From positions 19,021 to 83,020 of the forward strand of contig JANLTJ010000025.1 in NCBI GenBank assembly GCA_031362885.1: a stretch of 64,000 nt of DNA. Direction: 5' to 3'. Shown here piece by piece: positions 1-64,000 of this stretch. The DNA comes from Betaproteobacteria bacterium. GTDB taxonomy: Bacteria > Pseudomonadota > Gammaproteobacteria > Burkholderiales > JACQAP01. The notes beneath the pieces were generated by a model that saw only the letters and a list, made by a program, of their open reading frames with translations, did not search any database and had not been told where the DNA came from. Each line of letters begins with the position of its first letter. Position 1 is the stretch's first letter. Position numbers and translations under genes: made by a program.

Positions 1-496
1 ATTCAGGCAGTCCGATCCTGCATCCCAATGATTCGCAAACCTGAATGTAGTACTCGCGTGTCTGCGGAACAGACATCATCATTTCGGTGCGAAAAGCATA
101 AGCGGCCTGGGCGACAAGGGCAATTGACAGCAACCCAATCAGAACCGCCCAACCGACAGTATGCCGTGGAGCTTCCGGCACTTTGAATTCCCATTCATAA
201 AGGTTGATCGCCGGATCCGGCCGCAGTGTGAGATCGGAGGAGTCATCCGGGACTGGAGGCGGCATCGCGCCCGCAACCGGAGCGCCGGACGATGGGGCCG
301 GTCGAGTTTCCATCGACTGAGCAGGCGCGCCCGATTGACGTGCAGGCGCAATCGGCCCCTGGGCGGTCAGTGTTGCGAAAGCGTCGAAAACCGTCTGACA
401 TTGGCCGCAGCGGACTTTTCCGACCGAGGCCTGCAACTGATCCGTGGAGACCCGAAAGGTGGTATCGCAGGCCGGACAACGGGTATACAAGTCCAT
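1..496 (-). CDS. zinc-ribbon / DUF3426-like membrane protein, partial (3' end beyond window)
   Basis: Own translation of the minus strand from ATG at 496-494: MDLYTRCPACDTTFRVSTDQLQASVGKVRCGQCQTVFDAF. This gives two CxxC pairs, a Pro/Ala-rich linker, then a hydrophobic helix WAVLIGLLSIALVAQAAYAF. There is no stop before position 1, so it is absent from the ORF track. It lies 10 nt downstream of prmA. Confidence 0.7.
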   Translation of the reverse strand, partial: MDLYTRCPACDTTFRVSTDQLQASVGKVRCGQCQTVFDAFATLTAQGPIAPARQSGAPAQSMETRPAPSSGAPVAGAMPPPVPDDSSDLTLRPDPAINLYEWEFKVPEAPRHTVGWAVLIGLLSIALVAQAAYAFRTEMMMSVPQTREYYIQVCESLGCRIGLPE

Positions 497-506
497 GCGA
501 TTAGCC

Positions 507-1379
507 TTAGCCCAGACGAGTTCCGCTCAGGCGCACCCAGCCCTCTTTGATGACCGGCGCATCCATCTCGAACCATTGCCGATAGGCGTCCACCACATCC
601 GCTGCCTGCGGCGGAAGAATGCCGGAAAGCACCAGCGTGCCGGCAGGGAGAGTAAGACCCGCCAGCAGGGGCGCGAGTGCTTTCAGTGGATTGGACAGTA
701 TGTTGGCCAAAACAACTTGGGCCGGGGCGGGCGGGGTGTCATCGACGTTGGAAAATACGACGCTCACATGGTTGCGTTGGGCATTGTAGCGGCTCGTAAC
801 AACGGCCTGGGCGTCGATGTCGACGCCGTGCACGCGCGCTGCGCCCAGCTTTGCCGCGGCGATGGCTAATATGCCCGAGCCGCAGCCGTAGTCGATGACG
901 CTGCACGCGGGCGGCAAGTGCCGATCCAGCCAGTCGAGACACAAGCGCGTCGTGGGATGACTGCCGGTGCCGAATGCCAGACCCGGGTCGAGCACGATAT
1001 TGATGGCGGCAGGGTCCGGACTTTCGTGCCAGCCTGGCACGATCCACATCCGGTGGGAAACGCGGATTGGCGTGAACTGGCTCTGGGTCAACCGAACCCA
1101 ATCCTGTTCCGCGACTTCGGTGATCTTGAACGCCGGTAACGCGGACAGACCGGCTGCCGTGCGCACCAACTCGAGGGCAGAAGACAGGTCGGTTTCCGGA
1201 TTGAACAGCGCCAAGACCAGATTCGAGGCAAAAGCCAAATCGAGATCCGCGCCAGGTTCGCCAAAAATCGGCGTTTCCCGATCGGTCCCGGCTTGCGCGT
1301 CGGCGACATCAACCGAAAGCGCGCCCGCCTCAAAGAACGCATCCGATACCGCAGATACATCCGCACCGGACACCCTCAT
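507..1379 (-). CDS. prmA: ribosomal protein L11 methyltransferase
   Basis: 290 aa. Motifs: WIVPGWH, LDPGLAFGTGSHPTT, and the SAM-binding VIDYGCGSGILAIAAAKLGA. Sits in the conserved position after accBC. Confidence 0.93.
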   Translation of the reverse strand: MRVSGADVSAVSDAFFEAGALSVDVADAQAGTDRETPIFGEPGADLDLAFASNLVLALFNPETDLSSALELVRTAAGLSALPAFKITEVAEQDWVRLTQSQFTPIRVSHRMWIVPGWHESPDPAAINIVLDPGLAFGTGSHPTTRLCLDWLDRHLPPACSVIDYGCGSGILAIAAAKLGAARVHGVDIDAQAVVTSRYNAQRNHVSVVFSNVDDTPPAPAQVVLANILSNPLKALAPLLAGLTLPAGTLVLSGILPPQAADVVDAYRQWFEMDAPVIKEGWVRLSGTRLG

Positions 1380-1424
1380 TTCAATTGCAACCCAGGCGAT
1401 GGGGCGCCTCCCCGGTGTTCGTGG

Positions 1425-2780
1425 TTACTCTGACTTTCCGTACTTGGCGAGCTTCTCTTCCAGGTAATGAATACTGGTAGCGCCGCGCATGAACGAGGTA
1501 TCGAGCATGAGTTCCTGATGCAGAGGCAGATTGGTTTGAATACCTTCCACGATCATCTCCGAGAGCGCGATGCGCATGCGCGCGATCGCTTGCTCCCGGG
1601 TCTCGCCGTAAGCGATTACTTTGGCTATCAGCGAGTCATAATAAGGCGGCACAAAGTAACCTTGGAAGACATGCGAGTCAACCCGGATGCCGGGGCCACC
1701 CGGAACATGCCAGGACGTGATGCGCCCTGGTGAAGGCGTGAACTTGAACGGATGTTCCGCGTTGATCCGGCATTCGATGGCATGGCCGCGAAAATTAATG
1801 TCCTTTTGCCGGAACGGCAGCTTTTCTCCGGCCGCGACCAGGATTTGGGTTTTCACGATATCAATCCCGGTGATCATTTCGGTGACCGGATGCTCGACCT
1901 GCACGCGCGTATTCATTTCAATGAAAAAGAACTCGCCTTTTTCATACAGGAATTCGAAAGTGCCCGCGCCGCGGTAGCCGATCTTGCGGCAGGCTTCGGC
2001 ACAGCGTTCGCCGATGCGCACGCGTTCTCTTGCGGGAATCAGCGGTGCCGGCGCTTCTTCGAGCACTTTCTGATGGCGGCGCTGCATCGAGCAGTCGCGA
2101 TCGCCAAGATAAACGGCATTGCGATGCTCGTCGGCCAGGATCTGGATCTCGACATGGCGCGGGGTTTCGAGAAACTTTTCCATATACACGGTGGGGTTGG
2201 CGAACGCAGTATTGGCTTCCTGGCGCGTCATGGCCACGGCATTAATCAACGCCGCCTCGGTATGAACCACGCGCATGCCGCGGCCGCCCCCGCCGCCCGC
2301 CGCTTTGATAATGACCGGGTAGCCGACCTTGCGTGCAATCCTGACAACCTCCTGCGGATCGTCCGGCAATGCACCTTCGCTGCCCGGCACCACGGGGACA
2401 CCGGCCTTGATCATGGTGTTTTTGGCGGAGACCTTGTCGCCCATGAGGCGGATGGTGTCGGGGCGCGGTCCAATAAATACAAATCCGCTTTTCTCGACGC
2501 GCTCGGCAAAATCCGCGTTTTCGGACAAAAAACCATAGCCGGGGTGAATGGCTTCGGCGTCGGTGACTTCGGCCGCACTGATAATCGCAGGAATATTGAG
2601 ATAGCTGTCAATCGAGGCGGCCGGGCCGATGCAAACCGATTCATCGGCAAGCCGAACGTACTTGGCTTCCGCGTCGGCGACCGAATGCACGGCAACGGTC
2701 TTGATTCCCATCTCGCGGCAGGCGCGCTGGACGCGGAGCGCTATTTCGCCGCGATTGGCTATGAGTATTTTTTCAAACAT
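1425..2780 (-). CDS. accC: acetyl-CoA carboxylase biotin carboxylase subunit
   Basis: 451 aa. [17 protein letters not shown] start, ATP-grasp [24 protein letters not shown]. Confidence 0.97.
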
Positions 2781-2828
2781 GCAAGGATCTGTTGAATGGG
2801 CCCGGCCCTGATCGGGCGGGGCAGGCCG

Positions 2829-3284
2829 CTAGCCGATTATGAACAGGGGTTGACCGTATTCGACCGGCTGGCCGCTTTCGACCAGCACTTTTTTCACCAC
2901 ACCGCTCTGGTCGGCTTCAATCTCGTTGAGCAATTTCATCGCCTCGATAATGCAGAGCGTTTCGCCCGCGTTGATGTTCTGACCGATTTCAACAAAGGCT
3001 TTCGATCCCGGCGCCGAGGACCGGTAGAACGTTCCCACCATCGGCGACTTTACGATATGCCCCTCGGGCTCCGAGGGGGCCGGCGCTGCGGCGGGAGCAA
3101 GGATTGTGGCGACGGGGGCCGGCGCGGTTGGGGCCGGTTGCATCTGCATGTTGATCATGCCCGGATGGCCGGGACTGCCGACCCGGTTGATCCTAACTTT
3201 TTCCTCACCCTCCGTGATTTCCAGTTCGGCGATGCCGGATTCCTGCACCAGATCGATGAGTTTCTTGAGTTTTCTAAGGTCCAT
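2829..3284 (-). CDS. accB: acetyl-CoA carboxylase biotin carboxyl carrier protein
   Basis: Track ORF trimmed to the internal ATG at 3284 ([23 protein letters not shown]). Has a Pro/Ala linker and the biotinyl-lysine motif [12 protein letters not shown]. Confidence 0.93.
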
Positions 3285-3295
3285 TGGGCAACCCC

Positions 3296-3808
3296 CTATT
3301 TCTTGGCCGCAAGCTTTTTTGGCGATGGTTGGGCAATCGCAAAGGCTAGGGCAAAATCGTAGCCTTTGGAACCCAGTCCGCAAATCGTGCCCACCGCCAG
3401 GTCGCTAAAGTAGGAATGGCGCCGAAACGCCTCGCGGGAATGCACATTTGAGAGATGCACTTCGATAAACGGGATGCGAACGGCTGCCAACGCATCTCTC
3501 AGGGCTACGCTGGTATGGGTAAACGCCGCCGGATTGATGACGATGAAATCAACACCAGTCCGATGGGCATCGTGTATCCGTGCAATGAGTTCGGATTCGG
3601 AATTGCTTTGGAAACTGTCGAACCTGATACCAGCGCTGGCCGCGTGGGCCGCCAATCGCGTGTTGATGTCGCCCAAGGTCTCGCTTCCATAGATCTGCGG
3701 CTCACGTGTGCCGAGCAGATTCAGGTTCGGGCCATTCAATATCCATACTTCTTGGAGGCGGGAGGCGGCGGAATTGAGCCTCTTGTCACCCTTCAAAGTG
3801 GTTTTCAT
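3296..3808 (-). CDS. aroQ: type II 3-dehydroquinate dehydratase
   Basis: 170 aa. [49 protein letters not shown]. Confidence 0.95.
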
Positions 3809-4094
3809 GTTGGCCAGTTTGCCGTAGTTCGAGGGTTTTTGTCCAGATTTTCACCAAATTGACTGAAGAAGCTCAGTCTGGGATACGTACTCAGGTGGCG
3901 CGGCTAGGGAATAAGCGGGTCCATTAGAGGCCGCTGCCGCAAATGATATTGAATAAATGGCAGTGAAGCATTGGTTATTGCGTTTTTCGTGGAAGTTGTC
4001 GCTTCTTGACAGCGTTCTTAGGCAACCACCCGGTACTCGAGGGTAACCTGGGCAAATGAGGGTCCGAGCACCCGATCCCGCTGTGCGCTAACTC

Positions 4095-6383
4095 TTATGG
4101 TGCGCCAGTCGCGTGCTCAAGAACGGTGAGAAATCGTTCCACCGACTGATATCCGATAACCCGCAAATCTTTGATTTCCCGACCTGTCCGATCAAAGAAA
4201 ACAATCCCCGGTGGTCCGAACAGGCCGAAGCGCTTCAGAAGCGCCGCATCTTGAGCCGTGTTGGCCGTCACGTCCGCCTGCAGCAACAGCATGGATCCCA
4301 TGCGTTTTTTCACTTCTTCGTGGCGAAACGTGAATCGCTCCATTTCCTTGCAGGACACGCACCAGTCCGCATAGAAATCAAGCATGACCGGCTTCGTGGT
4401 TGCAGCCAGAGCCTGATCCAGCTCCGAAACCGATGTTACCGGGATGAAAGGCGGATGCGGATCGCTGGCCTGCGCCCGCATGCCGAAACCGGACAGGGGC
4501 TGGAACAGATCGCGACCACCGGAAAGGCCGCCAATCAACAACGCAATGCCGACCAGCAGCGCGATGACGCCGATGCCTTTCCAGAGCTTGCGAAATCCCG
4601 ACGCCGCTATGGGTAAGGGATCGATCGCATGCAGATAGATTCCGGAGATGATCAGCAGGGCTGACCAGAGCAGCATCTGGGCAAGGACCGGAATCAGGGG
4701 AGAAATCATCCACACCGCCGCACCGAGCAACAGGACGCCAAAGAAATTCTTTACTCCCTGCATCCATGCGCCGGTCCTGGGCAGCAATGCTCCCGCAGAA
4801 GCTCCGATGACCATCAGCGGCACGCCCATCCCGAGAGCCATCGCGAACAGCGCCGCGCCGCCCAGTAGCACATCGCGCGACTGGCTGACATAAAGCAATG
4901 CGCCGGCAAGTGGCGCTGCCACGCATGGCCCCACGATGACCGCCGACAAAGCGCCCATCAGGAATACGCCGGCAAAGTTGCCACCACTGAGGCGGTTGCT
5001 GGTGGCGCTCGCGCGGGTCTGCCAGGATACCGGCAATTGCAATTCGTAGAATCCGAACATGGACAGCGACAGCAGCACAAATATTCCCGCGAATGAACCC
5101 AGCACCCAGGCGTTCTGCAAAGCGGCGGAGAGTAAGTTCCCGGACAATCCTGCGAGGACTCCCGCGATCGCGTAAGCGACCGCCATGCCAAGAACATAGG
5201 TTGCGGACAGCGCCAATCCGCGTTTCTTGGTCAGCTTTTTCCCCTGACCGGCGATCAACGCGGAGAGAATCGGAATCATCGGAAGTAAGCAGGGCGTAAA
5301 CGAGAGCAATAGCCCGAACCCGACAAAACTGACCATGATCAGCCAGAAGTTGCCAGCCTTCATCAGCCCAGCAATTCGTGCATCTTCCGCGTCGCCGGTA
5401 AGCGGCTGGGCCGCGTTATCCATTGTTAGCGGCAACGCGGCATTGGCAATCGACGTTCCGACGGAAACAGGCGCCGCAAGGGCCGCAAGGGAAATCGCAT
5501 GTTGCTGGGTGGCCGGCGGGTAGCACAACCCCTTCTCACTACAACCCTGAAAACCGACGGTCAATGTCAGGTCGGAGGCTGGCGCCGGGCCGCTCCTGCG
5601 CAGTTGGATGCGCACTTGCACCGGCGCATGAAATATCTCGGAAAGGCCGAAATTCGGATCCTGTTTCGATTCGCCGCGCGGCAATTGCACTTTCTCAATA
5701 ACCGCCTGATCCTGGGGGACCAGCGAAAACTTTATTTTGTCGCGATACAAATAATATCCGTCTGCGGGACTAAGGCGCACCAGCAGCGTACGCGCATCCA
5801 CCGCTTTGACATCGACAACAAAGGCCTTGTCCACCGGCAGAAATTCTTCTTCGTCCTCGGCCAGTGTGACAGCTCCTTGCAAGCGGGCAAGCAGGCCCGT
5901 AGACGTGCGAGTTGCCTTCGGAATCGCATTTGAAGAAGTCGCGGGGAGCAGTTGCGCGGTCTGAGTCAGCGGTATGTAGCAGACACCGACCTCGGCGCAA
6001 CCCTGGGAAACAACACTCAGCGAGACTCCCGCAGGAGGGATCGGCGCTTCGAGCGGCAAATCAATCAGCAACTCACCGCGATAGATCTCCGTCTTGCCGA
6101 AGAACTCGTCCTCGGTGATTTCCCCCGCGGGCAAACGCGGCGCGCCGATCTTGACCGCTGCCGGCAGGACCGAAAACTGGAAACGATCGCGATACAGGTA
6201 ATAACCCGGGGCAATCTGGTAGCGCACCCGGATGGTTTGCGCGCTGATCACTTGCGCGGAAAAACGGAACGCCACCTCGGGATCGAGAAGCTCTTCCTCC
6301 GCATTGACCAACGAGGCGGTGAGCGCAGCCAAAACGGCCAGCATCAGCGCGATAAATCGAACGGGAGAATACATTGTGGTCAT
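4095..6383 (-). CDS. dsbD: thiol:disulfide interchange protein DsbD with duplicated N-terminal alpha domain
   Basis: 762 aa. Signal peptide, then two paralogous nDsbD-like modules each with C-x5-C. A multi-pass membrane core follows (FTPCLLPMIP and VGPCVAAPL half-sites). C-terminal thioredoxin fold carries WCVSCK. Confidence 0.9.
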   Translation of the reverse strand: MTTMYSPVRFIALMLAVLAALTASLVNAEEELLDPEVAFRFSAQVISAQTIRVRYQIAPGYYLYRDRFQFSVLPAAVKIGAPRLPAGEITEDEFFGKTEIYRGELLIDLPLEAPIPPAGVSLSVVSQGCAEVGVCYIPLTQTAQLLPATSSNAIPKATRTSTGLLARLQGAVTLAEDEEEFLPVDKAFVVDVKAVDARTLLVRLSPADGYYLYRDKIKFSLVPQDQAVIEKVQLPRGESKQDPNFGLSEIFHAPVQVRIQLRRSGPAPASDLTLTVGFQGCSEKGLCYPPATQQHAISLAALAAPVSVGTSIANAALPLTMDNAAQPLTGDAEDARIAGLMKAGNFWLIMVSFVGFGLLLSFTPCLLPMIPILSALIAGQGKKLTKKRGLALSATYVLGMAVAYAIAGVLAGLSGNLLSAALQNAWVLGSFAGIFVLLSLSMFGFYELQLPVSWQTRASATSNRLSGGNFAGVFLMGALSAVIVGPCVAAPLAGALLYVSQSRDVLLGGAALFAMALGMGVPLMVIGASAGALLPRTGAWMQGVKNFFGVLLLGAAVWMISPLIPVLAQMLLWSALLIISGIYLHAIDPLPIAASGFRKLWKGIGVIALLVGIALLIGGLSGGRDLFQPLSGFGMRAQASDPHPPFIPVTSVSELDQALAATTKPVMLDFYADWCVSCKEMERFTFRHEEVKKRMGSMLLLQADVTANTAQDAALLKRFGLFGPPGIVFFDRTGREIKDLRVIGYQSVERFLTVLEHATGAP

Positions 6384-6404
6384 GAAATGAAAATTGGCCA
6401 GCTT

Positions 6405-6740
6405 TTATCTGGCGGCGGTTTCGGCTGCCACCCAATCCAGGTACGCGGGCAGTCCGGCCGACACAGGGACACTGATGATTTCGGGAAGTTCATAGGGATG
6501 ATGGGCAAGTATCTCCTGTTCGACGCGTGCATAAGCACTCCGAGTGGTCTTGATCAACATCGGTACCTCCGTGGATGATTCAATGCTGCCTTCCCAGCGA
6601 TATACGGACGTACACCCGGCAAGGATGTTCACACACGCGGCGAGTCGGCCCTCGATCAGCACGTCCGCCAGTCGTTTCGCCGCCGCTTCTGCGGGCAGAT
6701 TGGTCAATACAAGAATAATTTCGCGGTTGTCGATGGTCAC
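6405..6740 (-). CDS. cutA: divalent-cation tolerance protein CutA
   Basis: CutA core: LAACVNILAGCTSVYRWEGSIESSTEVPMLIKT...HPYELPEII. Start moved to GTG at 6740, which is preceded by GGAGA. The longer track ORF would overlap the upstream gene. Confidence 0.85.
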   Translation of the reverse strand: MTIDNREIILVLTNLPAEAAAKRLADVLIEGRLAACVNILAGCTSVYRWEGSIESSTEVPMLIKTTRSAYARVEQEILAHHPYELPEIISVPVSAGLPAYLDWVAAETAAR

Positions 6741-6784
6741 GCGAGTCTCCTCTGGTCGTGGGTTACCGGCGGAGCGCCCTTCGA

Positions 6785-7669
6785 TCAAGGCAGTTTGCTG
6801 GCTGCCCATGCTGCGGCAACACCCTGCCGTACGGATGGATAGCGCAATCGCACACGCAGTTCTTTCTTCAATCTCCCGTTGTAGAGCCGCCGCGATTCGC
6901 GCATGAATGACAACAGTGTTTCCGGCAGTTGCGCTTGCGCCGCTTCCCAGCTAACTCGTGGCGGACGAGGCAGGTTGAACTGTTCTGCCACCATATCGAA
7001 ATACTGTCCCATCTTCATTGAGCCATCGTCCGAAGCGTTATAGGCCCGTCCGCCGCGCCCGCGGGTCAGGGCCGCCCAAACCGACCTGGCCAGATCATCG
7101 GCATGTATGTGGTTGGTATAAGGATCGCGCTCCGTCACCAATGCGGGCGTGCCCGCCTTCAGACGCGCGATCGGAAGCCGTCCGGCGGAATAAATTCCCG
7201 GCACGCGAAGAATGCTGACCTGCACACCGCTCTCTGCACCCCAGCCGCGCAACAGTTGTTCCGCATTGAGCCGTCGCCTCGCACGCTCGCTCAGTGGCCT
7301 CGCGCGCCGCGTTTCGTCGATCTCTTCGCCGCCGCAATCGCCGTATACGCCGCTGGTACTGATGTACACCAGACGCTGTGGTAGACTCCCGCGCTTCGCG
7401 AGCGCCCGAATGAGGTTGGCCGTTCGCGTATCGCGGGCGCCCGAAGCTGGCGGGGGCGCAAGATGCACGACGTCGTTGGCCAGGCCGGCAATTCGATTCA
7501 AAGTGGCTGCGCGATCCAGGTCTCCGAACACCGGCATGATCCCCTGCGCACGCAGTGTCGGGAAACGGTCCTGCGAGTGGGTCAGTGCGTAGATACGCCC
7601 GCGGCCTTTCAGTATTTTGACCAGCCGCAAGCCGACGTCGCCGCAACCGATGATTAGCAATCGTCTCAT
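6785..7669 (-). CDS. NAD(P)-binding epimerase/dehydratase-family (extended SDR) protein
   Basis: 294 aa. N-terminal Rossmann motif LLIIGCGDVGLRL. Overall resemblance to SDR-family epimerases. Substrate unknown. Confidence 0.7.
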   Translation of the reverse strand: MRRLLIIGCGDVGLRLVKILKGRGRIYALTHSQDRFPTLRAQGIMPVFGDLDRAATLNRIAGLANDVVHLAPPPASGARDTRTANLIRALAKRGSLPQRLVYISTSGVYGDCGGEEIDETRRARPLSERARRRLNAEQLLRGWGAESGVQVSILRVPGIYSAGRLPIARLKAGTPALVTERDPYTNHIHADDLARSVWAALTRGRGGRAYNASDDGSMKMGQYFDMVAEQFNLPRPPRVSWEAAQAQLPETLLSFMRESRRLYNGRLKKELRVRLRYPSVRQGVAAAWAASKLP

Positions 7670-7719
7670 GGACGCATTTTAACCCGGAGCATGATCGACT
7701 CCGGCAGAGTATCGACCTT

Positions 7720-8754
7720 ATGTCATTTCAGGTAACCATCAAGCCAAGCAACCATGCCTTCCAATGCGGTGAAGGCGAGACGGTGCTCGCGGCCGCACTG
7801 CAAGCCGGTATTACTCTGCCCTACGGATGCCGCAACGGCGCCTGCGGTGCCTGCAAGGGCAAAGTTCTCGAGGGCCGCGTGGACTACGGTAATCCGCAGC
7901 CTTATGTATTGGCCGAATTTGAGAAGAAGCTGGGATCGGCATTGTTTTGCCAGGCCAAGCCCCTGTCCGACCTCGTCATTGAAGCGCGCGAAATACGCGG
8001 CGTTGGCCAACTCGATATCCGCAAGCTGCCCTGCCGCGTTCAGGAGATGCACCGGATGGCACCCGACGTCATGGTGCTGAAGCTGAAGTTGCCGGCCAAC
8101 GAACGGCTTCAGTTTCTCGCCGGCCAGTACATCGACATCCTGCTCAAAGACGGCAAGCGCAGGTCGTATTCCATGGCCAATCCGCCGCACGACGACGAGT
8201 ACGTCGAGTTGCACGTGCGCAGCATGGTCAACGGCGCTTTCACCGAAACCGTCTTCAACAAGATGAAGGAAAAGGACATCCTGCGCTTCGAAGGACCGCT
8301 GGGCACGTTCTTCCTGCGCGAGGACTCCGACAAACCCATGATTCTGGTCGCCAGCGGCACCGGATTCGCGCCCATCAAAAGCATCATCGAGCACGCGTTC
8401 CATATGGGGACCACCCGGCAAATGGTGCTTTATTGGGGTGGCCGTCGTCCGGCGGACTTGTATATGGCCGAACGGGTGGGGAAATGGCAGCAGGAACACG
8501 ACAATTTCAGTTTCATTCCGGTGGTTTCAGATGCGCTCACTGAAGACCACTGGCATGGACGCACCGGATTCGTTCACAGGGCCGTGATGGCGGACTTGCC
8601 CGATCTGTCGGGTTATCAGGTTTACACCTGTGGCGCGCCGATCGTGGTTGAATCCGCGCGTAAGGATTTCACCACCCATTGCCGGTTGCCGGAAGACGAG
8701 TTCTTCTCGGACGCCTTTACGCCTTCCGTAGATCCCAGGCCAGCGACGGCATAG
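7720..8754 (+). CDS. 2Fe-2S ferredoxin fused to FNR-type FAD/NAD(P) oxidoreductase (AscD-like)
   Basis: 344 aa. Plant-type 2Fe-2S motif CRNGACGACKG...C. Then RSYSMAN flavin-binding motif and GTGFAPI NAD-binding motif. Confidence 0.85.
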   Translation: MSFQVTIKPSNHAFQCGEGETVLAAALQAGITLPYGCRNGACGACKGKVLEGRVDYGNPQPYVLAEFEKKLGSALFCQAKPLSDLVIEAREIRGVGQLDIRKLPCRVQEMHRMAPDVMVLKLKLPANERLQFLAGQYIDILLKDGKRRSYSMANPPHDDEYVELHVRSMVNGAFTETVFNKMKEKDILRFEGPLGTFFLREDSDKPMILVASGTGFAPIKSIIEHAFHMGTTRQMVLYWGGRRPADLYMAERVGKWQQEHDNFSFIPVVSDALTEDHWHGRTGFVHRAVMADLPDLSGYQVYTCGAPIVVESARKDFTTHCRLPEDEFFSDAFTPSVDPRPATA

Positions 8755-8958
8755 CCAGCCTTTGGTTGGAAAGCTTCAGTAAAAGTTAGCGTTCAAGCAC
8801 GAACGCAGACACCAGACACGTCGTTTTGCCTCCGGTACTACGTCGGCCTCGTCCGAGTGGCTACGCTGTAGCCATACCTTGCCGGTCGAACTCTCCAGTT
8901 ATGAATTTTTCCTGGCGCGGTGCGCGGATTACATTGCCTGAAATGTTTTTAGGGCAGA

Positions 8959-10488
8959 ATGGTCGTGATGGAAACTTTTCCGACAATTGCCGCCGTTGAT
9001 CTCGGTTCCAATTCCTTCCGGCTTCAAGTTGGCCGCGTGGTCGATGACCAAATCTATCCCCTTGACTCCCTGCGCGATCCAGTCAGGCTTGCCGCGGGAC
9101 TCACTTCGGACAAGCAGCTCGACCAGGTTGCGCAGAGCCGCGCCATTGACTGCCTGAAGCGTTTCGGCGAACGCTTGCGCGGCATGCCGGCCGGGGCGGT
9201 GCGCGCGGTTGGCACCAACACTCTACGGGTGGCCAAGAACGCGCGGGAATTCCTGCCACGGTTCGAGGCGGCGCTCGGTTTCCCGATCGAGGTTGTCGCC
9301 GGGCGCGAAGAGGCGCGGCTGATCTATCTCGGCGTTTCTCACAGCCTGCCCGCCAGCGCGGAAAAGCGCCTGGTTGTGGATATCGGAGGCGGTTCGACGG
9401 AAATTATTGTCGGATCCGGCAACCAGCCCCACCGTCTGGAAAGTCTCTACATGGGTTGTGTGAGCTATAGCCTGCGCTTCTTCGCCGACGGGATCATAAC
9501 CAGGACCAACCTGCGGCAGGCGGAAACCGCGGCCCGCATTGAACTGGAAACCATCCGCAGGCAGTTCGCAGCCAGGTACTGGCAGCACGCCGTTGGGTCT
9601 TCAGGCACCGCACGAGCGATTGCCGACATCATTGAGGGTTGCGGCTGGAGCGTTTCCGGGATCACGCGCGAAGGCATGGAGCGATTGCGTCAGGCGTTGC
9701 TGAAGGCGGGCGACATGACTCGAATGGATCTGCCGGGATTAAAGGAAGACCGCGTCGCGGTGCTGCCCGGTGGTTTTGCCATCATGAGCGCGATTTTTTC
9801 GGAGCTTGAGATCGAGCACATGTCCCTCGCCGCCGGTGCCATGCGCCAGGGCATCCTTTGGGACATGATCGGACGGGCACACCGGCGCGACATGCGGGAA
9901 CTGACCGTGCGCCAGTTCATGAAACGCTATCACGTGGACGCCGCTCAGGCGCATCGGGTCGAACGCCTTGCGCTCCTGTTGTACGATCAACTGATCGCCG
10001 GCGCCACCGCCGATCACGCATACCCAAAGCAGGTGTTGTCGTGGGCCGCGCGTTTGCACGAGATCGGCCTCATGGTGGCGCATAGCGGATATCACAAGCA
10101 TTCGTCTTATTTCGTCGCTCACGCGGACATGCCCGGTTTTTCCAGGATGGAGCAAGGGCAGCTTTCGATGTTGGTACTGGCACACCGTGGCTCGCTCGGC
10201 AAGCTGCAGGGACTGTTCGGCACGGGCCACGACTGGTCCTTGCTGATCGCGCTGCGGCTGGCGGCTCTTTTTCATCGAAGCCGGTCGGAAGTTCGCCTGC
10301 CGACGATCCGGGCTGCGCGCAGGCAATCCACATTTACCGTGGAGGTGGATGAAAAATGGCTGGCGGCCAATCCGCTGACCGCCGCCGAACTGCGCGACGA
10401 AATCAGGGCTTGGAAGGGTCTCGGCATCCATCTTGAAGTTCCGCAACTGGCACAGATTGAAGCGGCGGATATCCCGGCGAACGAGTGA
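8959..10488 (+). CDS. ppx: exopolyphosphatase / guanosine pentaphosphatase family (Ppx/GppA)
   Basis: 509 aa. AAVDLGSNSFRL, DIGGGSTE, and a C-terminal HD-like region. Confidence 0.9.
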   Translation: MVVMETFPTIAAVDLGSNSFRLQVGRVVDDQIYPLDSLRDPVRLAAGLTSDKQLDQVAQSRAIDCLKRFGERLRGMPAGAVRAVGTNTLRVAKNAREFLPRFEAALGFPIEVVAGREEARLIYLGVSHSLPASAEKRLVVDIGGGSTEIIVGSGNQPHRLESLYMGCVSYSLRFFADGIITRTNLRQAETAARIELETIRRQFAARYWQHAVGSSGTARAIADIIEGCGWSVSGITREGMERLRQALLKAGDMTRMDLPGLKEDRVAVLPGGFAIMSAIFSELEIEHMSLAAGAMRQGILWDMIGRAHRRDMRELTVRQFMKRYHVDAAQAHRVERLALLLYDQLIAGATADHAYPKQVLSWAARLHEIGLMVAHSGYHKHSSYFVAHADMPGFSRMEQGQLSMLVLAHRGSLGKLQGLFGTGHDWSLLIALRLAALFHRSRSEVRLPTIRAARRQSTFTVEVDEKWLAANPLTAAELRDEIRAWKGLGIHLEVPQLAQIEAADIPANE

Positions 10489-10539
10489 AATCCATCTGGA
10501 TCGAACCGTCGATCAGTCGTCGTTGCCAGGGCCGGATAT

Positions 10540-10992
10540 CTAAATAAGCTCGGGCGAGACGACAGCCCGTAAAACCACTTGTGGTTGTTCGCCACGAACG
10601 CGGTGGGACAGCCACCAGACCCCGCCTTTCCTGATGCTCCAGGGAATCGGCTCGCCCGCAATCAACATCGCGGCCAGCATTCCGAGCGTGGGTTGATGGC
10701 CGACGAGCAGCACCGCACCCTTGTCCTCCGGCCAGCGCGCCGCCGCGAGCGCGGCGGCCGGCGATTCTCCGGGGGCAAGGTCGCGCACGATCTCGAAGTT
10801 CTCCGTCAACGCCATGGCGGTTTGCCGGGCACGTTGCGCCGGACTGACAATAATGCGCGTTTGTTTCGGCAAGCGCGCACGCAGCCAGCCAGCCACGTCC
10901 TGCGCTTGCCGTTGGCCCTTGATGGTCAGTTGCCGTGCCAGATCGGGCGTGCCGTCAACGGCGTCCGCGTGACGCCACAAGATCAGATCCAT
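10540..10992 (-). CDS. sixA: phosphohistidine phosphatase SixA
   Basis: 150 aa. LILWRHADA (RHG-type histidine phosphatase motif) and LLVGHQPTLG. Confidence 0.85.
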   Translation of the reverse strand: MDLILWRHADAVDGTPDLARQLTIKGQRQAQDVAGWLRARLPKQTRIIVSPAQRARQTAMALTENFEIVRDLAPGESPAAALAAARWPEDKGAVLLVGHQPTLGMLAAMLIAGEPIPWSIRKGGVWWLSHRVRGEQPQVVLRAVVSPELI

Positions 10993-11016
10993 TCCATCAT
11001 CCTTATCATGGGTGGG

Positions 11017-12543
11017 TCAAGACGGCCTGCGCCATGCTTTTGAATGACCGAAGCGTTTCCACGCATCTTCGATCCGGCCGTGGAGTAGCTGCGCTTCGTG
11101 CGCGCACCAGCCGCGCACGAAGCCCACACCCTGCTGGTAGTTGATTGACGAATCCTCCTGAGCGAGCTCATCGAGCAGATTCCATGCGACCGCATCGTCA
11201 TTGAATTTCCCCAACAGGGTCTGCAAATCAAGCAGCGAACGCAGACCGTGACGCGCCCGGCCTTCGAAAAGAGGCATGAAGAATTCGATTGCATAGCGCA
11301 GGCGCTTGATGTGGATGCGCAGCCGGTGAAGATCCGTCAAACCAAGCCAAGAAATGTCGTGTCCGCGTTTGGCCATGCGCGCGAACCCGTTCGATATGAA
11401 ACTGGCTGCGAACTTGCGCAATGGCGTGTCCGCGGCGGCGCGCGGCAATTGTTCGTCATGCCACTGGCCCTGCGTAATTTGCTGCGCGAGTCGCAGCAGC
11501 AACGTGGTATATGCGCCAGCGGCGACACTCGCACGCGCGGCCTGGTTTGCGCGGCGGCGGGCGATTTGCGTTTGCCGGCGCAGCGCGGCGAGCCCGGCAT
11601 GCTCCGCGCATCCTGCCTGCGGCAAGGTTTCGGCGGCAAACACGTCCAGATCGCGCGCCGCGCCCAGCAGACGCGAAAGCGCCTTCAGGTGTTCCGAAAC
11701 CTGCGTCCAATGCGTCCTGGGTATCGCGGCATCGAACACGTGAAACGACGAGTGCAGACGCCGCAGGGCGATGCGGGCCTGATGCAAAAACTCAGGATCG
11801 CTACCGGCGAGAAGACCCGGCTCGTTGTCCTGAAGCTGGGCGATGCAATGGAATGCGACGGCGACAAAGGCATCCTCAACGGACATGTCCGCAGACAGCG
11901 GCGGCGGCGTGGCCTTCACCGGCGCGTATGGCAGGCCTTGCGCAAGCGCATAGCCGCGTTGCGCCTTGCTGCGATGACCGAGTCTCGCCGACGGCAGTGC
12001 GCCCGCGATTTCGAGCGCCAGATCGAAGAGTGCGCCGGTGTTTCCCGCTTTTAGCTCCAGTTCGACTTCGCAAATCGGCTCGCTTCGCCCACCGGCGGCA
12101 ATGCTGCCGCGATCCAGACTGACTTCGATGACGGTGTCAGCACGCGGTCTGATCAAGGTCGAGCTGCGCCGGAAATCGGTGGTGAATGCAACCTGAAGTG
12201 CGGCGCGCATTTCCTTGTTGGCCACCAGTTTCCCAAAGCCAGCTTCGATGATTGCCGGAAAACTCGGGATCTGGGCGGCGACCACGGTTTCGTGCTCGGT
12301 GCGCCGATGCAGCCCCGCGGCGGCAACCCCGCCACCCTTGACGCACTGAATCCAGCGCTTGCCCTGGCGCCGCAGCCGCAGTGCCACGCCACCGCTCTTC
12401 AGACGGTGATCCGGGGTATCGTAGTAAACGGAAAATAACCGGCGCGATGCAGGCTTGGGATGCGGATGCCCTGCCAGAATGCTCCAAAGGCGATGTGCCT
12501 GACCTGGTTCCACCGACAGTTTTATCTCGATCTCCAAGGCCAT
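11017..12543 (-). CDS. CYTH (triphosphate tunnel metalloenzyme) + CHAD domain protein
   Basis: Track ORF (667 aa) trimmed to ATG at 12543. Starts MALEIEIKLSV (the CYTH ExExK signature), followed by a long helical His/Arg-rich CHAD-like region. The longer ORF would overlap ppk1. Confidence 0.85.
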   Translation of the reverse strand: MALEIEIKLSVEPGQAHRLWSILAGHPHPKPASRRLFSVYYDTPDHRLKSGGVALRLRRQGKRWIQCVKGGGVAAAGLHRRTEHETVVAAQIPSFPAIIEAGFGKLVANKEMRAALQVAFTTDFRRSSTLIRPRADTVIEVSLDRGSIAAGGRSEPICEVELELKAGNTGALFDLALEIAGALPSARLGHRSKAQRGYALAQGLPYAPVKATPPPLSADMSVEDAFVAVAFHCIAQLQDNEPGLLAGSDPEFLHQARIALRRLHSSFHVFDAAIPRTHWTQVSEHLKALSRLLGAARDLDVFAAETLPQAGCAEHAGLAALRRQTQIARRRANQAARASVAAGAYTTLLLRLAQQITQGQWHDEQLPRAAADTPLRKFAASFISNGFARMAKRGHDISWLGLTDLHRLRIHIKRLRYAIEFFMPLFEGRARHGLRSLLDLQTLLGKFNDDAVAWNLLDELAQEDSSINYQQGVGFVRGWCAHEAQLLHGRIEDAWKRFGHSKAWRRPS

Positions 12544-12568
12544 TGGGAACCAAACCCGCGTACGCCGA

Positions 12569-14755
12569 TCAGGCCGTTGCCGGGCCGGACGCAAGCTTGG
12601 CGAGCAGGGAAGCCTGGGCCGCGGCGCGCTTTCCGTGCGCGGATTTCCTGCGGGAATAATGGCCGTCGCTGTCCATCTCCCAGGCTTCGCCAACGTCCGA
12701 CAGATAGCACTTGAGCGACTCGTCGATAACCCGCTTTTTGAGCGCCTCGTCGAGCACCGGAAAACATACTTCGACACGCCGGAAAAAATTCCGGTCCATC
12801 CAGTCCGCGCTCGACAGACGAACGCTTTCGGAACTTCTGAAATAGAAAACGCGGTGATGTTCGAGAAATCGGCCGATGACCGAGCGCACGCGGATGTTCT
12901 CCGACAGTCCGGCAATACCCGGTCGCAGCGCGCAGACTCCGCGGACGATGAGGTCGATTTGCACACCGGCCATCGAAGCTTCATACAACGCGGAAATAAT
13001 ATCGGGCTCGAGCAGCGCATTCATCTTGGCAATGATGCCGCCCGTCTTTCCGGCTCGCGCCTGATCGGCCTCGTGACGGATTGACGCCAGGATTTGCGCG
13101 TGCAGGGTAAATGGCGATTGCCATAGATGCCTGAGCTTGCCGGCCTTGCCCAGGCCGGTGAGCTGCATGAATACTTCGTTTACGTCGGCGCCGATTTCTT
13201 CGTTGCAGGTAAATAAACCGAAGTCGGTATACGACATGGCGGTGCGGGCGTGATAATTGCCGGTACCCAGATGCACATAGCGGCGCAGTCCGTCCTCCTC
13301 GCGGCGCAGGACCATCGACATCTTGGCGTGGGTCTTGTGCCCGACGATACCGTACATCACGTGGGCGCCGACTTCCTCGAGCTTCGACGCCCATTTGATG
13401 TTGGCCTCTTCGTCAAAGCGGGCCATCAGCTCAACCACAACCGTGACTTCCTTACCGTTGCGGGCGGCCTCAAGCAGGGCCTGCATCAGTTCGGAATTGG
13501 CGCCGGTGCGATAAACCGTCTGCTTGATCGCGACGACATTCGGGTCGCTGGCCGCCTGCTGGATGAAACCGATCACAGGCCTGAAGGACTGATACGGGTG
13601 GTGCAGCAGAATATCGCCGGCACGGATGGCGGGGAAAATGTCCGGGTCGTCGGCCAGCGCGGCCGGGAGGCCCGCCGCAAACTGCGGGAACTTGAGATCG
13701 GGCCGGTCTACCGCATCAGGCACCTGCATGAGACGCACCAGATTGACCGGTCCAGTCACCTGATAGAGGTCATCCGGACCCAGGTTGAATTGTTGCAGCA
13801 GAAAGTCCGAAATTTCCGAAGAGCACAGATCGGCGACCTCAAGACGAACCGCATCGCCGAAATGCCGCTGCGGAAGCTCGCCCTGCAACGCAAGGCGCAG
13901 GTTCTTGACCTCTTCCTCGTCGACAAACAAATCGCTGTTTCGAGTGACGCGGAATTGAAAGCAACCCTGCACTTCCATGCCGGAGAACAGTTCGTTCACG
14001 TGCGCATGAATGATTGATGAAAGAAACACGAATCCGTGCGCGCTGCCCGCAATCTCGTCCGGCAGCTTGATGAGGCGCGGCAGTACGCGCGGGGCCTGCA
14101 CCAGCGCGAATCCGGAGTTGCGCCCAAAGGCGTCCTTGCCCGAAAGCCTGACCGCGAAATTCAAACTTTTGTTCAGGATGCGTGGAAACGGATGCGCAAA
14201 GTCGAGTCCGATCGGTGTCATCACAGGCATGATTTCCTTCAGGAAAAAAGCCTTGATCCAGAGCTTCTGGGCGTCGCTCCAATGGTGCCTTCGCAGGAAA
14301 TGAATTCCTTCTCTTGCGAGCTCTGGTAGCAGCACGTCGTTCCAGAGCTGATACTGCCGAGCCACCAGCTTGTGCGCTTGCAGCGACACGTCACGAAAAA
14401 CTTGCGAAGCCGCCGCGCCGTCCGGGCCGGTCAGCTCGGTACCGAGTTCTATCTGCGCCTTCAAGCCGGCAACCCGGATTTCGAAGAATTCGTCGAGATT
14501 GTTGCTTACGATACACAGAAAGCGCAATCGTTCCAGCAACGGAATTTCAGGATCCTCGGCTTGAGCCAGAACCCGGTGGTTGAACTCAAGCTGCCCGAAC
14601 TCCCGGTTCAGGTAGAGCTGCGGATTGGAGCGCCGCACCTTGCCCGATTTGTCGGCGGCGAGTGCGGCGCGCTTGCGCGCGACCTTTTCCGGCGCAAGCG
14701 CGGCCGTCCGTTCGCCTGACTCCACCTTGGTTTGATCTGCCCTGGTAATTTTCAA
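12569..14755 (-). CDS. ppk: polyphosphate kinase 1
   Basis: 728 aa. LYLNREFGQLEFNHRVL, HxK PLD-like motifs (GHKTHAKM). Start at 14755 is TTG and therefore uncertain. Confidence 0.93.
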   Translation of the reverse strand: MKITRADQTKVESGERTAALAPEKVARKRAALAADKSGKVRRSNPQLYLNREFGQLEFNHRVLAQAEDPEIPLLERLRFLCIVSNNLDEFFEIRVAGLKAQIELGTELTGPDGAAASQVFRDVSLQAHKLVARQYQLWNDVLLPELAREGIHFLRRHHWSDAQKLWIKAFFLKEIMPVMTPIGLDFAHPFPRILNKSLNFAVRLSGKDAFGRNSGFALVQAPRVLPRLIKLPDEIAGSAHGFVFLSSIIHAHVNELFSGMEVQGCFQFRVTRNSDLFVDEEEVKNLRLALQGELPQRHFGDAVRLEVADLCSSEISDFLLQQFNLGPDDLYQVTGPVNLVRLMQVPDAVDRPDLKFPQFAAGLPAALADDPDIFPAIRAGDILLHHPYQSFRPVIGFIQQAASDPNVVAIKQTVYRTGANSELMQALLEAARNGKEVTVVVELMARFDEEANIKWASKLEEVGAHVMYGIVGHKTHAKMSMVLRREEDGLRRYVHLGTGNYHARTAMSYTDFGLFTCNEEIGADVNEVFMQLTGLGKAGKLRHLWQSPFTLHAQILASIRHEADQARAGKTGGIIAKMNALLEPDIISALYEASMAGVQIDLIVRGVCALRPGIAGLSENIRVRSVIGRFLEHHRVFYFRSSESVRLSSADWMDRNFFRRVEVCFPVLDEALKKRVIDESLKCYLSDVGEAWEMDSDGHYSRRKSAHGKRAAAQASLLAKLASGPATA

Positions 14756-14817
14756 CTCCCTCGATTTTCACGCGAACTCGCACGCCGCCGCGATGGGATG
14801 CGAATTGTGGCCGGGAG

Positions 14818-15093
14818 CTATCCTTTGGGCGGCGGAACGTAACCCGCAGCTGCGTCCGCGCCCTGACCGAAGAAATATTTCTCGGTCTGCTCCATCAGAT
14901 ACTTGCGGGCTTTTGCATCCGCGAGACTCAGCCGGTTCTCGTTGACCAGCATCTTCTGGTGATCGAGCCAGCCCTTCCATGCCTCTTTGGAGACACTTTC
15001 GAACAGGCGCCTGCCGAGTTCCCCGGGAAAGGGCGGTCTGTCCAGTCCCTCGGCGTCGCGGCCGAGCTTTACGCAATTCACCGTTCTTGTCAT
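14818..15093 (-). CDS. yggX: Fe(2+)-trafficking protein YggX
   Basis: 91 aa. [39 protein letters not shown]...NENRL. Confidence 0.9.
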
Positions 15094-15229
15094 GTTGTTA
15101 GCCCGCTAGGTTAGATTGAATTCGCGGCAGTTGGGTTACCGATTTGTGACGCCGGTAACCGCATTGCGAAGATTATAGGCTCGCGATGGCAGGGTCACTG
15201 CGCGCGCCTGCATCGAATTTAAAAAAGGC

Positions 15230-16549
15230 CTAAATCGACTTTACGAACACCTTGGAGCGGCGTTGATAATTGTAGAGCGCTTGTCTTTGCGTCGGCAGGC
15301 TGCTCACATCGGCCGCGACGAAGCCGTGTTCGATGAACCAATGGGCCGCGCGCGTAGTCAGCACGAATAACCGTTTTATCCGCTGCTTTTTTGCTTTCTC
15401 CTCGATCCATTTCAGCAATTGTTCCCCGGCCCCGAAGTCGCGATAGTCGGGGTGCACGGCTACGCAGGCCAGCTCCGCCGATTTCTCATTGGCGAACGGG
15501 TAGAGCGCGGCACAGCCGACAATGACTTTGTCGTGTTCCAGTACACCGAAGTGCGCTATTTCAATCTCGAGCAGCTCGCGCGGGCGTTTGACCAGGGTGC
15601 CGTCGGCCTCGAGTGGCTCGATGAGCCGCAGGATGCCGCCGACATCCTCGATGGTGGCCTCGCGCAACTGTTCCAGCGGATCGCGTGTGAGCATGCTGCC
15701 GATGCCGTCATGGGTAAACAATTCCAGCAGCAACGCGCCGTCGGCGTGACGGCTGATGAGATGCACCCGCGCCGCGCCGCCCTTGCAGGCCTTGATCGCA
15801 TGCGGCAGATACAGCCTGGCGTCGTCGGACAGCGCGTCGGACTTGCGCAGCAATTTTTCCGCGTCCGACACCGTGAGTTCGCGCAGCAGGCGGCCACCTT
15901 TGGCTTTCAGCCCCGGCTCGTTCATCAGGAATACAAGTTTTTCCGCCCCCAAGGCGACGGCGGTTGCCGCGGCCACGTCTTCCAGCGTCATGTTGAAAAT
16001 TTCACCCGTCGGCGAATAGCCCAGCGGCGATAGCAGCACCAGTTTGCCATCGTCCAGACGGATATTGATGGCATCGGCTTCAACTTTGCGCACTTCACCC
16101 GTGTAGCACATGTCCACACCGTCCACGACGCCGCGCGGCCGCGCGGTGACGAAGTTGCCTGACGCGACCCGGATGTCGGCATTGGCCATCGGCGAGTTCG
16201 GCAGACCCATCGACAGCAGGGCTTCGATCTCCACACGCACTTGTCCGCTGGCCTGCTTCACGCCGGCGAGCGCCTGTTCATCGGTGACGCGGATGCCCCT
16301 GACGTATTGAGTTTTGAGACCTGCCGCGCGTAGTTGCGCCTCGATCTGCGGCCGCGCCCCGTGCACCAGCACCAGGCGCACACCCAGGCTGGCGAGCAGA
16401 TTCAGGTCGTGCGTGAGCGCCACGAACGACCCTTCGGCCACCACTTCGCCGCCAAATGCGATGACGAAAGTGCGCCCGCCAAAGGCATGGATATACGGCG
16501 CAGCGGCGCGGAACCAGCGGACGAAGTGGGCTTGCTGCGCGGCTTGCAT
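15230..16549 (-). CDS. argA: amino-acid N-acetyltransferase (N-acetylglutamate synthase)
   Basis: 439 aa. N-terminal amino-acid-kinase fold (FVIAFGGE, LVLVHGARPQI) plus a C-terminal GNAT domain. Confidence 0.92.
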   Translation of the reverse strand: MQAAQQAHFVRWFRAAAPYIHAFGGRTFVIAFGGEVVAEGSFVALTHDLNLLASLGVRLVLVHGARPQIEAQLRAAGLKTQYVRGIRVTDEQALAGVKQASGQVRVEIEALLSMGLPNSPMANADIRVASGNFVTARPRGVVDGVDMCYTGEVRKVEADAINIRLDDGKLVLLSPLGYSPTGEIFNMTLEDVAAATAVALGAEKLVFLMNEPGLKAKGGRLLRELTVSDAEKLLRKSDALSDDARLYLPHAIKACKGGAARVHLISRHADGALLLELFTHDGIGSMLTRDPLEQLREATIEDVGGILRLIEPLEADGTLVKRPRELLEIEIAHFGVLEHDKVIVGCAALYPFANEKSAELACVAVHPDYRDFGAGEQLLKWIEEKAKKQRIKRLFVLTTRAAHWFIEHGFVAADVSSLPTQRQALYNYQRRSKVFVKSI

Positions 16550-16566
16550 ATCGGCTCCGGTCAGTC

Positions 16567-17334
16567 CTACTTCGGTTGCATGCGGATCGCGCCGTCGAGC
16601 CGGATCACTTCGCCGTTCAACATTTCGTTTTCGGCGATCTGCCGGACCAATTGCGCGAACTCGGCCGGACGCCCGAGCCGGGACGGGAAGGGCACCATTT
16701 TCCCCAGCGCGTCCTGCACTTCCTGCGCCATGCCGGTGAGCATCGGCGTTTCAAAAATACCCGGGGCAATGGTCATGATGCGGATGCCGTTGCGCGCCAG
16801 ATCGCGCGCGATCGGCAGTGTCATGCCGACAATGCCGCCCTTGGATGCCGCGTAAGCCGCCTGCCCGATCTGGCCATCGAAGGCGGCGACCGAAGCCGTA
16901 TTGACGATGACCCCGCGCTCGCCGCCTGCATTGGGCTGTTGTTTTGCCATCGCTTCCGCGGCCAGCCGGATCATGTTGAAACTGCCGACCAGATTAATGC
17001 TGATGACGCGGGCGAATTTTTCCAGCGAGTGCGGACCATCCTTGCCAAGTGTTTTTTCGCCGATGGCGATACCCGCGCAATTGACCAGCCCGTGCAGGCC
17101 GCCGAACTCCCTGAGAGCGACGGCGACGGCGTTTCTGCCGTGATCCTCGCGCGTGACATCACAATCGACATAGCGCGCTTGCTTGCCGAGTTTCGCCGCC
17201 AGAGCCTCGCCGTGTGCCCTGTTCACGTCGGCGATGATGGCGTTGCCACCGGCCGCCAGCACCATTTCCACGGTGGCGGCACCCAGTCCGGAACTACCGC
17301 CGGTGACGATAAAGCTGCTTTTGCTGATGTCCAT
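16567..17334 (-). CDS. short-chain dehydrogenase (3-hydroxyacyl-CoA dehydrogenase type-2-like)
   Basis: 255 aa. [29 protein letters not shown]. Confidence 0.85.
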
Positions 17335-17436
17335 GTTCCATTCCTGATACGGGTTATGACAGAAAGCGCCGCACAGTATAAGGGCTGGCGCGATAGGAAC
17401 GCCTTCCTTTGTGCGCTTGCGGCGAAGGAATTGAAT

Positions 17437-18210
17437 TCAGAAGTCGCCCCACAACGCCTGTATGGCCGACAGCGCGGCAAGTGCCGCAGTTTCCGTGCGC
17501 AATACGCGCGGGCCCAGGCGAACGGGCATAAAGCCTCGCGAATGGGCGAGCTGAATCTCGATGGGTGACAAGCCTCCCTCGGGGCCGACCAACAGCGTCA
17601 TTCGCGCAATCACTGCGAGGTCCTTCAGGGGTACAGGCGCCACGGGTGACAGCAGCAATCGCGCTTCGTCATCCGCCATGGGCGCTTCAAGCCGGGAAAG
17701 CCACTCGGGCAACCCCATCAAGGGCGCGACTTCCGGTATGCGATTGCGTCCGCATTGCTCGCACGCCGCGATCACCAGATTCTGCCAGTGCTCGACGCGG
17801 CGTTGCGCGCGCTCGTCCTTCAGCTTGACCACGCTGCGCTCGGTGGCAACCGGCTGAATGGACGAGACGCCGAGTTCAACGGCTTTCTGCAAGGTCATAT
17901 CCATGCGATCGCCGCTGGACAAGCCTTGCACCAGGCGGATGTCCAATGGGGATTCGCGCTCGACGTGGATATGCGCGCCAGTCTTGACCGATACTTCGCC
18001 CCGGGCGATGCGCGTGATGCGCGCTTCGAACTCACCGCCCAGCCCGTTGAAGATCACTACCGGCGCGCCGACTTCGAGCCGCAAGACGCGCACCGCATGA
18101 TGAGCGGCGTCCACCGGCAGCAGCACTTCCGAACCATTGCCCAGCTTGCCGTGAAAATGAAACCGGGCGCCTGATTTGATACCTGATTTCCGGCCTAAGT
18201 CTTTATCCAT
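17437..18210 (-). CDS. rsmE: 16S rRNA (uracil1498-N3)-methyltransferase
   Basis: 257 aa. PUA-like N-terminus, HAVRVLRL, C-terminal SPOUT knot LLVGPEGGLSP.E. Confidence 0.88.
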   Translation of the reverse strand: MDKDLGRKSGIKSGARFHFHGKLGNGSEVLLPVDAAHHAVRVLRLEVGAPVVIFNGLGGEFEARITRIARGEVSVKTGAHIHVERESPLDIRLVQGLSSGDRMDMTLQKAVELGVSSIQPVATERSVVKLKDERAQRRVEHWQNLVIAACEQCGRNRIPEVAPLMGLPEWLSRLEAPMADDEARLLLSPVAPVPLKDLAVIARMTLLVGPEGGLSPIEIQLAHSRGFMPVRLGPRVLRTETAALAALSAIQALWGDF

Positions 18211-18342
18211 GCTAAGATTTTGCCATGCACTGTTGCACCTGTCTCCGAGTTTGTGGCGGGGCTTTCAGGCGTTTCTGCAGGTGTTCCGGCAAATCGATCC
18301 TTTGGCCAGAAAATCGAAGTGATAGTTAAACCCGCGCGTGGC

Positions 18343-19125
18343 ATGCTCGAAGCAGTCATCGCCTGTGTGCGCGAAGTTGCGGCCAAGGAGATCATGCCGC
18401 GCTATCTGAAGGTAGCGCACCAGCGCAAAACCGACGGCAGTCTGTTTACCGAGGCCGATCTGGCGGCGCAGGAAGCCTTGTCGATCAGTCTGCCCGGAAT
18501 CCACCCCGGCCCCATCGTCGGCGAGGAAATGACAGCGGAGCAGCAGACGCGGTTTTGGGCCGAAGGCACGCAAGGGCTGTGGTGCGTGGACCCGATTGAC
18601 GGCACCTCCAATTTCGCCAACGGCCTGCCCTACTTCGCCGTTTCCGTGGCGTTAATGGTGAACGGACGCAGCACGCTGGGCGTGGTCTACGATCCGATCG
18701 CCGACGAGGTGTTCTATGCCGAAACCGGTGCTGGCGCTTATCTCAACGGCGAGCGCCTGCCCATCAAGGAGCGCGCCCCGCCGCTGCGCGGCGCCATGGC
18801 GCAAGTCGATTTCAAACGCCTGCCGCCCAGGCTGGCGCTTGCCTTGGTGGCCGGGCCGCCGTATTCCTCGCAGCGCAATTTCGGTGCCAGTGCCCTGGAG
18901 TGGTGCTATGTCGCGGCCGGGCGCTTCGATGTCTACCTGCATGGCGGGCAGAAACTGTGGGACTTTGCCGCCGGTTCGCTGATTCTGGAACAAGCCGGTG
19001 GCTTCATGTGCACCCTCGACCAGGATGACTTCTGGGCCGACAATCTGTGGAAGCGTTCGGCCATCGCCTCGCGAGATGCCGGGTTGTTCGACGCATGGAA
19101 GCGCTGGATTCGCGCCCGCCAATAG
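18343..19125 (+). CDS. inositol monophosphatase family protein
   Basis: Track ORF trimmed to ATG 18343 (MLEAVIACVRE). Motifs: WCVDPIDGTSNF and the GG.KLWDFAAG region. Ends WIRARQ-TAG. Confidence 0.85.
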   Translation: MLEAVIACVREVAAKEIMPRYLKVAHQRKTDGSLFTEADLAAQEALSISLPGIHPGPIVGEEMTAEQQTRFWAEGTQGLWCVDPIDGTSNFANGLPYFAVSVALMVNGRSTLGVVYDPIADEVFYAETGAGAYLNGERLPIKERAPPLRGAMAQVDFKRLPPRLALALVAGPPYSSQRNFGASALEWCYVAAGRFDVYLHGGQKLWDFAAGSLILEQAGGFMCTLDQDDFWADNLWKRSAIASRDAGLFDAWKRWIRARQ

Positions 19126-19153
19126 TCCCGCACAGGCGCCGCGCTGGCTGGAT

Positions 19154-19186
19154 AAAGGGGCCAGGCTCGAATGGCACTTACTTAAG
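19154..19186 (+). repeat. REP-like repeat, copy a (full unit)
   Basis: aaaggggccaggctcgaatggcacttacttaag. Its 17-bp tail aatggcacttacttaag is the exact reverse complement of 19350-19366. Confidence 0.85.
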
Positions 19187-19212
19187 CCCTGATTCCGTGA
19201 CAATCACGGTAT

Positions 19213-19302
19213 GTAGCCCGGATGGAGCGCAGCGCAATCCGGGAAAGTCGGTTCCATGGCTGAGCATTTGCCCCGCATTGCACTGCGTTGCATACGGGCT
19301 AC
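19213..19302. repeat. nested palindromic element between repeat copies a and b
   Basis: Outer stem gtagcccg (19213-19220) pairs with cgggctac (19295-19302). Inner stem cccggat (19217-19223) pairs with atccggg (19237-19243). Confidence 0.7.
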
Positions 19303-19349
19303 GTGTTGCGGTCTTTATGGTCCCAGTGCCGTATTCTCGGGCAAAGACG

Positions 19350-19381
19350 CTTAAGTAAGTGCCATTCGGGCCAGGCTCGAT
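19350..19381 (-). repeat. REP-like repeat, copy b (inverted, rearranged core)
   Basis: cttaagtaagtgccattcgggccaggctcga. Directly abuts the RAYT stop codon. Confidence 0.8.
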
Positions 19382-20124
19382 TATTTTATTCGCAGCCCTG
19401 GCTCTTCCCCTTGTTCTTGCGATGCCGGTGCGTTATCCAGTGCCCTGCGCGGTCTGCCTCGCGGCTTCGCCTCACGTCTTATCCCGGTCATTCTCTCGAT
19501 CTTGGCGTAAAAACGCCCATTACCCAGAGGCTGACTCTGGTGCAACGCCAGACGAATGTCATCAAGGGCCGCGCGATCCAGTTGCGCCCGAAACAGCGCG
19601 CGATAGGCGGCCTGTCGGCCCTTGTCAGTTCGCCCCAAAGACAGATACAGCGGATGCGGCGTGAGGCGCGGATCGTGCTGCCCAAGGGCATTGGATCGAT
19701 AGCTGGTCCAGCGATGATGTGCTGGGTCTTCGACCATGGCTGCACGCACCGGGTTGAGTTCGATGTAGCGCTAGCAGGCAATCAGGTAAGTCTCGGCCTG
19801 CACCAAGGAAGACTTGTAGCGGCTGTCCCACAAAGTGCCGGTGCGGCGATAGCTGCGATTGACATACTGCACGTAACGCCGTCCCAGAGAGATGATGAGC
19901 TTGGGCACGCTCTCAGCTTTCCTGGGCGTTAAAAGCAAGTGCACGTGATTGGTCATCAGCACATAGGCGTGCAGCGCGCAGTCGAACTCCGCAAGAGCCT
20001 CACCGAGCCAATGCAGGTAACTGCTGTAGTCTTCCTCGCCAAAGAAGCACGGCTCGCGATTGTGGCCGCGCTGCACGATGTGCAGCGGTACGCCATCAAT
20101 GTGAACGCGCGGGCGGCGGGGCAT
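19381..20124 (-). pseudogene. REP-associated tyrosine transposase (RAYT, IS200/IS605-like Y1 transposase) interrupted by an in-frame TAG
   Basis: Two track ORFs in the same frame. The first has the HUH motif: LHIVQRGHNRE...YVLMTNHVHLLLTP...ETYLIAC. TAG at 19771-19773 follows, then RYIELNPVRAAMVEDP...SY. The element is flanked by inverted copies b and c of the REP-like repeat. Confidence 0.85.
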
Positions 20125-20140
20125 GCCGGCATGCTAGCAC

Positions 20141-20164
20141 AATAAATCGAGCCTGGCCCCTTTC
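20141..20164 (-). repeat. REP-like repeat, copy c (partial)
   Basis: aataaatcgagcctggcccctttc, 17 nt upstream of the RAYT start. Inverted relative to the aaaataatcgagcctggccc complement of copy b. Confidence 0.8.
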
Positions 20165-20165
20165 T

Positions 20166-20528
20166 TCAGAAATCTTCACGCACAGTAGAAGCATCACCAC
20201 GCGCGAGGTAGCAGCCACGATTAGTGTCTATGCGATCCACATCTAGCAAGATCCAATAACCGTCCTTTGAAACAAGTAGGACGTAATTTTTCGTTCCAAT
20301 AAATGAGTTAAAGTCGAAAACGGTAATTTCGCCAAGCTCCACGTTGGCCCACATTCTTACTTCAGCGCCGCCCGGAAGCAAACCAAACTTGTTGGAACAC
20401 CGAGGGTAACCCGATCCGGGCATTCCATACCGACTCGACCCATCCCACGTGTGCATACTCTGTAGCATTTTCATACTATCCCCGGCGCCAATCAGGCAGT
20501 AATTGGTACTTTCGCCTTGGCGCTGCAA
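20166..20528 (-). CDS. hypothetical protein (low-GC cassette)
   Basis: 120-aa ORF with no family I recognise. Lies in a visibly AT-richer stretch. Alternative start at MKMLQSMHTWDG. Confidence 0.4.
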   Translation of the reverse strand: MQRQGESTNYCLIGAGDSMKMLQSMHTWDGSSRYGMPGSGYPRCSNKFGLLPGGAEVRMWANVELGEITVFDFNSFIGTKNYVLLVSKDGYWILLDVDRIDTNRGCYLARGDASTVREDF

Positions 20529-20534
20529 TAGCCG

Positions 20535-20759
20535 CTACGGAGCCTTATAAGAGGCTGTCCCCTTGGACTTTGACAGAAAAAGCATCCAGTAGGTCTGGCT
20601 CTGTCTTTTAAGCGAGTAGGAATAGTTTTTTGGATTGACACCTTTTAGCGCATATCGCATTGCGTCTACGGCGTCAGAACACTTCTCTTCCAATTGCGCG
20701 CTCGCGACAGAAGGAAGAAGCACCAAAACAAGAAACGCGACGAGTGCGCGGCCGTTCAT
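20535..20759 (-). CDS. small secreted hypothetical protein
   Basis: Track ORF trimmed to ATG 20759. MNGRALVAFLVLVLLPSVASA-QLEEKC is a clear Sec signal peptide. Mature part is about 53 aa. Confidence 0.5.
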   Translation of the reverse strand: MNGRALVAFLVLVLLPSVASAQLEEKCSDAVDAMRYALKGVNPKNYSYSLKRQSQTYWMLFLSKSKGTASYKAP

Positions 20760-20778
20760 TCTGCTGTCCAACGGAATG

Positions 20779-21141
20779 TCACTTGCAAGGGAACTTCTCT
20801 CGGAAAGCGAGTGTAATGAGATTGATATCTGGGCCATCAAGCAGTTCTGGGTGTGCGCCACCATACTTGATAAGGAGCTTGGCAAGTTGCCCTTTCGAAA
20901 TATCTGGAGGAACGCAAAAGATGTTCTGCGAGTCGCGTAGCTTACCCGCTCCGTGCAAGAATGCTGTCGCATAAACCGTCCCATCCGAAATACCCTGAAT
21001 CACACCAATGCAGTATCCGGCAAAGAAACGGGCGTCGCTAGGGCTAACAGACGTCGACGGAGTGTCAAGAAGTGCGCATCGCCCCAGGAACTGGCGTGCG
21101 GTATCTTGGGCATACAACTCCAAAGACCCGAGGCCGATCAA
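20779..21141 (-). CDS. Rap1a/Tai4-like immunity protein (orphan, possibly N-terminally truncated)
   Basis: 120 aa. The pattern YCIGVIQGISDG...FCVPPDISKGQLAKLLIKYGGAHPELL...ITLAFREKFPCK matches my recollection of the Rap1a periplasmic T6SS-immunity family signature (C.G..G..D ... FC.P ... Q ... KY...HPE ... FPC). No signal peptide is present. Confidence 0.45.
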   Translation of the reverse strand: MIGLGSLELYAQDTARQFLGRCALLDTPSTSVSPSDARFFAGYCIGVIQGISDGTVYATAFLHGAGKLRDSQNIFCVPPDISKGQLAKLLIKYGGAHPELLDGPDINLITLAFREKFPCK

Positions 21142-21166
21142 ACAACCAGTCGGGTAAAAGGCGGGT

Positions 21167-21191
21167 AAAAGGGGCCAGGCTCGAATTACTC
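21167..21191 (+). repeat. REP-like repeat, copy d (partial)
   Basis: aaaaggggccaggctcgaattactc. Confidence 0.8.
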
Positions 21192-21480
21192 ATCATCATA
21201 ACCGTAGCTTTCCCTGCCTGGCGTTATGCGCCGCAGATTAATCGTGTTCCACTCGTGGCCTGCCGCGCGGCTTGGCCTCTCGTCTTTGTCCTGTCATGGT
21301 TTCGATTCTGGCATAGAAGCGTGAATGACCCAACGGCTGATTCTGATTGAGAGCCAGCCGGATGTCGTCGATAGCTTTGCTGTCCAACTGCGCACCGAAC
21401 AGTTCACGATACGTTGCCTGCCTTTCTGCGTTGTCCCGATCTATCGCCAGATAAAGCGGGTGAGGTGTCAGGTAAGGGCA
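21190..21480 (-). pseudogene. C-terminal fragment of a second RAYT
   Basis: Minus-strand translation parallels the C-terminus of the 19381 RAYT (LTPHPLYLAIDRDNAERQATYRELFGAQLD..IDDIRLALNQ.QPLG..RFY..IE.MTG.RREA.P). DNA is collinear with 19440-19680. The N-terminal HUH half is absent. Confidence 0.7.
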
Positions 21481-21494
21481 AGAGGATCAGTTTT

Positions 21495-21528
21495 GTAGGC
21501 TGGGGTGAGCCTGCGAACCCCAGCCTAC
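21495..21528. repeat. perfect 12-bp-stem palindrome (REP-type hairpin)
   Basis: gtaggctggggt-gagcctgcga-accccagcctac. Confidence 0.8.
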
Positions 21529-21588
21529 GGGACTCAGGTCATCTCCGCTCCTTCACCGCTCCCGCAAGGGGCGGGTGACTATGAAGTG

Positions 21589-21621
21589 TTTAAGGTAGTG
21601 CCATAAGAGCCTGGCCCCTTT
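21589..21621 (-). repeat. REP-like repeat, copy e (full unit, inverted relative to copy a)
   Basis: tttaaggtagtgccataagagcctggccccttt, compared with the reverse complement of copy a (cttaagtaagtgccattcgagcctggccccttt). Confidence 0.8.
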
Positions 21622-21754
21622 AATCTGTATTGGTCGGCACGTCGAAGCAGGAAAAGCCTACGTCGATGCCCTGGCGCTGGTGCGCAGCCGGGCCGAACGC
21701 CTGTACCTGGAACGCCGTTTGGCCGAATGCCGCTTGGTCTAGGGTGCAACGCTC

Positions 21755-22001
21755 GCGCGCCTGCCGCCGGGGCTGGTGCTGACCCTGGTTGCCGGGCCGC
21801 TTCGACGTTTACCTTCACGGCGGGCAATAGCTGTGGGAATTCGCCGCTGGCTCGCTGATCATGGAAGAAGCGGGCGGCTCGATGTGCACGCTCGCAAAGG
21901 ACGAATGCCGGACCGACGATATCTGGGAGCGCTCGGTGATTGCCGCGCACGATGCCGGGGTGTTCGGGGCCTGGAAAGGCTGGATTCGCGCCCGCCCGTA
22001 G
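21755..22001 (+). pseudogene. displaced, diverged 3' fragment of an inositol-monophosphatase-family gene
   Basis: Collinear with 18820-19125. Has an internal deletion and an in-frame TAG at 21828-21830 (HGGQ*LWEFAAGSL..). Ends WIRARP-TAG. A 17 bp stretch, ctggattcgcgcccgcc, is identical at both copies. Confidence 0.8.
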
Positions 22002-22158
22002 CCCGCCCGTAGCGTTCGTGCCCGCAAATGGCCCGGGCCCGCTCTGCGCACTGCCCGGCCTTTTCTTGACCGGCACTGGCGATGCCGGTATCTTCCGGGG
22101 CTTCCTCAGCTATTTTCTCAACCAGGCTCTATATAACCAGCGTTTTTCGGGTGTTTCC

Positions 22159-23883
22159 ATGGAACTGACTGCCGGCGTTACCACTGAGTTGTCCGGTGCT
22201 GAAATCACACTGCGCTGTCTTCATGAAGAAGGCGTCGAGTTCATGTTCGGCTATCCGGGCGGTGCTGTACTACCCCTGTACGACGAAATTTTCAAACAGG
22301 AGAAGGTCAAGCACATTCTGGTACGCCACGAACAGGCGGCCGTGCATGCCGCCGACGCTTACGCGCGCTCGACCGAGAAAGTCGGCGTCGTCCTGGTGAC
22401 CTCCGGCCCGGGCGTGACCAATGCGGTGACCGGCATCGCGACCGCTTACATGGATTCCATTCCCGTGGTCATTATCAGCGGGCAAGTCCCCACGCATGCG
22501 ATCGGCCAGGACGCCTTCCAGGAGGTGGACACCGTTGGCGTAACCCGCCCCTGCGTGAAGCACAATTTCCTGGTGCGCGACGTCAAGGATCTCGCGGTCA
22601 CCATGAAAAAAGCGTTCTATCTCGCTTCCACCGGCCGGCCCGGCCCGGTGCTGGTGGATATCCCCAAGGACGTGCAGACGGCGAAGACGAATTTCTTCTA
22701 TCCGCAGTCGGTAACCATGCGTTCCTACAACCCGGTGGTCAAGGGGCATGGCGGCCAGATCAAGCGCGCGCTGCAAATGCTGCTGGAAGCCAAGCGCCCG
22801 ATGATTTACACCGGGGGCGGCGTGGTGCTCGGCAATGCTTCGGCGGAGCTGCTGAAACTGGTACACACGCTGGGCTTTCCCTGCACCAATACGCTGATGG
22901 GACTGGGCGGCTATCCGGCCACCGACCCGCAGTTTGTCGGCATGCTCGGCATGCATGGCACCTATGAAGCCAATATGGCGATGCAGGATTGCGACGTGCT
23001 GCTCGCCGTTGGCGCGCGCTTCGATGACCGCGTGATCGGCAACCCGAAGCATTTTTTCCAGGAACAGCGCAGGATCATCCACGTCGATATCGATCCGTCT
23101 TCGATTTCCAAGCGCGTACGCGTGGACGTGCCTATCGTCGGGGACGTCAAGGAAGTGCTGCAGGAAATGAACCGCCAGTTGGCGGCGGGCAAGGAGCGCC
23201 CGGACCCGGTCGCGGTCAAGACCTGGTGGGATCAGATCGACACATGGCGAGGCAAGGATTGCCTGAAGTTCGACCGCAACTCGAAGATCATCAAGCCGCA
23301 GGCCGTGGTCGAGGCCTTGTACAAGCTCACCAAGGACATGGATATGTACGTGACCTCGGATGTGGGCCAGCACCAGATGTGGGCGGCGCAGTTCTACAAG
23401 TTCAACAAGCCGCGGCGCTGGATCAATTCCGGCGGTCTGGGCACCATGGGCGTTGGCTTGCCTTATGCGCTGGGCGTGCAGCTTGCGCACCCGGATGCCA
23501 CGGTCGCCTGCGTCACCGGTGAGGCCAGCATCCAGATGTGCATCCAGGAATTGTCCACCGCCAAGCAATACCGTCTGCCGGTGAAAATCGTGAATCTGAA
23601 CAACCGCTACATGGGCATGGTGCGGCAGTGGCAGGAGTTTTTCCACGGCAATCGTTACGCCGAGTCCTACATGGACGCGCTGCCCGATTTCGTCAAACTC
23701 GCGGAGTCCTACGGTCATGTCGGCATGCTCATCGACAAGCCGGAGGATGTGGAGCCTGCGCTCAGAGAGGCGTTCAGCCGCAAGGACGATCTCGTGTTCA
23801 TGGACTTCATCACCGACCAGACCGAGAACGTATTTCCCATGGTGCCGGGTGGCAAAGGTCTGTCGGAAATGATCCTGGTTTAA
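22159..23883 (+). CDS. ilvI: acetolactate synthase large subunit
   Basis: Track ORF trimmed to ATG 22159 (MELTAGVTTELSGAEITLRCLHEEGVEFMFGYPGG). ThDP motif GGLGTMGVGLPYALG...NN. Confidence 0.95.
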   Translation: MELTAGVTTELSGAEITLRCLHEEGVEFMFGYPGGAVLPLYDEIFKQEKVKHILVRHEQAAVHAADAYARSTEKVGVVLVTSGPGVTNAVTGIATAYMDSIPVVIISGQVPTHAIGQDAFQEVDTVGVTRPCVKHNFLVRDVKDLAVTMKKAFYLASTGRPGPVLVDIPKDVQTAKTNFFYPQSVTMRSYNPVVKGHGGQIKRALQMLLEAKRPMIYTGGGVVLGNASAELLKLVHTLGFPCTNTLMGLGGYPATDPQFVGMLGMHGTYEANMAMQDCDVLLAVGARFDDRVIGNPKHFFQEQRRIIHVDIDPSSISKRVRVDVPIVGDVKEVLQEMNRQLAAGKERPDPVAVKTWWDQIDTWRGKDCLKFDRNSKIIKPQAVVEALYKLTKDMDMYVTSDVGQHQMWAAQFYKFNKPRRWINSGGLGTMGVGLPYALGVQLAHPDATVACVTGEASIQMCIQELSTAKQYRLPVKIVNLNNRYMGMVRQWQEFFHGNRYAESYMDALPDFVKLAESYGHVGMLIDKPEDVEPALREAFSRKDDLVFMDFITDQTENVFPMVPGGKGLSEMILV

Positions 23884-23889
23884 GCCGCC

Positions 23890-24381
23890 ATGCGTCACAT
23901 CATCTCCCTAATCATGGAGAACGAGCCGGGCGCGCTGTCGCGCGTGGCCGGTCTGTTCTCCGCGCGCGGCTACAACATCGAGTCGCTCACCGTGGCGCCG
24001 ACCGAAGACCGGTCGCTGTCGCGCATGACCATCGTGACCACCGGTTCCGACGACGTGATCGAACAGATCAACAAGCAGCTGAACAAACTGGTTGATGTGG
24101 TCAAGGTCGTGGATTTGTCCGGCGGTGACCATATCGAGCGCGAACTGATGCTGGTCAAGGTGCGCGCCTCGGGCAAGGACCGCGAAGAAATGAAGCGCAT
24201 GGCGGATATTTTTCGCGGCCGCATTCTCGACGTAACGGACAAGATTTACACCATCGAGCTGACCGGCACCGGCGCCAAGCTCGATGCCTTTCTGGGCGCG
24301 CTGGAAAAAGACGCCATTCTGGAAACTGTGCGCACTGGCGCTTCGGGTATCGGCCGCGGCGAACGCATTCTGAAAGTTTAA
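23890..24381 (+). CDS. ilvH: acetolactate synthase small (regulatory) subunit
   Basis: 163 aa. MRHIISLIMENEPGALSRVAGLFSARGYNIESLTVAPTED (ACT domain). Confidence 0.95.
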   Translation: MRHIISLIMENEPGALSRVAGLFSARGYNIESLTVAPTEDRSLSRMTIVTTGSDDVIEQINKQLNKLVDVVKVVDLSGGDHIERELMLVKVRASGKDREEMKRMADIFRGRILDVTDKIYTIELTGTGAKLDAFLGALEKDAILETVRTGASGIGRGERILKV

Positions 24382-24405
24382 TCAGGGATGATGCGTGAGG
24401 AGTAA

Positions 24406-25476
<1,071 letters not shown>

Positions 25477-25570
25477 TGAGGACTCAGGGGCAAGGATGCT
25501 GAGTTAAAGGCGCTTCAGGCCTGCATCCTCCGCCCCGGCTTTCCGTCCTCCCGCCCTCGTCCCTCATTTC

Positions 25571-26221
25571 GTGACCCCCTATCCCCATCCGATCATCGCC
25601 AAGGAAGGCTGGCCCTTCCTCGCCGGCGGGTTGATGGCCTCGATCATTGTCACTCTCGGCTGGTTCTGGTGGTCGCTGCCATTCTGGCTGGTGACGCTGT
25701 TCATGCTGCAATTCTTCCGCGATCCGCCGCGCCACGCGCCTGCCGATGCCGACGCGGTGATCTCGCCGGCCGACGGGCGCATTGTCGCCGTGGGGAAGGC
25801 GCGCGACCCGTATCTGGACCGCCCGGCGCTCAGGATCAGCGTGTTCATGAACGTCTTCAACGTACATTCCAATCGCAGTCCGGTGGATGGAGAAGTCAGA
25901 AAAATTTGGTATTTCGGTGGACGGTTTTTCAACGCTGCGCTCGACAAGGCATCTCTGGAGAACGAGCGCAATGCGCTATGGATCGCGACCGACAGCGGGG
26001 TGGACGTGACCTGCGTGCAAGTGGCCGGACTGATCGCACGCCGTATCCTCTGTTATGTGCAGACCAAAGATCGTATGACGCGAGGGCAGCGCTTTGGCTT
26101 CATTCGTTTTGGTTCGCGCGTGGATGTGTACCTGCCGCTTGAAGCCCGGCCGCAGGCTGCGGTAGGCGACAAGGTTTTTGGCGGAGCAACCATTCTGGCA
26201 CGGCTGCCGGTCAAATCATGA
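25571..26221 (+). CDS. psd: phosphatidylserine decarboxylase family protein (short, Asd-type)
   Basis: 216 aa with GTG start. FFRDP.R, SPADG.I, and the [14 protein letters not shown] self-cleavage region. Confidence 0.88.
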
Positions 26222-27003
26222 ACAGCGAGCGGGGCAATAGCGAACCCGGATCCAAGCCGCCCTTTCCAGGGCGCAGCGGCATCTACTGGCTGCCCAACGC
26301 GATTACCACCTGCGCATTGTTCGCCGGTTTCTACGCCATCGTTCAGGCCATGAACCTGCGCTTCGAATTGGCCGCGCAGGGCATTCTGGTCGCGATGGTA
26401 TTTGATGGTCTTGATGGCCGCGTGGCGCGGTGGACGCACACGCAGAGCGAATTTGGCGCCGAGTACGATAGCCTGTCCGACATGGTTTCCTTCGGTGCGG
26501 CGCCGGCATTGGTCATATACGAATGGTCGTTGAAGGGCATGGGCAAGCTGGGCTGGTTTGCCGCCTTCGTCTACTGCGCCTGCGCAGCGCTACGCCTGGC
26601 GCGCTTCAACACCAATATCGACGTTGTAGACAAGCGCTACTTCCAGGGCCTGCCCAGTCCAGCCGCCGCCGGACTGATCGCCGGACTGGTCTGGGCCATG
26701 GAATCCTACGACGTGGCCCGCGCTGACGTGCCCTGGCTGGCCTGGGCGGTGACGCTGTTTGCCGGCATTACTATGGTCACCAGCGTGCATTTCTACAGCG
26801 GCAAGGACATCAACCTGCGTAAAAGCGTGCCGTTTCGCATGGTCGTCATCATGGTGCTTGGAGTCGTGGCGGTGATGCAGGTTGCCAACAACCTGCCCGA
26901 ACTGCTGTTTAGCGTGTTTGCGATCTACGCTGCTTCGGGCTACGTGTCCTGGGCCTGGGAGCGCTTGCGCAAGAAACGGTCGCCACCGCATTCCGGCGTA
27001 TAA
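26218..27003 (+). CDS. pssA: CDP-diacylglycerol--serine O-phosphatidyltransferase
   Basis: 261 aa. CDP-alcohol phosphatidyltransferase motif DGLDGRVAR...G.E.DSL.D. Shares a 4-nt overlap with psd. Confidence 0.9.
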
Positions 27004-27152
27004 AGCGCGGGCAGGGCAGGAACCCGGGCTTGCGCGGCCCAATGAATCTGCTTATAGTCCGGCACATGCACTCCAGACAGCACGGCCACCGTGGACTTTT
27101 TCTTGTCAGCAATCTGCTGACCGGCCTGCTGCTGCGCCCCGCGCGCATATAA

Positions 27153-28949
<1,797 letters not shown>

Positions 28950-28977
28950 GAAAAAGCTGAGTAAATCCTGATCTGTC

Positions 28978-29040
28978 ATTCCCGCACAAGCGGGAATCCA
29001 GGTTCTTCAAAGAAAACTGGTTCCCCGCTTGCGCGGGGAA
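28978..29040. repeat. two GC-rich palindromes downstream of leuA (terminator-like, no T-tract)
   Basis: attcccgc-acaa-gcgggaat (28978-28997) and ttccccgc-ttgc-gcggggaa (29021-29040). Confidence 0.6.
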
Positions 29041-29206
29041 GACACGACTCGGATTTTTCTCAGCGCCCACCGGCGCAAAGGCAGTCCGCTCCCACGGCGG
29101 GCTTGTTTCTGCTACGGGCACTGCCGGCGGCAACAAGCTAAACTCCCGGCAATAACCCGCGACATCCCCGCGCAATTCCGGCCGCATTAACTTTCACTCC
29201 AATCCA

Positions 29207-30544
29207 ATGGCAAACAGACCAGAACTTGCACGCAGCGACCTGCATAAAATCGTCATCGTTGGCGGTGGCGCGGGCGGGCTGGAACTGGCCACGCAACTGG
29301 GTAGAACCCTGGGCCGGCGCAGACAGGCGCTGATTACGCTGGTGGATCGCTCGCGCACGCATCTGTGGAAGCCGCTGCTGCACCAGGTCGCGGCCGGCAG
29401 CATGGATATGAACGACCACGAACTCGATTACCTGTACCAGGCGCGCTGGCATCATTTCCAGTTTCGCCTCGGCCGCATGGATGGACTCGACCGCGCGGCG
29501 AAGCACATTCATCTCGCGCCGACGCTCGACGAGGATGGCCGCGAAGTGCTGCCCGCGCGCAGCATGGCCTACGACACGCTGGTGCTGGCGCTGGGCAGCA
29601 CCACCAACGATTTCGGCACGCCGGGTGCCGCTGAACATGCGATCTCGCTGGATAATCCCCAGCAGGCCGCCTTGTTTCATTCGCGTTTGCTCAACGCCTG
29701 CCTGCGTGCGAATGCGCAATCCGGACCGCTTGATGCCGGGCAGTTGCACGTCGCCATCATCGGCGCCGGTGCCACCGGCGTCGAGCTGGCGGCGGAACTG
29801 CATAACACCATTCGCGAATTTTTGTCCTTTGGCCTGGATCGCATCAATCCCGAGCAGGACATCAAAATCACCATTGTCGAGGCCGCACCGAAGATTCTGC
29901 CGGCGTTGTCCGAACGCCTGTCGGGTGCGGTACTCGAGTTGCTGAAGAAATTGAAGGTCGAAGTATTGACCGGTGAGCGCGTGACCGAGGTATCGGCGCA
30001 CGGCGTGAAAACCGCGACCGGCCGCGACATCGCCGCTGAACTGGTGGTTTGGGCGGCGGGTATCAAGGCGCCCGATTTCCTGAAAGACATCGGCGGCTTG
30101 GAGACCAATCGCCTCAACCAGATCGTCGTTGAACAGACTCTGCAAACCGTGCGCGATGCGAATATCTTCGCCTTCGGTGACTGCGCCAGTTGCCCGTGGC
30201 CGGAAAAAGAAGGCTTCGTGCCGCCGCGCGCCCAGGCCGCGCACCAGCAGGCCTCGCATCTGTACAACATGCTGCCGAGACACTTGCGCGGCGAAGCACT
30301 TCGCCCTTACCAGTACCGCGATTTCGGCTCGCTGATTTCGCTGGGCAAGTTCAGCACCGTCGGCAGTCTGATGGGTGCGGTCACGCGCGGCAGCGTCATG
30401 ATCGAAGGCCTGTTCGCCAAGATCATGTACATCTCGCTGTACAAAATGCACGAGTTTGCCCTGCACGGTTTTACCAAAGTGTTTCTCGACACGCTGGCGC
30501 GCATCATCACGCGGCGTACCGAGCCGCATATCAAGCTGCACTGA
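29207..30544 (+). CDS. ndh: type II NADH dehydrogenase (NDH-2)
   Basis: 445 aa. Two dinucleotide-binding motifs (IVIVGGGAGGLELA and VAIIGAGATGVELA) and a C-terminal amphipathic anchor. Confidence 0.92.
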   Translation: MANRPELARSDLHKIVIVGGGAGGLELATQLGRTLGRRRQALITLVDRSRTHLWKPLLHQVAAGSMDMNDHELDYLYQARWHHFQFRLGRMDGLDRAAKHIHLAPTLDEDGREVLPARSMAYDTLVLALGSTTNDFGTPGAAEHAISLDNPQQAALFHSRLLNACLRANAQSGPLDAGQLHVAIIGAGATGVELAAELHNTIREFLSFGLDRINPEQDIKITIVEAAPKILPALSERLSGAVLELLKKLKVEVLTGERVTEVSAHGVKTATGRDIAAELVVWAAGIKAPDFLKDIGGLETNRLNQIVVEQTLQTVRDANIFAFGDCASCPWPEKEGFVPPRAQAAHQQASHLYNMLPRHLRGEALRPYQYRDFGSLISLGKFSTVGSLMGAVTRGSVMIEGLFAKIMYISLYKMHEFALHGFTKVFLDTLARIITRRTEPHIKLH

Positions 30545-30552
30545 ACACCAAG

Positions 30553-31989
30553 ATGCCGTTGGCACGCCTGCAATCAGTTACCTGTGCGGCGGCAATCATT
30601 GCCATGGCGGCCTGTTCCCCGATTCAATATGTGTCCAGGCCGATCGATGCCGATGCGAGTGCCGCCGGATACAGCGCACGTTCCGCGCAATCGGACGGCC
30701 TCAGGGACTTCGCCGTTGCCAATGGATATGCACCCGGGGATTGGCCGCCATTGCAATGGGGTCTGAAGGAACTGACGCTGACTGCATGGTATTTTGATGC
30801 CGACATGCGCACGGCGCGCGCGCGTGCCACGGTAGCGCTGGCGAAATCGGACACCGGAGGCGCTTCACGCAACTGGTCGGGGACAGTCAAACCAGAACAT
30901 CACAGCCGGAGTCCCGGAGATGATTCGCCGTGGAGTCTCGGACTGGAGCTGGAAATTCCGCTGGTAGCGCAAGACCGGCGCGCGGCGCTGGCCGAACGCA
31001 ATGCGTTTCTGGTGGACGCCGCCGACATCGATGTGGCCATGGCAGCCTGGCTGGTGCGCGCGCGCGTGCGCGATGGCTACCATGAATTGCAGGCCAGTCG
31101 CGATGTGCTTCAGGCTCTTGACGCACAACTTATGGCGCGCACGAACCTGGTTTCGTTGATGAATCGCCGCGTGGAGGCGGGCATGATATCGGCGCGCGAT
31201 CTGGCCACCGAACGCTTCATGTATTCGCAACTCAAGCACCAGCGTGACCAGCAACTGGTAAGCCATCAGCGCGCGTTGGCCGATCTGGCGGCGTCGTTGG
31301 GACTGCCCCTGGATGTGGCGGCGAAAATGGACCTTCGCTTCGAAGCGCCGTTCCTGCAGGACACGGACCTGGCAGCCGGCTCACTGCGCCGCCAAGCCTT
31401 GCGCAATCGACTGGATGTGCATCGGAAATTACTTGAATTCGGCACCGCCGATGCCGAGGTCAAACAGGCCGTGGCCGCGCAGAATCCCGGGATTACCCTG
31501 GGACCAGGCTATGCCTGGGATCAGGGCGATAACATCTGGTCGCTCGCCCTTGGTCTGTCGTTACCGCCCGCCACACAAGCGCGTGCGGTGATCCGTGAGG
31601 CGATGGCACGCCGCGAACTGGCGGCGGAACATTTCGCGGGAACCCAGACCACGGTCATGTTCGAGGCCGAGCGTGCCGGTGCCCAGTACCAACTGGCACG
31701 CGAGCGCATCGCAGCCTCCGCGCAGCAATTGGGTGAACAGCAGGAGCAGGAAGCGCGCGTGCAGCGCCAGTTCGATGCCGGCGCCGCCGACCGGGTACAA
31801 CGCGTTACCGCGCGAATCGATACGCTCGCGGCGCAAATGCAACACCAAGCGGTGCTTGCCGAAGGACGCCATGCCCTGGCGCAACTCGAGGACGCGTTGC
31901 AGCGACCGCTGCAAGGCGATGTTGAAGCGCTGCCGCGTATCGCGGTGTCACGTTCCACCGATGCCTCCAAAGCGATGGTCAAGCCATGA
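30553..31989 (+). CDS. TolC-family outer-membrane efflux protein (CzcC/NodT-like lipoprotein)
   Basis: Track ORF trimmed to ATG 30553 (MPLARLQSVTCAAAIIAMAACSP, lipobox-like). Coiled-coil-rich with two repeat halves. The longer ORF overlaps ndh. Confidence 0.8.
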   Translation: MPLARLQSVTCAAAIIAMAACSPIQYVSRPIDADASAAGYSARSAQSDGLRDFAVANGYAPGDWPPLQWGLKELTLTAWYFDADMRTARARATVALAKSDTGGASRNWSGTVKPEHHSRSPGDDSPWSLGLELEIPLVAQDRRAALAERNAFLVDAADIDVAMAAWLVRARVRDGYHELQASRDVLQALDAQLMARTNLVSLMNRRVEAGMISARDLATERFMYSQLKHQRDQQLVSHQRALADLAASLGLPLDVAAKMDLRFEAPFLQDTDLAAGSLRRQALRNRLDVHRKLLEFGTADAEVKQAVAAQNPGITLGPGYAWDQGDNIWSLALGLSLPPATQARAVIREAMARRELAAEHFAGTQTTVMFEAERAGAQYQLARERIAASAQQLGEQQEQEARVQRQFDAGAADRVQRVTARIDTLAAQMQHQAVLAEGRHALAQLEDALQRPLQGDVEALPRIAVSRSTDASKAMVKP

Positions 31990-33053
31990 ACAGCCGTTGG
32001 GCATGGGTCACGATTGCGGCGATGGCCTTCATTATCGCCGTGTTGTCCTGGGCGCTGATCTACTACGCGCGCGATGAATTACGCGGCGAGACCGGAGAGG
32101 GAGACCAGGAGCAGATTCAGACAACATCGGGTGCGCGCGTCGAAGATGGCCGTCCGCTGGTGAAGTTGTCGGCGCAAAGCCAGGCCGCCGCCGGCGTGAC
32201 GGTGCAGACACTGAAAGCGGCCAGGAGTCAGGCCACCATTGAGGTCTACGGCGCGGTTTCGAATTTGCTGCCGCTCGCGGAATCGCGAGCGCGCTATCTT
32301 ACCGGGCTGGCGGAAGCGCGCGCCGCGCGTGCCGCAGTGATATTGGCGGAGGCCGATTTTCGGCGCATGGACCTGCTGTTTCGCGATGACCGCAACGTAT
32401 CCGAGCAGGCGCTGGGGTCCAGCGAAGCCCGTTATCGCGGTGAACAAGCCCGGCAAGTGGTGGCGGATCAGGCGGTGGCAAGTTTGCGTGACGCCATGCG
32501 CGGCAACTGGGGCGAGACCGTGACCGGTTGGGCCACCAATCCCGATTCGCAGATGATGCAGGCGCTGCTGCAACACCGTTCATTCCTGGTGCAACTGGTG
32601 CTGCCGCCCGATCTGCCGCGCGCCGCCTTGCGCGAACGCGTTGTGCTCGCACCGGCGACGGCGCGCGAGCGCCTGCAATCCGCGCGTCTGGTCGGAGCAT
32701 CACCGCAAATCGATCCAGCCTTTCCCGGCGACACCTACTTTTATCTGGTCGATGGGGGGAACTTGCGCGCCGGCACGTGGCTAATCGGTCGCGTCAGCCT
32801 GAGTGAGGCGAGTGTGAGCGGCGTCGTCGTGCCCTCGGCCGCGGTGGTCTGGCACGCCGGCAAAGCCTGGGCCTATGTGAAGGACGACGAACAGACTTTC
32901 GCGCGCCATGAAATTTCCACCGCCGACGAAATGGACGACGGCTGGTTCAACTCCACCGGGTTCGACGCGGACGAGGAAGTGGTCGTGAGTGGGGCGCAGT
33001 TGCTGCTCTCGGAGGAATTGAAGTATCAGATCCGTAACGAGAATGAGGATTGA
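31986..33053 (+). CDS. RND efflux periplasmic adaptor (membrane fusion protein)
   Basis: 355 aa. N-terminal TM helix, then coiled-coil and beta-barrel-like regions. ATGA overlap with the upstream OMP gene. Confidence 0.75.
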   Translation: MNSRWAWVTIAAMAFIIAVLSWALIYYARDELRGETGEGDQEQIQTTSGARVEDGRPLVKLSAQSQAAAGVTVQTLKAARSQATIEVYGAVSNLLPLAESRARYLTGLAEARAARAAVILAEADFRRMDLLFRDDRNVSEQALGSSEARYRGEQARQVVADQAVASLRDAMRGNWGETVTGWATNPDSQMMQALLQHRSFLVQLVLPPDLPRAALRERVVLAPATARERLQSARLVGASPQIDPAFPGDTYFYLVDGGNLRAGTWLIGRVSLSEASVSGVVVPSAAVVWHAGKAWAYVKDDEQTFARHEISTADEMDDGWFNSTGFDADEEVVVSGAQLLLSEELKYQIRNENED

Positions 33054-33101
33054 ATTTCTCACGACGCACGCATTTGTGCGGTCAATAAATAGCTCCAAAT
33101 C

Positions 33102-36100
33102 TTGATCTCTTTCATCGTCCGCCAGTCCATCCGCTATCCCGGCGTGATTCTCACGCTGGCGCTGACCATTGTCGCTTACGGTTTGTACACGCTGTCGCGT
33201 GCGAACCTGGATGTATTTCCGGAGTTCTCGCCCAGCCAGGTGGTGATTCAGACCGAGGCGCCGGGATTGTCGGCGGAGCTCGTTGAGACCCAGGTCTCGC
33301 AGCCCATCGAAAACGCGCTCTCGGGCGCATCCGGGCTGGAGAGCCTGCGCTCGCAGTCGATTCCCGGCTTGTCCGTGGTGCACCTGTTTTTTCGCGATGG
33401 CTCGGACAGCTATCTGAACCGGCAAGTCGTTGGCGAGCGGCTGGCGACGCTGCCCACGCAACTGCCCAGGGGCATCGTGCCGGCGATGACGCCGCTGACT
33501 TCCTCGGCCAGCACGGTGCTCGGCATCGGGGTCACTTCGGAGACACGCAGTCTCATGGAGCTGCGCACACTGGTGGATTGGACGCTGCGTCCCCATCTGC
33601 TGGCGGTACGGGGCGTGGCGGAAGTCAATGTGTTCGGCGGCGATGTGCGCCAGTGGCAAATACAAGTCGATCCGGAAAAACTGCATCGCTACGGTCTGGC
33701 GCTGGACGATGTGGTCAAAGCGGCGCGGCGTGCAACCGGGGTCGCCGGCGCCGGTTTCGTGACCACGCCGAATCAGCATATTTTGCTGCAAGTCGATGCG
33801 CAACCCGGCGCGGTGGACGAGGTGGCGCGCAGCGTTCTTGCTTATCGCGATGGCCGTGCGCTGCGCATCGGCGATGTGGCGAACGTGGTCGAGGGTGCGG
33901 CCCCCTCTATCGGTGCCGCCGCCATCGACGGCACTCCCGGCGTGTTCATCATGGTGCAAGGCCAGTTGGGCGCGAATACGCACACGGTCACGCTGGACCT
34001 GGAAGCGGCGCTGGCCGAACTCAAACCGCTGCTTGATAGAGAAGGCGTGAAGCTGTATCCACAATTGTTCCGGCCGGCGAACTTCATCGAGACCGCGGTG
34101 CGCAATATCCAGCGCGACATGCTCATCGGCGCGGTACTCGTGGTCGTGGTGCTGTTCTTGTTTTTGTTCAACACCCGCACCGCGCTCATTTGCGCCAGCG
34201 CCATTCCGGTTTCGCTGCTCGCCGCGGTGCTGGTGCTGGACTATTTCAACATCACCCTCAACATCATGGTCATGGGCGGGCTCGCCATCGCGCTGGGCGA
34301 AGTGGTGGACGACGCCATCATCGACACCGAGAACATTTTCCGCCGCCTGCGGCTAAACCGCGCCGCGCTCACTGCGCAGCCGGTGTGGGAAGTGGTGCTG
34401 GCCGCGTCCATCGAGGTGCGCAGCTCCGTGGTCTACGCCACCTTCATTGTTGCGCTGGTGTTCGTGCCGCTGCTCACTCTCGGCGGCATCGCCGGCAAGC
34501 TGTTCGCGCCGCTCGGCATCGCCTACATTTTCGCCATTCTTGCTTCTCTGGTGATGGCCACCACGCTGACCCCAGCCCTGTGTTACCTGCTGCTCGGGCG
34601 CGCCGAATTGAAAGCCGAAGATCCGCCCTTTGTGCGCTGGCTCAAGCCCAAATACCTGTCGCTGCTGACCCGTATCGAACGCTATCCGGCGCGCGTGGTG
34701 AGCGTGATCGGCGTGCTCATCGCCGCTGGCATTGGGCTGCTGCCACTGTTCGAGGGTGAGTTCATTCCGGCGCTGCGCGAAGGCCACTACATCATGCACA
34801 TGTCGGCGCTGCCGGGAACCTCGGAAGCGGAGTCGCTGCGCATCGGGCAAAAAGTCTCCAAGGCCATCGGCTCCATTGAAGGCGTGCAATCGGTGGCGCA
34901 ATGGGTGGGTCGTTCGCGGAACGGGGCGGATACCTTCGGCACGCATTACAGCGAATTTGAAGTCGAGATCGGCGCCCTGCCCGGGCGCGAGCAAACCCGC
35001 ATCCTGCGTGAAATCCGCGCCACGCTGGCCGGTGAACGTGGCGGCGTATTCCCCGGCGTGACGTTCGCGGTGAATACTTTTCTCACCGAGCGCATCGAGG
35101 AAACCATCACCGGCTATGCCGCGCCCTTCGTGGTGAATCTGCATGGCGCATCACTCGATCTGCTCGACCGCGACGCGCTGGCGATTGCCGCGCAACTCGC
35201 GCGCGTGCCCGGCGCGCGCGATGTGCAGATTCAGGCCCAGCCCGGCGCGCCGCAGTTATCGATACGTCTGCGCCATGAGCGCGTGGCCGCGCTGGGCTTG
35301 CAGCCGTTATCCGTGCTCGAAGCCGTACACACGGCTTACGAAGGTGCGCACGCAGCGCAGATTTTCCGTGGCAATCAGGTCATCGACCTGGTGGTCTTGC
35401 TGGATCCAAAACAGCGCAACCGCGTGGGCGAGGTATCCGCGTTGCCGCTGCGCAATGCCGAGGGCCGGCTGATCCGGTTGGGCGAAGTGGCCGATGTCGG
35501 CATCACCAGCGGGCGCTATAAAATTCTGCATGCCGGCGGGCGCCGCATCCAGACTGTCACCGCCCACGTCGAGGGCCGCGACATCGCGCAATTCGAGCGC
35601 GATGCGCGCGCGCGCATCGCCGCGCAGGTGCCGCTCTCCGATGGCAACTACCTGTCCTACGCCGGCACTGCGCAGGAGCAGGCGCGGGCGCGCGCCGATC
35701 TGCTGTTGCACTCCGCGCTGGCTGGCATCGGCATTTTTCTGCTGCTCTATATCGCGTTCAACAATCTGCGAAATCTGATCATCACTTTCGTGAATCTGCC
35801 TTTCGCGCTGATCGGCGGCGTGCTCGCGGTATTCGCCAGCGGCGGCTGGATGTCACTTGGTTCGCTGGTCGGATTCGTCACGTTGTTCGGCATCACGCTG
35901 CGCAACTCCATCATGCTGGTGTCGCATTATCAGCATCTGGTGGAAGTAGAGCGCCTGCCGTGGAACGCGGACACCGCGCGGCGCGGCGCCGCCGAACGCC
36001 TGCCCTCGATCCTGATGACCGCTCTGGTAACCGCGCTGGCCCTGATGCCGCTCGCGCTGGGCAGTGGCGAACCCGGGCGCGAGATCGAAGGCCCGATGGC

Positions 36101-36215
36101 CATCATCATTGTCGGCGGGCTGGCGACTTCAACGTTGCTCAATCTGCTGGTGCTGCCGGCGATCCTGCTGCATTTCGGCCGCTTTGTGCCGGGAACGCAC
36201 GCCAGCCGGGCTTGA
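33102..36215 (+). CDS. RND inner-membrane efflux pump, CusA/CzcA (heavy-metal efflux) family
   Basis: 1037 aa with TTG start. 12-TM RND architecture with two large periplasmic loops. The N-terminus IRYPGVILTLALTIVAYGLY...LDVFPEF is typical of the CzcA family. Confidence 0.88.
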   Translation: MISFIVRQSIRYPGVILTLALTIVAYGLYTLSRANLDVFPEFSPSQVVIQTEAPGLSAELVETQVSQPIENALSGASGLESLRSQSIPGLSVVHLFFRDGSDSYLNRQVVGERLATLPTQLPRGIVPAMTPLTSSASTVLGIGVTSETRSLMELRTLVDWTLRPHLLAVRGVAEVNVFGGDVRQWQIQVDPEKLHRYGLALDDVVKAARRATGVAGAGFVTTPNQHILLQVDAQPGAVDEVARSVLAYRDGRALRIGDVANVVEGAAPSIGAAAIDGTPGVFIMVQGQLGANTHTVTLDLEAALAELKPLLDREGVKLYPQLFRPANFIETAVRNIQRDMLIGAVLVVVVLFLFLFNTRTALICASAIPVSLLAAVLVLDYFNITLNIMVMGGLAIALGEVVDDAIIDTENIFRRLRLNRAALTAQPVWEVVLAASIEVRSSVVYATFIVALVFVPLLTLGGIAGKLFAPLGIAYIFAILASLVMATTLTPALCYLLLGRAELKAEDPPFVRWLKPKYLSLLTRIERYPARVVSVIGVLIAAGIGLLPLFEGEFIPALREGHYIMHMSALPGTSEAESLRIGQKVSKAIGSIEGVQSVAQWVGRSRNGADTFGTHYSEFEVEIGALPGREQTRILREIRATLAGERGGVFPGVTFAVNTFLTERIEETITGYAAPFVVNLHGASLDLLDRDALAIAAQLARVPGARDVQIQAQPGAPQLSIRLRHERVAALGLQPLSVLEAVHTAYEGAHAAQIFRGNQVIDLVVLLDPKQRNRVGEVSALPLRNAEGRLIRLGEVADVGITSGRYKILHAGGRRIQTVTAHVEGRDIAQFERDARARIAAQVPLSDGNYLSYAGTAQEQARARADLLLHSALAGIGIFLLLYIAFNNLRNLIITFVNLPFALIGGVLAVFASGGWMSLGSLVGFVTLFGITLRNSIMLVSHYQHLVEVERLPWNADTARRGAAERLPSILMTALVTALALMPLALGSGEPGREIEGPMAIIIVGGLATSTLLNLLVLPAILLHFGRFVPGTHASRA

Positions 36216-36280
36216 TCTTCTCGACCAAGGTATTACATAGTGCGGCTATCGACTTTCGTCACATCACAAAGGGCGCGGTT

Positions 36281-36679
36281 ATGGCGACAATTGCATTGAC
36301 CAAGGACAATTTCGAGCAAGTCGTGACAGGTAACGATACGGTTATCGTGGATTTCTGGGCGCCTTGGTGCGGCCCCTGCCGCGGTTTCGCGCCAGTTTTC
36401 GAGGCTAGCTCGGAAAAACACACGGATGTCGTGTTCGCCAAGGTCAATACGGAGGAGGAACCCGAACTCGCCGGACACTTCGAGATTCGTTCGATCCCCA
36501 CCCTGATGGCTTTCCGCGAGAAAGTGCTTCTACTCTCCCAGCCCGGTGCATTGCCGGCGTCCGGACTCGACGCGGTTATAACAAAAGTGCGGGAACTCGA
36601 CATGGTGCAAGTGCATCGCGACATCGCGGCCCAGGGGGTGATTGACACCGGCGCGACTGACAACGGCGCGGCGGCCTGA
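36281..36679 (+). CDS. thioredoxin with C-terminal extension
   Basis: Track ORF trimmed to ATG 36281 (MATIALTKDNFEQVV). WCGPC active site. About 25 extra C-terminal residues. Confidence 0.9.
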   Translation: MATIALTKDNFEQVVTGNDTVIVDFWAPWCGPCRGFAPVFEASSEKHTDVVFAKVNTEEEPELAGHFEIRSIPTLMAFREKVLLLSQPGALPASGLDAVITKVRELDMVQVHRDIAAQGVIDTGATDNGAAA

Positions 36680-36894
36680 CGCGGCATTGGCGCCGATGCT
36701 TCCCGCATGATTTGGGTGCCGCCACCTGATCGACCCGGAAGGCGAATGCCAAATCCACTACGAGAACTCCAGCATCCGGATTCACGAACCGGGTCCGGTA
36801 TGGGGGCGTTTTACCCGCTGCGCTATTCTCGGGCAAGCGGCATAACGCCGTCCGGCCTCATTGGTATTCAAATTAATCAGCCGCCCTTTATATT

Positions 36895-38124
36895 GTGATG
36901 ACTCCTTCACGCGATGGTGCCAACGAAAACCTGCTGGACGGCTATACCGTCATCGATTTCACCCGTGTTCTCGCGGGCCCCTACTGCACGCGTCTGCTTG
37001 CCGACCTTGGCGCGCGCGTCATCAAGATTGAACGTCCGGGCGAGGGTGACGAGATTCGCTATACCGCCTACCAGCTCGAAGCCGGGCGCACTGATCAGAG
37101 CAGTTACTTCGCGCGTCTGAACACCGGCAAGGACGGCATTGCGATCAACCTTTCACTGCCGCAGGCTCGCGAGATCGTGCGGGATCTGGTGCGAAACGCC
37201 GATATCGTTGTGGAGAATTTCTCGCCGGGTGTGATGGCACGCTACGGCTTGGATGCGGCAACGCTGCGTTCGGAATTCCCCGGGCTGGTGTATTGCTCCA
37301 TCTCCGGTTTCGGACAGACCGGCCCTCTCAGCTCCCTGCAGGCTTATGCGCATCTGATCAATGCCATCTCCGGAATGATGGATCTGGATCGCGGCGGAGA
37401 AGCGCGGCCGCGAGTCTCGTATCTCCAGGCGGCGGATGTTCTCGCCGGTACACACGCCTTCGGAGCCATTTGTGCCGCGCTGCTGCGGCGCTCGCGAACG
37501 GGCTTGGGCGCGACGCTTGATGTATCCATGCTCGAGTGCCTCATTGCAGCCGACGACATTACCTATGGGGCATTGATCAATGGTGCTCCGGTCGAGCGCC
37601 AGCCGCGGGTGGGCATGATGGTGCACCCTTACGGTGAGCGGCACATTGCATTGCAGACCGCGGGGGCGCCGCATCTGTGGTTGCGCCTGGTCGAACTGGT
37701 CGGAAAACCGGAACTGGCGAGCGATCCGCGCTTTTCCACCCCGGCGGCCCGGCGCGCAAACTGGAGCGCATTGCAGCAGGTCTATCGAGAGTGGCTCGGC
37801 CGGTACCAAAACGCGGACGAAGCCGTCGCGGCACTGGGGGCGGCCCGGATTCCCGTGGTGCCAATGCTCTCACCTGAAGAGGTCGTGGAGCATCCGCAGC
37901 TGCTGTCGAGGGAGGCTTTTCCGGAAATCGATCATCCGGGACGCGGCCGCATTCGCGTAACGGCGACACCATTTTTCGTTGATGGTAAGCCAACGCATCC
38001 GCGCGGACCGGCGCCGCATCGGATTGGCGAGAAAACGGCCGACGTGCTCGCCAATCTGCTTGGCTATCCTGAAGAGCGGATCGCAGTCCTGCGGGCGAGC
38101 GGTGCAATCGAAATTCCCGACTAA
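36895..38124 (+). CDS. family III CoA-transferase (CaiB/BaiF)
   Basis: 409 aa. LDGYTVIDFTRVLAGPYCTRLLADLGARVIKIERPGEGDEIR. Confidence 0.9.
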   Translation: MMTPSRDGANENLLDGYTVIDFTRVLAGPYCTRLLADLGARVIKIERPGEGDEIRYTAYQLEAGRTDQSSYFARLNTGKDGIAINLSLPQAREIVRDLVRNADIVVENFSPGVMARYGLDAATLRSEFPGLVYCSISGFGQTGPLSSLQAYAHLINAISGMMDLDRGGEARPRVSYLQAADVLAGTHAFGAICAALLRRSRTGLGATLDVSMLECLIAADDITYGALINGAPVERQPRVGMMVHPYGERHIALQTAGAPHLWLRLVELVGKPELASDPRFSTPAARRANWSALQQVYREWLGRYQNADEAVAALGAARIPVVPMLSPEEVVEHPQLLSREAFPEIDHPGRGRIRVTATPFFVDGKPTHPRGPAPHRIGEKTADVLANLLGYPEERIAVLRASGAIEIPD

Positions 38125-38168
38125 CCGATCTTTTTTTGGCTACGCATCAATCCTGTCGAGGAGTCAGT

Positions 38169-38630
38169 ATGAACGCACTTCAATCCCGCCCGCTGTTTGA
38201 TATTTCCATCACCGTGGATCCGCCCCACGACCTTGGCCCCACTCCCATGGGTACGCGTCGAATTGTGCCGGTGACCGGCGGCAGCTTCACTGGCCAGCGC
38301 CTGCGCGGCACGGTGATGACCAATGCGGCGGCGGACTGGATCATTCTGCGCGCTGACGGATCGGTGCTGCTGGATGTGCGCCTGACCCTCAAGACCGACG
38401 ACGATGCGCTGATCTACATGAACTATCGCGGCATACGTCACAGCACCCCGGAAGTTGCCCAGAGCCTGGCGCGCGGGGAGGTGGTTGATCCCGCAGAGTA
38501 CTACTTCCGTACCACGCCTGTGCTGGAAACCGGCAGCAGCAAGTATGCGTGGTTGAACAACATCATCTGTGTGGCGGTCGGCGAACGCTTGGCGGCGCAG
38601 GTGAAATACAGGGTGTTCGAAATTCTTTAG
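38169..38630 (+). CDS. DUF3237 family protein
   Basis: Trimmed to ATG 38169, which is preceded by GAGGAG. LGPTPMGTRRIVPVTGGSFTG..L.G.V....ADW...R.DG is typical of DUF3237. Confidence 0.8.
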   Translation: MNALQSRPLFDISITVDPPHDLGPTPMGTRRIVPVTGGSFTGQRLRGTVMTNAAADWIILRADGSVLLDVRLTLKTDDDALIYMNYRGIRHSTPEVAQSLARGEVVDPAEYYFRTTPVLETGSSKYAWLNNIICVAVGERLAAQVKYRVFEIL

Positions 38631-38649
38631 GCTCCACGATAAGGGATAT

Positions 38650-38905
38650 GTAAACCCCTCGCCTCTAGGCGACGGGAGAGCATTTCTGTAGAAGAGCGGC
38701 AGCTGCGAGAAGAGGGAGCAGAGGTCGACGCGATAGCGGCGGGTGAGGGCCGATGGTAAGGAATGTGGAATGCTCCCTCATCCCCAACCCTTCTGCTCCG
38801 CTTCAAGTGTGCCCTTGTCCCGGAAGGAGATAGGGACTCTCGAATCGACGGTCAGGCTGACCCTCACCGGCTTGAGCCGTAATTTGAAACCTTCTAGGCG
38901 AGGGT
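38650..38905. repeat. ~250-bp intergenic element with nested imperfect inverted repeats (MITE-like or structured RNA)
   Basis: G-rich left arm: cccctcgcctctagg, gagggagcagagg, gggtgaggg. It faces the C-rich right arm in mirrored order: ccctcatccc, cccttctgctcc, ccttctaggcgaggg. Confidence 0.5.
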
Positions 38906-39022
38906 AGTTAACGGAATTTCCAAACAACGCTCTTGCGCGCGAAAGCGCCAGACGGGTGTATTCTCAATCTTGTTGGTTTTCCACCTTCGAACCTGCTCTT
39001 TCTTCGGGATACCCTTGCAAAC

Positions 39023-40696
39023 ATGGCATATGACCTGATTATCAAGAATGGATTTGTCATCGATGGCACGGGCGCGCCCGGCCGGCACTCTGACGTGGCC
39101 GTCAGCAATGGCAAGATCGCAGAAGTCGGCGAAGTTTCCGGTTCGGCTAAACACACCATCGACGCATCGGACTGCGTCGTTGCTCCAGGATTTATCGATC
39201 CGCATACGCACTATGACGCGCAGATCTGCTGGGATGGTGCGGTAACGCCTTCGTCCTGGCATGGCGTGACCAGCGTGGTGATGGGCAATTGCGGGGTGGG
39301 CATCGCGCCTTGCCGGCCTGGTTCGCGTGAAGTCGCGATGCACGACCTCGTAAACGTGGAAGCGATTCCCTTCGAAGTGCTGGATCGGGGCATCACCTGG
39401 GACTGGGAAACTTTTCCGGAATACATGGACGCCGCCGCGCGCCGGAAGCCGTCGGTGAATCTCGGCTTCCTGGCCCCGCTGACGCCGTTCCGGCATTACG
39501 TCATGGGTGAAGAGTCCATGGAGCGGGCTGCCACAGCCGACGAAACTGCGCAGATCAAGGCGCTGCTCGGCGGCGCGATGGATGCCGGCGCGTTCGGATT
39601 TTCCAGCACCGTCCTCAACCAGCATCTCGGTTTCGGCGGACGGCCGCTGGCCTGCCGCAACGCCAGCCGTGACGAACTCAAGGCTTACGCGAACGTGCTC
39701 AAGGAAAAGAACAAGGGCGCGATCGAAGTGGCCCTCACCCGGCAGATCGCCGTGCTTGAGGAGGAACAGGCCGAAATCCTGGACCTGCTTCTCGACGAAA
39801 GCGGCCGGCCGGTGACCTTCATCGCCATGTTCGACCGCGACGATATTTCCGAGGCGGTGCGCGATACCCTCAAGCGCGCCGCGCCCATGATCGCCAAAGG
39901 CGCGCGCCCGCAGACTTCACCTTTGCCGCTCACCCGCGAGATCGACATGCGCAGCCCGTTTTCTTTTGCGGCCTTCCCATCCTGGAAACGGATCTTCGCG
40001 GACAAATCCAAAGAGGCGCAGAAAAAAGTCTACCGCGATAAAGGTTTCCGCGACCAGTTCCGGGAAGAACTGAAGAATCCCATGACCTTCGGCAATTGGG
40101 AGCGCATCACGCTGCACGAAGTCCGCTCGCCGGAACTCAAACGCTTCGAAGGGCAGACGGTGGCCGACATCGGTCGTGCCCAGGGCAAGGACGGTGTGGA
40201 CGCCTTCCTCGATCTGACGCTGGCCGACGACCTCGATCTCGAATTCACCATGGCGTCGTTCAACACGCGTGTCGATCGCGTGGCCGAAATTCTGAACAAC
40301 CCGGCGATCCTCATCGGCCTCGGCGACGGCGGCGCGCACGTGGACATGCTTTGCGATTCCGGCTATCCGACCTACCTGCTCGGCACTTGGGTGCGCGAGC
40401 GCAACGTGCTCACGCTGGAAGAAGGCGTACGCCGGCTCACTTCCGACCCGGCGGATTTCTACGGCATCCGCGACCGCGGACGCCTCAAGCCGGGACTCGC
40501 TGCCGACATCGCCATTTTCGATCCCGCGACAGTGGGTTCTTCGAATCGTGGCGAGCGGCGTTATGATCTTCCGGGTGGTGGGAAGCGTATGGTGATGCCT
40601 TCGCGCGGGGTGCGGTACACCGTTGTGAATGGCGTGATGACGTATGCGGATGGGGCGTTGGTCGGGGCGGCGGCGGGGAGGGTGTTGCGGTCATGA
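39023..40696 (+). CDS. N-acyl-D-amino-acid deacylase (D-aminoacylase) family amidohydrolase
   Basis: Trimmed to ATG 39023. YDLIIKNGFVIDGTGAPG...VAPGFIDPHTHYD. Confidence 0.88.
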   Translation: MAYDLIIKNGFVIDGTGAPGRHSDVAVSNGKIAEVGEVSGSAKHTIDASDCVVAPGFIDPHTHYDAQICWDGAVTPSSWHGVTSVVMGNCGVGIAPCRPGSREVAMHDLVNVEAIPFEVLDRGITWDWETFPEYMDAAARRKPSVNLGFLAPLTPFRHYVMGEESMERAATADETAQIKALLGGAMDAGAFGFSSTVLNQHLGFGGRPLACRNASRDELKAYANVLKEKNKGAIEVALTRQIAVLEEEQAEILDLLLDESGRPVTFIAMFDRDDISEAVRDTLKRAAPMIAKGARPQTSPLPLTREIDMRSPFSFAAFPSWKRIFADKSKEAQKKVYRDKGFRDQFREELKNPMTFGNWERITLHEVRSPELKRFEGQTVADIGRAQGKDGVDAFLDLTLADDLDLEFTMASFNTRVDRVAEILNNPAILIGLGDGGAHVDMLCDSGYPTYLLGTWVRERNVLTLEEGVRRLTSDPADFYGIRDRGRLKPGLAADIAIFDPATVGSSNRGERRYDLPGGGKRMVMPSRGVRYTVVNGVMTYADGALVGAAAGRVLRS

Positions 40697-40758
40697 TCCA
40701 AACTTGGCCGGAGAGGCAGCTTGATCCCACCACGGGAGCGTGGTAGCTTAGTCCCACT

Positions 40759-41052
40759 GTGAGGATAATTGCTCTCAAGGCACTACGCGAATTCTGGGGA
40801 AAGCATGCATCAGCCGAAGTGCCACTCCGTGCGTGGTACGCGATTGCAAGCCGTGCGCAATGGCGCAGTCCCGCAGACGTGAAGGCGGCCTACCGGGCCG
40901 CGAGTTTTCTGGGCGGGAATCGGGTGGTGTTCAACATCAAGGGCAATGAGTTCCGGCTGGTCGTTGCCGTGCACTACAACCGCGGACTGATGTTTGTTCG
41001 TTTCGTGGGCACCCACCAGCAATATGACCGCATCAACGCCGAAGACATTTGA
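40759..41052 (+). CDS. higB: HigB-type mRNA interferase toxin (HigB_toxin family)
   Basis: 97 aa with GTG start. MRIIALKALREFWGKH...AWY......W.SPADVKA.Y..ASFLGGNRVVFNIKGNEFRLVV...Y....FVRFVGTH..YD.I. Confidence 0.85.
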   Translation: MRIIALKALREFWGKHASAEVPLRAWYAIASRAQWRSPADVKAAYRAASFLGGNRVVFNIKGNEFRLVVAVHYNRGLMFVRFVGTHQQYDRINAEDI

Positions 41053-41062
41053 GAGCAAGGAA

Positions 41063-41437
41063 ATGGACGTGCGACCGATCAGAACAAAACGCGACTATCT
41101 TGCCGCGCTAAAGGAAGTCGAGACGCTGTGGGACTCCCGTCCGGGATCGACCGAGTCGGACCAGCTTGAAGTTTTGACGTTGCTGATTCAAGCATACGAA
41201 TCCGACCACTACCCGATCCCCGAACCCGACCCGATCGAGCTTCTGCTACACGTCATGGAGTCCCGCGCGTTGACGCGAAAGGACTTGGAGCCCTACATTG
41301 GATCGCGTGCGCGTGTGGCCGAGGTACTCAAGAGAGTTCGGCCATTGACGCTCGAAATGATTCGCCGATTATCCGAGGGATTGGATATTCCTGCCGATGT
41401 GCTCGTGCGTCGTTATGAGTTGACCGAGGCCGCGTGA
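41063..41437 (+). CDS. higA: HigA-type HTH antitoxin
   Basis: Trimmed to ATG 41063. IRTKRDYLAALKEVETLWDSRPGSTESDQLEVLTLLIQAYE..HYPIP.PDPIE and a C-terminal HTH. Lies immediately after higB. Confidence 0.85.
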   Translation: MDVRPIRTKRDYLAALKEVETLWDSRPGSTESDQLEVLTLLIQAYESDHYPIPEPDPIELLLHVMESRALTRKDLEPYIGSRARVAEVLKRVRPLTLEMIRRLSEGLDIPADVLVRRYELTEAA

Positions 41438-41493
41438 ATTTGGGTCCTGGTGGAGTCTTAAACCACGAATCGGCAAGAAGCGGGACTAAGACA

Positions 41494-41823
41494 ATGATTG
41501 AAAGCAAACACCTGGAAACCAAAGGCTGGAAGATTGGCTCTGCCCGGGAGTTCCTTGATCTGAACGATCAGGAAGAGGCCTACATCGAACTGCGCCTCAA
41601 GCTGGCCGACGCGTTGAAGCGTCAACGAATCAGCCGGAACCTGACGCAAGGCGATCTCGCAAGGGCTGTGAGTTCGAGCCAGTCGCGAGCCGCAAAAATG
41701 GAAGCTGGTGATTCCTCCGTTTCGCTCGATCTTCTGGTTCGGCCGCTCCTGGCCATGGGTGCGTCCAACAGCGATCCCGCAAAAATTATCGCGGGCCCCC
41801 ATGTTCGTCAGAGGACTGCCTAG
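41494..41823 (+). CDS. XRE-family HTH protein, antitoxin-like, with no adjacent toxin
   Basis: Trimmed to ATG 41494. LTQGDLARAVSSSQSRAAKMEAGDSSVSLDLLVRPLLAMG is typical of a type II antitoxin HTH. Confidence 0.65.
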   Translation: MIESKHLETKGWKIGSAREFLDLNDQEEAYIELRLKLADALKRQRISRNLTQGDLARAVSSSQSRAAKMEAGDSSVSLDLLVRPLLAMGASNSDPAKIIAGPHVRQRTA

Positions 41824-41920
41824 CGATCTGGCGTTTAGGTGACATGCCAAGGTTGATCCGCTGCTTCAACACATGTTCGCGATGATTGCCCTGTCCCTGG
41901 AAATCACCGGTCGCTATTAA

Positions 41921-42994
41921 TCATAGGTCGTCCGTGGAGACGTCCTTGTTGAATACTTTCTTCAACATGAGGCGAAGGCGAAACTTGATCGCGCCGCCGT
42001 CATTTGGCGACTGTGCGTAACGATCAAACTCGATCATCTGGAGATCGACGTTCTTGGTTTTACCTTTTTCCATCAACTCCCGATTCGCGGCACGGAGCTT
42101 CTCGAAATCAAGCAGCTTCTTGCGCGAGATCTCGGCCGCCCAATCATTCTTATGGGCCACCCGGAAGAGATGGTAATAGAGCATCACCATGCCTACCTGA
42201 CGCAGCAGCGTCTCCTTGTCGGTGAAAACGCGCGCCATGTGTTCGCAGGTCTCCTGCGTCTGCTTGAGGAACACCGGCATCCGCGTTCGAGATTGATCGA
42301 CGAAGTCGTCCACGAAGTCATCCAAGCGTGCTTTCTTAGTGTCAACGACCTGACCTTCATGCTCCGCGAGCAGGAACTTCGTGGCTAGGTCGTAGTGGCG
42401 ATAGCGGCGGTTCTCGAACGGTAGCTTCTTGACGAAGAAGGCTTCCCTCGACAATTTTCTGACCGCCCCCGGGATTGGGCCGCCATAGGCATTGCGCTTC
42501 TCGGCAGCCGTCAGCGGCGCGGCCTCGTTCAAGCGCGAGAACATTTCCTCGATCAGTTCCAGATCGTCGGTTTCGATCAGTATCACAGAGAGCAGGAAAC
42601 CGTCGAAATCTGCCTTTAGATCGGGATACTGTTGCCCCAGCTCCCGATACGTCATGCCGGGGGCCTTGACCTTCTCATCGCGGAACAGCTTAAAGTCGTC
42701 AGCCAGAGCGATCCTGCCGTCGATGAAGCTCCAAAGGGTTTCCAGCCGCTGCTTGCCGTCCACGATGGCGAACTCGTAGGTCTTGCCGCCCTTGACGAAT
42801 GGCTGCGGGAACTTGTGCAGGTATATCTTCGGAACATCGAACTTGTTGAACACAGTGTCCAGCAAGAGTTGCCGATTGTCGGGCGCCCAGATGTTCCCCA
42901 AACGCTGATAGTCCGGGTCGAGCTGAATGCGGTCGCGCATTCGGTAGATTTGCCAGACCGTGCGGTCGCGCAACTCAGTGATGTTGAAGGTCAT
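41921..42994 (-). CDS. DUF262 (ParB/GmrSD N-terminal NTPase-like) protein lacking a DUF1524/HNH nuclease domain
   Basis: 357 aa. Motifs: LDPDYQR, IVDGKQRLETL (a DGQQR-motif variant), and MFSRLNEAAPLTAAEKRNA. The C-terminal ~170 aa are helical and unassigned. Confidence 0.8.
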   Translation of the reverse strand: MTFNITELRDRTVWQIYRMRDRIQLDPDYQRLGNIWAPDNRQLLLDTVFNKFDVPKIYLHKFPQPFVKGGKTYEFAIVDGKQRLETLWSFIDGRIALADDFKLFRDEKVKAPGMTYRELGQQYPDLKADFDGFLLSVILIETDDLELIEEMFSRLNEAAPLTAAEKRNAYGGPIPGAVRKLSREAFFVKKLPFENRRYRHYDLATKFLLAEHEGQVVDTKKARLDDFVDDFVDQSRTRMPVFLKQTQETCEHMARVFTDKETLLRQVGMVMLYYHLFRVAHKNDWAAEISRKKLLDFEKLRAANRELMEKGKTKNVDLQMIEFDRYAQSPNDGGAIKFRLRLMLKKVFNKDVSTDDL

Positions 42995-43740
42995 TGCAGC
43001 AGCTCCTTGGCCACATCCGCCACGCGATCAAGTTCCGGAAAGAGGGTAAGCGCCGTGAAACCTAGCAACGCCAACTCTTTTCGCAAGTTCTTCTTCGCGG
43101 TCGCCGGGACGACCCACCGCCAAGCATGCTTGGCCGCGCCAATGGATTCGATGGGCGCGTGTTCACGATGATTGATCGTGAACACGCCGAGCTGGGCGGC
43201 CATGCGCGCGGTATTGCGCGGCCCCATGATCGCCACGGGGCTCATCACGGTAGGCGAACCGTCCACGCGGCTTGGCAGATAGTTATCCAGCACATCATCC
43301 ACACCGAAGGCCGGAATTTCATTGGCGAAGCGGAATTTTGTGACCCGCGCCTCGGCGTTGAGCGCGAGCGGATCAAGACACCATACCGCAGCGTCCTTGC
43401 GCAAATGTTTGTCCTCGCTCACCGCGAAGTAAAGCGCCGCGAGCGGGCTTTCGCTCCAATCCAGGAGCCGAGTCGGCGCGCGGTGATGCTGCATCATGAA
43501 CATCCATTCCCACTCCGTCGTTGGCGCGCGATCCAGATGCGGGACAGCGTTCTGCATGAAGCGCTTGCGCAACGCCGATTCCGCCGCTAGGTGTTTATTC
43601 TGCCGAGCCAATGATGGAACCAGCGTCCAGCCGCTCGCGGATTGGCCGCGGAACCAGACACCCGGACCGTCGCGTGCCTGTTTCATGAGTGTGTCCAGCA
43701 ACGCGCCGACCGACCTGACTTTGGTGTCCCTATGTCTCAT
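42991..43740 (-). CDS. FRG-domain protein
   Basis: 249 aa. VWFRGQSASGW.LVPSL.R, MMQHHRAPTRLLDWSESPLAALYFA, ARMAAQLGVFT. ATGA overlap with the DUF262 gene. Confidence 0.8.
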   Translation of the reverse strand: MRHRDTKVRSVGALLDTLMKQARDGPGVWFRGQSASGWTLVPSLARQNKHLAAESALRKRFMQNAVPHLDRAPTTEWEWMFMMQHHRAPTRLLDWSESPLAALYFAVSEDKHLRKDAAVWCLDPLALNAEARVTKFRFANEIPAFGVDDVLDNYLPSRVDGSPTVMSPVAIMGPRNTARMAAQLGVFTINHREHAPIESIGAAKHAWRWVVPATAKKNLRKELALLGFTALTLFPELDRVADVAKELLQ

Positions 43741-44470
43741 CGCCGCCGTCTTCCGCGCCCGGAGTCAACTTCTCGGTCTCCGGCAATTTCCCAGTGAAGA
43801 ACGCCTCGATCTTGGCGGCGATCTGTTCGGGTGTCAGCGGATTCAAGCCCAAGCCGAGCCTATCCACATACTTGCGGCCTGGATGCAATGTGTCCCACGA
43901 TGACCGCACTTGGCCGGAGCGCCCTGCGCCCGGCGTCTTGCTGCCGAAACCGTCGATCACGCGGTTCCAGAGAGGCTGGAATTTTTCAATTAGGACGTTT
44001 TCTCCCAGAGGAATCCAGATGTCGTCGACCGTTAGCGCCCGATAGTAGAAGTCGCCAATCGCGAGGGTCGAGGTCTCCTTGATGGTTGTTGCGTGTTGGC
44101 GCAGCCGGTCGCGTAGCGCAGTGCCCTTCTCCGCATCGAAACTCAAGCCGCCCTTTCGCGCACCCTTCGGCACCGCCTTCCCAACATAGATAGGCTGCTC
44201 GAAACGATCACCTTCGTTCAATTCCTTGATGCGCTTGTAGGCAAAGAACGCGCCGATGTAGTAAATCGCATATACCCCCGCCCCAACAAGGTGTGCAGTT
44301 TCGTTCAGCGGACGCACGGGTGAGCGCAACAAAGCGTCGGCGACGCTTTCCCCCAAGTTCATTTTGGCCAGCGGGTTATATGGTTCCTTCGCGCTATGCT
44401 TTCCAGCGTGCTCTGATCGGTGGGCTTTGCCCCTACCATTATTCCGCGTCTTCAGATCGCACTTTCTCAT
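43730..44470 (-). CDS. Eco29kI-family GIY-YIG restriction endonuclease
   Basis: Start set to ATG 44470, forming an ATGA overlap with the dcm stop. GVYAIYYIG...PIYVGKAVPKGARKGG...LRDRLRQH...IWIPLGENVLIEKFQPLWN..IDGFGSK.PGAGR......SSWDTLHPGR. Confidence 0.8.
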   Translation of the reverse strand: MRKCDLKTRNNGRGKAHRSEHAGKHSAKEPYNPLAKMNLGESVADALLRSPVRPLNETAHLVGAGVYAIYYIGAFFAYKRIKELNEGDRFEQPIYVGKAVPKGARKGGLSFDAEKGTALRDRLRQHATTIKETSTLAIGDFYYRALTVDDIWIPLGENVLIEKFQPLWNRVIDGFGSKTPGAGRSGQVRSSWDTLHPGRKYVDRLGLGLNPLTPEQIAAKIEAFFTGKLPETEKLTPGAEDGGDET

Positions 44471-45660
44471 GCCGCCCTGCTTGCACACGCAGTCGGACAA
44501 TCTATGGCGCCCAAGGTCGCTGCCACTGACGCCGCAATGATTTCGCCTAGGCGCACGGGCACTGCATTGCCCAGCTGGCGCATGGTTTCCGTCCAAGAGC
44601 CGCAGAAAGTGTAGTCATCCGGAAAGGTCTGCAATCTGGCCGCTTCGCGCACAGTAAAGTAGCGCACCGAGCCATCTGGCCTCAGCAACATGTTTTCGCC
44701 GCCTGGTACCCCATGGTCACCCGCTTTCAAAGTCTTGGCCGGTTCATCCAGCGGACTACCGGTGTGGCCAGGGTAGCTGCGCGCCCCAGGATTGAAGACG
44801 TGATTGGCGATGCCGTTCCGTAGATTGTTTTCCGGATCGGGTAAGCCCACTAACGCGTCGCGTACCGTACCCCATGGTTGTTCATGGAATAAATTTTCAT
44901 TGCGCAAACGGACGAGTCGAGACGTCAGTTTCGGATGTGGAGCCGGACGACCGCGCTTGACCACGCGATGCCGTTCCCAATAGTTGCCGGTTACCCACTG
45001 ATCGCGTAGCAAAGCATCCTCGGAATGCGTCACTTCCGGAAATGACCACTTGACACCCAAATCCGAGCGGAAGCCCACGAGGAACACGCGCTCTCGTCGT
45101 TGCGGGACACCGTAGTCTGCGGCGTTCAACAGCCGAAACACAACGTTGTAATTGGCGGCGCTGCGGTTGCTGGTATGTTGGCGCTCCAATCGCACGCAGT
45201 GCATCTGCCAGGATTCGCCGTGCTTTCGCGTCAGGTAGGGATGTGAAAGCTGCAGATGAACATATTCAAAGTAGGACGCGAAAGTTTGCCGAAGTAGTCC
45301 CTTCACGTTTTCGAAGACGAAGGCCTTGGGCTGCAGCTCGCGCACGGCGCGCACGGCTTGCGGGAACATATCCCGGTCATCCATGTGGCCACGGTGTTTG
45401 CCGCCGAGGGAAAACGGTTGGCACGGTGGTCCACCGGATACCACCATCACGTCGCCGCTTACGGTGCCGTAATCGAATTCGCGGGCATCGCATTCAAACA
45501 GCGGCCATTGCTCCACGTCACGGGCGTGATTGCGTTGATTGAAGCGGAAAGTCTCGCAGGAATCATGATCCCACTCGATCACCGCAGCATGGTTGAAGCC
45601 TGCGCGTCCCATGCCCATGGCCAAGCCGCCCGCTCCAGCAAACAGTTCAACGCTTCGCAC
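44467..45660 (-). CDS. dcm: DNA (cytosine-5)-methyltransferase
   Basis: 397 aa. Motif I: ELFAGAGGLAMG. Motif IV: GGPPCQPFS. Motif VI: ENVKGLL. Also QRRERVFLVG and a C-terminal GNAVPV. Confidence 0.93.
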   Translation of the reverse strand: MRSVELFAGAGGLAMGMGRAGFNHAAVIEWDHDSCETFRFNQRNHARDVEQWPLFECDAREFDYGTVSGDVMVVSGGPPCQPFSLGGKHRGHMDDRDMFPQAVRAVRELQPKAFVFENVKGLLRQTFASYFEYVHLQLSHPYLTRKHGESWQMHCVRLERQHTSNRSAANYNVVFRLLNAADYGVPQRRERVFLVGFRSDLGVKWSFPEVTHSEDALLRDQWVTGNYWERHRVVKRGRPAPHPKLTSRLVRLRNENLFHEQPWGTVRDALVGLPDPENNLRNGIANHVFNPGARSYPGHTGSPLDEPAKTLKAGDHGVPGGENMLLRPDGSVRYFTVREAARLQTFPDDYTFCGSWTETMRQLGNAVPVRLGEIIAASVAATLGAIDCPTACASRAA

Positions 45661-46060
45661 CTAGATATCTCCCAATCCTGCTTGCCAGTCGCGCTGTGTC
45701 GCGCAACTGGCATTCCCATATCGTCAATACCCCCCAACCCAACCCACGCAGCGCTCGCATATTACGCGAGTCGCGCTGGACATTGCTTTCAAGCTTAGAT
45801 AGCCAAAATTCGCCCCGCGACTTTGGCAGTCTGGCTAGCGCGCAGGCCTTATGCCGGTGCCAGAAGCAGCCGTGAACCAGAATTACCTTGCTGCGGGCTG
45901 GAAAAACCAAGTCTGGCGTGCCTGGCAAATCGCGCGAATGCAGCCGGTAGCGGTAGCCAAGGCTATGCACCAGACGCCGTACCAGAAGTTCGGGTTTGGT
46001 GTCCTTACCACGCACGAGGGCCATCCGAATTGAGCGTTGTCGCGGGTTGAGCGTGTCCAT
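45647..46060 (-). CDS. vsr: very-short-patch repair endonuclease
   Basis: Trimmed to ATG 46060, preceded by AGGGGGA. RGKDTKPEL..R..L...G.RYRLH...LPG.PD.VF...K..I.VHGCFWH.H. Its 3' end overlaps the dcm start by 14 nt. Confidence 0.9.
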   Translation of the reverse strand: MDTLNPRQRSIRMALVRGKDTKPELLVRRLVHSLGYRYRLHSRDLPGTPDLVFPARSKVILVHGCFWHRHKACALARLPKSRGEFWLSKLESNVQRDSRNMRALRGLGWGVLTIWECQLRDTARLASRIGRYLGAKR

Positions 46061-46587
46061 TCGTTTCCCCCTTTCAATGCTCGGCAAACAACGGGACTCT
46101 ATCGCCAATACTGTTTCATTATTACGAAGTATCTACGTGACTGAAATGCTCTTTTCCTAGGCGATTCGTATGAGCGTTGCATACGGCTCGGCAGGAAAGC
46201 TCGTCGAAGCGTGCGGCACTTTGGGTTGAGTCGTCACTCTATACCGCTAAACTTGTTGCGCCACATTACACCATGTCGATTTACACGAGAATCTCGAAAA
46301 GTGCCTTGCCCGTCTCCACTCACGGCTTCAGCGGCCGCCACCTTAGCTGGGTCGGACCACCGCAAGTTTCTGATTCCCAGATTCAAGAGCAAGAAAAAGA
46401 GCCCGCATGGCCTCTTAAAGATATGTTTTCAGGCCAGAAAATCGCCCTGCAATCAGTAGAGGTTCTCCGCTTTGAACTACTTCTTCCGACCGATCTCCTT
46501 CCCCGAGATCACGAATGTTCCCTCGCCCGAATCGTGAACCGTCTCCGGAAACTTCGGTTATGTCGCAATCTGCGGCTTTGCCAGGAT

Positions 46588-46672
46588 CGGAGTCTTGCTT
46601 TTTGCCCTCTCTGCGCAGCCGGTCGCCGAGACCTCAAGCATGGGCAAGAGGCCGTACCCCACGCAACCGACC
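46588..46672. repeat. ~85-bp dispersed repeat, copy 1
   Basis: cttgctttttgccctctctgcgcagccggtcgccgagacctcaagcatgggcaagaggccgtaccccacgcaaccgac. Aligns with 49866-49955 at about 80% identity by eye. Overlaps the 3' end of higA. Confidence 0.7.
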
Positions 46673-46933
46673 TTTCATGCCGGGCTCGGCGGTCTTGATA
46701 TCGTAGGCCGACTGGAGATTCAACCAATACTGCGGCGACTCCCCGAATGCCTTGCCAAACAGCAGGGCGAGCTCCGCGGTTACCGGTCGCGTGCCCTTGA
46801 TGATGTGAGAGATCCGCATTGACGACACACCAATGGTGCGTGCGAACTCCGCCTGCGAATTACCGAGGTCTTCCAGAATTTCCTTGAGAAATTCCCCCGG
46901 ATGTACCGCAGGCAAGCCGTTCTTGATAGCCAT
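46634..46933 (-). CDS. higA: HigA-family antidote HTH protein
   Basis: 99 aa. VHPGEFLKEILEDLG.SQAEFARTIGVSSMRISHIIKGTRPVTAELALLFGKAFG.SPQYWLNLQ..YD. Confidence 0.9.
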   Translation of the reverse strand: MAIKNGLPAVHPGEFLKEILEDLGNSQAEFARTIGVSSMRISHIIKGTRPVTAELALLFGKAFGESPQYWLNLQSAYDIKTAEPGMKGRLRGVRPLAHA

Positions 46934-46945
46934 AATTCTTCTACC

Positions 46946-47227
46946 TCAGTGGTAATCGACGATTTCGACATCGAAGGCCTCGCCGCTTTCGAATCGAAAA
47001 CAGACTCGCCATTGTTCGTTGATGCGGATGCTCCACTGTCCCTTCCTGTCGCCTTTCAACGGCTCCAGGCGGTTGGACGGGGGAAAACGAAGATCGTCAA
47101 TTGCCGTGGCCGCGTTGAGCTGGGTAAGTCGCATCACCGCACGGGTGCGTATCTCCAATGGAATCCGTCGCGACTTTCCGGTTGCGAAGAAGCGTACAGT
47201 TTCCGAAGACGCGAACGAACGAATCAC
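46946..47227 (-). CDS. higB: HigB (plasmid-maintenance killer, RelE superfamily) toxin
   Basis: 93 aa. MIRSF....T..FF.TGKSRRIP.EI......RLTQLNAA....DLR.PPSNRLE.LKGDRKGQWSIRINEQWRVCFRF..G.A.DVEIVDYH. Confidence 0.9.
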   Translation of the reverse strand: MIRSFASSETVRFFATGKSRRIPLEIRTRAVMRLTQLNAATAIDDLRFPPSNRLEPLKGDRKGQWSIRINEQWRVCFRFESGEAFDVEIVDYH

Positions 47228-47417
47228 GAATTCGATCGTAAACGTCTAGTTTATAATCGTCAAGAGCAGATGTGCTACCGATAACAAGTTGCCAGCGATA
47301 TGCAAACGCTCTCGTCTAATGGCGAGCTTCAGAATACGGCTTAGGCCGGTGAGGATCGGACTCACGGCCGACTTGCGAAATTTCCCTTTTCCCCCTAGAC
47401 AAGGGCACAGTTCAGCG

Positions 47418-47897
47418 TCAATCCGCTTTGCACGTAGGGAAGTACGGCGCCAGATTCGGCCCGTATCTATGGTCAGTGAATTCGCACGGGTCCGGGAACG
47501 AACCGTAACATTGCGTTTCCGACTCCAGTTCGCAGTATTGAATTCCGCGCCTGACCGCCAGCGGCATGTAGGTCACCGACCCGTCCAGACGCTCTGGTCT
47601 TGCAACCAGGTCGCCCTTCGACGTTTTCATCAAGACGAGGGAATACGGGTAGTGTTTGACGGGCTGGTCGCTGCAACCGCAGAAATGGGCTTCCACCTGC
47701 AAATCTCCCAGTTGCAATTCCTGGAGCTCGCTCGCAGAAAATCGGGTACGCGGCCAAACCGTTGGGCCGTCCGGCTTCGTCGCGCCGTTCTGCGTGGCCT
47801 CGTCCTTCCGAGTCGTCGAGTCATTCGCCAGGCAACCGCCTGACGCGGCTGCTAACGCCGCCGCTGCAACAATGGAAACCAGCGTGATCTCTCGCAT
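47418..47897 (-). CDS. hypothetical Cys-rich secreted/lipoprotein
   Basis: Trimmed to ATG 47897. MREITLVSIVAAAALAAASGGC is signal or lipobox-like. No family recognised. Confidence 0.5.
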   Translation of the reverse strand: MREITLVSIVAAAALAAASGGCLANDSTTRKDEATQNGATKPDGPTVWPRTRFSASELQELQLGDLQVEAHFCGCSDQPVKHYPYSLVLMKTSKGDLVARPERLDGSVTYMPLAVRRGIQYCELESETQCYGSFPDPCEFTDHRYGPNLAPYFPTCKAD

Positions 47898-48031
47898 TCG
47901 CGTCCCCCCTGGGCGTTGACTTGGGTGATGTTCGGGAAGTGTCGCGATGCCGGGTCGATCCGTCAAGGCAGGAGCCAACGATCCCGCGCAACAACCATAG
48001 TGCAAGCAGGAAGCAAAAAGTCAGGCGTTGC

Positions 48032-48083
48032 CTCTTGCCTCCCCGTTCTTGCCTCCCTTCTTGCAAGGGTGGGGAGGCAAGAG
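48032..48083. terminator. 13-bp perfect inverted repeat downstream of the 48175 gene
   Basis: ctcttgcctcccc (48032-48044) pairs with ggggaggcaagag (48071-48083). No T-tract. The left flank resembles the 5' part of the 85-bp dispersed repeat. Confidence 0.4.
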
Positions 48084-48174
48084 CGGGGAAGTGGGTCAGG
48101 GTCGGCATGTTGCATGAACAATGCAAGGATGCCGGGCCGGACCCTTCACGCTGCCTCCTGGTAAGCCCTGCTTC

Positions 48175-48600
48175 TTAGTTGGCCGTCGCGACCGGGGTGT
48201 TGCAGACGGTTGCCACGACCCGGCCGTAGCCTGATGTGCTTTCGGGACGGAAGAAGGCGGGACCGTTCTGCATGCTGTCGGCCCAAACCGTGGCGCCGCT
48301 GCCGAGTGCGTCGGCATGCATGCTCCACTGCTGATAGCTGACGGCGCCGGCCTCGCAGTCAACGGCCAGCAATACAACCCGCGACTTGTGATCATAGAAC
48401 CCATGACCCATCTCCATCGCTTTAGAAAAGTTCTCGAGGATGCGAACCTGGATGCTGTTATCCGCCTTCTTGATGAGGCTTTGCGAATCGACGAACACTT
48501 GCTCCTCGGCAGAGGACGACACCATGCTCCAGTCGGCGGCGAAGGCATTGAGGGAAACGGCGGCGAGAAAGCCGGCAGACAGCCATTTGAACTTGGTCAT
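48175..48600 (-). CDS. small secreted protein, surface-adhesin-E-like fold family
   Basis: Only the last 141 aa of the 310-aa track ORF are used. MTKFKWLSAGFLAAVSLNAFA-ADW signal peptide. W..V.......FVD..SI...., ..AVDC pattern is shared with the 55726 gene. Confidence 0.65.
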   Translation of the reverse strand: MTKFKWLSAGFLAAVSLNAFAADWSMVSSSAEEQVFVDSQSLIKKADNSIQVRILENFSKAMEMGHGFYDHKSRVVLLAVDCEAGAVSYQQWSMHADALGSGATVWADSMQNGPAFFRPESTSGYGRVVATVCNTPVATAN

Positions 48601-49042
48601 TGCAATACTCCTTTTTGAGGTTCGCTGACCGAAAGGGATCGGCCGGCGATCGGCCTGCCAACAGCCGATTGGTGCAGTGCCATATCCTCCTCTGAACAGA
48701 CAGAAAAGATATAGTGCAGATCGCATTGCTGCTATGCAGTAATTGCGCTGAATGCGGTCACAAGACTGGAATGAAGCATCGCGCCATCCTGGTCTGGGTT
48801 GGAAGCGGAGTGCGGAGCAGCGCGTCAGGAGTTCGTGCATAAGCGTCCTTCCGTGAAGGCAGCGGGTGACGCCTTGCCTCTTCGCCTGCCGGAAAGACGG
48901 TGATGGAGGATGCGCGATTGCGTTGGCGTTTTCCGCAGTGACGCGCGCGAACGCGAAGGGGCCCAGGTACGCAGGCAGGCGTCCGGCCGCACGACGATTT
49001 ACACTTACGTGCCCATGAACCCGCGCTGCGCATCCCCGAGGA

Positions 49043-49834
49043 ATGATGAAGACACTCTTTTCGCTTGAAGGCCGCATCGCGCTCGTCACCGGAGGCTCGC
49101 GCGGCATTGGCAGGATGATCGCCGAGGGTTTCCTCGAGTACGGCGCGAAGGTTTACATTTCGGCGCGCAAAGCCGAGGCGTGCGATGCCGCCGCCGAGGC
49201 GCTCTCCGCCAAGGGCGGCATGTGCATCTCGCTGCCGCACGATATCTCGAGCGTCGAAGGATGCCGTGCGCTCGCGGAGGACATCCGCCGGCGTGAGCCG
49301 CAATTGAATATCCTGGTGAACAACGCGGGCGCGGCGTGGGCCGCGGACTTCGACGAATTTCCCGAGCACGGCTGGGACAAGGTGATGAACCTCAACGTCA
49401 AGTCGCCGTTCTTCCTCACGCAGGCGCTGCACGGCGCGCTCAAGGCCGGGGCGAGCGACGAGCGCCCGGCCAAGGTGATCAACATCGCGTCCATCGATGG
49501 GATCCGGCTCAATCCCCTCGAGACGTACTCGTACCATGCGTCCAAGGCGGCGTTGATCTACCTCACGCGGCGCATGGCCGCGAAGCTGGTCGCCGAGCGC
49601 ATCGTGGTTTCGGCGATTGCGCCGGGTCCGTTCGCGTCGGAGATGAACCGCGCGGCTCGCGATCATGCAGACACGGTCGCCGCGCGCACGCCGTTGGGCC
49701 GCATCGGCCGCGACGAAGACATGGCCGGCGCGGCGATCTACCTGGCGTCACGCGCGGGCGATTACGTGGTGGGCGACACGATCGCGGTGGATGGTGGAAT
49801 CGCCTATGCCAATCTAAGCCCGGGGCCGAGCTGA
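49043..49834 (+). CDS. SDR-family oxidoreductase (FabG/RhlG-like)
   Basis: 263 aa. VTGGSRGIG, NNAG, YHASKAAL. Confidence 0.88.
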   Translation: MMKTLFSLEGRIALVTGGSRGIGRMIAEGFLEYGAKVYISARKAEACDAAAEALSAKGGMCISLPHDISSVEGCRALAEDIRRREPQLNILVNNAGAAWAADFDEFPEHGWDKVMNLNVKSPFFLTQALHGALKAGASDERPAKVINIASIDGIRLNPLETYSYHASKAALIYLTRRMAAKLVAERIVVSAIAPGPFASEMNRAARDHADTVAARTPLGRIGRDEDMAGAAIYLASRAGDYVVGDTIAVDGGIAYANLSPGPS

Positions 49835-49865
49835 CGTTTGATGCAGCGCGCAGCGCGCGTGGAAT

Positions 49866-49955
49866 CGAGGCAAGCGTTGCTTCTTGCCTTCGTTGCGCAC
49901 AGCCGGCCGCCGGGACTTTCAAGCATGGGCAGGAGGCGGCGCCCCGCGCAACCGA
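49866..49955. repeat. ~85-bp dispersed repeat, copy 2
   Basis: gcaagcgttgcttcttgccttcgttgcgcacagccggccgccgggactttcaagcatgggcaggaggcggcgccccgcgcaaccgacgg. Confidence 0.7.
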
Positions 49956-50111
49956 CGGATGACCGAAGGTGTGGCGGCAGGACTTGATTTCAGTGCAGAA
50001 AACCACTGTCGTTGCGCCAAAAATTGCCTTCCCCGCAACGTGTCCAACGGCTGATGTTTCGGCACCGTTCGCGCTGGCAGGCACTCTATCTCACCATTGC
50101 GGGGAGTCCGG

Positions 50112-50186
50112 CTGCCACGCCTGTGTCACAAAGTCATAGTTAGAATTCCGCCTGCCACGCCTATTTCACCAAGCCGTTGCTAGAAT
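50112..50186 (+). repeat. two tandem ~35-bp direct repeats, each ending in TAGAAT
   Basis: ctgccacgcctgtgtcacaaagtcatagttagaat (50112-50146) and ctgccacgcctatttcaccaagccgttgctagaat (50152-50186). They sit immediately upstream of the tatT remnant. Confidence 0.7.
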
Positions 50187-50194
50187 GGTGTCCG

Positions 50195-50861
50195 ATGCTT
50201 CTTTCCCGGTCTTTCGATGCGCAGTCACCAGCCCCTGCGGGGTCGACGGCGCTGTGTCGGCGTTGCGCGCTGTGGGTGTTTGTCCTCGCGGTGGCTGCCC
50301 AAGGCTGCAGCGTGAATCAGTTTGTGATCAATCGCGCTGCCGATGCGCTCGAAGATGGCGGCTTGTGCTTCGCTTAGGATGATGATCCGCAACTGGTGCG
50401 GCCCCTTTCAGGCTCAAGAGCATTGAAAGCCTTATCGAGGGGCAGCGCCGAAGAATGAAAAATTTCTGCTGGCCGCCTGCCGTGGCTTTACCCAATATGC
50501 CTATGCCTTTATCCAGCAGGACGCCGACCGGCTGGGGGACAAGGACATCAAGGCGTCATTCGCGCAAGGTCAGCGTGCACGCAAACTCTATCGCCGTGCC
50601 CGCGAGTACGGTGTGCGCGGTCTGGAAGTACGCCACACCGGACTTCATGCCAACACGCCGCAAGCCTTGTCCGCGATGACCAGGCGCGATGTTCCGCTGT
50701 TGTACTGGACGGCCGCAGCCTGGGCCGGCGAGATTGCCTTGTCCAAGGACAGCCCGGATGCGATTGCGGACCTCCCTCAGGTGCAGGCGGATCGCGCGGC
50801 GGCGCACATTTTCCGGTGTCACGGTATTCCAATTCAGTGCCATGGTTCGTTCTCAGATTAG
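50195..50861 (+). pseudogene. TRAP-transporter TatT (TPR) component, degraded
   Basis: Lipoprotein-like start (VLAVAAQGCS). Family-typical blocks are spread over three frames: NRAADALEDGG..FA[TAG 50375-50377]DDDPQLVR, then PFRLKSIESLIEG, then KFLLAACRGFTQYAYAFIQQDAD...VPLLYWTAAAWAGEIALSKDSPDAIADLP. The C-terminus is missing, abutting the queE 3' end. Confidence 0.8.
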
Positions 50862-50867
50862 TCTCAA

Positions 50868-51506
50868 CTACGGAATGCCCAGCATTTTGTGGGTCTGCAA
50901 GCTCAGCCGCCATTTTGGGTGCGCCCTGCAATACTCCACCGCAAGCCGCGTGTTGTGCTCGCGATTCGGCCCGTCCATGGGTTGCAAGAAAAAGTGCCGG
51001 AACCCCAACTTCTCAAATGCCGCGGGAATTGCGTCCACTTGCGGGAAAACAAGTTTGAGTTCGTCGCCCGTCTCAAGGACGACTTGCGCATGCCCCTTCG
51101 GGCTGACGCAAATCCAATCCAGGCCTTTCGGCGCAGATTGCGTCCCATTCGTCTCGACGGCAATCTCGAAATCGTGCCCGTGCAACGCGTCGACAAAAGC
51201 CTCATCGAGTTGCAGCAACGGCTCGCCGCCAGTACAGACGACAAATCGTCGGCCCGATGTTTCACCCTCGGGCCACTTCGCAGCAATCGATTCCGCAAGG
51301 GATTCCGCGCTGAAAAACCTGCCACCACCTTCGCCGTCCATCCCAACAAAGTCCGTATCGCAAAACTTGCAGACTGCAGTCGCGCGATCTTTTTCTAGCC
51401 CAGACCATAAGTTGCAGCCCGCAAAGCGGCAGAAGACGGCCGCACGCCCAGCCTGAGCGCCCTCTCCTTGTAGGGTATAGAAAATTTCTTTAACGCTATA
51501 AGTCAT
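50868..51506 (-). CDS. queE: 7-carboxy-7-deazaguanine synthase
   Basis: Trimmed to ATG 51506. EIFYTLQGEGAQAGRAAVFCRFAGCNLWSG, with a radical-SAM variant cluster motif, and TGGEPLLQ. Confidence 0.92.
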   Translation of the reverse strand: MTYSVKEIFYTLQGEGAQAGRAAVFCRFAGCNLWSGLEKDRATAVCKFCDTDFVGMDGEGGGRFFSAESLAESIAAKWPEGETSGRRFVVCTGGEPLLQLDEAFVDALHGHDFEIAVETNGTQSAPKGLDWICVSPKGHAQVVLETGDELKLVFPQVDAIPAAFEKLGFRHFFLQPMDGPNREHNTRLAVEYCRAHPKWRLSLQTHKMLGIP

Positions 51507-51510
51507 TGGG

Positions 51511-52605
51511 TCAGATGGGCATGGCTGGGTCGTCCTCACCCCACGCGAGTATGGCACCGCAACCGCGCGTTTCGTAAAGATCAATCCGATCCAATTGAGG
51601 AAGAACAGGTCCGACCTTGTTCTTTATCCAGCGTGCGAGGCTTGCCGGGTCGTTATCCTCGAGCCCGGCAAGTTCATGCAGCGGCCGATGATCGAGTTCC
51701 AGGAAGGTCGGTCCAAACAGTTCCTTCACGTCACCGAAATCGATTGTCCAACCCATGATCTGGTCTATCGGTGCATTCAAGTGCAATCGAAGTGAATAGG
51801 TGTGCCCGTGAATCCGTCGACGCGGATCTTCGTCGGGCGCGCGTTTCAGTCTAAGCGAACTATCGAGGCTCAGTTCTTTCCAAATGCGGTAGCGCCGGCC
51901 ATCGAAGTGCGCTCCGCAGGTGGCCGTTTCGTAGACTGTCACCCACGATAACTCGGGCAAAGTCGGCTTGAGTCGATTCCAGATCCAGCTTCCGATCAAT
52001 TCGCTAGTCGGGTTTTCGAGACCAGGGATGTCGTTAAGGCACGCCTCGTGAAACTCGGCATGAATCGGCGCCCAACTCTCGTCCAGGCGATCGTAGTCGA
52101 GCCCGATATCTCTTTTGCCTAAATCGACATTGGCGTGGAGGATGACTTCAAATCCGTGACCATGCATGCGTCCACACTTGTGGTGTGTCGGCACGTTCGG
52201 GAGTCGATGCGCCGATTCAAAAATGTAGCGCCGCCAGATGTGCGCCTGCTCATTCCGATCAAGATCCACGCCTTCATGCAAAGTGCTCTGAATGCCGATT
52301 TGCTCAACTCCTGGAAGTTCAAACTGCGTCCGCACCCAACGCGCGAGATTCTCATCCGTGGGTTGATTGAGCCTGTCATTCAGAAATTGGTAATCGAGCG
52401 GCGCGATGCATCGGGCAAGCTTTTCGCGAAGCTCGCCAACCTCACCCCCAGGGAATGTCGCCCAGCCGGACGGCAATCCTACCCGGATTTTCGCAAGAAA
52501 ACTGTGCCCATGCAGGCGTCTAGATCGATGACCTTCGGGAAGTACTGAAACTTGCCGAGCGGCCTCGAATGCTGCCGCCGCCACGTACAGAAGACGTTCG
52601 TTCAA
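51511..52605 (-). CDS. queD: triple-tandem PTPS/QueD (6-carboxytetrahydropterin synthase) fusion protein
   Basis: 364 aa made of three ~120-aa T-fold repeats. Only the middle repeat keeps the full catalytic signature (ESAHRL...[11 protein letters not shown]). Repeats 1 (EAARQV...SRRLHGHSF) and 3 (SSLRL...RRRIHGHTY) lack the Cys and the first His. ATGA overlap with queC. Confidence 0.85.
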
Positions 52606-53312
52606 GCCGCCGTCCTTCCGAAACGCTCAGTGAGAGGGTCTGCCTTGCCCAGCTCGGCAAAGCCTTTGTTTCGGAGGATGCAGGAGTCGCATCTGCCGCA
52701 CGGCTCGCCATTCGGGCCAGGATCGTAACAACTGCTCGTGAGCGCGTAGTCAGTCGCTAGCTCTAGGCCGGTCTTGATGATTTCCGCCTTGGTCATCCTA
52801 ATAAGCGGGGTGTGAATCTTCAGTTGTTGTGATCTTTCAACCCCGGTTTTCGCCGCCAGGTTCGCCATTCGCTCATAGGCTTCGATGTACTCCGGACGAC
52901 AATCGGGGTAGCCACTGTAATCGAGCGCATTGACCCCGATGAAGATGTCACTCACTCCCAGCACCTCCGCCCAAGCAAGTGCATAGCTCAGAAAAATTGT
53001 GTTGCGGGCCGGCACATACGTTACCGGTATCCCATGATACATCTCGGCCACCGGACGGTCCTTCGGCACCCCGATATCGCTGGTCAGTGCCGACCCGCCA
53101 AAAGCGCGCAGGTAGATTTCAATGACGATGTGCTTCGCCACGCTCATTCGCGCCGCAATATCTCGCGCCTTTTCTATCTCGACCTTGTGTCGCTGACCAT
53201 ACCGAAAGCTCATGGCATAAGTCTAGAACCCCTCTTTGCGTGCAATCGCAAGGACCGTGGTTGAGTCAACCCCGCCACTCAACAAAACGACCGCTTTCTT
53301 ATTCAGAATCAT
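52602..53312 (-). pseudogene. queC: 7-cyano-7-deazaguanine synthase with in-frame TAG at codon 30
   Basis: From ATG 53312: MILNKKAVVLLSGGVDSTTVLAIARKEGF, then TAG (53223-53225), then [12 protein letters not shown]. It continues into an otherwise intact QueC with the C-terminal Zn cluster C..C..C..R. The stop replaces the usually acidic residue before the .YA.SF.YGQRH block. Confidence 0.85.
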
Positions 53313-53536
53313 GAGGCACTCTTCGAGTTAGGTAGTTGCTTGCGAGCTTCCATCCACATGGAAAACTCGACTTCCAAGAGGTCACGCGGTTTGAAAGCCT
53401 CCCGGAATCGATTCTGCAAGTTCAAGTAAACGCCGTAGTCATCAAGCCGGCTCCATGCAACCGCCAAGCGGGGAAGCTCCAAATAGGCCAAGCTAGCCAG
53501 AATGATATTGTCGAGGGGCAAGTGCACATGTCGGAT

Positions 53537-53638
53537 GGTTTCGCATCCGGTCTCAATATTTCGTCGTTCGGGGAAGGCAACGATGGCGAACTCTACATCG
53601 TGCATTACGGTGGCGAGCCCTATCGGATAAGCCCCTAG
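53537..53638 (+). pseudogene. C-terminal remnant of a PQQ-dependent sugar dehydrogenase
   Basis: GFASGLNISSFGEGNDGELYIVHYGGEPYRISP-stop, compared with the end of the intact 57527 gene (RASGLSISSFAQANDGELYVVDYGGEIYRISP-stop). Confidence 0.8.
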
Positions 53639-53651
53639 TCCCCGGGCCTGC

Positions 53652-55289
53652 CTAATTCAAGGCGTCTCTTACAAAGGAACCGAGCGCACCGGAAAGGCGG
53701 GAGAGGCCGAATCGCGCGGAGAGCAGGCCACGCGAGTTTCTTCTGACAGGAGCAGCGGACCGGTTTTTACTCGCCTGATCGAGCAAGCCGTCGATCAGCG
53801 GAAGAATTTCATCGAAGCTCTGGTAGCGGTCCCCCGGGTCCGGAGCGAGCATTCCCGCAATCATCTGCTTGAGTTCTTTGGGCAGTGACCGGAATGACGA
53901 ATTCTGGATGAGATGGCCTTTGTTCTCGGTCGGGGTCGCGCCGGTGAGCATTTCGGAGAAAATCATCCCTGCGGAAAAAATATCTGAGCGCACCGACTTC
54001 GGCTCATCGGCAACGCCGTACCAGTTTCCCTCTCCTGCATTCCCGGCGTAATGCTCATCTAGGCCGATGTCCGAGAGCTTCGCGTGACCATCGGCGCACA
54101 TCAGTATATTGGTGGGGCGCAGATTGCCGTGGATGATCCGGTTCTTGTGCAGGAAGGAAAGGCCATCGCAGATTTCGCGCGCCGTGGTCAACACCTGTTC
54201 CCATGGACGCAGGTTCGCGAGGCGGTCCTTCAGGCTGCCCCCGGAGAGGTACTCCATCACGATGATCGATGTTGCGCCGCTGCTCGCGGTGCCGTAGACA
54301 TCCACAACGTGAGGGTGCTTGATATTGGCTAGAAGTTTCGCATGCGACAAAACAGGTTTGGCACTGAAGATTTTCTTGATGACCAGGATCTGGCGGGCCG
54401 CCCGGTTCTCGAACAAATAGACGGCACCGAAGCGGTGTTCCCTGATGACATCGAGCAGGCCGAACTTTTCGGTCAGGGTCTTGAAGCCCTCGACTGCCTG
54501 CGCTTTCTGCTCCTGGCGGATATGTGCGCCTTGGAGAAATGCGAGCAAGGCGTCCTTGACGGCGTCGGCGCTGGCGAATCGATCGGCGGGAGCGGTGCGC
54601 AGGCAGTTGACGATGATTTCGTCCAAGCGCCGCGGAACTGCCGGATCGATGGACGAGGGCAGCACGCCGATGACCGGCTTTCTCCCGGTAAAGAGCTCGT
54701 ACATCACCACACCCAATGAGTAAATATCGCTCGCCATGGTGACGCCACCGGTGCCGGATTTCTGCTCTGGTGACATGTAGCTCGGGGTGCCCATCACCGG
54801 CCCGCTTGGCGCCGCGTCGTCGCCGCCGAACAAGTGGGCGATACCGAAGTCGGCGACCATGACGTTGCCTTCGCCATCGATCAGGATGTTGGCGGGCTTG
54901 ATGTCGAGGTGAATCACGCCGTTTCTGTGCGCATAGCCCAAGGCCTTGCACATCTGGACAATGACGTCCACTTTCTGCTGAAAATCGTATTTCTTTCCGG
55001 CGATGATTCTGCCCAGATCCGTGCCTTCGACGAACTCCATCACGAAATAAGGCACGCAATCGGCGATGCCGCGATCGATGACATGGATGATGTTCGGGTG
55101 GTTGAGGCGCGCGATGATGAGTGACTCGCGGTTGAAACACTCGACGACTTCCGGGTCGTCGGTCAGGGCACGGGAAAGCACCTTGATCGCCACCGTACGC
55201 CCGAGCGAACCCTGCACGCCCTTGTACACCATGGCCATGCCGCCTTCACCGATTTTCTCCACCAACTGATAATCGCCGAACTGTGCCAT
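53652..55289 (-). CDS. cytoplasmic tandem Ser/Thr kinase - pseudokinase protein
   Basis: Trimmed to ATG 55289 (MAQFGDYQLVEKIGEGGMAMVYKG). Domain 1: VAIK, HLDIKPANIL, ADFG, SPEQ. Domain 2: VIKK, HGNLRPTNIL (catalytic Asp replaced by Asn), SDIG in place of DFG. No TM segment and no PASTA, FHA or TPR modules. Confidence 0.85.
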   Translation of the reverse strand: MAQFGDYQLVEKIGEGGMAMVYKGVQGSLGRTVAIKVLSRALTDDPEVVECFNRESLIIARLNHPNIIHVIDRGIADCVPYFVMEFVEGTDLGRIIAGKKYDFQQKVDVIVQMCKALGYAHRNGVIHLDIKPANILIDGEGNVMVADFGIAHLFGGDDAAPSGPVMGTPSYMSPEQKSGTGGVTMASDIYSLGVVMYELFTGRKPVIGVLPSSIDPAVPRRLDEIIVNCLRTAPADRFASADAVKDALLAFLQGAHIRQEQKAQAVEGFKTLTEKFGLLDVIREHRFGAVYLFENRAARQILVIKKIFSAKPVLSHAKLLANIKHPHVVDVYGTASSGATSIIVMEYLSGGSLKDRLANLRPWEQVLTTAREICDGLSFLHKNRIIHGNLRPTNILMCADGHAKLSDIGLDEHYAGNAGEGNWYGVADEPKSVRSDIFSAGMIFSEMLTGATPTENKGHLIQNSSFRSLPKELKQMIAGMLAPDPGDRYQSFDEILPLIDGLLDQASKNRSAAPVRRNSRGLLSARFGLSRLSGALGSFVRDALN

Positions 55290-55509
55290 TGCCAGACCCG
55301 AAGAGTATTGCCGTTCGCAATGGCTATCGGCCCATCGGCACCGAACTTGAGGCCAATACCCGGGAAGCGCCATGACCGGCACGACCAGACGCCAACGGGC
55401 AAACACGTCCGAAGCCGGTGGATCGGGCTACCGGGCCAGATTTCATGATCCACGTCAAAGTATAGCCGCCTGATTGCGGGCATTCTGGCGGCGAATCTGT
55501 CGTCATTCC

Positions 55510-55659
55510 TGCGCGGTGACGGTCAACAGCATCCCCGACGGGCAGTTGTTCTGGATCATTCGTTTCGGTTCACCCGGCACCAGCATGTCCGCCCACGGCG
55601 AAAGCAACGACGTGCAGATCCGGCAGTTGGTGACCTGCCTGAGGCAATTGGCACGCTGA
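55510..55659 (+). pseudogene. C-terminal remnant of a c-type cytochrome (haem-binding part lost)
   Basis: CAVTVNSIPDGQLFWIIRFGSPGTSMSAHGESNDVQIRQLVTCLRQLAR, compared with CAETVNGIPDGQLFWIIRFGSPGTSMPAHDELNDSQIWQLVAYLRRLAR of the 58842 gene. Confidence 0.85.
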
Positions 55660-55725
55660 ATCTCTATGCTGGGGTGAAGCTCTTTGCTGCGTGCGTCCGG
55701 TAAACTGCAGGCCAACGGAGGTTCA

Positions 55726-56100
55726 ATGAAGAAGATTGCGATCTTTCTGCTGTTGCTGTGCGGCCCGGTTCGGGCGGAATGGACTGGCGTGGGGGAAAGC
55801 GATGCCGTCACAAGCTACGCGGACCCGGCATCAATCGTTCGCGATGGCAATCACGCTCGGATGTGGTCGCTGCGCGACCATAAGGACTTTCAGCGCATGG
55901 TCGAGATCGGGTACTTTTCGCAAAAGTCCCGGATTGAATACGACTGCGTCGAGTCGCGATCCAGGGTGCTCGGCCTTTTTCTTCACGCTAAAAAAATGGG
56001 CGTGGGGAAGGTGATCTATGACGATACGTTGCCGCATGAATGGGAGCCGGTCACGCCGGACACCATGTCGGAGGTGCTGCGCAAGTTCGCCTGCCGGTAG
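55726..56100 (+). CDS. small secreted protein, surface-adhesin-E-like family
   Basis: Trimmed to ATG 55726. MKKIAIFLLLLCGPVRA-EW signal peptide. Y.D..SI.R.G...R.W ... EYDC. Confidence 0.7.
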   Translation: MKKIAIFLLLLCGPVRAEWTGVGESDAVTSYADPASIVRDGNHARMWSLRDHKDFQRMVEIGYFSQKSRIEYDCVESRSRVLGLFLHAKKMGVGKVIYDDTLPHEWEPVTPDTMSEVLRKFACR

Positions 56101-56139
56101 ACGAAGCGACAACGAGCCTGACTTACACAATTGTCGGAT

Positions 56140-56500
56140 TCAGGTGACAGGCAGTGGCTTGCTTGCCATGAGGTAGAAGAGCAATACAACCGCCGTGAAC
56201 GCGGGAACGCCGAACGCGAACCACCAGCGGAATACACGGTGCAAGCGTGCCGACAGTGCTGCCATTGATGTGGCCCGTTGCGCTTCGCGTAGTAGCCAGA
56301 TTTGCATCGCCACCAATGGTAACCAACACGCGCCGACGAATATATATAAAACCCATACCAATATCGACCAGTCGCTGCGTCAGCAGCCAGTCGAGCAGCT
56401 TCATCAGTACTGCGCCGCTCGCCGTCTGAAACACGACTGCGGGCGCGGTCAGCCAGGCATCGGCGATCACGGTCAGGCGCAGAAACGCGCGCAGCGTCGT
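56140..56500 (-). pseudogene. DUF2269-family membrane protein, frameshifted and N-terminally truncated
   Basis: The C-terminal part (VWVLYIFVGACWLPLVAMQIW...RVFRWWFAFGVPAFTAVV) and the N-terminal part (AFLRLTVIADAWLTAPAVVFQTASGAVLM) are in different frames. The junction is near 56350-56380. Confidence 0.6.
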
Positions 56501-56517
56501 AATCTCGCCTGAGCGAA

Positions 56518-57389
56518 TTGTTGTTGCCGCTGTTGATCGGCGCACACTACCGCGAGTGGCCCGCCATCGGTCTGATTACCAGTGCCGGCTCGCTGTGCGT
56601 ATTGCTGCCGCCTTCGCTGCCGTTGATCCTGTTCGCGCTGGTGGCGAAACTGCCGCTCGAAGAAATGTTCCTCGCCGCTGTATTTCCCGGCCTGCTCATG
56701 GCCGCGCTGTTGCTCGCGCAAGCCGCGTCGATGCTCGCGCCGCGCGCGCCGCGCTATGGGACGCCAAATGTGAGCTGGCCACGCCGCTGGTTGCGATTGG
56801 CATGTTGTTCGGCGGATTCGCGACACCGGTCGAGGCCGCTGCGCTAACCGCGTTCTACGCGTTCTTCGTGACCGTTGTCGTGCACCGCGACCTGTATTTT
56901 CTGCGCGATATTGCGCGCATGTTTGCCGAATGCGGGCTGCTGGTCGGCGGCATTCTCCTGACCCTGGTTGTTGCGCCGGGGTTGACCAACATTCTGGTCG
57001 ATGCCCAGGTTCCCGACCAGGTGACCGAGTGGGTGACAGCCTACATCGAGTCGCGCTGGATTTTTCTGCTTGTGCTGACCCTTTGCCTGCTGCTGATTGG
57101 CTGCGTCATGGATATTTTTTCCGCGACCATCGTCATGGTGCCGCTGATCCTGCCGGTGGGCACCGCCTTCGACATCGATCCGCTGCATCTCGGCGTGATT
57201 TTTCTTGCCAATATGGAACTCGGTTTTCTGACTCCGCTGGTGGGGATGAACGTGTTTTTTGCCACCTACCGTTTCGGCAAACCCATGCCCGAGATGGTGC
57301 GCGCGGTGCTCCCGGCATTTGGAGTGCTGTTCGTCGGCGTGCTGCTGATTACTTATCTGCCCTGGCTCACGTCCTGGCTGCCCGGATAG
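56518..57389 (+). pseudogene. TRAP transporter large permease (DctM) fragment, 5'-truncated with a frameshift
   Basis: GLITSAGSLCVLLPPSLPLILFA...FLAAVFPGLLMA is in one frame. From about 56770, in another frame: GGFATPVEAAALTAFYAF...VMVPLILPV....IDPLHLGVIFLANMELGFLTPLVGMNVF. The first roughly 150-200 aa of a normal DctM are missing. Confidence 0.8.
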
Positions 57390-57526
57390 TTCTGACAGGA
57401 CAGCACGCGATCCCCGGTGTCCGGGTCCCTCGCGCATTTTCCTGCCGGCATGGCCTGCCTCTGAACTTCTCGCCCAGTGACGTGCCACAATAATCGTGGA
57501 CGTGCAATTTCAGGAGGGCCAGGAAC

Positions 57527-58726
57527 ATGCATTTGCAACATTTATTTCTCAGCGTGATTGCTGTTGCGGCATTGGTGCTCAGTGCCTGTAGCGGCGGACC
57601 GGATGACCCCTCAGGCGGCAGCGCAGGGTTCACGCTGCAACGGGTGTTCTCCGGCCTGCCGGCTTTCAGCAGCCCGGTTGCCATGTTTCAGGCGCCGCGC
57701 GACAGCCGCCGCTGGTTTGTCGTCGAGCAGGGCGGACAGGTGCGCGTTTTCGCCAATAGCCCGGCGGTGGCGGCAACAACGGTTTTCGTGGACATCGCGG
57801 ACCGTGTCAACTTCGGCGGCGAGCGTGGTTTGCTCGGCATGGCCATTCATCCCGATTTTCCGGCCGATCCGCGCGTTTTTCTTTTTTACTCGTTGCTCAA
57901 TACCCTGACGTCGCGGCTCTCGGAGTTCATCACCCGCGACGGCGGCCTGACACTCGACCCGGCTTCGGAGCGAGTCATACTCACGATTGTCAATCCGGAA
58001 GCCAACCACCACGGCGGTGGCATCGCCTTTGGTCCGGACGGATTTCTCTATGCCGGAATCGGCGACGGCGGTGGCAGCAACGACCAGCACGGAACCATCG
58101 GCAATGCGCAATCGCTGACGACCTTGCATGGAAAGATGGTCCGCATCGATGTCAATGGCACCAGCGGCGCGTTCCTGTATCGCATCCCGGCCGGCAATCC
58201 TTTTGCAGTCAACGCCCTGTGCGGCGTGAATGGCACCGGCACCCAGAATTGCCCGGAGATATTTGCCTTCGGGCTGCGCAATCCGTGGCGCTGGAGTTTT
58301 GATCGCCTGACTGAGCAACTCTGGGTGGCCGATGTCGGTCAGGACGCAATAGAGGAGGTCAACCGGCTTGCACTCAACGGCAATTATGGTTGGCGCTGCT
58401 TCGAGGGCACCCGCGATACGGGACTTGCGTGCGGATCTCGACCCAATCGCCTTGCCCCGGTCGCGCAGTATGGCCGCGACGTAGGTACGAGCATTACCGG
58501 CGGGTATGTGTACCGGGGTGCGGCAATTCCCAACCTGGCTGGCCGCTATGTATTCGGCGACTTCATCTCCGGCAGAATTTTCGACATTTCGGAATCCACC
58601 CAACCCACGCTGACGATAACGAACGGACGCGCGTCAGGCCTGAGTATTTCCTCATTTGCGCAAGCCAACGATGGTGAGCTTTATGTCGTGGACTATGGCG
58701 GAGAGATTTATCGGATCAGTCCGTAA
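57527..58726 (+). CDS. PQQ-dependent sugar (glucose/sorbosone) dehydrogenase, lipoprotein
   Basis: 399 aa. LSACSG lipobox, ERGLLGMAIHPDF, HHGGGIAFGPDGFLY, GLRNPWRWSFD. Confidence 0.88.
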   Translation: MHLQHLFLSVIAVAALVLSACSGGPDDPSGGSAGFTLQRVFSGLPAFSSPVAMFQAPRDSRRWFVVEQGGQVRVFANSPAVAATTVFVDIADRVNFGGERGLLGMAIHPDFPADPRVFLFYSLLNTLTSRLSEFITRDGGLTLDPASERVILTIVNPEANHHGGGIAFGPDGFLYAGIGDGGGSNDQHGTIGNAQSLTTLHGKMVRIDVNGTSGAFLYRIPAGNPFAVNALCGVNGTGTQNCPEIFAFGLRNPWRWSFDRLTEQLWVADVGQDAIEEVNRLALNGNYGWRCFEGTRDTGLACGSRPNRLAPVAQYGRDVGTSITGGYVYRGAAIPNLAGRYVFGDFISGRIFDISESTQPTLTITNGRASGLSISSFAQANDGELYVVDYGGEIYRISP

Positions 58727-58841
58727 TATGTCAGCCCCACGGCCGCTGGATACTTGATTTACATCAAAGCGGGCGAAGCCGATCGAGCCTACATTGGAAA
58801 TCCATGCAAGGTTGCCGGCATCCATGCCGGGAGGGGATTCC

Positions 58842-59291
58842 ATGCGCTCGTCCGCACGCCGCAGTTTTGCCACAGGCCTGGTGGCGTTCCTTGTGTCATC
58901 CTTCGCCCTGGCTCAACCGCCAGCCGGTGAATGCCCTCAGCCGCGATTCACCGGCAAGGCTCCCGCCGAATACTTCAGCCAGAAGAATCCATTGCCCTCC
59001 GATGCGCAGAATTTGAAAGCAGGGGAGAAACTGTTTCTCGGAAAATCGGACGGCGCCCGCTGCGCGATGTGCCATGGCAAGAAAGGCGACGGCAAAGGCC
59101 CGATGGCCGAACAATTCGTTCCGCGCCCGCGCAATTTTGCCTGTGCCGAAACGGTCAACGGAATCCCGGACGGCCAGTTGTTCTGGATCATTCGCTTCGG
59201 CTCACCGGGTACCAGCATGCCCGCACACGACGAACTCAACGACTCGCAGATCTGGCAGTTGGTCGCGTATCTTAGGCGACTGGCACGATGA
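58842..59291 (+). CDS. c-type cytochrome (class I)
   Basis: Trimmed to ATG 58842, giving a signal peptide. CAMCH haem motif. Distal Met lies in GTSMPAH. Confidence 0.85.
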   Translation: MRSSARRSFATGLVAFLVSSFALAQPPAGECPQPRFTGKAPAEYFSQKNPLPSDAQNLKAGEKLFLGKSDGARCAMCHGKKGDGKGPMAEQFVPRPRNFACAETVNGIPDGQLFWIIRFGSPGTSMPAHDELNDSQIWQLVAYLRRLAR

Positions 59292-59383
59292 ATCCGTTGA
59301 CAATGACCTTTCGCGGGTAAACAGCGCATCAGTTAACCGCTTTGCCTCGTGCTTCCGGTTAACGTCGGATCAACAAAGGTTAG

Positions 59384-59440
59384 ATGAAGAAGATCGCGAT
59401 TTTCGCGATGTCGCCATGCAGCTGCGACTGGGAGGATTAG
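59384..59440 (+). pseudogene. 18-codon remnant of an adhesin-E-like gene
   Basis: atgaagaagatcgcgattttc (MKKIAIF) matches the start of the 55726 gene, then diverges and stops. Confidence 0.6.
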
Positions 59441-60498
59441 TCCGGATCGGCCAGCGCCTGCAACACCTGACCGAAGAACTCGTCGGCGTGATCCGGGTCG
59501 ATCCAGCGCACCACCAGCACCATGCGCCGTTCAGGCTCTACCCACACGTAGTTACCCCCGGCACCAATGGCGAAATAACTCGACGCCGGCGCGCTCGGAA
59601 ACACGCGCCGCTCGCTGTTAAGCCAGGTCAGATAACCGTAAAACGGTGCGATCGCGCAGGGAGTGCACATACTGCTGATCCATTGCGACGAAATGACCTG
59701 ACGATCGCCGACCCTGCCTTGGTCCAGCATCATCTGTCCAATGCGCGCCTGGTCATGCGCGCTGATCGACAGCCCGCCGCCCCAGTGCGTCCCGCCTGGG
59801 ACGGACTGTACGTTCTTGCCGTTCAGATCGACCCACGCATTGTCGTAGCCCACCCAGCGCCAGTTGTCGCTGGCGCCTACCGGACGCGCAATCGTATCGC
59901 GGAAAACGTCCGGCAAGGGCTGCGCGAACAAATGCATAAGCGCCAGCGAAAGCTGGTTGATGCGTACATCGTTGTATTCCCAGAACGTGCCCGGCACGCG
60001 CAGTGCCCGCGCATCGCCTTTTCTGCCCGGAGCAGCGACGTTGCCCTGAACCGATAGCGTACGGTAGTGGTCTGCCTGGTCCGGAACGCCGAAAACCGTA
60101 CCTTCCCACTCGCTGGTCTGTTGCAGCAGATGCGCCCAGGTTACCTGCGCGTTGTGACTGGCATCGAAGCCAATTTCCGGTAGTCGCACGCGAACCGGCT
60201 CATCCACATCCTTGAGCAGCCCACGGTCATGCGCGATCCCGGCGAGCAATGCAAGGCAGGTTTTCGCAATACTGAATGTCAGGTCGGATCGGTCGGGTTC
60301 ACCCCAGGAGATCACGGTGCTGCCATCGAGAATGATGGTGCCGGACACCGGGCCGCGCGCATGCACAGGTCCCAGGAGCTTGTTCCAGAGCGGCGGGTCA
60401 TCGTGATGCACGCCCCACTGGCGCGTAATCTCGCGCGTCCAGGGCGTTTCATGGGCAATCGCGAACCGGATGGATGGATCGAGTTTCTGATTCGGCAC
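59437..60498 (-). CDS. serine hydrolase (beta-lactamase-related family)
   Basis: SxxK motif in TFSIAKTCLALLAGIA. The track ORF (489 aa) overlaps the divergent GMC gene. The GTG at 60498 is my best-guess start and is uncertain. Confidence 0.7.
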   Translation of the reverse strand: MPNQKLDPSIRFAIAHETPWTREITRQWGVHHDDPPLWNKLLGPVHARGPVSGTIILDGSTVISWGEPDRSDLTFSIAKTCLALLAGIAHDRGLLKDVDEPVRVRLPEIGFDASHNAQVTWAHLLQQTSEWEGTVFGVPDQADHYRTLSVQGNVAAPGRKGDARALRVPGTFWEYNDVRINQLSLALMHLFAQPLPDVFRDTIARPVGASDNWRWVGYDNAWVDLNGKNVQSVPGGTHWGGGLSISAHDQARIGQMMLDQGRVGDRQVISSQWISSMCTPCAIAPFYGYLTWLNSERRVFPSAPASSYFAIGAGGNYVWVEPERRMVLVVRWIDPDHADEFFGQVLQALADPD

Positions 60499-60624
60499 GG
60501 CAAACCGTCTGATGAGCGTAAGGTGCCAATTGTAAGCGCAGCCGCAGGCAATCGCGCCGATTCGGGGGACACGCCGCCAGCCCGCGCGCCGCCCGCGTCC
60601 GTTCACTTGATAAAATCCGCATCC

Positions 60625-62223
60625 ATGAAATACGACTACATCATCATCGGCGCCGGGTCGGCCGGCTGCGTACTCGCGAATCGACTCAGCGCCAGCGCAC
60701 GGTACAACGTACTGTTGCTCGAAGCCGGACCGAAAGATACCAATCCCTGGATCCATATTCCTCTCGGCTACGGCAAGCTGTTCGCGGAGCCGGGCGTGAA
60801 CTGGATGTATCAGTCCGAACCGGAAACCCAATTGCATGGCCGCCGCATATTTACACCGCGCGGCAAGGTCCTCGGGGGTTCCAGTTCCATCAACGGCCTG
60901 GTCCACGTTCGCGGCCAGCGGGAAGATTTCGATGAATGGGCGCGCCTGGGCAATGCGGGTTGGGGCTTCAACGACGTGCTTGCCTATTTTCGAAAATCAG
61001 AGAATTACCAGCATGGCGAGAGCGCTTATCACGGAGCGGACGGCCCTCTTGCCGTGAGCGATCTTCCCGACAAACATAAACTCTGTGATGCGTTCATCGT
61101 GGCCGCGGCAGAGGCGGGCATCCCGCCCAACGACGACTTCAATGGCGTGTCTCAGGAAGGCGCGGGCTACTATCATGCGAGCGCACGCCAAGGCCGGCGC
61201 ATGAGTTGCGCGGTGGCCTACCTGCGTCCTGCGCGCCGGCGGGAAAATTTGCAGGTGATCACCGGCGCGCTCGCGACCCGCATTCACTTCGAGGGACAGC
61301 GCGCGGTCGCGGTCGAATACCACGCGGCAGGCGTATCCCGGACGGTTCGCGCGCATCGGGAAATCCTGTTGTGCGGCGGCGCGATCAACTCACCACAATT
61401 GTTGCAACTCTCCGGCGTGGGGCCGCGCGCCCTGCTTGAGCGTCATGGGGTGCCGGTAACGCACGATGCGCCCGGTGTGGGGGAAGGCTTGCAGGATCAT
61501 TTCTATGCGCGCACGGTGTGGAAATGCAGCAAACCGATCACAATCAACGACGCTGCGGGAACGCTTTCCGGACGCATCGCCATGGGACTTCGCTACGCGT
61601 TACTCCGGCGCGGTCCGCTCACCGTCAGCGCCGGTTACGCGGGCGCGTTTGCCAGAACCCGGCCGGAACTGGCGCGTCCGGACGTCCAGCTTTACCTCAT
61701 CAACTTCAGCACCGACAAAATGGGAACAAGACTGCATCGTTTCCCGGGATTTACCGTGTCGATGTCGCCACTGCAGCCCGGGTCGCGGGGGTCTGTGCGC
61801 ATTCGCTGCGCCGATGCGCGTGAGGCTCCGGCGATCCAGTACAATTTTCTGAGCACCGAACAGGACCGGCGCACCGTGATTGACGCGCTCAAACTGGTGC
61901 GCGGACTGATGAACACGAACGCCATGCGGCCCTATGTTCTGGCGGAACATGCACCGGGAACGCGCGTGGTTACCGATGACGACTGGCTTGAGTATGCGCG
62001 CGAGGTCGGTGGAACGGTTTATCACCCGACGTCCACTTGCCGCATGGGCCAGGACGCGCTCGCTGTGGTGGATGAGTGTCTGCGCGTGCGGGGGATTGCC
62101 GGCATGCGCGTGGTCGATGCATCGATCATGCCCAATGTCGTTTCGGGCAATACCAATGCGGCGACGATCATGATCGCGGAAAAAGCCGCCGACCTGATTC
62201 TGGCGGATGCGCGAGAAGCTTGA
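60625..62223 (+). CDS. GMC-family oxidoreductase (choline/alcohol dehydrogenase-like)
   Basis: Trimmed to ATG 60625. YDYIIIGAGSAGCVLANRLS, GGSSSINGL, and the C-terminal HPTSTCRMG. Confidence 0.92.
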   Translation: MKYDYIIIGAGSAGCVLANRLSASARYNVLLLEAGPKDTNPWIHIPLGYGKLFAEPGVNWMYQSEPETQLHGRRIFTPRGKVLGGSSSINGLVHVRGQREDFDEWARLGNAGWGFNDVLAYFRKSENYQHGESAYHGADGPLAVSDLPDKHKLCDAFIVAAAEAGIPPNDDFNGVSQEGAGYYHASARQGRRMSCAVAYLRPARRRENLQVITGALATRIHFEGQRAVAVEYHAAGVSRTVRAHREILLCGGAINSPQLLQLSGVGPRALLERHGVPVTHDAPGVGEGLQDHFYARTVWKCSKPITINDAAGTLSGRIAMGLRYALLRRGPLTVSAGYAGAFARTRPELARPDVQLYLINFSTDKMGTRLHRFPGFTVSMSPLQPGSRGSVRIRCADAREAPAIQYNFLSTEQDRRTVIDALKLVRGLMNTNAMRPYVLAEHAPGTRVVTDDDWLEYAREVGGTVYHPTSTCRMGQDALAVVDECLRVRGIAGMRVVDASIMPNVVSGNTNAATIMIAEKAADLILADAREA

Positions 62224-62280
62224 AAACAGGCGTCTAGCTTGCGCAGCGCACCCGCACAGTCCGCGAACCGGTAGCCGGGG

Positions 62281-62826
62281 TCAGGGCGAGTCAGCCGCCT
62301 CTGTCCCGGCGAAATCGCCGTCGTTCGGAGGGGCAACCGTCTCTTCTTGCAGCTGGGCGTATTTGCCGCTGGCGTACACCAGGGGCGCGCGCTCGCTGCG
62401 CTCGAAGCTGAGTATCTCGCCGACAAAAATCATGTGATCGCCGCCCGGAAAGCGTTCGGCATTGCGGCAGACAAAGCTCGCCGCTACGCCGTTGAGAAGC
62501 GGCACATCGGCGAGCGCCTTGCGCCAGGGCAGGCCGGCGAACTTGTCGCCGCCGGTTCTGGCAAATCTCTGGGACAAGGCGATCTGGTCCGCGGCGAGGA
62601 CATGCACCACGAAATGCGACGCCCGCACGAAGGCGTCGAAACTCGCGGAGCCGCGCGACAGACTCCACAGCGCCAGCGGCGGCGACAGCGATACCGCGTT
62701 GAACGAGTTTACGGTAAGTCCCACCGGCTCGCCTGATGCCGTGCGCGTGGTGATGATGGTGACGCCGGTGACAAATGCGCCAAACGCCCGGCGCAGCAGC
62801 GTTGGATCGATTGGCGCCAGACTCAT
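62281..62826 (-). CDS. flavin reductase (HpaC/RutF-like, two-component monooxygenase partner)
   Basis: 181 aa. FGAFVTGVTIITT...G.P.GLTVNSFNAVSLSPPL.LWSL. Confidence 0.88.
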   Translation of the reverse strand: MSLAPIDPTLLRRAFGAFVTGVTIITTRTASGEPVGLTVNSFNAVSLSPPLALWSLSRGSASFDAFVRASHFVVHVLAADQIALSQRFARTGGDKFAGLPWRKALADVPLLNGVAASFVCRNAERFPGGDHMIFVGEILSFERSERAPLVYASGKYAQLQEETVAPPNDGDFAGTEAADSP

Positions 62827-62842
62827 GGTGTTGTCAACAAGA

Positions 62843-64000
62843 TCAAGCGGCTCTGGCGACAGACGGCGTTGCCGCTTCCAGCGTCGGCCAGATGTGTTTC
62901 ATGAACTGCTCCAATTCCCAGATGACTTCGTCCTTGGGCTGCTGCGCATAGTGCCAGATCAGCGTCAGGTATTCGGTAGGGCACTTGGTGAATTCGTCCT
63001 GATAGAGCTTGCGTGTCTGCTCGAGCGTGCCACCGAGAAACAGGCCTGAATCCTTCATGTTCTGCACCCAGTCCACGCTGGCCGGCAACTGCGGAAAAAA
63101 CGGCGAGTAGAAATTCTTGTAGATGTCGAGGTCGTAATCGACCAGTTTGCGGTTGTAATCCTCGGGAGATTTGGCAATGTGCGTCCAGCGGCAGGAATTC
63201 TGCCGCTCTCCGAACTTGAAATTAAAACCGTGTTTGGCGGCCTCCTCCTGGTACATTTTCGCGTACTTCACCACCACGTCGCCCTTCGAGAAATGCACGA
63301 CGCGGAAGCCGTTGCGCGCGCAGTAGCGTACCGAAGGTTCGCTGCGGCTAACCGCCACGAAAATCGGCGGATGCGGCCTCTGGTAGGGCGCCGGCACCAC
63401 GCTGAAGCGGCGCAGCACGCCGTTGGCGTCGGCCTCGCCCTGGCCACCGGCACTTTGGGTAATCTTGTGCGCCGGATAACCGACGATCCCGGTATCGAGC
63501 GGATACGGCGCCTGGTAATACTTGCCGTCGAGGCGCACCGAATCCTCGGTCCAGCATTGCAACACCATGTTGACCCGTTCCTCGAATATCTGGCGATTGC
63601 GTTAATCGTCGCTGCTGCCGTCGGATAGCGTTGCGCGGGTTTCGGTGAATTGTCCCAGGGTATTGGTCCAGCGCGACTGGTAGCCACGTGCAAAACCGAC
63701 AAAATAACGGCCCTTGGTAATGTGGTCGAGAACGGCGGTCTCTTCGGCAACACGAATCGGATCCTGGGTCGCCATCACGTAGCCCAAGGCACCGACGTGG
63801 ATCTTCTTGAACTGCGAGGCCCACCACGCATTCAGAATGCCGGGATTGGGGCCAACTTCGTAGCCTTCCGAATGAAGATGATGCTCGATGGTGCTGGCGC
63901 CCCACACGCCGAGCTCTTCCGCGGCGCGGATGATATCGATCCAGTCGTGCAGGGCCTTGTGATACAGGTCGCGATTGCGCCCAATGGGACGTTTGCGCTT
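62843..64000 (-). pseudogene. LLM-class (luciferase-like) flavin monooxygenase with in-frame TAA; 5' end beyond window
   Basis: Two track ORFs in the same frame are separated by TAA at 63602-63604 (..TLSDGSSDD*RNRQIFEERVNMVLQCW..). The upstream frame stays open to position 64000 (..HDWIDIIRAAEELGVWGASTIEHH). Confidence 0.75.

Follow-up and report, generated by a model that had tools for sequence, protein, structure and literature searches.

The five overlapping minus-strand genes described here lie in a window of 64,000 nucleotides, i.e. the whole stretch of DNA that was analysed, and are best explained as two separable units joined in one translationally coupled operon. The first is a complete type II restriction-modification (R-M) unit of the Eco29kI family with Vsr, and the second a conserved two-gene module consisting of an FRG-domain gene and a DUF262 gene (Table 1). 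FRG and DUF262 are an obligate pair in this order: in all 78 informative loci, from at least eight phyla and at 34–81 % identity, the gene immediately upstream of DUF262 was FRG. We consider the pair to be a credible new candidate anti-phage module.

Table 1. Features of the operon and of its 5' flank (positions within the window)
Feature	Position	Strand	Description
vsr	45647-46060	minus	137 aa; first operon gene; PF03852 and TIGR00632
dcm, M.Eco29kI-type C5-cytosine DNA methyltransferase	44467-45660	minus	397 aa, GTG start; PF00145
Eco29kI-family GIY-YIG type II REase	43730-44470	minus	246 aa; PF09517
FRG-domain protein, proposed effector	42991-43740	minus	249 aa; PF08867
DUF262 ParB-like NTPase with all-helical C-terminal domain, proposed sensor	41921-42994	minus	357 aa; PF03235
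Non-coding, 573 nt 5' of vsr	46061-46633	minus	presumed operon promoter region (inferred)

The overlap of all neighbouring genes, pointed out in the initial annotation, was confirmed by the coordinates (vsr/dcm 14 nt, dcm/REase 4 nt within ATGA, REase/FRG 11 nt and FRG/DUF262 4 nt within ATGA) and by an independent assembly and gene caller, which gave the same gene lengths and the same overlaps in Logan contig L169. The REase start is the sole ambiguous one in the operon. An alternative ATG is present at 44362, and since the conserved N-terminal FNPL motif of REase is encoded upstream of it, the nearest start that still includes the motif is 44470, which gives the ATGA overlap. Neither the ORF list nor the Pfam search revealed an ORF with a family match in the non-coding region 5' of vsr, and a scan of the minus strand for the sigma-70 consensus gave no match. 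The fully overlapping five-gene operon is the commonest of many arrangements among the relatives. The R-M/FRG junction, the gene order and the relative orientation vary widely among them, with 70 of 103 R-M genes located on the strand of the pair, and the co-transcription of the five genes, originally deduced from the overlaps to be obligatory, is therefore not conserved.

All five domain assignments exceed the Pfam curated thresholds. Vsr matched PF03852 (94 bits, 4.4e-27) and TIGR00632 (139.9 bits at a cutoff of 97.85); as a very-short-patch endonuclease, it would repair the T:G mismatches resulting from 5mC deamination. The MTase matched PF00145 (199 bits, 2.1e-58) and the PADLOC model MTase_II (1.8e-132) and is 48 % identical to M.Eco29kI of pECO29 over its full length, including the variable region. 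The REase matched PF09517 RE_Eco29kI (194 bits at a cutoff of 30.8, 1.8e-57) and shares 38.7 % identity with R.Eco29kI; its GIY-YIG catalytic residues Y67/Y70/Y71, Y95, R122, H126, E157 and N169 were invariant in an alignment of 26 homologues. Judging from these identities and from the modest depletion of CCGCGG in the window (32 sites observed and 53 expected, z = −2.9; the second most depleted 6-bp palindrome), the MTase probably methylates this site.

The FRG protein matched PF08867 (92 bits, 4.6e-26), and its residues R31, G32, R46, D94, R179 and Q183 were invariant among 61 diverse homologues. It also matched 14 models of PADLOC PDC-S15 (best PDLC04938, 1.6e-51), which we take, from its PADLOC name, to be a single-gene candidate. 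The FRG domain family comprises more than 15,000 representative clusters, and another subfamily, found on a Burkholderia latens plasmid, has a different neighbour gene. Searches of PDB sequences with the FRG protein, even with the 61-sequence profile, and of Pfam clans gave no match, and no HEPN domain was detected in it by profile search. The initial statement that FRG has no assigned function is nevertheless out of date: in addition to its inclusion in PDC-S15, FRG was predicted to be an effector of the ART superfamily, possibly an NADase (PMC9503650). The ART fold and the NAD+ chemistry are thus predictions from the literature, from which any use of NAD+ by the protein in the window is extrapolated.

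The sole Pfam match of the DUF262 protein was PF03235 GmrSD_N (55 bits, 2e-14). The NTPase motifs Q30-R31...W36, D79-G-K-Q-R83 and F152-xxx-N156 were invariant among its homologues, but no DUF1524/HNH nuclease was found by the Pfam search, in agreement with the initial annotation. It thus shares the QR, DGxQR and FxxxN motifs of the N-terminal DUF262 NTPase with the GmrSD/BrxU/SspE type IV enzymes but, lacking their C-terminal DUF1524 His-Me nuclease, does not belong to them. The structure prediction proposed for both proteins of the pair succeeded with only one of them. The AF2 model of the DUF262 protein was confident (pLDDT 86.7) and consisted of an N-terminal alpha/beta domain and a helical C-terminal domain, the C-terminal 190 residues being all-helical, whereas the FRG model (pLDDT 45.5) was unusable. 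BrxU was the top fold match of the former, and ParB-CDP, Noc and SspE were also among the best. The best PADLOC match of the DUF262 protein was NsnA (4.8e-21, model positions 50–268 of 385); the PD-T4-2_A model PDLC04027 (E = 1.1e-11) aligned at positions 39–330 of 363 with residues 12–301. As judged from the motifs and the model, the protein is a candidate NTP-dependent sensor of DNA or its modification state.

The overlap between FRG and DUF262, most often of 4 nt (49 of 74 loci), is the sole junction overlap of the operon that is conserved in relatives, and the two families are similar in size (1005 and 926 clusters). FRG and DUF262 co-diverge (Mantel r = 0.84) and the correlation between DUF262 and MTase (r = 0.57) about equals that between Vsr and MTase (r = 0.63), all these values being confounded by host phylogeny. 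At least one of the genes dcm, vsr and REase was present within 5 kb of the pair in 44 of 80 loci (25 of 42 where the flanks were complete). Together with the strict pairing, this linkage shows that the two extra genes are not chance neighbours of the R-M genes; the original idea, which would fail if FRG and DUF262 had no conserved linkage with each other or with R-M genes, has survived the neighbourhood analysis. The five genes do not form an indivisible system, though, because 36 of the 80 pairs have no R-M gene within 5 kb and the vsr-dcm-REase cassette mostly occurs without the pair (pair present in 4 of 36 metagenome loci, ~11 %, and in 0 of 38 plasmids; these loci were sampled through REase and the pair loci through DUF262). 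Some of the stand-alone pairs sit among housekeeping genes, and no Pfam family occurred in more than 2 of the 118 ORFs neighbouring the 36 pair-only loci.

The linkage of the pair to MTase is one-sided, specific and recurrent across phyla despite rearrangement. Approximately 55–60 % of the pairs adjoin a C5-MTase, with or without Vsr and REase, and 37 of 40 neighbouring MTases were of the Eco29kI type, non-C5 MTases being essentially absent. Such a neighbourhood might arise by co-mobilisation, the pair and the vsr-dcm-REase cassette being mobile cargo that became neighbours, with decay and rearrangement giving the observed variety and the operon fusion in the window being incidental. The two HigBA toxin-antitoxin pairs that bracket the operon, the GC dip in which it sits, the separate occurrence of the pair and the cassette, the integrases, IS elements or Gabija-like genes near the pair at other loci, and a decayed R-M adjoining an intact pair in V. 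cholerae (L062) all fit this scenario. We find it improbable, since the linkage holds at every level of pair divergence (12/16, 11/19, 7/23 and 10/22 linked loci in the score bins), over ~30 gene arrangements (either side, either strand; median gap 124 nt), and with C5-MTases of no fewer than three subfamilies. Moreover, pair-linked members are mixed with pair-free ones throughout the MTase tree (16 state changes compared with 20.7 for random labels), so that the pair-linked MTases are not one hitch-hiking clade. Neutral hitch-hiking also predicts neither the specificity for one family nor the retention of MTase when REase is absent. The latter was found in locus L020, where dcm overlaps FRG by 14 nt and is followed by DUF262 between fabD-like and nuoH-like genes, and in L176, where a different C5-MTase gene precedes the pair in a phage context. 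Other loci contain dcm, a 178-aa ORF without a family match, FRG, DUF262 and an integrase (L171), or another C5-MTase and a NotI-like REase beside the pair (L070).

Since C5-MTase is the only recurrent neighbour of the pair, sometimes without REase, we infer that the pair is tied to cytosine-5 methylation. The best explanation, to which we give an even chance, is that the pair uses the resident m5C as a 'self' reference and fires FRG on DNA lacking or distorting the mark. The DUF262 protein would bind DNA with its helical domain, sense DNA or its modification state in an NTP-dependent manner and read m5C as the self mark, much as SspE does with phosphorothioate. DNA without the mark, or with a distorted one, would then trigger FRG, resulting in NAD+ depletion or ADP-ribosylation, and FRG-DUF262 would thus represent a second, nuclease-independent arm backing up REase. 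The defence function, the roles of sensor and effector and the triggering DNA state are all presumed here. In its most specific form, in which a second m5C reader activates an ART-fold FRG on foreign or under-methylated DNA for DarT-like DNA ADP-ribosylation or NAD+ burning, the proposal seems to us unlikely. Should the m5C reader exist, this would be methylation-guided restriction without a nuclease, and the REase-less L020 and L176 would each constitute a full modification/restriction system of a novel type, although loci of this kind could simply result from the loss of REase genes, which is common. The pair was also found on a Hymenobacter plasmid and on 20 Ralstonia megaplasmids, and none of the 38 plasmids recorded with an Eco29kI-type MTase is from Ralstonia. 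These Ralstonia pairs and the 36 lone pairs imply either that an MTase acts in trans or that the pair works without one.

The lone pairs, including those on the Ralstonia and Hymenobacter plasmids, are what would be expected of an autonomous type IV-like module which acts on cytosines carrying foreign modifications (hmC, glucosyl-hmC or alien methylation patterns), with which Eco29kI-type cleavage cannot cope, and which is independent of the resident MTase. R-M proximity would then mean only complementary coverage and co-regulation, like that of BrxU and TgvAB. The DUF262 domains of GmrSD, BrxU and TgvAB sense modified cytosines, that of Dazbog is thought to sense methylated DNA, and PD-T4-2, whose A subunit is the most similar one over its full length, protects against T4. 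GmrSD-like modules are also documented inside Hma, BREX and type I R-M systems; in view of BrxU and TgvAB, a modification sensor within an R-M locus, which the initial annotation called paradoxical beside a cytosine methyltransferase unless the parts cooperate, is not so in itself, but as the hosts of these two methylate adenine, the cytosine case remains special. A generic partner would be expected to associate as indiscriminately as GmrSD-like modules do and not with essentially a single C5 family, the tight MTase-FRG-DUF262 operons without REase would be unexplained, and a sensor of modified cytosines would need to tolerate m5C in the host DNA. We regard this explanation as possible, if somewhat doubtful.

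Alternatively, the pair might be a housekeeping or regulatory accessory of R-M: the DUF262 protein would control R-M expression or establishment, in the way of DndB, or the pair would stabilise or police R-M (addiction) or help to process 5mC damage together with Vsr, vsr being kept beside the pair in 30 of 80 loci. DndB, which regulates the dnd operon, is a protein of the ParB/DUF262 superfamily with the same two-domain layout. Eco29kI-type systems have no classical C protein and depend on promoter architecture instead (PMC3113576). This explanation is highly improbable in our opinion: most cassettes of the Eco29kI type do without the pair, the pair persists without nearby R-M genes in almost half of the loci, and a regulator needs no strictly co-evolving partner of ~250 aa with invariant polar residues. 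Moreover, PADLOC independently flagged FRG proteins as a defence candidate.

Should the pair prove to be a functional immune module, FRG would be a new class of effector in the DUF262 sensor family, and the uncharacterised FRG domain would gain a testable role. The one-sided, family-specific link to C5-MTase is unusual among defence-island associations, and Eco29kI-type R-M loci are worth checking for an FRG-DUF262 add-on. The R-M unit itself is an ordinary member of its family according to the identities of both enzymes. In contrast to the operon described here, R precedes M in pECO29, where both vsr and accessory genes are missing; the order vsr-dcm-REase is common to 42 of 80 metagenomic relatives and a Paraburkholderia plasmid. 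Although the FRG protein matches PDC-S15, its subfamily is strictly a two-gene one with DUF262 and should be treated as a two-gene system by annotation pipelines such as PADLOC.

PD-T4-2 and Menshen already provide examples of a DUF262 NTPase sensor with a separate effector, DUF262 modules inside R-M and BREX loci are known from TgvAB and BrxU, and nuclease-less DUF262 proteins with separate effectors have been validated as defence in PD-T4-2, Menshen and Dazbog. PD-T4-2 of E. coli (Vassallo et al. 2022) resembles the pair in having a nuclease-less DUF262 protein of ~360 aa and a separately encoded effector, and its A model is covered almost end to end by the window protein. The differences are that the PD-T4-2 B partner is a HEPN protein (PMC10952713) and not FRG, that the effector gene is the first one in our pair, and that the publications consulted on PD-T4-2 report no specific linkage to C5-MTase R-M. 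Similarly, Menshen NsnA, a proposed sensor, combines ParB-DUF262 with a helical DNA-binding domain (ParBDB), and our AF2 model likewise has a helical domain after the N-terminal alpha/beta domain. The NsnA match is partial, however, and neither gene flanking DUF262 (FRG upstream and an XRE HTH ORF downstream) encodes the NsnB ATPase or the NsnC nuclease. The Dazbog DzbA and DzbB models gave no listed match with either protein at an E limit of 10, at which HMMER filters drop most matches above ~0.1.

BrxU in BREX and TgvAB in a type I R-M locus of V. cholerae are, like our pair, co-oriented DUF262 modules inside methylation-based defence loci and were proposed to give the host systems complementary cover. 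Unlike the pair, they carry the DUF1524 His-Me nuclease. Their BREX and type I R-M hosts methylate adenine, whereas the MTase in the window makes m5C, and the association of the pair is far more family-specific. The logic that we propose for the MTase–pair link is that of SspABCD-SspE and Dnd, where a modification written by the host is read by a DUF262 NTPase which in turn controls an effector. SspE responds to phosphorothioate and has its effector, a DUF1524 nickase, fused to it, whereas FRG is separately encoded and the m5C dependence of FRG-DUF262 is deduced from gene linkage. With an m5C-guided non-nuclease effector, the use of modification as a self mark, established for R-M, Dnd/Ssp and BREX, would come to include a new chemistry.

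The five overlapping minus-strand genes described in the initial annotation were confirmed as ORFs at 41921-46060, and their junction overlaps were reproduced: 14 nt for vsr/dcm, 4 nt (ATGA) for dcm/REase, 11 nt for REase/FRG and 4 nt (ATGA) for FRG/DUF262. The products matched the families Vsr, C5 DNA_methylase, RE_Eco29kI, FRG and GmrSD_N (DUF262), all above the Pfam curated thresholds. The description of the DUF262 protein as nuclease-less was also borne out, as Pfam gave no DUF1524 or HNH match in it. The Logan contig L169, assembled independently and annotated with an independent gene caller, encodes these five products at the same lengths (137, 397, 246, 249 and 357 aa), overlapping to the same extent. 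The start codon is in doubt only for the REase gene. Initiation at the alternative ATG at 44362 would leave out the conserved FNPL motif of the N-terminus, and the closest start codon to retain it is the ATG at 44470, which forms the ATGA overlap. Scanning the operon for σ70 promoters and terminators revealed none on the minus strand, the counts being at shuffle level.

The operon region shows a dip in GC content (0.54-0.56 vs. approximately 0.60) and is flanked by two HigB/HigA-type toxin-antitoxin (TA) pairs, which together suggest a small horizontally acquired island amid metabolic genes. No convincing flanking direct or inverted repeats or tRNA genes were found at the island borders, and no near-identical DNA was found in a plasmid search. 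The XRE-family ORF is convergent with the DUF262 gene, facing its 3′ end. It could represent a third gene of the antitoxin-like or regulator kind, or else a regulator of the operon; at its position in L169, a gene on the opposite strand was called (109 aa, weak HTH_37, HTH_31 and HTH_3 matches). Genes of the 7-deazaguanine pathway lie approximately 8 kb from the island. The QueD/PTPS-like ORF is unusually long (364 aa, three PTPS stretches) and overlaps the QueC gene, and a Ser/Thr protein kinase gene adjoins. A PTPS gene is also present approximately 7 kb from the FRG-DUF262 pair in the Lysobacter locus L002; this proximity is probably a coincidence.

Features surrounding the five-gene operon in the window
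Feature	Position	Strand	Remark
HigB_toxin	40759-41052	+	left TA pair (40759-41437)
HTH antitoxin	~41063-41437	+	left TA pair
XRE-family HTH ORF, 129 aa	41434-41823	+	HTH_3, HTH_31, HTH_37 matches
HigA-like HTH	46634-46933	-	right TA pair (46634-47227)
HigB-like toxin	46946-47227	-	right TA pair
QueD/PTPS-like ORF, QueC gene and Ser/Thr protein kinase gene, first stretch	51511-53213	-	
same group of genes, second stretch	53652-55406	-	

The view that vsr, dcm and the REase gene form a self-sufficient R-M system with Vsr was upheld. Over its full length, the MTase shows 48 % identity to M.Eco29kI of pECO29, the REase shares 38.7 % identity with R.Eco29kI with all GIY-YIG catalytic columns invariant, and the Vsr score exceeds the NCBIfam cutoff. 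Among the 6-bp palindromes of the window, only one is more under-represented than CCGCGG (32 observed vs. 53 expected), whose depletion is weakly consistent with the predicted specificity for this site. The order vsr→dcm→REase was the commonest one in a REase-anchored metagenomic sample (42/80 loci), and the cassette also occurs alone, without the pair, on a Paraburkholderia plasmid. In L085 (Paraburkholderia aromaticivorans plasmid NZ_CP051517.1, 7796-12337), a PIN-domain gene, a SIR2-family gene and then a gene for an ATP-binding protein are located 3′ of a pair-less vsr-dcm-Eco29kI cassette; the site downstream of this cassette may serve more generally as an insertion position for accessory defence modules. 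The alignment of pair-linked Eco29kI-type REases separated two clearly distinct subfamilies (loci L006, L009, L011, L014, L025, L030-L032 and L082 vs. the rest), both of which are found with FRG-DUF262. One of them is marked by an N-terminal extension of approximately 70 aa and by FGKHGD replacing FGNHxPG. This split accounts for the low Mantel correlations of REase with MTase (0.26) and with DUF262 (0.19).

The FRG→DUF262 pairing is obligate and widely distributed. Homologue searches gave lists of comparable length for the two proteins (1005 and 926 clusters), with contigs in common. Eighty loci from reference genomes were collected around the DUF262 protein (34-81 % identity). Of these, 78 had upstream DNA, and in each of the 78 the FRG gene directly preceded the DUF262 gene in the same orientation. 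Six seeming exceptions were two contig edges and four artefacts of the longest-ORF rule, by which ORFs in related loci were crudely called. The modal junction was a 4-nt overlap (49/74 loci), and the pairwise divergences of the two proteins were closely correlated (Mantel r = 0.84). A second pair of 357- and 248-aa genes in locus L016 was rejected as a coincidence (membrane protein and SDR). The sampled taxa comprised Proteobacteria, Acidobacteriota, Actinobacteria, Chloroflexi, Planctomycetota, Verrucomicrobia, Gemmatimonadota, Spirochaetia and others, and adjacent FRG and DUF262 annotations also occur on Ralstonia megaplasmids (FRG just 35 % identical) and on a Hymenobacter plasmid. Copies from Acidobacteriota or Syntrophobacteraceae are 61-67 % identical to those of this Burkholderiales-like window, which indicates horizontal spread.

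The DUF262 protein carries all three invariant ParB/DUF262 motifs (Q30-R31…W36, D79-G-K-Q-R83 and F152-xxx-N156). Its AF2 model was confident (pLDDT 86.7) and showed an alpha/beta domain at the N-terminus, followed by a C-terminal half made up of helices only. The best fold matches were BrxU, ParB-CDP, Noc and SspE; global TM-scores were low, which is to be expected when multidomain proteins differ in how their domains pack. The best PADLOC matches were NsnA of Menshen (4.8e-21) and, over nearly the full length, the PD-T4-2 subunit PD-T4-2_A. As modelled, the protein with its putative helical C-terminal domain fits the sensor architecture of NsnA, DndB, GmrSD and SspE, i.e. ParB-DUF262 with a ParBDB DNA-binding domain (PMC12065111).

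The FRG protein matched 14 models of PDC-S15, the PADLOC defence candidate with an FRG domain. The description of FRG as an ART-like domain reportedly goes back to Burroughs and Aravind in 2020. In the parts of the literature consulted, its only role is that of a predicted ART-superfamily, possibly NADase, effector (PMC9503650 and bioRxiv 2024.07.30.605764, both citing that study). AF2 modelling from a 28-sequence alignment was unusable (pLDDT 45.5), profiles of 28 and 61 FRG sequences matched no PDB sequence, and permissive Pfam scans of eight diverse FRG proteins returned PF08867 only. Judging from their conservation, residues R31, G32, R46, F61, L92, D94, F105, R179 and Q183, invariant in the 61-sequence profile, resemble a catalytic site more than a scaffold. 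No FRG fusions were present in the best 150 of 15,377 representatives (143-374 aa). On a Burkholderia plasmid, an FRG protein of another subfamily has a neighbour other than DUF262, which is consistent with FRG being a portable effector.

The pair is linked to C5-MTase R-M systems specifically but asymmetrically. The proposed linkage held for 44 of the 80 pairs, which had dcm, vsr or an Eco29kI-type REase gene within 5 kb, and did not hold for the other 36; restricting the count to loci with 5 kb or more of flank on each side gave 25/42. A C5-MTase was present in 40 pair loci and was of the Eco29kI type in 37 of them. The nearest R-M gene was at a median distance of 124 nt (≤500 nt in 31/44). 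Around 30 orders and orientations were observed on either side of the pair, with 70/103 R-M genes on the same strand, and the first four genomes examined had four different layouts. Linkage was present at each divergence level of the pair. From the other side, the pair accompanied only 4/36 REase-anchored metagenomic loci with adequate flank, this sample being anchored differently from the DUF262-based one. Of the plasmid records, 38 carried an Eco29kI-type MTase and 21 this DUF262 family, with no record in both sets, and no Ralstonia record had such an MTase. Many housekeeping genes were neighbours of the 36 R-M-less pairs, and no Pfam family occurred in more than two of their 118 flanking ORFs. 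Stand-alone pairs are exemplified by Corallococcus exercitus (NZ_CP102577.1), Binatia (OZ241744.1) and Ralstonia solanacearum strains having megaplasmids of the CP049792 type. The many stand-alone pairs are better accounted for by the main alternative, an autonomous type IV-like module against hypermodified cytosines situated beside R-M for complementary cover (analogous to BrxU/BREX and TgvAB/type I), than by a function tied to m5C. This alternative explains the MTase specificity less well, and we regard it as possible but less likely than a function tied to m5C.

Pair-linked and pair-free MTases were interleaved in a neighbour-joining tree (16 parsimony changes vs. a mean of 20.7 for shuffled labels), so the association is not a single hitch-hiking clade; neutral co-mobilisation is a less likely explanation still. 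The divergence of MTase correlated about equally with that of DUF262 (Mantel r = 0.57) and that of Vsr (r = 0.63), with host phylogeny contributing to both values.

The constant partner of the pair looks like the MTase, not the REase. In locus L020, situated between an acyltransferase gene and nuoH, an Eco29kI-type MTase gene overlaps FRG by 14 nt and DUF262 follows, with neither REase nor vsr. Dcm and vsr without a recognisable REase accompany the pair in L036, L080 and L083, and DUF262 in L071, where the upstream DNA is off the contig. The REase position is occupied by only a 107-aa ORF in L010, an HNH endonuclease lies between an Eco29kI-type MTase and the pair in L063, and in L070 the pair occurs with a different C5-MTase and a NotI-like REase. 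Among 2.9 million viral contigs, the pair was present in only around six, three of them with a C5-MTase just upstream. Two viral contigs (L171 and L172) have the order dcm, 178-aa ORF, FRG, DUF262, integrase, and in L176, a phage with Rha regulators, a distant FRG-DUF262 pair is preceded by a C5-MTase of a different subfamily, 16 nt away. As REase loss from R-M systems is common, the REase-less loci are suggestive, not decisive.

In L062 (Vibrio cholerae strain 35D, WNZI01000006.1, 7268-11062), apparently decayed Eco29kI-type dcm and REase genes, each split into two ORFs, immediately precede FRG and DUF262 genes that are still intact, perhaps a natural instance of a pair outliving its own R-M system. 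Unannotated ORFs between the R-M genes and FRG in L004 (Achromobacter xylosoxidans, 6474-7244, 256 aa) and L171 (1617-2153, 178 aa, no Pfam match) could represent remnants of a REase or additional accessory components.

By analogy, the pair is most likely a sensor and effector of the PD-T4-2/Menshen type functionally tied to m5C. In the version that we favour, which would follow the logic of SspE, the DUF262 protein would take the resident m5C pattern as a self reference and license FRG on DNA without this pattern, and the REase would gain a nuclease-independent FRG response as backup. Of the readings compared, this one accounts best for the restriction to one MTase family, for the MTase being kept where the REase is absent and for the co-divergence; a regulatory or addiction role of the pair is less likely.

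The pair cannot be assigned to any of the known DUF262 systems compared. In contrast to GmrSD, BrxU and SspE, its DUF262 protein lacks DUF1524; it differs from PD-T4-2 in lacking HEPN, and from Menshen in lacking NsnB and NsnC. Dazbog was rejected, as no Dazbog model was matched. Several elements are already known: nuclease-less DUF262 sensors with separate effectors, DUF262 modules within methylation-based defence loci, FRG as a defence candidate and Eco29kI-type R-M with Vsr. No co-mention of 'FRG domain-containing' and DUF262 was found in the literature searched. As far as the searched literature shows, the strict FRG-DUF262 pairing and its recurrent, family-specific association with C5-MTases are new.
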